This document shows positions 1 to 64,000 of a DNA stretch of 64,000 bases, one piece after another. Numbering within the stretch: the first letter of the stretch is position 1; each line of letters opens with the position of its first letter. The notes below the pieces were generated by a model. That model saw only the letters and a list, made by a program, of their open reading frames with translations. It had not been told where the DNA came from and did no database searches. The position numbers and the translations under genes are program-made. This DNA comes from Intoshia linei (Eukaryota > Animalia > Orthonectida), in assembly GCA_001642005.1 (NCBI GenBank), contig LWCA01000024.1, forward strand, positions 13,970 to 77,969, read 5' to 3'.

Positions 1-1260
1 CAGATTATTACTATTAGATTATTTATATTAGATTAGTTTATATACAAAATAGAAAACAGATGAGTTTATACAGTATAATAACGATGTATTCAATGCTATA
101 ATTTCTATACAAAAGTGTATCAATTGTAATTCTTTTTATGTGTAATCTTGTAAAAAATCATGCTAAATAATATAATTATAAATAAGATTGATAATTGGTC
201 ATAAGAAACTAAAGTGTTAAATATAACTGATTTCTAATTTATAAGTGGTCAATTTAAATAAACTACATGGAGTTCACTCTCAAAAGTGACCCCTTGTTTA
301 CAACAACTAGTCACTATTGGAAAGTTGCTTTAAAATGTTTTCATTAAATTTGAATTATAAGAATTCAATGGTAATTATGATAATAATAAATAATTATGAT
401 CATTATAATATTATGAGACATAAAAATGGGATTACATTAATGATACATGAATTTAAAATTTAAATAGTTTATAAACTCATAACTCGGCGTTTCCCAAATG
501 TCGGTCTGTGAAATAATTTTGAAAAATTTTTTACTTGTAATTACAAGTCAATATACATCCATGTATTATGTTTTCGATAAAATTTTTTTTAATTTTGCCT
601 AGTAATTTCACTTTAAATATTCGTGATAAATTTTATAATTTATTACCTCTCCGCCGTCAAAAAAGTGTTGAAGCCCTGGTTTAACTGTTAATGGGGATTT
701 ATGGTCAGCTATACTTATACATTTTATGTATAAAGTAATTTAGCTAAAAATGTATGTATATATTTGTTTGTTCCAGTTTTATTAAATGAAGTAAGAGGCG
801 TAGAGTTTTAACAATACCACTTTCTAATACAATTTTACGTTTATTGGGTTTTATAACAAATTTAATTTCCAAAAATTAAGTCCTTCAAGGTCAAAAACCA
901 TAATCTTCTGCAATTTAAGGTATTACCTGATTACCCGAGTGTGCTCTTTATCATATTAAAAAATTAAATCTGGGGAGGCGTCCTGGAAAATTGATATGTA
1001 TGGAGCATGCCAGTTTTTTCCTGGTTCTCATTAGAAATTCGTGTTTAAAAGTATGGGATTATGTTCAACATTATCGAAATATTAGTTAGCTATTTATTAT
1101 ATGTAACCCTAATATACTGATTAATAATGTTAAAATTGTAATTATGAATAAGTAAATCATGAAAAACTATAAAAAAAAAAATATGTGTAAAAAATTGTTA
1201 TAAAAATCAAAATTAATATCATAACGCGGGTCGCATAACTTATATGTTATATTTCTATTT

Positions 1261-2140
1261 TCCTTACTTATATAATATGCTACGGCATATTTGTTTGTGT
1301 GTCAGTGTGTTCCCGTTTATTTCAATAACTACCAGTCTTAGAATTTTATAAAGTCCACATTTCAATTCGTTTATTTCAATAACTACCAGTCTTAGAATTT
1401 TATAAAGTCCACATTTCAATTATAGTTTTTTCCGGAGGTGTTAGCAAAATTAATTTCAATCTCACAAACTCAAATCTTACGGGTCAAAAACCCCAATTGT
1501 GTTTTTTTTTTGAAAATCAAACGAGTTTGAGAATTTAAAAAAATATATACTTTGATACGAATTTTAAAATCATAAATATTACCATATATTTAAATTTAAA
1601 AAAAATATATCTTCAGGGCCAAAACACCAAATTACCCTTTTTTTTTAATGAAAACAGCCCTAGAATTAATATAATTACAGGTGCTACAGTTGTATCCTGT
1701 TAACACAAAAAAAATGTCAATGTGAATAAGTGACGCCTTCATGGTCAAAAAAGCATTTTGGTTTTCATATATTTTTTTTATGAAATATTTTATTAAAACA
1801 AAAAATGTGAAATAATTAACGGTCCTAAAATTAAAAATAAATATTATTCTGATAGAGCTTATTCCAGTTGATATAAATAGAAAAGTTCAACCAGAGAAAT
1901 CTTCGCATTCCCAATGAAAAATAATTTTTAATATATTATCAACTAATATTTTTTTAATATTTCGATTAAAATAAAAATTGAAAATGTAAATATTGATTCT
2001 ACAATTTCAAAAAAAAATGCGAATTAAACGTCTACACACTTCCAATAAAGAAATATGGATGAAAATCTATATAATTCATTCCTTTGCAATTTTTTTCATT
2101 GCTATGCAATTTATAAATTTCAAATTCTCATTTCAAATCA
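1261..2140 (+). mobile_element. Non-autonomous Helitron-like dispersed repeat, copy
   Basis: Begins TCCTTACTTATATAATATGCTACG followed by a TG/TTTG microsatellite. It is near-identical over hundreds of bp to 20149-20830 and contains a 54-bp tandem duplication (1314-1421). Confidence 0.7.
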
Positions 2141-2751
2141 ATGAGACAGGTATTTATGTATAGTTATGTAATTTTATATTAGCAATATAATTACATTCAT
2201 TATTGTGTAATTAAAATAAAATTTTGATTTTGATTTGTGGGCATCTAATTTTTTTAAATTTAGATAATTTTGTATAAGGGGAGTGCATTCATTGTAATAA
2301 AAGTGCGATTTTTTACTGAAATTTGTACAATCTTTTAAATCTTTCAAATTATTGTGTTTTGCAACTTTCGGCTGCTAAATAGATTATTTAAATGTAAATT
2401 TACACGTAATGATATACATAAAAGTAAATTATGGAATATTTCTTTGTTACAAGAGTAATCAAAAACTATTAAACCCACTATTATGAAAATGCTCTTTCAC
2501 ATGACTATGTTCGGTTTTAACTCTTACGAGATTATGCTAATTTTCAAAATAGAATTAAAAAAATTTAAATTATATCAAATACATTAGTTCTTTATAATAA
2601 ATAAGAACTAGCAATTGGCCCAACGATCAAAACGACCGATAAAATTAAAGTTAAATTGTATCTAATACTTTTAAATAGATTTAAGATTAAATATATTGGG
2701 GAATATTATACATAAACTATGATAGCACCATATACATTGTATAATGTATAT

Positions 2752-3085
2752 CAAGGGTTCTCCACCTATTTTTAGAATCGCCCACTTAAGCCCATTATTC
2801 ACACATATTTAAAGATAAATTATTACATTTATAAAATTTATTATATTGTTTATTATTAACAATATAAAAAATTTAATTTTAAATATACTCTGAAATATCG
2901 ATTAATTCATAAATTAACTATACGAATATAGTCTTAATTTTAAGATTTTGACAACTATATTTTATAATTTATTAACTCTTTTTAGAGATTATTTTTGATT
3001 TATTTTTGTTATTAATAAAAAAATTTTTAGATTAGGTATTTTGTGAAATAAAATAAAAAAATCCTCACACCGTTGAAAATCCCTG
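2752..3085. mobile_element. hAT (Buster-like) MITE
   Basis: CAAGGGTTCTCCAC...GTTGAAAATCCCTG flanked by a perfect 8-bp TSD ATGTATAT (2744-2751 and 3086-3093). Confidence 0.75.
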
Positions 3086-3118
3086 ATGTATATTATAAAT
3101 ATGTATTCTTATATTATA

Positions 3119-4839
3119 TTAATATTTAAAGTGTAATACATTGTATATCATATTATTTACTTTGTTATTTAAATTTGTCTTTTGTACCTTTTTCTTGCTA
3201 TTTTCTAGTGGAGGATTTCCCAATGATTCCAGTAATTTCATCGTATTTCTGATATTAAATTTATCTGAAAATTGATTTACATTAATTAATTTACTTTCCC
3301 CACATTTAATACACTAGACAAAACTTAATATTACAATAATAAAAATATTACAGTATTTAAACTTACATATATATATTGTATATATAAACAGATTTGTAGC
3401 AATAAAAAACCTTCTGCTGTAGTTATATTTACATTCTTTACATTATATGGCATCAATTTTGAAATTTTGTCCAATTCTAACCTTGTAGAGTGTTTGTGAA
3501 CACCTAAATGTTAAATATGAAATTTTCCAGAAGTTATTAATGTATAAATGTTACCAAAAAACATTAAATCGATTAGATTAAAGATAGTGATTCTAGTTTC
3601 ATCTTTCTGGATTAGAGGATGTTGTATATGTGTCATATTAAAAAATATTTCATGAATAACTTGAGGTAAACATTTTTCGTATAACTATAAAAGACAAGAA
3701 AAAAGACAATAATTTATTAAAATTTTTTTAAAATGTGTGAAAATTACATCAAAAAATTTTTTGTTAATATTTATATTAACACATGTTAATAATGCTGCAT
3801 AACTGTCTGAGATTCTATTAAAAAGTAAATTCATGTTCATCAAAGCTTTTTCATAGCCACTGTTAGCGGCATATGTCTAAATTTATTTTTAAAACAAATT
3901 AAATCGTTTCTGATATTCCAATTAACCAGTAAATTCTTCAAAATATATTTATATGATTTAATGTAGTGTTCAAAAAAGTTTGCTCGTCATTGGCGTAATG
4001 CATAAAAATATATAACAGCATTTAGCTAAAAAAGAAATAAAAGCAAACAGATTCAAAATACGGCACCCTAATGTATTCCATACAGTATATTAAACATATA
4101 ATTGTTGGAATTATAAATGGTTGATTGTACGATTTGCATTACATTTTAATTTAAAATATTACTTTAAAAATTCTTAAATCCAACCACCAGAATAAATCAT
4201 GAATTATGTATAGAGATGGCACTGACAGAAATAATTGAATCCAATGTTTTCGAAATGAACTCTACTCTTTCATATATACAAATTTTATATATACAAATAA
4301 AAAATAATTAAAATTAAAAATTACGGTTATTTCGTTATTCTCAGATACTCCATATAAAATTTGACTCAATTCAATTTTTATTGGGATTTGAGTAATTTCG
4401 TTTTCATTAAATCCATTATATTTAATTTCTTTAAATTCTTTGTTGCTAATCTAATGATATTGAAGTATCAATAGGTTTAAAATGTAGTTTTAATTACTTT
4501 AAAATCTTCATTCTCATGAGGTGATGACACAAAATTGATGTCTAGAATTTTTTAAAAAAAATTGATTTGTTTAAATGGAGCAATAAACCTTTATCAAATT
4601 TTTCATGTTTTGATTCATACAATTTGTAAATTTCACCACATACACCATAAAAATCTTTATTTATAGAATCAAGTTTGCTAATCAATTCATCTAGATGGTA
4701 TTATTTAGTATAAAAATTTAAATTTAATATTTTTAATTTTATAATTAACATTTTTCTGATTACCCACAATTTTCTTGTGTTTATTCATTGTTTTTATTTC
4801 TATAGTTAAATTTTTAATTAGAGCATTTTTATAATGCAT
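3119..4839 (-). CDS. FAM227-family (FWWh domain) protein, multi-exon
   Basis: Spliced translation gives HWIQLFLSVPSLYIIHDLFWWLDLRIFK (~4265-4160), LLFNRISDSYAALL (~3830-3780) and KKFFD|LYEKCLPQVIHEIFF. These match the DxFWW / LFxRIxxSY / FFxxYxxCLxQxI pattern of FAM227A/B. ATG at 4839 and TAA at 3119 are inferred. Confidence 0.7.
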
Positions 4840-6465
4840 GGCAAAGGTATAACACGATATGATACACATTCAATAAATACTAATATAGTTATTAATAAAA
4901 AATTAAATGAAATTAAAAATTATAATTAATAATTATTCAATATTTATAAATCATCATCATATCCTCCCATTAAACACTTTCAAAAACTTTGATATGTTAT
5001 ATTTAATTTTATGCTAACATATTGATTAAAATCACAATTAATTCTTGAAAAGTGACCACTCGTTTGGCTTTGACTTGACATTTTAAATTTAAGACATAAA
5101 ATCATGATATTTAAGAATATAATTTTTCCAATGCTTAATTTCGAAAAATGATGTCTCTATTTACAAACATTTCAAATAAAAAACACGTGATATACATAAT
5201 GATTATGTATATTTATGATAAATATTTTAAAATTTAAAAGCTTCAAACAACAAATTCTATTTACATTAATTAAAAAAATGAATAACAGTAGAGTCGCAAG
5301 ATAATGACCACATTAACGAGAAAATCCCACAAGATAATGTGTAATATAAATATATAAAACTGGAATTTGAGATAGATACATAGATAGACATACATCTGTA
5401 CTCTAATGAGGACTTTTTTGTATTTTTAATATTTAAAATTTTTAAAAGCAAAAATTAAATAATATCAAACAACTAATCTTAAAAAACCGGTATAGATCAT
5501 AGATCACATCCTAGATCAGATAATATTAAATAAATTTCATAATAAACAAATCAGTTATTTCTTTAAAATTTTTTGTATTACTCGTATCAGCATTTGATCT
5601 AGCCCTGCTAATCCACCGTGTCAAAATTATTGCCATTTATGCTTTAGTTATATGAAAATGAATATCTGTCTTAGTTTGATACTGCTTAACTAAAAAATTA
5701 AGAGTCTTATAAATTTAAGAATCCACTTTATATTAATATTAATTATAATTTTTTGACAGCAATGTTTTATCGCAAATTTAATTTTCAGATATTAAGTCCT
5801 TCAGAGACAAAAACCCAAATTACCTTTTTTAAAAAAAATTTGAAAAAACACAAATTTTTGGATATTTTTTAAAACTGTTAACAATATCGTTAATCTCAAC
5901 CTAAGAAACTTACATCTTCATAGTCAAACCCCATTTTTTTGTGGGTTTTATGCACATTTTTTAGATATGATAAATATTTGCATATTTTTAGAAAATGGAA
6001 TATATCACTAATTCCTCATGTACATGTATTAATATTTTAAGAACCAAATTTAAATTATAAATAATAATCCAATTAACTAGAATTTTAACTGTAATTTAGG
6101 TTTATTACTTTTTTATGGCTATTTTCTAATCTACTTGTCAATTTTTTATTTTAACCTAAAATTCAATTATTCCGAGAAATTATTTTTATATAAAAATAAA
6201 CATAATCTAAATTAAATAAAGCATAAATAATTAATCGAGTATTTGTATCAGTGATTAAATTGAAAGTTTTGAAAATGTCGACTCAGTATCAATTTCATAG
6301 TTAATTGTATATTATAACAGTCATGAATACAATTCAAAAGCATTTTTTTAATGTCAGAATTCTGCTAATAAATAAGAATTAGATCATTCCCAGTTTCAAT
6401 TTTATTTGGTATAATTTCATTTCAATTTTCAATCAATACATGATACATCGATCAATACGGTTAAC

Positions 6466-9400
6466 ATGGACGTGAACGATTTGAAAAGATACAATAATGG
6501 TTCAACCCTGGATGGAAAAATTGACTATGATTATTTTACATGTAAATTGGAAGATCATCCCGTTTATAAAACTAAATGTATGTGATGATTATATCGTAAA
6601 ATATATATGTATCCATTATTAGGGCATTACAATGAAATTCAAATAGAAATTTTCAAGACTTGGATAAATTATTATATAAAAGCGGTAATTTTACTAAAAT
6701 GTAATTAATTTGAATTTTATTAAAAATTTTAGAAAAACGTTAAAATTGATAATTTCGCTCTTGATTTAAAATCAGGTCATATTTTGATTATACTTATTGA
6801 AGTATTAAGTGGATATACATTGGTAATTTGTTTTTGTCAAATTAATTTCAAATTGCTGTTGATTGCATTGTTACACTATTTATTAATGTTTGTTCTAAAT
6901 ATTATATAATTACATAATTAATTATTTATTAATAATCTGAAAGTTGACTGGTTTACTTTAGAATAAAGAATGTGGAAATTTACGTTTACACCACATTCAA
7001 AATGTGGCCAAAGTATTTCAATACTTGCAATATTGTAATGTATTGTATTATAAAAACATGTTATATTATCATTTTAAGGTGCCATTACTAAATCTACGGT
7101 CAGAAGATATTGTGGATGGAAATTTGAAATTAACATTAGGTTTAGTATGGCAAATTATAGCGTATTTCAAGGTTTTTATTCTAGATGAATTATAATGCTA
7201 TAACCCAATTTTTACAATTGTAACAAATTTTTTTAAAAATGAAATATTTATTTATATTACATTCCAGACTAAAATTTCTTTTATTTTTTTCATTAGTCAG
7301 GGAGAGAAATGAAATGCGATTTTATCCATTACACTTAATTATAATTACTAAATGAGTTAATATCATCGATTATTATTAATGCCGTATTTTTGTTTTAAAA
7401 ATTTACTAGTTTTTTAGTCAGATTACTTAGCAGTATTTATTATCTACTGGAGGTGCTTCAAATCATACTTATATATGATGCAATTGGGGTTTTTGACCCG
7501 TAAGATGTGAGTTTGGTAAGTTGAAATTTATCTTATTATACGTCCCGGAAAAAACTGTAATTAAAATCTGGACTTTATAAAATTCTAAGAGTGGTTGTTA
7601 TTTCAATAAAGTGGTACATACAAACAAAAATCAAGTAGAATATTATGTAAGTTAAGATAAACATTTGTATTAACATTTGTATTTATTGAATTATAAAAAT
7701 ATAAATGTATTAAATACATTATATAGGTTACCATTAACATCAAGGCAAAACCTATTAAGCTCGAAATATTTTTTAAATAAATAATCGGCTCCGCCATTTC
7801 TCAGCGAATTAGGACTTGAAAGTTTATATTTGATACATAAAACAGTTGAATGAAATTTAAAAAAGTAATATTTTTAAATGAAAATTTTTCGGGGCATAGT
7901 AGCTTATGTTTATATTGATATTTTGATTGGTCAATTTTTAGAAAAAAATAAAATTAATTTATATTTGCAGTTTTGTAATAGCATTTAATAAAGTGGTCAC
8001 TTTTCGCGTGTCTACTGTAATATAAATGTAAATATTAATTTGAATTATATACAGTATTCTCTCCACAATTCGCCAACTCTATAACTCGCCAATTCTCTAA
8101 CTCGCTATTAATATAAAATATAATCTAAAAGTTTTTTAAAACCATTTTTCAAAAAAGTTAAGTTATTTTGGTTTAAATTGTATAATTTGTATTACAATTT
8201 ACATTTTATTGCAATTTAACCTTTAATTAAAAGGTTTTATCTGCTGTTTCTATTGTTTTAAATTCCCTATCTCGCCAACGTTTTCTAAATATTGAAATAC
8301 TGAATATTTATAATTATTTATAATATATTTCAACGATTAGATCAGAATTACATTGATTTTTCTACCTAATGTATAATTTTTGTTCATATTGTAGAGTTAT
8401 TTGTTATAAATAGAGAAAGTTTATTATTTTAGGTAAAAAATTGCTGCATTACGAACACAAACTTAAATTATCAAGGAAAGTTTACTTGCCTTTTTAAATG
8501 GTGTTACTATTCTCTTGAACCATTCAAAAATGTAGATATACAAAATTTAACTAACAGTTGGTGGTCTGGAATCGCGTTTATAATGCTCTTGTACAGGCAT
8601 AGGTAAATAATTAATGATATACTTCATTGTATTACAATTATATAATAATAAATAATATAATATAACATTATAAATGATAAGTTATCATTGATAACATATA
8701 AAACATAAAATAATATAATTAATGAGGATGAGATTTACGACAATGTTTATAAATTCCAAACGCTTTCCCGAATTAATATTTTTTTAAATTTTTGGGTTGA
8801 TTTGATTTTTAAAAAATAGGGAGAAATTTGGCTTTTGACCGTGAAGAACTTAATTTCGTAAATGAAATTAAGATCAAAGCATGACTCGCACAAAACTGTA
8901 TTAGAAATTTAGTTTTTTAAATTCTACGACTGTTAATTTTTTAAATAAACGGTAACACACGCACAGACATGATGTTATGTATATAAAAGGATAAAGACTC
9001 CATCTGTTGGTAAATTATTTAATAATTTACAATCCTAAAGTTTGAGAGCACAATGACATGTTTTTCCAGTGAACGTTACATCATAAATTTCCATCTTTAG
9101 GGTCGAAACCGTATATTACCATACGATTATCCTAGTTCCGAACATGTAATATTATAATATTTATACTATGAACCATTAATTATTTGTAGGTATGATAAGT
9201 TCACAATCGATGATCTTCTATTGGAAGAAACAGATTCCAGCAGATTAAAGTGTGTATTTGAATGGATTCAGCGAAATGAAAATATAAACATAAGTTTTAA
9301 ATCGGAAGGTTTCAATTATTTCATTACTATACACCAGGGATAGGCAACATTCTGTGATAGCGGGCCGGATTGTTATATAAAATAGATGGGTGGGCCGAAC

Positions 9401-12400
9401 AAATAAATTTTAAGAATTTTTGGGATAAGAATTAAGAATTACACAATTGTTTTTATATAAAATATATATTTCAACAATAGTATGTGTTATTATTTATAAT
9501 ACCTATTAATGTTATACATTGACATTGACTTATGACACTTCTGATTTTTACATAGTGCGGTGCATTTACTTGTTTCATAGAAAACTCGAAAATTTATACC
9601 AAAATTATTATTTTTTGTTAATTTTTGGCGAAGTTCACGTTACATATGGTTCACTTTATAGAAGTTTGACTGTATTTATTTTTTTAAATTTTTATTAGAT
9701 GCATAATTATAATTTTATATTGAATTTAAGTATTCAAGATTACAGATAAAGTTTCAAAATAATGATGTTCATAAATAGTTGAAAGTGACATTTTTATGTA
9801 AAACAGTAGCACATGTAAATTAAAGTATAAAAAATTATAATTGTAAACATTACAAATACTTTTAATTGTAATCTAAATATTTAGATATTAAAAAATGGGA
9901 TGAAAATACAATGGCTACCTTTATTTCACTGATAAGAGAAAAATTTAAACTTCCTAAGCCTATACTTCAAATGGATAGTTATAAAGTTTATTATTATATG
10001 ATTTCTTTTGTATTATATGTATAAGTGAATGTGTCTATTGAAAGTTAATATATGAATATAATAATAACGATTATACAATATAAATATAATTAATGTATTT
10101 TTTAACATTTTATAGGATTTCCTACGCATTTATTACAATAACCATCAATTTTTAACGAATATGAAAAATATATTGAGTGTAATTATGTCATCTTAATGAA
10201 ATAACTACTTTTTAGAAAAATACATCATCAAAGGAGTCAGTAATAGGTAAATTCTACAACATAATTGATATCCTGCTCATATATCTTTCTGATGCCAAAT
10301 ATTTTGATGTAATTAATTTTAAGCAAATACATTGTATATGTATTGATATCAAATAAATAAATTATGAAAACGTTTTTATGACAATATTCATGTAATAATT
10401 AAATACTAATTTTCCATTATTTAAATTTATTTACAATATACAATTGACAATATATAATTCTAATAATATAAAAATTTTTATATTATTTTAATTTTTATGT
10501 TTATAATGTGTATGTGTTATAATTTGATTATTTGATAATAAAAAATTTACCTAAAATATAATTTTAATAATTAGAAATTAAATCAAATATACCAAAACCC
10601 AAATTTATATGAAGTTAAAGATGTCTACGTTACAAAAAGTTTTTTATTCCTCGAATCCACAATTGATCTATACAATTATGATAATAAAAACATTAAAGAT
10701 TCATCAATTCAATTTAAGAGTATCAATGAATTATGTCAAAATTTGCATCATTTAAATACAAAAATGACTACTCACGATTATTATAAAGATGTTTCAAATG
10801 AATATTTACTTTTAAAAAGTAAAATTATCAAATGTTGTAATATTCTAAATGAGAATTACCCCATTTATGACAAACTGTATACCGTTTATCATAAAATTGA
10901 TAATATAATGACGTCTATCGAAAATGTTTATTGTGAGAAACTATACCCAAACTTTCATTATTTTGATAAAATAAATGAATCTTTGCAAAATATTAATAAA
11001 TACAAAATAACTGAAAATGTTCTTGTTGATGGATTCTTTAATGTTCAATATTATTTAAAAAAGTTGGAGGTAGGTTTAAAATATTGAATTATTTTCATAT
11101 TTACATAATCTATTTCAATATATTTAGGAGTTTGAATTTAATACAACGGACAAAAGTATAGAAGGCCTTAAGGTATAATTTTTTTAATGTATATTAATAA
11201 TTTAGATTTATTCTCAAAGATTGAATTATTTCAAATGTTTCCATGACTTTTTAAAAATATTTGTTAAAATTCGAAATAATTTTTTTAATATATCCACAAG
11301 ATTGATTGAACAAAATTGGGAAAATTTTGTGGATGCTACTCATGTTTTGAATACATTCACTGCTTTTAGGGTAATACTTACGAAATTAAAAAAGTACTGA
11401 TATCTTGATATATAAAATTTATTTATTCTGTATTATGTCTATACTAATGTACACCACGATAAGGATGATGTTAATTTTGTATCTTTGCATGTTTCAAATA
11501 AGTATCGTATAAGCTAAGAATTACACTTTAGACATTGAAAGTTATAGTTATGATAAACAAAAAAATATAGGTGTATAAAATATTAAAATACCTTGCGAAC
11601 GCGAAGGCGCTCATTGCTAAAATAATATTTATGTAATTGTACCGCGGTGTACTCTGCATTTCTTATAAAAACTTACTGTAATAACTTCTTGTTTACCTTG
11701 AAAAATTGTTTTAAACTGTACGTTTCTTAAAATTCTCGAACAATTAGTTTTCTATAAACTGAAACAGTCAGACACGTGCATAATGTTTTAAAATTCCATT
11801 TTATATAAGTACTAAGTTAACTGTTATGTACTAAGTACAAACAGCACCTAGCTTTGACGAAGGCACATTTTTATTTCACCAAAAAACTAAATATAACTAA
11901 ATGATAAATATATGAAAATCTAACTTAAAAATTCAATACTATTCACTATTATCAATCCGTTAAAGGAGTGGTTCCCAAACTTGTTTCAGGTGGAACCGTC
12001 AAATCACATTACTTTACTTTAGTGCATTATTCTATCTTAATTTTTTTTGTTAACATTTGCGTAAAGAATTTTAATCTCATTTTATTAGCATCAGCAATAT
12101 TAAGAGCTCTGATGTATCCTAATCTACTATACCAAGACACCTCCATAGAGGCATAGACGAAAATTCTGTTATTTTTATGTTATGCATAAATACATAGAAA
12201 TGTAAGTAAGAATGAATTGATAAATATAAATTAAATGTTAATTAAATATTTTATTTAGAATACGTGTAATGAGTTTGAAAATGAATATATCAATTATCGG
12301 GAATTATTTAAAGTTGGACAAGAAATGTTGAAAAAGTTTCCAATTAAACATGAAATAATAATGGTTTTAAAGATTCCTCATATATTAAATTAATAAATAT

Positions 12401-15400
12401 TTAGTTAAAACTCATACATATAAAATACTTATATAAATATATTCTTGTTTTAATTAATAACTGTGAATTACATATTGAAGAATGGCATAAAATAAACAAT
12501 GTAATTTTTATATTTCAACCCAATTTTTATATTATATAGTAAAACTTTTATATAAATTTGATTTTGTTAACGTACACATTTTATATACAGATTTACTGTA
12601 TTTTAGTGCAAATTTTAAATTTGATATATAAATTATAACTAATACTAAATACAGGCATACTATACCTAACGAAGTAGCAAAAAATACCGTCTTTGACTCA
12701 CAATGGTTTAAAATTTCTCAATGCGTGTATATCTTTTTTATATTATTGGATCTCATTCCTTGTTTTTCGAAATTAACAATTCACCTATTAATGTTTTGAA
12801 TATTTTTTGATGTGTGTTATCTGGATATAATTATTTATGTTTTTTAATTTTTTTTAAAATGATGGGACTATTTATTTTTTTTAAAAAAAGAGGTAATTTG
12901 TGGTTTTGATCGTGAAGATAAGATTTTGAAATTGAAGTTTACATAATATTAATGGTTTGAAAATCTTTATCAAACTGCATTTTTTATAATTCTAGGACTC
13001 GTTTGAATTTTACAATAAAGGATAATTGCGATTTTTGACCTTGAAGGACTTAATTTCTGAAAATGAAATTGGTGATATAACATTCCCCTCGAAAAACTGT
13101 AATTTTTAAAACTCGAATCCTCTTACTTTCTTAAATAAACTGGAACGAACAAATAAATAAACAGACATTGATTATTAACTAACAAAAATAATAAAAAAAT
13201 AAATAATAATGTAAATTACTAATTAAATTATGTATCTAAGGATTTACCGTTATAAACTTGTTAAAAAATTGATTTCTCGATTGCCAACCTAGAGGTATGT
13301 ACTAGGCATGCCTATACTAAGTACTGTGATGTATTGATGAGTATAAATATTAATAATACTTTTTAGCTTGAAAAGGAATTTAGCCAAATTGAAAATATTT
13401 TAAAATATTTTAAGGAGAACCAATCTAATGATATTGAAATATCAAATAAAAAAAACAATGAAAAACTTGAATTTAGCAAAGAAGTACATCAACTAAATAC
13501 GATAAATGTTTTAAATTTAATTATAATTACATTAAAAATAATTATATAGTTATTGAGCGACTTGATGAAAACTGCCAATTTAAGTTTAGAAAATTTAGAA
13601 TTTATACCATACATTACAGAGTACGCAACTAAACTTAATGAATACCCTCTAGCAAGATTTCAAAAGTCTGATAGTATTTTCAATGTAATTTTATCATTAA
13701 ATGTATATAAAAGTTTAGAAATCATTATTCAATGAAGAGATTGTTACGTTCAAAGTGATTGAAAATAAATATTTTTATGTAATACTAACTTTTTATTTTT
13801 TACCGCATAAAAAGAGTAGATAGCTGTGAGGAGGAAAGTGTCTATATATACTTTTTTAACATACCTTATTATAACACATTTTATGTTTAATATACAATTT
13901 AAGCTGTTAAAAATATATTAAAAATTGTGACCATCACTTCAAAAAGATTCTCAGTCTCGTACTAATGTGATACTACTAATAATATAAATATTATCGTAAA
14001 GTCTTTTATAAAAGCGTCTACTACATGTAATATTCAATTTAGGAAATATTTCGATACAATTTGCCAGCAATTATATTTCCACGACTCTTTTTCAAAACTG
14101 CATCCGAAAAAATTGTGCAATACAGATTAAAATATACAAAGTACACAAATATTTTAAATTTTAATAGAGACCACTCACCCTTTGAGTTCATGCATTATAA
14201 CAAAACTGGTATCATAAAGTTAAAATATATGCACTATACAATGTATAGCATACATATATGACATATTTCAACCTATCTGATTTTCGATTATACAATGAAA
14301 TTAATAATAACTAATTATATTATTGTGAATTATAAAATTTAGAATGAAACATGCAGTAATGAAACGTGAATCAGAATTTCACAAAACGGATAGTATCTAT
14401 TCAATAATAAACACAATTGAATTTAATGTATATTTAAAACAAAATTATAAAGATCTCTCACGACTATTAAAAGAACTAGATTATTCAATTAAAAATACAG
14501 ATGAAAATTTTAACAAAAAAGTATACAATAGTAAAGAGACTGAAAAATACATTAAATGCATCAATAAATGTATTTATCTTGTATCAAGGTTGGATAAACA
14601 TGTATACCAATTAAAATTAGAAAAGAAGGAAACTGGATTATTTAACACACGTGTAATTAAGCATTGCAAAAATAAATTGAAAATATCAAACTATAAAGAG
14701 AAAAAGGTTTATATTGAAAATTTTTTTATTAACGAGAAATTTGATATCAAACTAAATCAAGTAGAAAAGTATTACAAAATACAATTTGATTTTCTTCGTG
14801 AAAACACAGGTATTGTTCCAAATATAAATATTGAATCAATTGATCCAAAAACATGTATTGATTACAAACATAACGATGAATTAGCATACCAAGAGTATGA
14901 CTTGCGTACAAATTTATATCAAAAATTAAATGCATTAAAAAATATGGATGAATTTCAAAATGATTTTTGCTTAAATGTAATAAATAAAGGGAAAATTAAT
15001 GCACTGATTACATTATTAGATAAAAATTTGCAGCATCCTAATATCGCAGTAAAAAACACGGATTATATTTCTGAAAGTTATAATGTTACATGCTATATGG
15101 ATAATGATTTTGGCAGATTTAAATCACTGAAAAATACGGCCAACACGCAAGAGTTGAATAAAATAAATTCATATTCAAATCTCAAAGAAAGTTTAAACAC
15201 CTTCAATACAAATCAAAAATTAACTGACCAAAACGCTGATAAAGGATTATCTAAACAAATTGGCAGACAAAATCAATCTGATTCATCTAATCTCAACAAT
15301 TTTGATAAGAAAAAGTCACACAGTAATGTTAATTTAAATGAATTGGACTTTAACAATTCAAATATAAAAAATTTTTGTCCAGACTATTTTGACGATGAAA

Positions 15401-18400
15401 CTTATAAAATGAAACATTGTGTAAATTTTATGGAAAACAGAAGTATACATAAATTTATTGAAAATTCAAAAAATTCAAATTCTGGGCAAGAGACACAGTT
15501 TGACAATGGTGATTCAGAAGCTTCCATTACATTTGTTAATAAAACAAAATCAAGGAATGTTTATAAAGACAATGATAAAAAGGATGAAGATCCAGGAAAT
15601 AATACGAGTTTTTCAGGTAATTCGTCATTGAGACATTTCAAAAATGGAAATAATATTTATAAGAATAATCGGTCTGAACGTTCCGATTCCAAACATGTTT
15701 CGTTTGAAGATGAAGTAGATAAAAATGATTCAAATAATGATACTTTAACTTGTAGTGGTGAATCCAATTTGGTATCAAACAAAAACAATGCACAATCAAG
15801 TTTTCAAAATAGAAATGATGAATATATCAGAAAACAAAACACAGATATTTATAGGAATGAAAAGATGAACAATTTTTATAATAAAAAAAATGAGATTTCA
15901 AATAATTTTACATTTTATAATGCTAAATCTAAAATTATCGGAATACCTTATGATTATTCTATTGATCAAAATAAAAAACAATTCACTTCATTGGAATCAG
16001 ATGAGCTCAAGAGTCAAAACGATATATTACAACATATGCCTACTAATCATATGTTTGTTCCCAAGGATAAACATGGACACAACGTCATTATTTCTCATTT
16101 TTTAGCTTCAGGTGATAATTACCGTCAGAATGAGGTACTGGAACATATACAGGCAAGCAACTTTCCGGTTACCAAGGGTGCGATAATGAAGGATAACGAT
16201 ATTTTACATTTATTTCATTGTGAAAACTTTAGTGATCAAAATTCCACAAGAAATATTTCTTCTACAATTACTAATGTCGTTTCCGGTGGCGACAAATTTG
16301 AAAAATCAAATGTTAACATTTCTTTGAATGTCAATCGATTTAATGACGAACCTAGTATGCCGAATTATGCACATGGCAAGATAAAAGAAATTGAAACCCA
16401 TAAAAAGAGTCAAATATTGAATAATATTCCATTAATGGAAGCTAGTAGAGTTGAGAATGAAAATTATCTTCAAAGATCTTTAACTTTAAAAGATATTAAG
16501 AATAGATATAGTTTCTTCAGTAACTATGATAGTTATAAAGAAAATATTTCATTTTCATCTCAACCCAACATAATTAAAAGTGAACCTACTGACTTTTGTT
16601 ATAAAGAAGACACACCTGTCATGGATAATCCTAAAAATGGAACCTTAAACACTTATTCCAATTCAATTAAAAGGTATGATGATAATATTAATGTTTTCAA
16701 TCGTTCATTTGAAATTAATAATGATTATTCAAATAACAAGTATCCAAAAATATTAGCCGAATATCCGCATATTAAAAGTGTTAATGTTCCATTTAGTGAA
16801 GAAATACATCATGCTTACGATACTAATGATATGCGATTAGAAAATACCAAAAAAAAATCTAAAATAGAATCACGGTGTCCACCTAGTGTAGTTCAGGACT
16901 ATGATTTTACCAATGAAACGTCTAAAGAGGCAATGTATCTAACCGGTCCAGGTAATATCCAGTGTAATAAACTGGAAAACTATCCACAAACACTTTTGAG
17001 GTCAATAACCTGTAATGAGAACAGTAAATCTTGTGACATGTTTCAATTAAAAACTGAAAAAAGGAAATTTGATTCTTATGATTCATTAGATGAAAAATAT
17101 TCCAATACTTTATTTAATAAAATGAATGAAAAATGTAAAAAATATTCATCTGATACTACTCTGAACAGTAATAGTAACAGAACTAAAAGGAAACAAGATT
17201 TACAAGACATCAAGAACAAGTATAAAATGTTTTTATTCAATAGTGAAGAATCAAATGATGAACAAAATGTAATTAAAGTAAACAATTTTAATGATGATTC
17301 TGCATTAAATAAGTCAAACAGTTTTATCAATTGTTTCTACTTGTCAAACGACGTGAATAATGTAAATTTAGATGTTTGTGAAAATTTTAAGTTTAATATG
17401 ATTAATAAAAGTAAAAATGAAGTATACGTTGGGTTGCAAATTAATGCTAATAATAATGATAAACAGAAGGAGATCAATGTAGAAAAAGATTTAGAAATGA
17501 AAAAAGTACTCTTAGACGATAAGGATGTTCAATTTTACAACACTGAAAGAATTAATCAAATCAATTCAAAGCCAAATTTTCACATTAAAATTCAACCAAT
17601 TCATGAATACAGTGATAATACCACCAACGATGCGACGAGTACATCATCTTATATGTATAATTTTAAAAATAGTCCCAAAACAAGTATATCAGAAAGAGAT
17701 AACACAGAGATGTCATTAAAGAATATTTGTAATATCAGAAAACAACGAGCAACTAGTGTTAATCATAAACCGTATTGCAAATATGATGATGAGCTGAAAT
17801 TAGGAAATCAACAGAGAAATAGTGATTCAGAAACAATTAAGATTCGAACAAACGTGAAATGTAGATTAATTTCTTTGGAAGATACACCCAATATCACTGA
17901 CAAGTATATTAATGAAAGTATAAAGTCATTAAACATACATCAATCCAACCATTTACTAAATGAAAGATTTGATAATTCTAGAATTTACAGTGAACTGCCA
18001 ACTAGTGACGAAAAAATTATTCTAGATAACGAACAAAATGAGACTGTACACCAAAAAGAGGTAAACATAATCGATGATTATACAAATAAAATTAAAAAAC
18101 ATTTCACATCAAAAAGTAAAAAATGTGACATAAAAAAAGTTTCAAATCTACCAGAGAACAGTTTTATTGATCTCGAAACAAATTCGGATACATCATTTGA
18201 GGATAAAGAATCATTATTAAATAATGAACATATGAAAAAACAATATCCAATAACCAACTATTTAGATATTTTTAATAAAAAAATGGACATGTTGAATAAT
18301 AATATTAATAAAAAAACATGTACACTAAAAAATACAAAAAACCAGAAACCTATATCTAATCTAATTTTGAATTATAACAGATTTAATCAAAAATCCAAAA

Positions 18401-21400
18401 TTACCCACAAAGAATCAAACGACTCATCCATACATATTAAAAAAAAGATGAAAATATCATTCAAAAATAAAACAAAGAAAATAAATTATGCAAACATTTC
18501 AAATGTTCTAAATGTTACCCTTAACAAAGATTCAGATAAATTAAATAGTTCCAAACAATTTAAAGCCAAGCAAACACTGAAACCTAAACTAAATGGAAAA
18601 AATAGAATCGACAATATTGGTATCAAAAGTGATAAAAAATTTTACACATTAGAAAAGAAATACACGAGAAAAAGAAGCAACTCTGTTAATTCCCAAATTG
18701 TTGAAAAACCGAAGTATGGACTCAATGAAAAGTATAATAAAAATCAGTGTAAAACAATTTTTAACAAAAAAAAATTATATGGAAGCCATAATCTCACTTA
18801 TCACAAAAATTATGTTGAAAAATCAATTAGATTAAACTGTAATTTGATAAACAAAATTAAACATGAGCCAAAAAAAAATAAAACCAATCAAATCGTAAAA
18901 ACTAGTAAAAATGAAAGTGAAATTAAAAATTTACTTTCATGTACCGGAAGAAATTATAAAATAGCAAATATTAATAACAATAATTTGTATAATATGAATA
19001 ACTTAAACATGTCACCATCAATTAATGACCTGAATCAAAGACAACTTATTACAATAACCGCTCAAAAATCTAATATTAATAAAAACAAAATTCGACCAAT
19101 CAAAACTATCACTGTTATTTGTTACGACTCCTTAAAAATAACTGGTGAATCGTTTTTAAATTACAAATTGATTGAACCAATCAAACCAAACTTATTATTC
19201 GACAAAATTTTAAAGAAATTTCCAATGTATGCACTTGATTATGAAATCAATCTACAAAATAATGATATCGATTCACATTTATCACAAACACTGAATAGAA
19301 CAATAATTGTAAATCCTTTCAAATTAAACTTTACAACAATGCAGCCAATATTATCTCGAGCGGACATTGAATATGCGCATAAAAATAAGATATCAAATAA
19401 AGATGCATTGTTCAATCTAGGATCCAAAAAAATTAAGCAACACATTTATTTTTCGAATATTGCTTTTAATTTAAAGACAAAAATAAGTATTTACTTCAAT
19501 CAAAACAATATCAATAAAATACTATTGAAAACTTTTAAATTAAATGAAAAATTGATTGGTATGCAAAATAAACTCCAATGTTGTAAATTAAACACAATTA
19601 AATGGAAACATCAATTTAATAACATTGAGGTAACCATTTTTAGTTAGGTAAAATGTAGTAACACCAGGGAGAAAAAAACTACATTGCAACAGTAGTCAAG
19701 TGATTTTCTTGGAAAGAGTCTACCACCCTAAAGGTTCAGTGTGCTCCTGGTAAAAATTTGTATCCGTTAAGCAAACCATAAAAAGTTATATTACGTATTT
19801 TATGAGTTTGCTAGATATCTATTATGTACTTTGTACAAACAGTAGCTAGCTCAGTCGAAGCCGGGCGTTTCAAGGTTTAAGTATATTTTTAAATAGATCA
19901 ATTTTTTTTAAATTAAAATTTAATTATCAAACTTAAACTATCTTTTTGGGGATTTTGGAGCTCAGCACCGAACCTGCCATACCCGAGGCCATTTGGGTGA
20001 CGGTTGGAGTGTGTAACGGTAGAGATCGTAAAGCGTACCTCTTTTTTACAAAATTAGCGTTTAACCCTCAGACCCTATTAGCCACGTTTAAATAAAAATA
20101 ATTAAAAAACTAATTTAAGTTAAGTTTCAAAAAAAAAAAAATATAAAATCCTTACTTAAATAATATGCTATGCTATTTTTTTTTGTGTGTGTGTTCTACT
20201 TTATTGAAATAACTACCAGTCTTAGAATTTTATAAATTCCACATTTCAAATACAGTTTTTTCTGGGGCGTATAATAAGATACATTTTAACCCTCAAACTC
20301 ACATCTTACAGGTCAAAAACCTTAATTGTCCCTCTTTTTGAAAATCAAACGAGTTGGAGAATTCAAAAAAAAATATATACGCTGATACGAATTTAAAAAT
20401 CATAAATATTACCATATATTTAAATTTAAAAAAAATATATCTTCAGGGCCAAAACACCAAATTACCTGTTTTTTTTAATGAAAACAGCCCTAGAATTAAT
20501 ATAATTACAGGTGCTACAGTTGTATCCTGTTAACACAAAAAAAATGTCAATGTGAATAAGTGACGCCTTCATGGTCAAAAAATCATTTTAGTATTCATAT
20601 ATTTTTTTTCCGAAATATTTTATTAAAACAAAAAATGTCAAATAATTAACAATTCTAAAATTAAAAAAAAAATTATTCTGATAGAGCTTATTCCAGTTGA
20701 TATAAATACAAAAGTTCAACCCGAGAAATCTTTGCATTCCCGATGAAAAATAATTTTTAATATATTATCAACCAATATTTTTTCAAATATTTCGTTAAAA
20801 TAAAAATTGAAAATGTAAATATTGATCCTANTCAACCCGAGAAATCTTTGCATTCCCGATGAAAAATAATTTTTAATATATTATCAACCAATATTTTTCA
20901 AATATTTCGATTAACAAATATATAACAAATTTGTAAAATAAAAATTGAAAATGTAATATATAATATATAATAAATAAATATAAGTAAGGATATTTAAAAA
21001 ACTTTAAAGAATTTTAAAAAGCTCAATTTCACAACGTGACGTATTCACGGTCAAAAAAGCATTTTAGTATTAATTTTTTTTATTTGGTGACTATTTTATT
21101 AAAAAAAAATGTATCCAATAAATAATAGTCCTAGAATTTAAGAAATTTTTATTTAGAATCACTTTTCAGTTTTTTCTTGTATAAGCTTATACAAAAATAA
21201 ATTTTCTTAAAAAATGTAAAATAAATTTATTATATTTGTTACGTTCCAATGAAAAAAATCTCAGCATCGGGATTAAAACATATTTTTAGATTCTATCAAA
21301 AGATTCAAAATTAATAATACAAGAATATAAAGATATTAAAAAATATTATACTGAAAATTGTTATAATTTGGACAAAATGTGCCAAATAAAATTCAAAAAG

Positions 21401-23042
21401 TTGATGATATCGATAGAAAATACTTTAAGAAATTTTTTTCAAAATTTAAAAGATAAAGAAAAAAAACTTAAATTAATCAAATTAAATAATCAGGTTTATT
21501 TACATTATTTACATTACATTGTATTAATACACATGTAATGTACTATATCAATTAAAAAGTAAATGAGTTTTACAAATTTAAACAATAATTCAGATTCATT
21601 CTGGTGATTGGTCCAACGTGGTCATAAATAAGAAAGTAATTGCAGTATTAAATAAAAATAAAAATAATGATGCAATATTGGAAGCAATAAGATGCAAAAT
21701 AAAAGATTACGACTCAAAAATAGTAGAAATTGATCAATTTGTATCTAAAAACGTTCTGACTCTGAAAAATTTAAAATTTTCATTTGAAACAAAATTACAA
21801 AATTTTGATAAAAGAAATTTCGCAAATTATTTTTTGGTAATTTATTAATTTTATATTGAAAATGTTAATATTTTTAAACTTTATATTTTTAAAAAAAAAT
21901 GTAGAAAATGGATGAAAAATTAAGAAATTATCAACAAATTGTAAAAAGTGTTTACGAATATAAATTGGCTTATGAGAGACTGTCTAAAAATAAAAAAGTG
22001 TCATATATGCAAAATTTGAATCACTTTTTCAAAAAATTTCATTCCTTTATTAGCAATTATCTAATTTTCTTTAGCAAATATCAAAAACATATAAACGTAC
22101 ATTTTTAACTTTAATTTAATTGTAGTTAAATTTATTTAGATTGATAAAACTTTCAATGTTGTTAAATGGAAATGGAATTTTCTGCAGTGGTGTGAGAATA
22201 ATGACTTTGATATACATGATATTTTTCATAGTAGAGCTCACAGTCGGTTGACGAGAAGAGAGTTTATTGAAGCAATTATTGATACTAGTAAATATAATAA
22301 CGTAAATAATTTACACATTTATAGAATTTCCTTCGACTAGATATGAATTGAATAAATTGGCCAATAATTTTCATTTGGATGATATTTTAACTTTTATGAA
22401 TTGCAAAAAATTTACAAATTTTTTAAATAAAGTAATTAAAACTTTTCCATTTTGTTTTCCATCATATTGTATTTAGGATACTGACACTGACTTTACACCC
22501 AAACTTAATTGCTCAATATGCAACAAAAATTTTTATATTGAATCACTATCCAATGATAGATATACGGTTTTTCATTAGTATAATTTTATTATTTATAGAT
22601 TAAAAAATTCAACAATGTTCAATTTATCAAAATACTAAAAAGTGGAATAATGGTACGTGTGGGTGGTGGTTGGGAAGATATTTTGCATTACTTGAATCGT
22701 ACTGATCCTTGTCGAATTAAAGGTACAATTTTATATTTGTTTAAGATTTTTAATTAGATAGTGCCCGATACGAACTTGATAAATCCAATTTACCAGAATT
22801 TCGGAATAGTATCACGGATAGCGGTAATTTTAAATTTATAAATTACAATTATACATTTAGATACATCAACAATTATTTCAAGTGTATCTGGTGATTCAAA
22901 AAGTACTGTAAATAGCCTGGATAAAATCATTAAAGTCAAAAATTGTCGTTTAAATTACAAAAACAAGAATCGTATTATTCTAATAAATTATAATAAAGAA
23001 ATACGAGATACTATTGCAATGAAACATTTGATTGGAAATTAA
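6466..23042 (+). CDS. Divergent spectraplakin (MACF1/dystonin/Shot-like): CH1-CH2, plakin remnant, giant internal exon, EF-hand pair, GAR domain
   Basis: CH1: [11 protein letters not shown]...[18 protein letters not shown]...[23 protein letters not shown] (6623-7171). CH2: LFKWC...[24 protein letters not shown] (8433-8602). Plakin-like: [10 protein letters not shown]...[15 protein letters not shown] (~12260-12500). EF region: [22 protein letters not shown] (22140-22400). GAR: [28 protein letters not shown] (~22630-22715). That these form one transcript is inferred from domain order. Confidence 0.78.
14343..19629 (+). CDS. Giant ~5.3 kb internal exon of the spectraplakin gene (N/K/S-rich, low complexity)
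   Basis: The 1767-aa ORF starts right after a tttag acceptor (14342). It has a GAG|gtaacc donor at 19629/30 that joins in phase 0 to exons at 21290, 21594, 21905 and 22140, which lead into EF-GAR. Confidence 0.7.
20149..21180 (+). mobile_element. Helitron-like repeat copy in a spectraplakin intron
   Basis: A|TCCTTACTT 5' end with the same body as 1261-2140. Contains an N at 20831 with a flanking duplication. Confidence 0.7.
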
Positions 23043-23083
23043 GAAATTATTATATTAAATATTTATTCTGATACAATTTTGAT

Positions 23084-26000
23084 TTAATCACTGTTTTGAT
23101 CATGTAGTTTTTTCTTCTTTAGTTGTACTTTTAATCTTTTATTGCAAATTCTATATCCATTCATATTCTTAATGGCGACATGGGCTGAATTTTCATTATC
23201 AAAACTCACAAACCCGAAACATTTGGATAATAACGTGTGTTTGTCGACAAAAACTTTTACTGATATAATTTTACCAAAAATGCTAAACATTTTGCTCAAG
23301 TCTACATCTTTCACATATTGCGGTAAATAATATATGAAAAGGTTAGATTTTTCTGGACCTTCTATTTGTCTTTCGTAGTAGTATAACTGTTCGTTTTTAG
23401 ATACATTATTCAATTCAGGATTTTTTATGACGAGATTTATAGTCTACATTCAAATTTTAATTTATATAAATATAAAAAACTTTGTTATTTTGCAGAATAC
23501 CGCCATAATTTCCCAACCTTGATGTTTCTTGTATGAGAGATACGGTCAATGATAAATTGTTATGGGTAGAATAATTTTTCATTATATCCACTGCGTTTTC
23601 AGCATTGCTCACATTTTCATATTCTATTATTGCGTATTCTAGCATTTAAATATTAAAATAATATACATTATGTACATTTACTTTTTTTTTTATGTAGATT
23701 GTTATATAGTTTACAATATATTAACGGTCCAAATTGACCAAATAATAATTTTAATTTACTTTCATTAACTTGACAAGACAAATTTCCAATATATATTTTT
23801 TTATCTAAAAATTTATTTTATATAAATTTTATATATTTTTATAATTATCTAAAAGTGTACCATATTTTATGCCCACGGTCCCCTAGACCGTAGGTATAAG
23901 GTGGGTTGTGTACTTTTTTTATTTGATTACCAAAAAGTTTAGTTATCAGTATAAAATAAAATGATTTTATTGAAGCTTATTGTGCTAGCAGTAGGTCCGG
24001 AACAGATGGAAAGTATAGGCTCCCTATAAAAATTTTTAAAAAAATTGGATCTATATGCACTGCTTTTTTATACTACTTAGACGGCACTAATTGTAATTTT
24101 AATAGAACATTTTATTATAAGATAATTTGGTATACTAATGAATTTTCATTCTTTTCCAGTATTACCTATTAATAAATTAAAAAAATAGGCCGTCATGATT
24201 GTAGGCCCGGACCAAATGACACCCCAAGTTTTTCATATTTTTCATATTCAGTGCATTGTACTTTGTAATGGGTGAGTCGTACTGGCTGAGTAAATATATA
24301 GTTGGAAAATATAGAAATGCTAACAATTTTCAAATTTTAAAAAACGCAGTGATAATATAGTTAAGACAATAATAATGATAACCCCATAAGGCTTAGAATT
24401 GTCAATTTTATATTTTTTCCTATGCAATGCACTAGTTAATTAATCAAGTTAAGAAAAAGTTAATCAAATAATCATAAGGGTTATACAACAAACAAAGTAA
24501 AAACAATCCAATCATAAAAATTATCATAAATAGCATAAATCCAGAAAAAATAAAATTATAAAAACCTATTTTGTCATTTTCAATGTGATGAATCATCACT
24601 GAATATATAAACTCAATTTTTACCAATTTAATTAATACTTAAAAATACCAATTATGTATCAATTATTAACGAAATCAGCACTTTATAAACATATTTCAGG
24701 CGAATTTAACCAATATTGCAATTGGATTGTAATTAATATAAAAATAATAATAACAAAGTTGTATTAATTTTAGTTTTGTTGTAGTTTTTATTTAAATTTT
24801 ATTTAAAATGTTTTGAAAATGAGAATTTGAAAGTTAAAAATTGCGAAGGAATGAATTATATAGATTTTCACCCATATTTATTTATTAGAAATGTGTAGAC
24901 GTTCAATGCACATTTTTTTAAAATTGTAGGATCAATATTTACATTTTCAATTTTTATTTTAATCAAAATATTTAAAAAATATTGGTTGATAATATATTAA
25001 AAATTATTTTTCACCGGGAATGCGTAGATTTCTGAGGTTGAAATTTTGTATTTATATCAACTGGAATAAACTCTATCAAAACAATCTTCTTTTTATTAAT
25101 TTTCGGACCGTTAATTATTTCACATTTTTTGTTTTACAATTTGTTGATAAAATATTTCGGAAAAAAATATATAAATACTTAAATGCTTTTTTCACAGTGA
25201 AGGCGTCACTTAATCAGATTGAAATTTTTTGTGTGTGTTAAAAGGATACAATTGTACCACCTGTATTTTTTTTAATTCTCGGGCTGTTTTCATAAAAAAA
25301 AAGTAATTTGGGGTTTTCTCGCTGAAGATATATTTTGTTTAAATTTAAATTTATAATAATATTTATGATTTTAAAATCCGTATCAGAGTATCTATTTTTT
25401 TAAATTCTCGAACTCGTTTGATTTTCAAAAAAAAGGACAATTGGGCTTTTTGATCTGTAAGATGTGAGTTTAGAAGGTAAAAATTTATTTAGCTAACACT
25501 CCTGAAAAAACTGTAATTGAAATGTGGACTTTATAAAATTCTAAGACTGGTAGTTCTAAGATTGAAATAAACGGTAACACACAGACAAACAAATATTGCA
25601 TAACATTATATTAGTAAGGATGTACTAATTTTTAAAGTGGGAAGTTTTTTATAAGAAAAAGCCATTATACCCCTTGTAAATTATACACCCTGATGATTGC
25701 GATGACTTCATTTTAAGAAGTAAATATCTAAATGCATTTTTTCCATCTAGCTAGGTTAATTTTAAGGTTAGTTATGAATTAAAAAATTTAATTGGATAAA
25801 CTAAAATATGCCAATCTTAGCTTTAACTAAATCAGCGATTATTAAAATTTAGAATATAAATTATCAGCGACCAATTAGGAGGCCTAGTCCTTTTTAAATA
25901 AGCACTACATGAAGATTTTTAAAATGCACCTTTCTCATAATATCGACAAGTATAACTGATATAATGAGCTAATCAGATAATTATCAATGATTTTAAGAGA

Positions 26001-27721
26001 GTTTACTATGACTTTTGATGATTTTCTCCTTTTCACAAATATTTTTAATAATCACTCCTACAACCACAAAATTTGGCAAATTTAAAATTTTTCAGATAAT
26101 TCAATTTGTATAAAATATATTATATATTCAATTTGTTCGTAACGTTTCATGTAATAATGAATTGAAGGTATCTCCAGGAAAAACAAATGTTATAGAAATG
26201 TAAATACCAGAAATAGCACAAACAAACATGGATATAGATTTTGAAAGATATAAATTTTTAAAACTAGATAATGTAGTATTTTCTCTTAAACAAAAAAAAA
26301 ATATAGTAGCCTTTGGAACATCAAAATTAAAACGAAAAACTTTTCCAAATGATAAGCCAAATAATAAATTTGGCATTGAAATGTGTCCAATTCGAGGACA
26401 ATCTAATATAGCTCCAGGGCATTACAATAATGATCAAGTAATTTTATTAATTGATTCCATTATTGATTTTGAAAATTGAATGTAGTTTTAGTAAAAAAAT
26501 ATCAAATTAATTACCTATTTTTTATATTCACTTTTGGTAAATAAACATAAGATAAATTTTTCCACTCTTGCACAAAAAAATACTTGTATCTATTTATAGA
26601 AAGATATTACTTTTTTCTATCGATAAATGAACAAGTCAACTTTATATATTGGTTATAATTATGAATTATAATGTACATAGAAAACGGAATTTGGCTATTA
26701 TATCGACAATATGGTAAACAGCACTAAGGGTTATAGTATGGGAGCCAGGACAACAAAACGATTTTTTAGTTCAATGAAAAATGTTTGTTTTAGTAAAAAT
26801 GATCAATTAATTAAAATAGGACGTTACGCCTGCACCAGGAGAATACCAAAATTTTCATGTGAAAAAACAAACCGCATTAAAACCGTTCAATAGTGGAAGT
26901 CAAAGATTTTCAAAAGAAATTAAAAGCACATGTCCAGGGTATGCATAATTAATCAACATAACGAATAAAATGTAGTGTTGGAACCTACAATGTCGAATTG
27001 AGTGGCCACAAAGAAATCAAATGGCCACAGAGATTCTTGTCAAAACCTTTAATACCAGAAACCACCCAAAGAGGAATAATAATCTGCAACAATGATAAAC
27101 TCCCTTCAACTAAATTGGAAAAACGATATAATCGCCACTTGGCATATTTAAAATTATATTATTAAACTAACCTTGCTTCGTGTTTATTATAGCTGGTTTA
27201 ATGTATATTGGAGACGATATCTAATATAATCCTTTACTAATTAAATTTAGAAATTTACCCCTTCAAAATGAAACTTGTCATGTAAAGTTTCCATTGTGGC
27301 AATAGCCGAAAAGTTGTTATAATAAGTAAGGAAACAACAACCTAAAAAATAAATACTACATAAAAAAGACAACCTTTGCTTTGATTAGTTTCTTTAGATC
27401 TCAAAATTTTCAAATTATAAATTTTTCCAAATTTTGAAAATAATTTACTCAACTGAAATTCATTGATATTACGAGGTATTTGACCGACAAATAGTTTTAT
27501 AAAATTTTGAGGTTGATTCAATTTTTTTTTATTTTTAAATCTATAATATTTTACCAATCTGAAAATTTCAAAATGACTTACTCATTGAATCTATACATAT
27601 AGTAGGCACTTTCAACCGAATTCACATTATCTTTTTTCAATTTTTCCGTCAAATTATGATGAGTTTGTAATCTATTTAAATACTTATACAAATTTAAATT
27701 TTCATTCCCTTTTTCAATCAT
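23084..27721 (-). CDS. CELF/Bruno-like RNA-binding protein (3 RRMs)
   Basis: RRM1: [11 protein letters not shown]...SKG|CCFLTY followed by PIYIKPA (27540-27172). RRM2: KKIYIGNLS (23804-23480). RRM3: [15 protein letters not shown]...[21 protein letters not shown]...KRLKVQLKK, which is diagnostic of CELF. The start at 27721 is inferred. Confidence 0.9.
24670..25621 (-). mobile_element. Helitron-like repeat copy in the CELF intron
   Basis: The reverse complement starts ATCCTTACTAATATAATG and matches the other copies through the AAATCTACGCATTCCCGGTGAAAAATAAT block. The distal part matches 43210-43330. Confidence 0.7.
26228..27165 (+). CDS. PIFO: Pitchfork (PIFO/CIMAP3)-like ciliary protein nested in the CELF intron
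   Basis: Four in-frame exons (26228-26437, 26681-26782, 26820-26938, 26976-27165): [12 protein letters not shown]...PIRG..APGHY...[15 protein letters not shown]...TPAPGEYQ...PFN...PGVGTYNV...IKWPQRF...[11 protein letters not shown]. This is collinear with vertebrate pitchfork motifs as I recall them. Confidence 0.8.
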
Positions 27722-27935
27722 TGCAAAAGAATTTAAATGTTTGGTAGATTAATTTTTAATATTATCTTATAATTAGAAAGATCAAAGTAAAATATCAAAA
27801 AGGTGCACCTAATTATATCAAAATGTACCGATAACAATTTACTCGTCTGAAATAAATCAGACGGCATGTGTATGACACTAAATTAAAGTAAATTTATTGG
27901 ACAAATAAAACAAAATGCATACATAAATATTCACA

Positions 27936-30900
27936 CTAATGTAAAGGTCCACTTCGACTAAGCACATGCAAGAGTCTATAAATGTTGACGCTGTTACCAT
28001 GCATGGCATCAGATATTGTTTGATCCAAATGAATTTCAATAAAATTGATTGAATAATAAAAAATGTAAAATAAAAGAGCTGGTTTCAGGATGGAATATGA
28101 TAAATATCCAGTATTGTTCACATCCATCATTTGTAAAGACTTGGCCAATTTCAAAAATCTGTCAAACCAACCTTCTTCCATACGAAATTGTTGAATGTAA
28201 GGTGAATATTTTTTTATTTCGTTGTGCATGTTGAAATCAGCGGTTACTTCATTTTGCATAGGAATTTTTTCAATTTCAAATTTTTCTGTATCAGGTACTG
28301 GGTTAAAAGATGCATCTAATTTTTCAGTTTGAATTTTAGGTTCATATGTTTGATAGTATGGTGATTCTTTTTTTGTCTGAGTTTTCTAAAATTGATGTAT
28401 AACTTAGCATTAATTATAACGTATGCTATTTATTTTTTGAATATTCAGATATTTTATGTTTTTTTGATGCATCAATCTCAAATTACCTCGGTTTCATAAT
28501 CTTGGTTATAAGGACTAAAATAGTATCCAATGTAATCGTGGCAACTAAATTTTTTATAACACGTAAATGGCATATTTCCAAAAATTACTTAATTAATCCG
28601 TATTTTGTAGAACATTTTTGAAAAACTTTGTCAATTTCGTCTAGATCGAGATTTTTATTAATTTGCATGTGTGTACTTATAATCTAAATGTTTCAATTAC
28701 ATTTTAATTAAATTTTGCCAATGCAAAAAAATTTATATAAGATAAATTAATATTTACATACTTGATGTTATGAAGTAAATATTAACCGATTTTATTTTTT
28801 AAAAGCATATTAAAAAATATAAAATTGAGTCATACACAAAATGGTTTTTTATCGTTTTAAAAAAAGTATCAAAAGTTGACACCGTAGTGACTAACTTATA
28901 AGTTAGTTCAGAGGATAGAGAGAAAACAAAATTTTACTTTGTATTCTAAGATTTAAATTTTATTTCGTTTAATAAATATAGTTCCGTAGTGAATTATTTT
29001 TATCTTGTATATTGCAGGGATGCCAAACCTGTCGATTGCGGATGATTTTCTAGTGAATCTCCAAAGTTAAAAAATTATAAAAAGTTTTTTATTTTAATAA
29101 TACTCGTTAAAATGATCTCTATTTTAAAAAAATTATTTTTAATATTGTTCAAATTCAAAGTTAAAAAAATATATGGATTAGTTCACTATTTCTTAAACTA
29201 GGTTTTGCCAATAATTTTCAAATATACAGCGAAAGTGCTACGAATTATTCCGAATTTAAATTTTTAATTGTGTTCCGCAAGACGATTTTTTTGAAATAGG
29301 TTCCGATTAGATACGTTTTTCTAGACAATTTTTAGTGCATGGGTTTTTAACCTTTTTCTATTTGGCACCCAAAAAGATAAATAAACTTAAAGTGAAAAAT
29401 GTAATAGTAAAACTATGGTAACAAAAAATTTCTAGGTTAAATGCCTTTAAATTTCAATTAGGAATTATTTTTTAACATAAAAAACCCTGTGATTTATCTA
29501 TTTATTCTAGTATTTATCAATATAATTTATTTTAGTGAATCCATAACGAATATAACTATCACTCTATTTACTTTTTTTGACATACATGTATGTTAATATT
29601 TATATATTAAAATATTTAATATTTAAAAATGTTAAATTAATAAAAAGAATTTGGCATTATATTAACTTTATTTTCGAAAATTAATTGAAGATTAAAAGAT
29701 ATAGCTGTAAAATGATTTTTATTTAAAAATTTTCTGCACCCCAAAAACTGGTTTGGAACCCCTGGGTGCAGGAAACCCAGGTTAAGAACCAATGTATTAG
29801 TGGATCGTCATTCATTCAAAAATTTTAAAATCGATCGCATCAAAAAAATTTGGTCTTCCCTTCTCTTCTGGTGTATTGCATATCGGGTCGGAATAGAATA
29901 TAAGAGTAGGGGCATTTTACAGTATTTACATGTTAATAATATTTTTTATCAAAATTTTCACAAATATAAAGCATAGTGCCACGTCAAATCGTACATATAA
30001 TGGTAAATTAACCTCATGAGCCATGATGACTTTAATTTAAAAAATTTTACAAAAAAATAAATATGGATTGTTTAATTGAAAGTATACAAAAAGTAATTAA
30101 ATTTCATATTTAATTATATTTTTTCGAATAAAATTAAGGAGAAACAATGCTTGTCAAGTATACGAACCGGACATACAAGGACATACTTTTTGGCTGAGCT
30201 CACTTAGAATTTGGTGGCTACCAGATAGTATCGGTTGAGAAACACTGATGTACATAAATAAAAAAATTGAAGGGCGATTAGGTGAGAAAACTCTACCCTA
30301 ATGTACATTTACACTAGTAAAAGGAAGAGAGAAATGTGATAATAAATGTAAGAATATAATAATCATGATTGTAATAGATCAACTTAACAATATAAAAACA
30401 AAATTTGAAGCATAATATATAAAATTTATTACCTCTTAATTAAATAAAATTTATTGCCAATCTGATTTACTGATCTCATTTCAAACAATTTAAAATAACA
30501 AACTGTACGAACAAATTTTTAAAATTTACCCAGTTAATGCACGCGATATTCTATTAACATGTAAATAGAATAATGTAATCAAATATATATTATAGTAACA
30601 TCTAATTGGATTAATATTTTACATTTTCTACTCTTTCCCCTTAATTATAATAAACTTAAATAACCCAAAAGCTTGTTCACGTGAAAATTAAATTATTTTA
30701 AAATGATAAGTTAGTAAACGAATATACGTGTTTTGAATTTGATTTTTTAATTGAGAAAAATTGACTTATTATAGTGACTCGCGAAAATTTTGATTATTAA
30801 TTTTTTTAAAATATCGAAATATATGATAATAAATTATGTTCACAATATAAAATAAAAATAATTTAACATACTTGGTATTTGGTGAAGTAGTTACACTTGG

Positions 30901-31567
30901 AAGTATCTATTAAACTGAACAATCGCTCAAGTTTTGTTTTTTCGTCATCAAAATTAGAAATATCATTGAGTCTAAAAAAGCTTTATTATACTAAAATAAA
31001 AACTTACGAGGAAATTGGTGTATTTTGACAACTAGCTATAAAAGCCAAAAATTTAGTAAAATTGACATTACCAAAATTATCGCAAAATTCAATAGATGCA
31101 ATTCTTAACAGACCTTCGTCGTATTTCACCTAATTTTTAAAAACCAATGACAAATTAAATACCTTGTTTATAGTCAATGTTTGCAAAAATGAATCAATAG
31201 GACAAAAGTCTCCCTCCAGTTGATTATATTCTAATAAATCATAAAAAATTTTTTTCATGCTTGTATCGTTAAAATATTTGACGGTCGATCTAATATCAAA
31301 TCGTAAAGAAAGACTGTTGACTGCTGGACGCTTGGTAATTGTTTTCATATTGTTTAGATCAAAATTTTGATTCTAAATATTTAGTAAGGCAAGTAAATGT
31401 ATACCGTAGAATTGCTAAAATTGAAATTATATTAAAACAATGTAACAACCTATCATTTCGAATAACTGTGGGTATATCCGGTTCCGGGTATTGCATTTTA
31501 GCAATTTCAGACTAAAAAAATTGGTAAAAATAAAAGTAGTATATACTCTTCTTCCTCGTTTGGGCAT
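27936..31567 (-). CDS. C1orf87-like EF-hand-related protein, multi-exon
   Basis: The last exon WFDRFLKLAKSLQMMDVNNTGYL...FYYSINF resembles the C1orf87 C-terminus. Upstream exons lie at ~28460-28685, 30870-31370 (FCDNFGNVNFTKFL, EF-like) and 31450-31567 (MPKRGRR|SEIAKMQYPEP). Confidence 0.6.
29338..29794. mobile_element. hAT MITE (CATGG-type TIR) nested in another CAGGG element starting at 29015
   Basis: TIRs CATGGGTTTTTAACC / GGTTAAGAACCAATG, with TSD TTTTAGTG / TATTAGTG. Same family as 54523-54786 and the end at 40388. Confidence 0.7.
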
Positions 31568-31917
31568 TTACTGAAATGAATTTCTTCAATATTGATTAAT
31601 ATGTATTAATGAGTAAATAATATAGAATTAAATGTACATAGATTCATTACCACACAAATGAATGTTTTGAGTCAAAAACTTTGAATTGAAAATAGGACGT
31701 GAAATTAGTTAATGTAAACCAAACTAATGTCAATTATAAATATAATTTATCCAATAAACAAAATAAAAATATAAATTATAAAATCATTAACCCAATTTAA
31801 TTAAAAATTAAATGGATATTTTCAACAGATTCAGAATGATTAGCACTAATCAATAACAAAAGTAGTGATAAGAATTTTAATCTTTAATTAACAACATAAA
31901 TTATACAAATTACTTGG

Positions 31918-40676
<8,759 letters not shown>

Positions 40677-40774
40677 TAAAGGCGCGAAGATAAGAAATAT
40701 TTATTTTCATATTAAATTTGATATTGGAGTTATAACAACAATTGACATTTATTATCAACTTTTCTTAATTTGTC
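40677..40774. promoter_or_regulatory. Putative bidirectional promoter shared by SMC3 and MRPL19
   Basis: Only 98 bp separate the divergent ATGs. The gap contains GGCGCGAA (E2F-like) at 40681 and ATTGG (reverse CCAAT) at ~40723. Confidence 0.6.
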
Positions 40775-43700
40775 ATGAATTTTATAATCAGGACATGTCT
40801 GACGAAAACTGGTTACATGTCCCGTTGTAATCGTTTCAACCACTGCGTAACGAAAGAATGCTTAAGTGTACACCGTAATCAGAATAATATCGGTCAAGAG
40901 GAATTTTTTGTGATGAATGACAATAAGGAAATGAAGGAATTGATCAAATTGAGGTATAGTTTTTTTGATATTATTTAAATTATATGTATTATTTAAACGA
41001 TTCGATTTAATTTTATATTACTAGAGGATTATACCCAGAATTTATTCCTTCAGGAAATTTCGAATATCGAGACCGAACCAAGGAATTATTAGAAAGAAAA
41101 GATATGCTAGAACGTCGAAAACACTTAAAAATTCCTGAATTTTATGTAGGTGATTTTTAGTGTATATGTAAAATTATAACGTAATATTAGGAAGTAAAAT
41201 GAGTGTATCATTTGCAGATAAATTTTCTCCTAGTGGCGTTAATACGTTTGTTGGGATTTGTATTACCAGAATCGAACATGGCTTAAATCATCAATTTAGT
41301 ATTAGAAACGTTGTGGAAAATCACGGTAATTTAATTTAAATTTATATTTTTACTGTTTTTAGGAGTTGAAATTAATTTTCACTTATATAATCCTTTAATC
41401 CAAAGTATCAAAGTTTTGGTACTGGAGAAAAGATTAGATGATGATTTAACATATTTAAGGGATTGCGATCCTATACATAGTACTGTTCCCTTTGATTTAC
41501 CCGTTGAAACGCGACCTCCAGGAGTCAGTGTACCTGTTAATGATATTAAGGTACTTTACGTTTATGAATTTATTGAAGTTTGCGTTGCAGAAAATATGTT
41601 TTATGTAAAACTATTATAATAATAATTACCTAATTTATCAATTATTCAGCCTACAGTTCGTGGTTTTGACATTTGCATTATTTTTATAAATTTATTTCAT
41701 TCTTTGCTTATATAAAATTGAATGTATCTGTTTCTGTATGCTACCATTTATTTAAAAAATTGACTGTATAAAATTAAAAAAAACCCAATTTCTAATACTG
41801 TTTTTCCCAGGTCGTGTTTTTGTCTATTTTTCAGTTTCATAATTTGAGTCCTTTAGTGTCAACACCTAAATTTTATTTTTTATTTAAAAAAAAATTAGCA
41901 CAAAGATATAATAAAACATACATTCTGTGACGCGTTTTAAAATCATTAACATTGTCGTAAATCTTAGTTTCAGAAATGCATACCTTAATGGGGAGTAATT
42001 AATTTATCAGTATTTTAAATAAATACTGACATTTTTTAATAAAAAATTTTCTGTATTTTCAACATAAAATTGTCAGTATACAGTGTATACTAGCACACTA
42101 AAATATCAGTAATAAAAAGTATTTTGTCAGTATTCAATTACATATTTGTCAGTTTTTAATTGCCTTCTTGTCAATACATAATTGCATTTTTGTCAGTAAA
42201 AAAATTAAAAATCTAGTTTTTGAAATAATGTATTATCCACTACAGACCCAAGTTAAAACTGAAATATTAAGATGCCATATTATACCTACAAACCATATTA
42301 CAAAAAAATTAGAAATATTTTATGGTGTTCACACCAAAGAATATTTTTTTATGAACTCAAATTTTGGTCAGTTTCATTTTATACAGAACATTTAATTTAA
42401 ATGCTGACAAAATAATTTTTTTACTGCCCTTCCAATTTAAATACTGAAAATCAATTATTTATACTGTCACCTTGTCAATTGGCACATAAAATACTGACAA
42501 ACCATTTACAATACTGAAAAATCAATGTTTATACTGACAAATTATCACCAATACTGACGCGATAAATGCACGCCTACCTTAATGTCAAAACCACAAATTA
42601 CCATTTGTTTAAAAAATGAAACATGTACTAAAATTTTATAAAACAAAAATCATGGGATAATTTTTAAAATAATAACCATTATAATAAATGGTAACCGCAA
42701 AAAAAGTGCATTTCTATGACCAAATTCAAATTTCCCTTTTTTAAAAAAATTACAGCTGATACATTTATATTTGGTGAACACACACAAAAAAATTCAATCA
42801 AACAACGTCACGCCTTCACGGTCAAAAAAACACTTTAATATTCAATTTTTTTTATTTAGAATGTATTTTATTAAAATAAAATATTTGAAGTAATTAACGG
42901 TCATACAATTAAAAAATCAGATTATTTTGATACAATTTATTCCAATTGATATAAATACAAAATTTCAACCCCAGAAATCTACGCATTCCCAGTGAAAAAT
43001 AATTTTTAATATATTTTCAACCATTATTTTTTAAATATTTCGATTAAATATAAAATTTAAATATTGATTCTATAATTTCAAAAAAAATGTGCATTGAACG
43101 TCTACACGTTTCCAATAAAGAAATATGGGTGAAAATCTATATAATTTATTCCTTCGGATTTTTTTTCATTGCTACGCAATTTTTGATTTTTAAGTACATT
43201 CCACTTATTTTCAATAAATGTAACGAAATTTTAGTTTAAAACTACAACAACGAAGTACAACCTTGTTATTATCATTTTTATATTTATTACAATGTTGGTA
43301 AAATTTATCTGAAATATGTTTTTAAAGTACTCGACTGGGCCTTTTGTCGTCCAGATATTATAATATCAATGATAAAGTGGAACACACATACACAAAAAAA
43401 ATCGCGTAGCATATTATATAAGTAAGGAAGGATATTTAGTACACTTTATTTATATTTGATTCATTTTTTCTAATTTAATTTAAATTTTAAATAATCCTTT
43501 TGTAAAGAAAGTTTATTCATTCTATTTAACGAAAAACATAATTTAAACTACAAATATTTAAATTTTTTCAGAGTAATATCAAGATTTATTATCTTAATTT
43601 GTGACTTTACCACTTTAAGATTTTTTCGAACTTATGGTTGTTGAAGCTAGTTCAAGTTTAACCCTGTTTCATAAATATTGAATATATCACTATCCGTATA

Positions 43701-44704
43701 AAACTCCAATAATGTATATACATTTTTTATAAAATTATAGGCTCTTTTACAAATTTAAAATTATACAAAAAATAATATATTTAAATATATGTATTTATAA
43801 TAAATCTAATATTATTTTAAGAATATCTTGCTATCTATACAAATTTCATAGCTGGGGTAGTTTTCTACTCCACGCGAGTAGCTGCGTTGTAAATTTAAAA
43901 TAACGAACGATTATGTGTTAATTTGAAAATTGTATTCCATCAAATAAATGAATATATTTAAAATAGATCCCCAGTTGAAAAACTATTGATGCACCTGTCA
44001 TAATTTTTTAAATTCATTTTATAAAAGTTCAACATTATTTTTAACCTCTTAGAAATTGCGTAAACCAAGGTTTTTAATTAACACACTTTTTTCACGGCGG
44101 ACGGGTAATAAGTTATAAAATAATCGCGGATCATTAAAGCTAAATTACTATGAAACCTAAAATAATTGATAAAAAACGTATTAAATTAGCTTTTAACTAG
44201 TAAAATTTTTCACGGACCGACATTTGGGAAACGCTGGCGTAAACATAACGTGGAATAAGTTTACAATAGTAGTTAATACAACATACCAACATTTCATTTA
44301 TTCATCAGCTATAATCAATAAAAAATTGAGATTAGTTTGCGGCTTTGTTAATTTTTTGATAAAAATAATATTACTTATAAATATTATAGCAATTATTTTT
44401 GCAATACATTAGTTTTTAATTTTTGTCTGTTTTCTTGTATAGAACAATCTCCACAATTTAAATATTAATACATTTTTACCTTTCTTAGCTGAAATTAAAA
44501 GATTTGCCATGGACACGTCGTTGGGAACTTCGAGAGTTAAGAGGAGCAATTTTACCGACCCTCCCACCATATTTTGACCGTCAAAAAGAGCGAACATTTC
44601 AAAATTGGAGAAGATACGATATAATGGAAGACTATCGAACAAATGTACCTCCTGCGGAGCAATATGCAATACTATCGCAAGTGGCTCGAGACGTTGAAAA
44701 TTAA
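40775..44704 (+). CDS. MRPL19: Mitochondrial ribosomal protein L19 (bL19m)
   Basis: YPEFIP...[22 protein letters not shown]...FVGICI...[42 protein letters not shown]...VPVN|[13 protein letters not shown]...[10 protein letters not shown] ~2.9 kb intron spans 41551-44488. Confidence 0.93.
41760..43330 (+). mobile_element. Helitron-like repeat copy in the MRPL19 intron, interrupted by a younger insertion
   Basis: Shares the CCTTCACGGTCAAAAA and AAATCTACGCATTCCC blocks. Split by the element at 41991-42576. Confidence 0.6.
41991..42576. mobile_element. TIR MITE (hAT-like) with 8-bp TSD CCTTAATG
   Basis: CCTTAATG occurs at 41983-41990 and 42577-42584. The left half has repeated GTCAGTA and the right half its complement TACTGAC (subterminal repeats). 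The right end is ...CGCCTA. Confidence 0.6.
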
Positions 44705-47700
44705 TTTTGTATTCTTGTACATAATTTATTAAATTTACGAAATATTAAATTTTCAATATATCGATTTTTAAGATAGTATTAAAATAATTAAATGTAAAAT
44801 ATGTGATATTAATTATTGATGTGCTATATTGAATGTTTAATATTACTAAAAATTTAAACCTAGACGCTGGAATTTAACAAGATGAATAAGCAGTAATTTA
44901 TAAAAAAACGAGGTAATATGAAACGTGTTACCAAACTAAAATTTAAAATTGAATCGATATTATAAATTGAACTTTTGTTATATTTTTATTATTTTACGCG
45001 TACATTATTTACATTTGTTTTTTAAAACGTAAATTTTGTATTTTTATATATGAAAAATTGTTAAATAAATAATCGACCAGATGATATGTTGAAATACCCA
45101 CATATGATAATGTGTATATTATAATATTTATTTAATTTTTAAATACATTGCTGCAACAAGTGAAAAGTCAATTTTTATTTAAAGGTATGATTTACAATGA
45201 CCGAAACGTGACCCAACAAAAATTTAAATTTGTTTTGTGATGCGTAAACACTTTTATTAAAATTGACCCAGAAATGCAGCAACATTGTGTGATGAATATA
45301 AAACTTATTTTTCCAGTGTGTAATTTCAATTCTCCAAATTTCAATTTTAGGTTTAATTAAATGTCTACAATCAGTTTTGGAGCTACAGTTTACATTGCTA
45401 TATTATATACTCCTTGAATATTTATTTGTCTGATACTGTTGCATTAAAATTTTGCACACAAGCCAGTCACATCGCTAATATTTCTCATTTCATCTGACAT
45501 TTAAATGTTGCGACATTAAATTTATTTGAATTTAATTTATAGCTTTAATTTAAGCAAAATTGACTGAAATATTTTAAAACTATTTTGCACATAATTTTCA
45601 TTCATAAAATTTCAATCTCAGTCTAGCAAATTCTCAAAACTTAATAATATTAATTGCATACTTTTCATTTTTTGAGGTATACTGTTCACTTTATAAAATT
45701 TTAAACTTTAAAATTTAAAAATTTGTATTTGCTCACCGAACTTTTTTAAATTCTTTAAATTGTTTATTTTTAGAATTAAATTTGTCACATTCAAAGTCAA
45801 ATTTTGCAATTAGTCAATTTAAAAGTATTGGAGGTAATTTTATTTTTACATAAATATGTTTCAAAAATGCATCATTTATTAGCGTTGGTGTTTTGAAATC
45901 CTATTGATTGTTTGGTCATTATTTCATCATATTTTAATATTCTCAGTTGGTTGATTTCGATTTAAACCGACCGTGAAAATGTTTCATTTGTTCCATTTAT
46001 GTAAATTTTACAAAATTAAATTGTAACACAGGAACTGTATCTTTAAATACAATTCCATTCACTTTAACTTGTAGACAAACTTTGCAACTATAAATATGCA
46101 ACGTTTCACAAATTGCACAACAATTTTATTTGTAGTCCCATTATTTAAATTAAATAATTACACATTTTATAGTTTAGCTCAAACTAGAAATTTCAATAGT
46201 TTCAATTTAAAATATATTTTTATTCTTTTCTTATTTAATTGTGTTTTGTTTACATTATTTTTTATTGTCAATTTTTTAATCATTTGTTACAATTACACAA
46301 AATTTGCGGATACAGGTTTTTTATTTTTTAATTTTTTAATCTCAAACTAAACAATCAACGTGTAAATTATATTTAAAATTTCTGAAAAATTTCATTTTTT
46401 ATAGATAAATATTGAGATTATGAATAGCATATATAAAAGTTTCATTAGGTATGAAAATATGAGAAACCGTACTACTCAACCGCTGTTTCTGAGAAACTAT
46501 TATTGATGATTATAATACTTTTATAATGTCATTGTACTGCCATTTCCGAGGATATAATGCATATGTGTTTAATGAGATAGGCAAGGCTGAATTATAATTG
46601 TATATAAAGTATATATAAAATGTAAAATCTACTTGAAATAAAATGTGTTTTGACCTGTAAAGTGTAAAGTTTCGATATTGAAATTTATGATAAATTGATG
46701 GCAGGAAAAAATTTCATAGAGTGTTTTTTAAATTATACGAGTCTAATTTAATGATGTGAATAAATGTTAATAAACTACAAGTTCGTTATATGTGGGTGAA
46801 CTCATTTATTTAGAAAACTGAGAATTCCAGAAATTTCAAAAACAAACATTATACGTATGTTTGTTTGGTGTAGAAATTAAGATTACTTTTAACTAAAAAA
46901 TTAAACGTATATATTTAAAATCTGCATTTCACTCGCATAAATTGATTTCTTCGTTTTTTATCATTGCTACGCAATTTCTGATTCTCAAAAAGTTTTAAAT
47001 CGATTGAAAAATTCTTAATCAACTTTGTTGGTATCATTTTGAAATTTAATTAACTTTTGGTGACATAAATATAAAAAATATTTTTAAATGGGCTGAATCC
47101 ATTCATTATTGATACAAAATATTTTTTATCTTATTTCATCATTATTATATTATAAATTTTGACAGCATAAATTAATATTAATAATTAAATTAAATTAACA
47201 TAAATAATTAATAATGATAAATTCAAAATATTAGGTAACTATAGATTTTAAAGTTTGATTTAAATTTAAATTTACTATTTTTATGCAGTAATAAACATGA
47301 AATATAAAAAAATGAAATCAATATTTACCCATTTTAATATCTCGAGATTAAAATAACATTTAAATGATACGTACATTTAATTATATTATAATAGGTGTAC
47401 AGTACATCCCACGTATTCAATCTGACTTGATTTAATTTTTGGTTTAATTTATTTTAATTAATGACTTGAGTTTGTATTGGAACAGGGGTTGATACTATTG
47501 TCAAATAAACGAACTCACACTACACTATCTAACATGTCATTTTTTTAAAACCCCTAATTTGATCAAATTATTTCTTTTACGAAATTAACCATCATATAAA
47601 AGATAATATCATTCATGTCAATATCATTTATTTCCAATTTTTTAATGTTTGTTTTATTTTTCTATTTCACTGTTGAATATACTTAACAGTGTACATTAAG

Positions 47701-47934
47701 GTGTCTCATGGGTATTTAGAAAAAATATCCTTAGGGTTTAAAATTATAGTATTACTAAAATAATAAATATTGTAAAATATTTTTGCCAACTCCTAACGGT
47801 GAAGTTAGCCTGACCATTTAAAGTTTTCTATATACTATATATTACAAAATTAAAACGGAACTTTATTTTAACGAAAATTGGCGTTTGAGCTTTTAAACGT
47901 GGTACCGACTTCATAATACTGTTCTCTATGTTTA

Positions 47935-48105
47935 GTTATACAGTTTATTTTTTTAAATTTGTTTCTAGCTCAGTTTTTTTGGATTTTATTTTTTGTTTGA
48001 ATACAATTTAAATAATGTAAATAGCCAGAATTCGAGAAATTCAATCATTAATAAAATCCAAAAAAATTGAGCAAGAAACAAATTTTAAAAAATAAATAGT
48101 ATAAC
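47935..48105. repeat. Inverted repeat (~56-bp arms, ~59-bp spacer)
   Basis: GTTATAC...TTTGTTTCTAGCTCAGTTTTTTTGGATTTTATT versus AATAAAATCCAAAAAAATTGAGCAAGAAACAAA...GTATAAC. Confidence 0.8.
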
Positions 48106-48918
48106 TGTACACACACAAACAAATATGGCGTAGCATTTTATATAAGTAAAGATATAGCATATTCTGATGAAAAATTTATGATATCTATGTAGATAAAAAA
48201 TTGAACCGGACCTATACCTTATTTTGAACGGGTTAAAAAATTGAGTTTTTTTGAAAAGAGTAGAACATTTTTAATATATACCATGTATTTATGTACTTTT
48301 TGTGTGTTCTGAGTAAGAGTACTGAGTAGTAACTTATTTAATTAGTACTTAGTTTTACTTTTACTGAGTTATTAAATTGTTTTTGTACTGAATTTTAATT
48401 TTACAAAGTTGTTTTTTTTTCAGTACTTAGTTTTAAAACTCAGTACTTTTAAGAGTAAACTTATTTTTAAAAATTATTCTGCCAATCAGATTGTGAAAAT
48501 GAAAATTGGGTAAACGGAGAATAACTACATACATATGTATGTAGTAGGGTTCGTAATTTTCCTAATAAATTTTTACCTGTTGTTTAAAGTTCTTATAATT
48601 TTATCAAAATTGTTATTTTTTATGATAAAAATTATCACTAAAAATAAAAATATCTGAGGTAGAATTAAATTTAAGGATTTAAAGTACTTTGTACAAACAG
48701 TATCCTAGCTCTATTTAGGGTGGTCTTTTTTAATAAAAAAATAACTACCAAAAAAATAAACTCAATAATAAAATATATCTTAACCCTTTCACGGTCTGTG
48801 TATTCTATATTATACACACCAATTTCACTTTACACTATAGAGTCCTGATTATTCGAAAATTTGAAAAACGATTATCCGATTAATCGGAATTCAAAATTTT
48901 TAACATAAAAACCAATAA

Positions 48919-49240
48919 TTCTTACTTATATAATATGCTACGCGATTTTTGTTTGTGTGTGTGTTGTACTTTATTTAAATAACTACTTGTCTTAGAATTT
49001 TATAAAGTCCACATTTCAATTACAGTTTTTACCGGGAGTGTTCGCAAAATAAATTTCAACATCCCAAACTCACATCTTACGGGTTAAAAACCCCAATTGT
49101 CGTTTTTTTGAAAATCAAACGAGTTTGAGAATTTGAAAAAAAATACATACGCTGATACGCATTTTAAAATCATAAACATTATCATAAATTTTAAACATTT
49201 TTTAAAAAAATATCTTCAGGACCAAAACCCTAAATTACTA
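48919..49240 (+). mobile_element. Helitron-like repeat, 5' partial copy
   Basis: TTCTTACTTATATAATATGCTACGCG...CTTAGAATTTTATAAAGTCCACATTTCAAT, shared with the other copies. Confidence 0.65.
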
Positions 49241-51777
49241 AATTTAATTAATGTTAACAAACAAAAAATTAAGATGAAATAATTCACTTTAAAGTAAAAA
49301 GTAATGTGATGTATGATTTCAATGATATATTTATGAAATTTTTGAAAATCCGATTATTTTTCTCTGATTATTGTAAGCAATTAAAGGGTTTTCGATTAAT
49401 CGATTAATCTGATATCATTCCCTACTTCACACGTCTGTGCATTCTATGATATACACAGCATAATTTTGAAAAACTTTATTTTTTTATTTTCGTACATTTT
49501 CACATAGGTAATTTAAAAATAATATAAGTTTAAATTAAAACATAAATTCCAGACGTGTGGTGATCAGGGATTGGAAATAATTGATTGCAATCAATTATTT
49601 TGTATAAACCAATTAATTGTTTGCTAAATATTAATTTTTCAATTAATTAAAAAATGAAAAGATAATTTTCAATTAATTGGTTTTTTTCATATAACTGAGA
49701 AAATATAAATTGAATCCTTTTATTGACGAATGGTTGGATAAAAACGATGTATTTAACCTACATGCTTGACTTTTATGTACTTCGAACAAACAGTATTCTA
49801 GTATAAATCTCCAAATTTATTAACAAAGTTATACTTACGTTGCTTCTAAACCAGAGTTTATTAACCGGGGTGTAAGATTTATTTAAAGGATGCTACAAAA
49901 TTATAGAAATTTTGTAGAAAAATTATTTTTATTTTTTATATTTTGACAAAATAATTTCATAAAAATATTAAATTATAAAATATAATTCAATATTTTTACT
50001 ATTTCAAATTAATTTGAGTCGGGTGGTTTGATTATGACCTAATAATATAATTATGTTTTCTTGTTCAAAATTTAAAGGGCTTTCATAAGATATAAACCAT
50101 AATTTTCTACTAAAAAGTTATTTACTAGTGTAGTATATAATAATAAAAAATAATAAAATAATTTTATTAGTATAATTGATTTTTCTGGCGGTATCTAATT
50201 TAAGAGGAACATTCTTTATTAAACAATAACTAAGAATTGTGTTTACATTTAGAAAAATTTGATTCTAAAACAAATTTTATGTTTTTTTAAATTCTTTCAA
50301 GACTGCCATTTATAGAAAAAGTGTAATTGACAAGTAATATATATCGAAGTTATCCGGTAATCATGAACCATTTTAAAAGTGTGGGTGTTTATAGAATATA
50401 ACCATTGATTATAACATACATTTTAGTATAGTGTAGTTTTATTATAAAATTACATTTAATGATATAAAAACATACAAAAAATGAGTGTACAAAATTAAAA
50501 ATATTTTGTAGGCAGATTTGTCCGCGTCGGAAAAATTTTAACAGGTTTAAGTGAAAATTGTTTTAGAGTGGTTTCATGTTTGAAAAAATGGTACCCGTGA
50601 ATGAAGAGAGGCCTCAGATTTAGTGATTTATCTGTTACAGTTCTTTAAAAGTGTTTTCATCTTAGTGTGTGGTTACAATTAAGTTTTTATCGAATGTTGT
50701 TATTAATTAGAGAATAGTTGAAATCAATGTTTAAAAGTTAGTGAATCTTTATATTGGCTAAATAATTGTTATAACCCTACAAAAACGTTTATTTTTTATA
50801 TCGTTTTATTTATTTCGGTATTTTTTACTAGTAATGTTAAACATTGTAGGTAAATATGGAAATTTAACCAATATGATGAAATAATTTTAAAATTTGATAC
50901 ATTGTATACTGATACCTAATCGTGATTCTATGATATTCATTTATGATTTCAAGTCTATGTAGAATGCAGACAATGTTTTGATGACTATTAATTCTATTAA
51001 AATTATATATTTATTCGTTTCAGTCAATCTAAATTTGAATATAATAATGATTTGTTGTTAATTCTGATTTTTGTTATAATTTTGATGAAATAGTAAAATA
51101 ATATTAATTTCAGTCGTGAATATTTTAGTTTTTAATAAATATTCTCGTATCAAGTTAAATTTATGTATATTTATGAATTTCCACACATAATTAATTTATT
51201 ATATTTTTATTAATAATGTAATTATTGTTATTGATAACTCTAAATTGTATAATTTCTGTATAAACAAAATTTGTGAAGTAGGTTATATTTTTAAAAATTG
51301 TAATTGTTATACATTTGATATAAATGAAATCGCTTGGATTTGACATCGTATAAAAATATTATTGTATAATTTTGTTTTTGAATAATTGTATTTGCATGAT
51401 AAATTCCAAAGCAGATTCAAGTTGATCTAAAATTAGAATAAAATAGACAAATTTGAAATTTTTAGCAAGTGAATGGTGACATTAATATTTTTAAAATAAT
51501 ATTTGCTTATATCCAATTCCACGTATTAATAAGATTAAGGATAAATTTTTATATCAATTGAATAATTTTTTATGTATAATCCTTTAAAATTGTAAAATTT
51601 GTGTCTTAATTAGAGTTAGTCTAAATATACGTTTTTAATCCGTATTTGTATTTATAAATGTGTCTTGTGTGTTTACTTTAATAAGGATGAGTTAGTATGT
51701 TTGAATATATTCGACCTAAATATTAACAATTTACTGTTTATATTAATTTTGTTTTTTTAATTTTGCATTTAGTTTTG

Positions 51778-54700
51778 ATGAATTCTATTGCACCGGATAA
51801 TTTACAACTTAAAGGAGAAATTATGGCGACTCAGTCGCCTTCATTGTTACAGTCATCTAGTTGTTCACCTGAATCTCATCCCGATAAAACAAATACCATG
51901 TCTCCAACATATCAAAATATTGCTCATAGCCAAGATTTAAAAGATATTTACATTTCTAAAACTGTTTTTAAAAATTATGATGATGAGCAATTTTACAAAA
52001 CCAGTCCACCTATATACAATTCGGGAACTAGGATTCATAAATTTTCTGAATCGTCTACAATAAATGCTCATGCGAATTCTGATGATAAAAGTTTAAAGTC
52101 TGAAGATCATGATGAAAAAATAAAGAATGAAAACAATTGTAATCATCGACGTAAACAGTCTAAACCAAATAGAATTGCTAATCAGATGTTACCAGATACT
52201 TTATCAAATTCTGAAAAAGATTTAGATTCGAAAAAGCGACAATCTGAGGACGGTAATTCTAATGGCGATATTAAAAAAATTAAAAACTCTTCACCTTCCA
52301 ATTGTAATGAAAGTAATGATACTGACAAAAATTGGTTAACTCAAGAAATTTTGTCCATTTTAGAAAATTCACCGAATGAAAATATTTTGAGTGCTTTGAA
52401 ACTTGGCGATGACGTAAACAATGGAAAAAAGGAAAATGTTCAAAATTATGTTCAACAAATGCTATATTATCAAACTTTGAAATCTATGGAAAATAATATT
52501 ATTAATAGTTATACATATACTGATGGTAGCAATAATACAAAAAAAATTAAAAGTTTAGCGAATGATGAAGACAAGGTAGCTAAAAATTGTGATAATTTCT
52601 GCAATTTATGTAATAAAACATTCTGCAACAAGTACTATCTTCGTAAACATAAATCGGATGTTCATGGTTTAAATAATGATGATAAGGAAGAAAAGGAGGA
52701 AAATAAACATTTTCACTCGTCACCTTCGGAAAGTTCAAAAGATTCGGAAGCTTCACAGTCAGATACGCCAAATATAATTTCTTGCAAGTTGTGTGGGAAA
52801 AAATTTATCAATGTTATTTTTTATTCAATGCATATGCGGTCCCATCAAGATAAAAATGTTGTACATGATTTATCAAAAATTCCTGAAAATGCTCAATTCC
52901 GTTCTGATAAAGAAAGTTTTAGTGATGTCAATGTTAAAAAATGTGAAAATTATTCCGAAATTTTACCCAACCAAAACGGCGACTCAATTGATGGTGATGC
53001 AAATATACTACATAAGGAATATACTAAATGTAATGCACCTCTTATTCAGTATCTTAGTGGAAAGGCGTCAGAAAGAGTTAAATGCCGAATTTGCAATAAG
53101 GTAGAATATTTTATCTTTATTTTTTTTGATTTTAATCAAATTTGTAATCATTGGTGTCCAATTTTTGTTGGGGTGTTTAGTGAGTTTCTTTGTTTTATAA
53201 CATAATTGTAATGTATAAGTTATTGAAAGGTTTGATTTACTTTATGTAATACCCCGTGAGTATTTTACTCATCATTGATTTTCACTTCTGTTTTTAACCG
53301 ACTTATTATATTATTCTATTCTATTTATTCCTCTAGGACAGTGGTTCCCAAACTTTTTCAACCATGCACAACTTTTCATCAAAATCTCTTTAATCCTGAA
53401 CACATCACTAAGGAGATAATTATATATTTTATGATACATTTCGATCTAAAATTTTACATTAATTATGAAGTTGTAGCTTCTATGGTGTAATTAAAAAAAT
53501 TATTCATTTCAAACATACATTTGGCCAGTTTACAGTGTCGAACCTACCGTATTCGATATCCCTCTTTGGGCCTCTACTAAATTTTTGTAAAATGGGGCAT
53601 CATAATTAATATGGTTGTTAAATTTATAATGTCTCAAGAGCCTTAGATAGGGGCTAGGGTTATATGACACTTCGTTCGTTTGCAAAAATTTTTAAGAGCT
53701 ATTTTTCCATTTTGGGAGTGGCCACCAGCTTGCTAGTTTCGGCCTTAGGAACTAATATCGAACTACATTATAACAACATGCTACTGTATGTTAAATCGTC
53801 ACATAAGTTAAATTTAACGCAAGTGAAAATTATTTACGTTATTCAGTAAAAACTCACTTCATTTTGATAAAATGACGTTTACGTTCACTAATAATAATAA
53901 ACAATATATTATCATAATAAATAACCTTTTTTGAAAAGTGCCCAAAAAATGATGGTAATTATAATATTCTATTATGTATTAAATTAATTGAACGATGATA
54001 GTATTTAATCATAGTAAGAAAGTTGATAAAGATTCGTTGATGGGGTATATCACACAAAAAATAAGCATTTATTTAAAAAATAGATTTTTATAGTATTAAA
54101 AAAATATAAATAGAATTGAAAATTTGATAAACGTATGAATATTGAGACAAGACAATAACAACTTAATATTTACATAATATCTGATAAAGACAAATGTAAC
54201 TTTTTATCTTTTAATAATTGAGCTATTTTTAATTTTGTGTCATAATTTAATTTATCGTTCACTATTTTCATTTAAAATTTTTGTAAAAAAATAAAGTGCC
54301 CCAAAACGAGTTTTATTTGACACTTATTTATAGGAAATAATACATAGTACTATGAAACTAATAAAATATTTTAAAAGGCTTCCAAAGGCGGGGTGCCCGC
54401 TGCCGAGGTTCGGCTCAAACCTGGGTCGGACTGTATAATGTAATTTTATTATTAAAAAAAGGTTATCTTCATTTTATTTAAATTTTTTCTTGTAAACCAC
54501 TTTGGGAACCACTGCTCTAGGACATGGATTCTTTACATTTATCTACTTGGCACCCAAAAATTTAATAAACCTAATTTCGAAAAAAGTTATTAATATCACT
54601 ATAATAAAAAAATATTACTACACTTGAAGTGATAGTTTTGATGGCTTTAAATTTAAATTAGAAAAAACGTTTGAACATAAAAAACTGTTGATTGTCCGAT

Positions 54701-57700
54701 TTACTAATATCATTTATTTTAGTGAACACCGCCCAAAACTAGTTTAACACCCAGGGGATACCAGAACCGTAGGTTAAGAACCCATACTCTAGGACAGTGC
54801 TTTTCAACCATTTTTGGTTGACGACACATATTTCAATTTCAAAAAATTTCGCGACACACCAATCAAAAAAATAAACAATTGATTGATAAATATAGTTAAA
54901 CCAATTTTTTTTTAATAATAATCTGAAAATAAGCTATGTAAAATTGATCATCACTAAAAATATCTTTGATTTGCATTTTTACGTTTTTCAATTGTATTGT
55001 CTGCTAATGGAATTGAAAAAAAATTAAATAAAATTTTAAGTTTGGCGGCACATCTGGAAATCATTGGCGACACATAAAAGTGTCACGACAAACCGGTTGG
55101 AAAGCACTGCTCTAGGACATAGAGTCTATACCTTATATATAATAGTCAAGGGACAACTCATTTCACAGATGAGGAGGCATTCCAATAATTTCAAATATGT
55201 ATGAGGCTGCAACATAAGATTACAAAATATATGGCTTATTAAATATTGATGGTTGATTTATAATTTGAAAAATTAATTCTATAAATGATATTATTTTATT
55301 CTATAAACTGGCTTGACTGCTTTGCACTTTTTATAAACAGTAGAATTATAGTTACAACCCTAAAAAATGGTCTTGAGTAGCATGAATTCGATATAAAATG
55401 TAATTGTAAATATGTGTAGTATATATTACTTTCTTCTACCATCTCACTGCGATAAAACATATCCATTTCCAGCAATTGAAAACAATTGATTGCAATCAAT
55501 TATTTTGTATAAACTAATTAATTGTTATCCAAATATTAATTTTTCAATTAATTGATTTTTTTGCAGTTAATTGAAAAACGAAAAGATAATTTGCAATTAA
55601 TTGGTTTTGTTCATTTAAGTGAAAAAATATAAATTGAATCCTTTTATTGACGAATAGTTGGATGAATAAATTAATTAAAATTTTTTTTATGTAGTTCAAA
55701 AATTAAATTTAATCATTATACATTATAATTTATAACAATAAAATATTACAATTAATGTAAATTGTCAAGTTGACAGTGTTAACACTTGTTGTAGCGTATC
55801 ACAGTCCCACCGTGCTTTAATTATTTCCAGAAACAATTGTATTTCCAAATTCGAAGGAAGTAATAAAATAAAATGATATGAAAATGGTTTCTAAATACTA
55901 TTTTGCAGATAAAATATAATGTTACTAAAATAGTTTGATAATAAAAAATTAACAACTTTTAATTATTCTATGCAATTTTAGAAAAATAGAAACTCGTTTG
56001 TCACTAGAAAAATGATTTATTTAACCTACTAGCTTGACTTTTATGTATTTCGAACAAACAGCATCCTAGTATATTCATTATAACCACATAACCAGTTTTT
56101 TGAAAATGATTATGACATTGTTATCAATCTTCAATTAATTGAAATTTTTTTATATTTTAAAAAACCTATAAAAAACCATATTTTTTCATAAAGCAATTAA
56201 TTGAATAATGAAAAAATATTTTTCAGTTAATTGCAATTATTTCATATAAATCATATTATAATTATATCATATTAGTTTCATATTATAATTGATAATATTT
56301 TCAATAATTTTTATCAATTAATTACAATTAAATTGGTTGCAATCTATTAATTTCAATCCCTGTTCATTACCCCTATTTCGATTATTAAACAATGTTATTA
56401 TAAATACTTGGTTGTTAATAATATATTAAAATTTATTTTTGACGGGAAATGCGTAGATTTCTAAGGTTGAAATTGACCAAATAAAAAAATTAATTTAGTG
56501 CTTTTTTTTACTACGAAGGAGTCACTTTTTAAGATTGAATTTTAGTGTATTTAAACTGAACATGACTATTGGCTGAGATTTTTTTAATCATTGGATTCAT
56601 TTTATTAAAAAAAAAGAGTAATTTAAGTTTTTGACCATGAATAACTCAATTTCTGAAAATAAAATTCGCAACAAAACATTACTTTTGGAAAACTGTATTA
56701 GAAATTTGATTTGTTTAAGCTGTAAACTGTGGAACTTAAATTTTTAAATAAACGGTTACAAACACACACACATTTAATTTTATATTAATTGAAGATTGTT
56801 GCTAAAAACGTGTGTCTGTTTGTTTGTATGTGTATCACCATTTATTGAAAAAACTCATAGTACCATAAATTCTCAACAAATCAATAACAGAAGTTCTAAG
56901 TAATTTTTATGATTTAATTTATTTTCATCAATTCTCATTTGATTGAAATTTTTTTACAATTATTTTTGTAAATATGAATTTACATTTATCTTGAAAAATG
57001 ACACATTTATGACAATTTGGGTTATATGTAAATATAAGATTTATTTATATTTTTTTAATTAGTGTAACCTAATATATTTATTTTTAACCGTTTTTTAGGA
57101 ACTTTGTAACAAGTACTTTTTAAAAACTCACATGTCAAAAATTCACAATATGAGTCGGTTCACCATCATATCTCCAAACCGGAGAACTAAGGGAAAGTGT
57201 CTAAGTATGTCTGGGATGCCTTTCATAAAATCAGAAGAAGATGAAACAACCGAAAGTGAAGGTATCAATATGGTTTCAACCTTGAAAACCTCTTCGATGA
57301 ATGGTGCTCCCAGTCAAAACATTTTGAATTCTAACAACCGACATCTTATTCAAAATACAATTGAAACGAATGGTTCAGTAAACATGGAAATTGATGGAAA
57401 CTCAACAATTGTTTGTATAGTTTGTTTGGCTACATTTGATAACCATGATGCTTTGAAAGAGCATTTTACTAATGTAATTTTGAATGTGCATTTTTTATTT
57501 GTATTTAGTTTCATGTTAAGAACAATACTCCGATTAGTAATCTTGAAAAAAATTATAATGGTGAAAATAATCACCGCGATCCATCTGTTATTCGAGTAGA
57601 ATGTCCAGTATGTAAAAAAGAAGTTTGCAACAAATATTTTTTAAAGGTATTTTGAAAAATATATATTTTTGATAAATATAATTTTGATTTAGACGCATCT

Positions 57701-58454
57701 TTCCAAAAAACACAATATACAAGAATCGTCCGATCTAGTTTCGAGTGCGCTTTGTAACTCATACAGTAATTCCGATACCACTAAAAGAAGTACTAGTTCA
57801 CTTCTCAATTTGGGTAAGAGTGACTGCAAAGTTGAAACCGACGTTAAAAATATCAATGTCAACATTGTTAATGCGCCCAATGTTCAAGATGCAAAAAATT
57901 TGGAATCTTTCCCTCAAAGCGACTGCAAAAATACCACCAATATTTACGAAATTGCAAATGTAGTTAAATCCAGCATATTTAATTCGTTAGTGAAACAAAA
58001 AATGGAAAATGTTGTCTGTTTTTGTGGTGAAATTTTTGAAAGTGAAGAATCCTGTAAAAGACATATTATGTCGTGCCGCCTTCAAACAAAATTTAATCTA
58101 GATAATAATCCGAAACCTCAAATTAGTACCATTAATAGCAATTTTAAATTAGACAAAAAAATTAGCTCCTCGCATCTTGATTCCAAGGAAACCAATTTTA
58201 TTATGCAACGAGTTAAATTACGTTTCAAAAAAAGTAAACAATTGGATAGTACAAATTTACAAAATCTCAAGAGTAGACAAAATATTTATGAACATGTAAC
58301 CTATATACCTGTCGATACCAAAATCGACCAACCTCAGCTATTTCAAATTCTAGTCGAACCTATTATTCCTTATGAGCTCATACACCCTAATAGGCTTAAT
58401 CCTAGAAACGTTAATACTATCGAAGTTGATAAAACTGTAAATCTATTAAATTAG
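51778..58454 (+). CDS. Multi-C2H2 zinc-finger protein with repeated CNKY(F/Y)L fingers
   Basis: Exons ~51778-53100, 57099-57473, ~57509-57647 and 57693-58454 splice in frame. Fingers: CNLCNKTFCNKYYLRKHKSDVH, CKLCGKKF...HMRSH, CRICNK|ELCNKYFLKTHMSKIH, CIVCLATF...HFTN|FH, CPVCKKEVCNKYFLK|THLSKKH, CFCGEIF...HIMSC. An acceptor-like AG at 51771 means an upstream exon is possible. Confidence 0.88.
53339..54514. mobile_element. hAT MITE 1 of the tandem stack
   Basis: Perfect 14-bp TIR CAGTGGTTCCCAAA / TTTGGGAACCACTG with TSD CTCTAGGA on both sides. Carries a ~0.5 kb extra segment (~53905-54432) absent from the copy at 33540-34203. Confidence 0.85.
54523..54786. mobile_element. hAT MITE 2 of the tandem stack
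   Basis: TIRs CATGGATTCTTTAC / GTTAAGAACCCATA with CTCTAGGA on both sides. Homologous to 29338-29794. Confidence 0.8.
54795..55109. mobile_element. hAT MITE 3 of the tandem stack
   Basis: TIRs CAGTGCTTTTCAACC / GGTTGGAAAGCACTG, internal (C)GACACA subterminal repeats, and CTCTAGGA on both sides. Confidence 0.85.
55470..56362. mobile_element. CAGGGATTG-type TIR element rich in CAATTAATTG motifs; partial sister copy at 49565-49805
   Basis: 55485-55660 matches 49578-49740. The right end TTCAATCCCTG (56362) complements the left end CAGGGATTGGAA (49565) of the sister copy. Confidence 0.55.
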
Positions 58455-60083
58455 TCTCTGTTTGATATACACTTATCTATCAGGCCAGTAGCCCGATACG
58501 TTGTTTATACGCATGAAAAACACCTACGCTTTTTTATTATTCAATGTGGTTTTGTTTATCTTTTGAATATATTCCTATATTTTTATACTAAATTGTTAGT
58601 TAATTGCTATCTTAATAAAATTTCCGTTATCTGGTGTATCTTTTTGTATTGTTACAGATTAATCATGGTGAAAACATATTGGTTTTATTGTACGTTCACT
58701 ATTCTATAAAAATACTTTTAAACATACAGTTTGTTTAAATTATTAATTTGTAGCAATAATTAAATTTATGATCGAAAAAATTTTTATTTATTGTTTCTAT
58801 GACATTAATATGTGTCATTTATGACAGTTTAAAATGAGTCCGAATGAATAAATTAATTTTTTTAATTTAAAATTGATTAATACATTTATATTTCCACTTA
58901 AATTATCCAGTTTCTTGTATATGTGTCGACGTCAATGTTGATGTAAAGTCAATAACATGTAGATAATATTTATATATTTGAGAAAAATATATTTTATCTT
59001 TATGGTTAGTAACTTGAAGAATCTTGTTACATTAGGAAATTTTATCAAGGCGGTCCGCTAAAAATTGATCAACACGAATAAATAAAAATAAATAACTGAG
59101 TATGGTGTCTGAACTCAAGTATCCTAATGTGTAATTAAACATACACATTATACATAACAATTTACATTTAACATACACAAATATAAACACCAGTTTTTAA
59201 TTCATACATCTAACACGTAATACCAACTGAAATTTATTCTACACTAGCTTGACTGTTTTGTACTTTTTACAAACAGTAGCTAAATCTGCCGAGGACCGAC
59301 TTTTTAAATTTAAGACCGATTTTTTAATTTATGAAAAATAATTGTAGGATTTTAAAAAAAATCAAATTATAGTTAAGTCTTGAAAAATCGTCTTAAGTAA
59401 CCTGAATCCAGAAAAAATAAAAATTTTTAAAAATTAGATTTAGCTACCGGTGCACCATTTCAGAAGCACTGCACTACAGTAAACCACCACTACTGTAATA
59501 GAAATTTTTTTGTAATAATAATTGTAGTATGTTTTTAAAAGTAGACGGATGAATTTCAATTAAACTTATAGATTTTTACATAATAGTTGTTTTACATAAT
59601 AAATGTGCAAATATAGTTTTAAATTTTTAAAAAGTTCACACCCCAATGTACATTTTATTATAATAAATTTAATAAGATATAAATAATTTATTCATAATTT
59701 TGGTTTGCAGTTCATATAAACTGGCGAATATAAACATTTGTTATTTGATGATTGGCCATCATATATATTAGAATTTTGATGTAAGGGATGCACATATCCT
59801 CCTCCTTCCACTTTATAAATAGAAAAATCTAAATTAAAATTATAAAAACTTTGATATTAAATAGAAAAATTGATATATTAGAACAGTGGTTCTCAACGTG
59901 GGCATTACTACCTAGGGGCCGTTTTAAATTTTTTATAGATTGAACCCTATTCACCACCCTTTGTCCACTCTACAATTTTTTTTAAAGTCATTTTAAATGT
60001 AGATAAAAAATTATCCAAAATTCTATGAAAATGACTGGGGAAGTAACAATAATATATTTAATTGGCTATATAATGAAAACTCG

Positions 60084-61008
60084 TTATATAATTCGTAATT
60101 TCAATAAATAACCATATGTAATGCTAAGATGAGAATTGGTGATATTAAAATCGGTCGCCGAAATATGGATAGGAAAATCAAATTGTTTTATTACAATGGA
60201 ATCGCTATAAATGTACACTCTGAGTGAATAGACAACTTCTATCATATTGTTAATTTGTCTAAAAATAAAAATAAATAGACATGTATACAAATATCATGAT
60301 AATAAAAAGAATTATATATTTAATTTAGCTCATACATTTGAGTCTGTGGAATGCCGGCAGTGTGCCCAGATAGATGAAAATTGTGGGCACCATATAGGTT
60401 GTAAAGAAATTTTTGATCCCTACATATATTGTTTATTCATCTTATGGTAGGGAACTTTCTTTTAACGTTACCCGAATGGACTACAAACGTTTTCAACACA
60501 AACCATACATTTTAATATAATAAACACTTGAGGATTGAGTCCACCTCTCCACGGCTCTGTAGACACCTGAATATTAATGCATCTCATTCATTCCATTACA
60601 ATTTCATCTAATACTTTTTAAACTATTGGTTCTTGCACCCTATCGGAATAAAGTTATAAAATGGGTGAATTTAAAATTGATCAAAAAATGTTTAATCAGA
60701 AAACCAATTCTTTACATTCCATTCGAGAAGTTTTTAAGGCACAAAATTAAAGTGCTATCAACACCAATAGGAAAAAAATTTCTATCAAATTTGGGTAAAT
60801 CAAGTCTTTTCTAGTTACATTGTATGTAAATTTATAAAAATAATATACATCAGTGTCGGTGGTACAACGGGAATCATAACATTGTTGAGTTTTTTGTCGA
60901 ATACAGTTATCATCGGATTAATTTTTCCGAGAAATTTTTCCGTGACACATGAGTATATTTCTTTTCCATATCCAAAGAATCCTTTATTTATAAAATAATC
61001 GACTTTCT
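60084..61008 (-). pseudogene. Possible degenerate arrestin-fold-like gene (tentative)
   Basis: Frame-consistent GT-AG pieces give VMIPVVPPTL|IKDLIYPNLIEIFFLLVL and IPQTQ|IQINNMIEVVYSLRVYIY...FDFPIHI, loosely like the arrestin-C 'PPT..IxVxYxLxV..LPIxI' pattern. Stops interrupt the link at ~60750-60600. Confidence 0.25.
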
Positions 61009-61436
61009 AAATGGTAATTATTTAATTATTTTAAAATTTAAAATTATCAAAAACCAATTTAACTTATAATTATGTTCCTATTGTCTATTTAAAGGTGTAC
61101 TTCTCATTAAAACCAAAAAATCATCAATATAATGATATAATAAATATCTCAATTTGAGTATTTGATAAGTACGGAAGCTGAATTTAATCTATCCTTCTTG
61201 AAATCAGTAAAAAGTTTTATAACATATTTCTATGCATTCATCATAAATATGCATAACGTCTTATACACCTAGTCGTATCTGCAGAGTCCTAAAGCTATAT
61301 TTATTTTAAATAACAGAATTTTCGCTTATGCATCCATGGAGGTTTCTTGGTATCGTAGGTTCGGATACCTCAGTGCTCTTAATATTCCCTAAATGAGGAA
61401 TTACATAAATAGACATTATAAGGAGTTTTTGCGTGA

Positions 61437-62520
61437 TCCTTACTTATATAACATGATTTGCATGTGTGTCTGTTACCGTTTATTTCAATAACTACAAGTT
61501 AGAATTTTTTTATTATTACTATTATTTTTATTATTACTTAGAATTTTATAAAGTCCACATTTCAATTACAGTTTTTTCCGGGAGTGTTAGCAAGCAACAT
61601 TTCAACCTCCCAAACTATCATCTTACGGCTCAAAAAGCCTTAGTGTTTTTTTTTTTTGAAAATCAAACGAGTTCGAGAATTTATAGAATAGAATAAAAAA
61701 ACATATATTCTGATACGGATAATAAAATCATAAATATTATCATAAATTTAAACTTAACCAAAATATATTTCAGGGCCAAAACCACAAATGACCCTATTTT
61801 TTTTAATGATAACAGCCCTAGAATTTAAAAATAAATTACATGTGGTACACAGGGCGGATTCAAGGGGTGCAGAAGGCGCAGTTGCACCCTTAAATTTTAA
61901 TTAATATTTTGTAAAATAACTAAAAAATGTTTTAATTTATTAAAACAATATAGATGGCGCATAACATTACATGTCATTACATGAACAATTGATCATGTGA
62001 TTTAAGGCCTTTTGTTATGTGGACTGACCATCATGAATTGCCACTATGACTATAATTATGATATTGAAAGTTTGGTTAATAAATTTTCAATACTTCATCC
62101 AAGAAGACTGGACTTAATTGATTTAGGATTATTTAATGAACAAAATTAATTTCTCTTTTTTTGTGCTAATCATTTTTTTTATTTTTGCGAAAAAATACAA
62201 ATTTGGAAACTATTGTATAACAACTTTTAAATGAAATTATAAGAGACGCCCCTAAAAATATAAATATAAATACAAAATTTCAATCCCATAAATCTACGCA
62301 TTCCCGGTGAAAAATAATTTTTAATATATTATCAACCAATATTTTTCAAATATTTCGATTAAAATAAAAATTGAAAATGTAAATATTGATTTTACAATTT
62401 CAAAAAAAATGTGCATTGAACGTCTACAAATTTCCAATAAAGAAATATGGGTGAAAATGTATATAATTCATTCCTTTGGATTTTTTTTCATTGCTACGCA
62501 ATTTTTAATTTTCAAAACAT
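61437..62520 (+). mobile_element. Helitron-like repeat copy with an internal insertion starting at ~61850 (CAGGGCGGATTCAAGGGG)
   Basis: A|TCCTTACTTATATAA start, homologous body to 61848 that resumes at ~62265. Confidence 0.65.
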
Positions 62521-64000
62521 TATTTTTATTATAAAAAGCATTTTATATTAGTGTATTATTGCGTTACCTGTATTAATTTTGCTTTGATAAACATTGTGAA
62601 TTTAGTCATATTGGAAACATCAATTTTAATTTCTATTTCTTCTCCACACATATATATGCTCCTGAAATTTTTTTAAAATTTCATTACATTTTATATACTT
62701 TTCAATGTACACATTTATTTTGATAAAAGTTGTGAAACAAGAAAAACAGCGCTTGGTACTATAAGACAATTTTAAGTTGGTCTAAATTGAAAATTAATAT
62801 TTCAATAAAAAATACAAAATGTTTAGTACAGTATGTAGTTTCAGGAATACTGTCGTATTTTAATGTCAGGTATTTATTTTCTTATGTGTGACACCTTAAT
62901 ACAGACTTTTGCATCCACATACGCACTAATGCACCGTTCCCCTGTCGTTGGTGCCAGAAAAATTTGTTACATTTTGTAACTACATGTACATTAATAAGAC
63001 AAGATTTCACGGTTGAAATCCACTGTGATATAAATTTAATCCATGTTATCTTGGACTGATTCGTCAAAATATTTTCACTGGTCCGCAAGAGTCAAAAGGT
63101 CATGTAACGCTGAACTATTTTTTAATTATATTTACCTCACTGGTTCCCAAATGCAGGCCCACGACAACTGTGGTAAATATGAAAAATTAAGGGATGGTAG
63201 AAAATTGGTTATGAGCAAAGCTGCGATTTTTGCAGGTACTAGCAAAAACTTACTGGTTTTTATTTATTTCAAAAAAATATTGATATCAGCACGTGTTAGT
63301 AATAATGTTAAACCAGCAATTCTGGTATCAGCCTTGGTCATGAATCACATTATGTGAGTCACATCTCATGATACGGAACGTTTATAACTGCTTTTATTTT
63401 TAGGCTGATATGGCCGTGTCGAGTTATAAACAAAAATAATTCAACTACATCTTTTTTGATTCCAATTAAAAAAAGTGTAGTAAAAATTCATCTATAGGTA
63501 ATCATTAACCTGTGTCCTTATTCAAACTAATAAAAATAGCCCATGGATAAATATGAAACTTTTCATTGCGAAGACGATGGTCAGATTTAAATTGTTCAAC
63601 TCTTAAAATGACCACCAACTTTTTGCATTTTAAAAATTTTAATTTTTGGAACGTGAACTTTATATTAATATATCGTGATGACAACCGCGTCAAGTTATGC
63701 GTTCAGTGATTCATAAGGCATCTTTTGGTATGTGTAGGGGTTGTAGAAACCACTTTTTTATATGTAAAATGTGAACATTATATTATATTTTAAAATAATA
63801 TATATCTACAAAATATACTGAAAACTGAAATAAATCTACTTAATTTTTTTGATTTAGCATAAAAAAATATATGATATGATTTAACTTTACTTAATGTGAT
63901 TGAACTCAATTTTCTCAATATACAATATTCACTTATTCATTAAATGATATTATAATATATTATTAATATTTATCAATGATCATTTATTATTGTATTGATG

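Follow-up and report, generated by a model that had tools for sequence, protein, structure and literature searches.

Three non-autonomous hAT-like elements stacked at copies of one 8-bp target in an intron of a zinc-finger gene of Intoshia linei

The window, a 64-kb stretch of Intoshia linei DNA analysed here as a whole, contains a C2H2 zinc-finger gene interrupted by a long intron. Its upstream exon matches the Pfam family zf-C2H2 with E = 0.0003, below the curated cut-off. Among proteins of its length class this exon had no relatives; of other frames in the window, an SMC-like one matched proteins of plants, protists and fungi at only 24-27% identity, and one of 1772 amino acids had no match in the Atlas. 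The intron is bounded by a donor AAG/GTAGAA at 53100/53101 and an acceptor TTTTAG/GAA at 57098/57099, and the downstream open frame completes the finger that the intron splits. A public contig of run X2 (1864 nt) equals positions 52603-53101 with zero differences and then departs, as a spliced transcript would. Splice sites and reading frames thus uphold the placement, made in an earlier note on this DNA, of the array described below in an intron splitting a zinc finger. The array consists of three elements with terminal inverted repeats (TIRs), called E1, E2 and E3, and of four copies of the 8-mer CTCTAGGA, called T1 to T4. It accounts for 44% of the intron, and its visible effect is that an intron of 2.2 kb grew to 4.0 kb; no function is implied. 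The features of the locus, and two solo relatives of the elements found elsewhere in the window, are the following:

51727..53100, + strand: upstream exon of the C2H2 zinc-finger gene, open frame ending in ...VKCRICNK
53101..57098, + strand: host intron, 3998 bp, GT...AG, phase 0 (between codons)
53331..53338, no strand assigned: target copy T1, CTCTAGGA, native left flank ...TTATTC
53339..54514, + strand: E1, non-autonomous hAT-like element of 1176 bp, TIR CAGTGGTTCCCAAA perfect over 14 nt
54515..54522, no strand assigned: target copy T2, CTCTAGGA
54523..54786, + strand: E2, miniature inverted repeat element (MITE) of 264 bp, with the most decayed ends among the three
54787..54794, no strand assigned: target copy T3, CTCTAGGA
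54795..55109, + strand: E3, MITE of 315 bp, TIRs CAGTGCTTTTCAACC / CAGTGCTTTCCAACC matching at 14/15
55110..55117, no strand assigned: target copy T4, CTCTAGGA, native right flank CATAGAGTC...
57099..57599, + strand: downstream open frame starting with ELCNKYFLKTHMSKIH, which completes the split finger
29330..29802 with its duplication, + strand: solo copy of the E2 family, element 29338-29794, duplication TTTTAGTG / TATTAGTG (7/8 match)
33542..34211, + strand: solo copy of the E1 family, short form, 3' end at 34203 followed by GAGTAGAC

The 8-mer has four exact copies in the 64-kb window, both strands considered, and is absent outside positions 53331, 54515, 54787 and 55110. Dinucleotide-preserving shuffles contained 0.18 copies on average, and at least four copies appeared in none of 100. 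Each of T1-T4 directly adjoins a TIR end; T2 and T3 are identical to T1 and T4, so that exactly 8 nt stand between intact ends at each inner junction, and the three intervals of 1176, 264 and 315 bp are each occupied by a complete element with TIRs of its own. Scanned blindly for 8-bp direct repeats with TIRs at their inner edges, the window gave 27 pairs, among them all three intervals, with TIR matches of 14/14 (1176 bp), 11/14 (264 bp) and 13/14 (315 bp). A fourth row combined the outermost ends, i.e. the 5' end of E1 with the 3' end of E3 (11/14), and the remaining 23 were low-complexity pairs composed of A/T only. Exact count, shuffles and blind scan agree, and the claim that four copies of the 8-mer bound three complete TIR elements is thereby confirmed. 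By BLAST within the window, the interiors of E1, E2 and E3 have no mutual similarity at E <= 0.001 and no second copy of any junction of the stack was found; besides the triple stack, no double stack was found in the window. The stack holds no open frame of at least 90 amino acids, and neither an RNA family nor a tRNA was found in 53000-55600.

E1 is the long form of its family. A segment of ~540 bp (about 53904-54440) is missing from its relative in the window, which BLAST aligned over 33542-34168 (69% identity over 581 columns and 85% over 65) and whose 5' end is decayed or truncated. The same segment is lacking in most E1-family public contigs, whose joints skip 535-562 nt (runs X1 and X3). 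An RNA or tRNA origin of a G+C-rich piece of E1 was considered and rejected, as Rfam and ARAGORN both returned no match for it. The TIR of E2, CATGGATTCTTTACA, has 3 mismatches against the family TIR CATGGGTTCTTAACC, and its 3' end reads ...CCCATA, compared with ...CCCATG in the family; its relative in the window was aligned over 29338-29539 with 67% identity. E3 carries in its subterminal parts four copies of an 11-nt motif (TTSGCGRCACA-like), and no relative of it was found within the window.

Further copies were found in public contigs, which come from four runs of two studies and are all short. At 85% likeness these runs show mainly other copies of the families: E1-, E2- and E3-like sequences are present in at least 18, 6 and 18 X1 contigs, respectively. 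E3-like copies are numerous in both studies; position 54838, for example, is matched by 18 contigs of X1. In six contigs of this run the match breaks off exactly at 54795, where the preceding letters differ, and E2 does not stand upstream of the E3-like copies. Exact-pattern scans with a 35-nt end of E3 against metagenome contigs and with a 25-nt end of E1 against genome contigs gave nothing. Because relatives of two families carry other flanks, the 8-mer is target DNA and not element sequence. The claim that it lies outside the elements is supported by the flanks of the E2 relative (TTTTAGTG/TATTAGTG) and of the E1 relative (GAGTAGAC) and by the six contigs diverging at 54795.

All six ends of the stack fit one TIR consensus, common to about 20 ends in the window; the shared profile has 29 matches there and 3-7 in 10 shuffles. 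Ends of E1 and E3 are alike at 10-12 of 15 positions, those of E2 and the others at 7-9 of 15. The description of the three elements as unrelated therefore stands for their interiors, which share nothing, but not for their termini. The ends read CAGTGG..., CATGG.../TATGG... and CAGTGC..., with inverted repeats of 11-15 nt. Short TIRs of the hAT kind start with CA/TA-R-N-G, and the stack ends have this start. The 8-bp duplications are exact around E1, E2 and E3. Elsewhere in the window, element 2752-3085 has ATGTATAT on both sides and element 37982-40388 is flanked by an 8-bp repeat matching at 7/8; 37982/40388 was the only case in which single ends could be paired by their duplication, the other eight staying single.

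At all 12 independent high-confidence sites, TA occupies positions 4-5 of the 8-bp flank (TA frequency 0.117). Among weaker, non-seed matches to the TIR profile, of which about 3-7 are expected by chance, TA was present in 4 of 9. According to excerpts of two papers (PMC3517528, PMC3499496), the target consensus is nnnTAnnn in the Buster family and nTnnnnAn in the Ac family; CTCTAGGA violates the latter rule at position 7. The claim of hAT-like elements with duplications of the Buster pattern is supported by the TA-centred sites and agrees with these excerpts. The stack elements are also multi-copy and non-coding, with copies at other loci. Of the 20 open frames of at least 90 amino acids in the window, 12 were scanned, and no hAT domain was detected in these; no autonomous transposase was found in the window. 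On the basis of their termini and flanks, E1, E2 and E3 are predicted to be non-autonomous hAT transposons of the Buster type. Since one TIR consensus is found at all six ends, all three were probably moved by one transposase, or by close relatives of it, having a common target preference.

We propose, with good though not full confidence, that the stack arose by three serial insertions at one TA-centred 8-bp target, each of which re-duplicated CTCTAGGA. A hAT transposase would make staggered cuts 8 bp apart, centred on the TA, and repair of the gaps would leave the 8 bp on either side of the inserted element. In this way the target would be doubled rather than destroyed, and each copy could be hit again in the same register. 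Given related transposases with a shared preference and an element-dense genome, some sites may be hit repeatedly. Three successive hits at one site, as claimed before, are the simplest account; with unrelated interiors, the array cannot have come from one element by unequal exchange or by amplification. The stack site, nTCTAGnn, agrees well with the target preference observed across the window: CTAG cores make up 100 of about 7,494 independent TA sites (1.3%) vs 2 of 12 used sites (binomial P ~0.01), and the 8-mer falls into the top 1.3% of window positions by a matrix built from the 11 other sites. E2 was probably the first to arrive, because its ends are the most decayed; E1 would later have entered its left and E3 its right target copy.

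Two further observations concern the flanks. T2 and T3 surround the apparently oldest element yet are still identical, a slightly surprising finding should E2 be old. In TIR-likeness, the native right flank ranks in the top 0.2% with its first 15 bases, for which we have no explanation. This suggested a fourth, older element starting at 55118, which was dropped: a search reaching to 59.5 kb on the downstream side and over 3.8 kb on the upstream side found neither a partner end nor a degenerate CTCTAGGA with a TIR-like neighbour.

The earlier note took the stack to suggest re-targeting next to existing element ends or a strong hotspot. In homing to resident ends, transposase bound to the TIRs of a resident element would capture the next excised element and direct it into the adjacent target copy, and the array would grow. 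One TIR consensus at six ends means that the same transposase could bind the element already in place as well as the one arriving. Moreover, three other TCTAGGA sites on the + strand (12991, 19416, 39024) are empty and the stack site was used three times, next to a native right flank that is weakly TIR-like. With three insertions and four sites carrying the 7-mer, however, the probability of all falling at one is 0.06-0.2, and a long open frame contains one of the three sites left empty. A neighbour with the same duplication is missing at all of the other ~14 ends in the window, and exact-register homing by hAT elements was not found in the literature searched. A model with motif preference only gives P = 0.004-0.04 for at least two re-hits among 24 target copies, which speaks for homing, and a lambda of 0.003-0.007 at the stack site from the target matrix, but neither value is decisive, as 11-12 sites underlie the matrix and the window was selected post hoc; chosen for holding the stack, it makes a per-window probability no test. 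For a window with this density of elements, the same rough model yields 0.0015-0.019 sites hit three times, or one per roughly 50-700 such windows. Motif preference alone would thus make a triple stack rare in any single window; at this rate stacks would be expected genome-wide, many per genome. Under this model homing to resident ends would not be needed for the stack, and we consider it unlikely. If true, it would amount to a self-extending mixed array in exact register, a transposon counterpart of target-site "memory", and to a route by which introns and islands of transposable elements (TEs) grow at fixed points.

Other explanations are much less probable still. The 1.8 kb might be a composite, built elsewhere and moved on its outer ends, or recombined from alleles with different inserts. 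The match of the outer ends (11/14) may suffice for such macro-transposition, but a moved unit would carry a new outer duplication unlike the inner spacers, and here all four 8-mers are identical; its junctions have no second copy in the window, and public contigs show no E2 ahead of their E3-like copies. Allelic recombination would not dispense with the three hits at a single site and would also need crossovers inside a stretch of 8 bp. We therefore hold either form of this origin to be very improbable. An assembly artefact, in which separate repeat copies were misjoined at short shared strings, is given equally little credence. All three elements are multi-copy repeats, the junctions have 13-16 nt in common with each other, and at 98% likeness junctions 1-3 are bridged by zero contigs. 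These strings are, however, shorter than assembler words, and misjoining would not put an exact 8-bp duplication at all six intact TIR ends. The one junction of four that is bridged by public contigs, E3/T4/right flank, is confirmed by an X1 contig of 496 nt (55018-55513) with 2 differences. No joint skipping an element was seen at 98% likeness, at which the left flank, the 5' half of E1 and E2 have no cover. Least credible of all is that the 8-mer is itself functional, i.e. an attachment or recombination site or the unit of an array resembling spacer acquisition, instead of a by-product of transposition. Only the repeat-insert-repeat layout speaks for it; the 8-mer is otherwise absent from the window, the inserts are without exception ordinary TIR elements with relatives that have other flanks, the search for RNA families and tRNAs was empty, and the setting is a eukaryotic intron. 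The differing flanks of the solo copies already contradict this reading.

The analogy to CRISPR arrays drawn in the earlier note goes no further than this layout, in which each acquisition duplicates the repeat. The stack has no Cas machinery, leader or RNA; its "spacers" are complete transposons and its "repeat" a by-product of staggered cutting. CRISPR-like arrays have repeats of at least 20 nt, a leader, Cas and short spacers; the stack has an 8-nt repeat, inserts of 264-1176 bp and no Rfam match.

Closer parallels exist among transposons. Hobo, one of them, is a hAT element. Excerpts of McGurk & Barbash 2018 (PMC5932611) describe P-element tandem dimers that form preferentially at near-consensus targets and have an 8-nt target duplication between their units, and a hobo tandem with a single 8-nt motif between its TIRs. 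Like the stack, these tandems consist of intact elements placed end to end, one target-duplication length (8 nt) apart, and repeated insertion into a preferred target is the explanation offered (PMC5932611). They differ in being two copies of one family, expandable by unequal exchange; the stack is not a one-family head-to-tail dimer, although its junctions likewise hold a single target duplication, and because its three families are different, each unit must be a separate insertion and the array is not expandable by exchange. SaTar arrays of Mutator-like elements (MULEs), as far as excerpts of PMC5907723 describe them, share with the stack a linear, never-nested order of unrelated non-autonomous elements with a short repeated linker. 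Their linkers are microsatellites of variable length and their TIRs are long, whereas the stack has a unique 8-mer of exactly the duplication length and TIRs of 14-15 nt, and so does not belong to this class. The SaTar authors argue there for a mechanism other than plain cut-and-paste; an 8-mer linker of duplication length is the outcome expected of plain cut-and-paste.

MITE multimers and nested MITEs of rice and maize (Jiang & Wessler 2001, cited through excerpts of the review PMC5172404) also cluster via independent insertions into or beside other MITEs. They are mostly nested, or use TA/TAA targets of 2-3 bp at which sharing of a duplication is trivial; in the stack, an 8-bp duplication is common to three elements, none of them interrupted. 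Mar of Drosophila willistoni, a Buster hAT MITE, is similarly short and non-coding, with TIRs CAG..., 8-bp duplications and nnnTAnnn targets in the excerpts of PMC3517528; it represents a different family, and no transposase was found in the window by which the stack elements could be placed on a tree. The architecture is thus not new: both tandems keeping the junction duplication (PMC5932611) and non-nested arrays of unrelated elements (PMC5907723) are described in these excerpts.

Three hits on one favoured target are most likely an uncommon but described result of target-site preference, and the stack is a fine instance of an effect already known, not of a new mechanism. Its value lies in being an unusually clean natural record of one 8-bp site used three times by cut-and-paste transposons, clean because the different families exclude recombination and amplification. 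It illustrates how the duplication left by a staggered cut preserves and multiplies a good target, and how a few preferred sites can attract far more than their share of insertions and bring an intron to almost twice its length. Should stacks prove commoner genome-wide than the motif predicts, this would point to homing of hAT elements to resident ends, which would be relevant to the formation of TE islands and to the design of gene-transfer vectors based on Buster.

The window is A+T-rich eukaryotic sequence (25% G+C, with a single N at 20831). The 8-mer CTCTAGGA is present at 53331, 54515, 54787 and 55110 and nowhere else in the window on either strand, against a mean of 0.18 copies in shuffled sequences, none of which reached four. 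These four exact copies (T1 to T4, left to right) bound three elements with inverted ends of their own, as the earlier note had observed, in the order T1-E1-T2-E2-T3-E3-T4:

53339-54514, element E1, 1176 bp; ends perfectly inverted over 14 nt, CAGTGGTTCCCAAA
54523-54786, element E2, 264 bp; ends CATGGATTCTTTAC / TATGGGTTCTTAAC, alike at 11/14 positions
54795-55109, element E3, 315 bp; ends CAGTGCTTTTCAACC / CAGTGCTTTCCAACC, alike at 14/15 positions

A blind scan of the window for 8-bp direct repeats with inverted repeats immediately inside returned 27 pairs, four of which come from this stack (E1, E2, E3 and one that joins the two outermost ends); the remaining 23 are low-complexity, A/T-only pairs. 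The junction of E3, T4 and the right flank is bridged by a public contig (496 nt, 2 differences). It is the sole stack junction so bridged, and among the short contigs of the public runs, which bridge only this junction, no empty-site form was seen.

The placement of the stack in an intron that splits a zinc finger is confirmed by GT...AG limits and reading frames: the intron (53101-57098, 3998 bp, 44% of it stack) lies between codons and divides a C2H2 finger into ...VKCRICNK and ELCNKYFLKTHMSKIH. A public contig of 1864 nt shows no difference over the upstream exon (52603-53101) and diverges from the window precisely at the GT donor, as a transcript of the zinc-finger gene would after splicing. 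Other repeats also occur in the intron, among them a family starting at about 55475 (55475-55610), where ten contigs of X1, one of four public runs from two studies, begin to match; this family matches 49570-49612 at 93% and includes a local palindrome. Elsewhere in the window, an uninterrupted open frame of 1772 aa (14329-19647, + strand) matched no Pfam family (E <= 0.01) and returned nothing usable from the ESM Atlas. SMC-like frames at 34239-37089 (- strand) contain hinge and N-terminal domains, their closest database relatives, 24-27% identical, being from a plant, protists and a fungus; a solo copy of the E1 family ends 36 bp from them.

The 8-mer is target DNA and not element sequence, as had been claimed, for copies of all three elements carry other flanks. 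The E2 relative at 29338-29794 has its own duplication (TTTTAGTG / TATTAGTG), and the E1 relative, whose 5' end is decayed, has GAGTAGAC directly after its 3' end at 34203. E3 has no relative within the window; E3-like copies are many in contigs of the public runs (18 X1 contigs at position 54838), and in six X1 contigs the match ceases exactly at 54795, with different letters before it. One contig of a second public organism has an E1-like 5' end behind a flank unlike that of the window except for its last five letters, TAGGA. E1 also contains an internal segment of about 540 bp (53904-54440) that its in-window relative lacks; in several family contigs of both public organisms it is replaced by 26-35 other letters, at joints that pass over 535-562 nt. 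Portions of this segment recur at higher depth as near-identical copies, and its G+C-rich stretch, 54388-54425, had no match in Rfam or tRNA searches.

A search of the window with three end motifs, allowing 3 mismatches at most, yielded 21 distinct ends; the one at 29764 was left out as a subterminal motif internal to the E2 relative, and the other 20 represent 12 independent insertion sites. TA occupies positions 4-5 of the adjoining 8 bp in all 12, at a window TA frequency of 0.117, so these sites follow the Buster-family rule nnnTAnnn rather than the Ac-family nTnnnnAn (PMC3517528, PMC3499496). With a position matrix derived from these 20 ends, 29 window sites scored 11 bits or more, versus 3-7 in ten shuffles; the nine extra, weaker matches include four with a central TA. 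The elements had been called unrelated, which holds for their interiors (no mutual similarity at E <= 0.001 in the window comparison) and had to be corrected for their TIRs, which are common to all three: E1 and E3 ends agree at 10-12 of 15 positions, E2 ends agree with the others at 7-9 of 15, and a single consensus, roughly CAGKGGTTCYCAAMC, fits them all. The shared ends suggest that one transposase or closely related ones, with a common target preference, mobilised E1, E2 and E3. No transposase was found, a hAT domain being absent from all 12 frames scanned of the 20 in the window of at least 90 aa.

Other ends of this kind occur in the window. A hAT-like element of 2407 bp (37982-40388; 37974-40396 with flanks TTCTAGAT / TTGTAGAT) has ends resembling different subfamilies, CAGTGATTCCTAACC and the E2-type CATGGGTTCTTAACC (11/15 alike), and could be a hybrid, or else a non-autonomous element of larger size; a Pfam search with its 102-aa frame gave no match. 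A MITE of the same TIR class (2752-3085, 334 bp; 2744-3093 with flanks) is flanked by an exact 8-bp duplication, ATGTATAT. Another family, C[GA]GCGTTTCCCAAATGTCGG, is represented by two ends 44 kb apart, 485 (+) and 44236 (-), each with a TA-centred flank (TCATAACT, GCGTAAAC).

A hAT transposase attaches the ends of the element to the two target strands at points 8 bp apart, and gap repair duplicates those 8 bp, so that a copy of the target survives to either side of the insertion. Two more integrations around the same TA would recreate the same 8-mer each time and produce T-E-T-E-T-E-T, which is the exact layout in the window. This layout and the TA-centred 8-mer support serial insertion at one hAT/Buster target, as proposed earlier. 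That the three units belong to different families excludes both unequal exchange and rolling-circle copying of one element, and the identity of the inner 8-mers with the outer ones excludes movement of a pre-formed composite as a unit. The geometry is compatible with any order of insertion; E2, whose ends are the most decayed (three mismatches to the family TIR on the left, a terminal G-to-A on the right), was probably inserted first. T2 and T3, on either side of it, have remained identical, an argument against E2 being very old.

Repeated use of one site might reflect target preference or homing, in which a transposase at a resident TIR steers the next insertion into the adjoining target copy. 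The stack site reads nTCTAGnn, and of the window's roughly 7,494 independent TA sites, 100 (1.3%) have CTAG cores, versus 2 of the 12 used ones (P ~0.01, hand binomial). By a symmetrised target matrix built from the 11 other sites, the stack 8-mer is in the top 1.3% of window positions, with 0.003-0.007 insertions expected there if 15-30 insertions per window are assumed. Conditioned on used sites, 0.09-0.30 re-hits are expected into 24 target copies, and the probability of at least two is 0.004-0.04. Thrice-hit sites would then number 0.0015-0.019 per window, or one per ~50-700 windows of this density (~3-45 Mb), figures based on a dozen sites in a window assumed typical and selected for containing the stack. 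In favour of homing, three further + strand TCTAGGA sites in the window carry no insertion, and the native right flank is weakly TIR-like, its first 15 bases (55118-55132, CATAGAGTCTATACC) scoring in the top 0.2% of window positions with the TIR matrix. A search for a fourth element there found no partner end or matching duplication; the likeness may be due to chance, to what is left of an older element or to a feature of the target. A fair reading of these rates is that a triple stack, rare locally, should turn up many times over in a genome measuring hundreds of megabases; motif preference is then sufficient, and homing to resident ends, which may also operate, is not required.

Related arrangements are on record. 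In their account of tandems, McGurk & Barbash (2018, PMC5932611) describe P-element dimers with an 8-nt target duplication between units, arising preferentially at near-consensus targets, and a tandem of hobo, itself a hAT element, with one 8-nt motif between TIRs, like the stack; the general route they give is "two insertions at the same target site". Valdes Franco et al. (2018, PMC5907723) report unrelated Mutator-like elements in never-nested arrays with microsatellite joints, and MITE multimers from independent insertions are reviewed in PMC5172404. We found no description in the open-access literature of three stacked elements from different families that share one unique 8-bp hAT duplication, and exact-pattern scans for the E3 end in metagenome contigs and the E1 end in genome contigs gave no match. 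Novelty of the stack is nevertheless not borne out, same-site double insertion being already described for tandems (PMC5932611); the stack clearly exemplifies, with mixed families, an effect already known.
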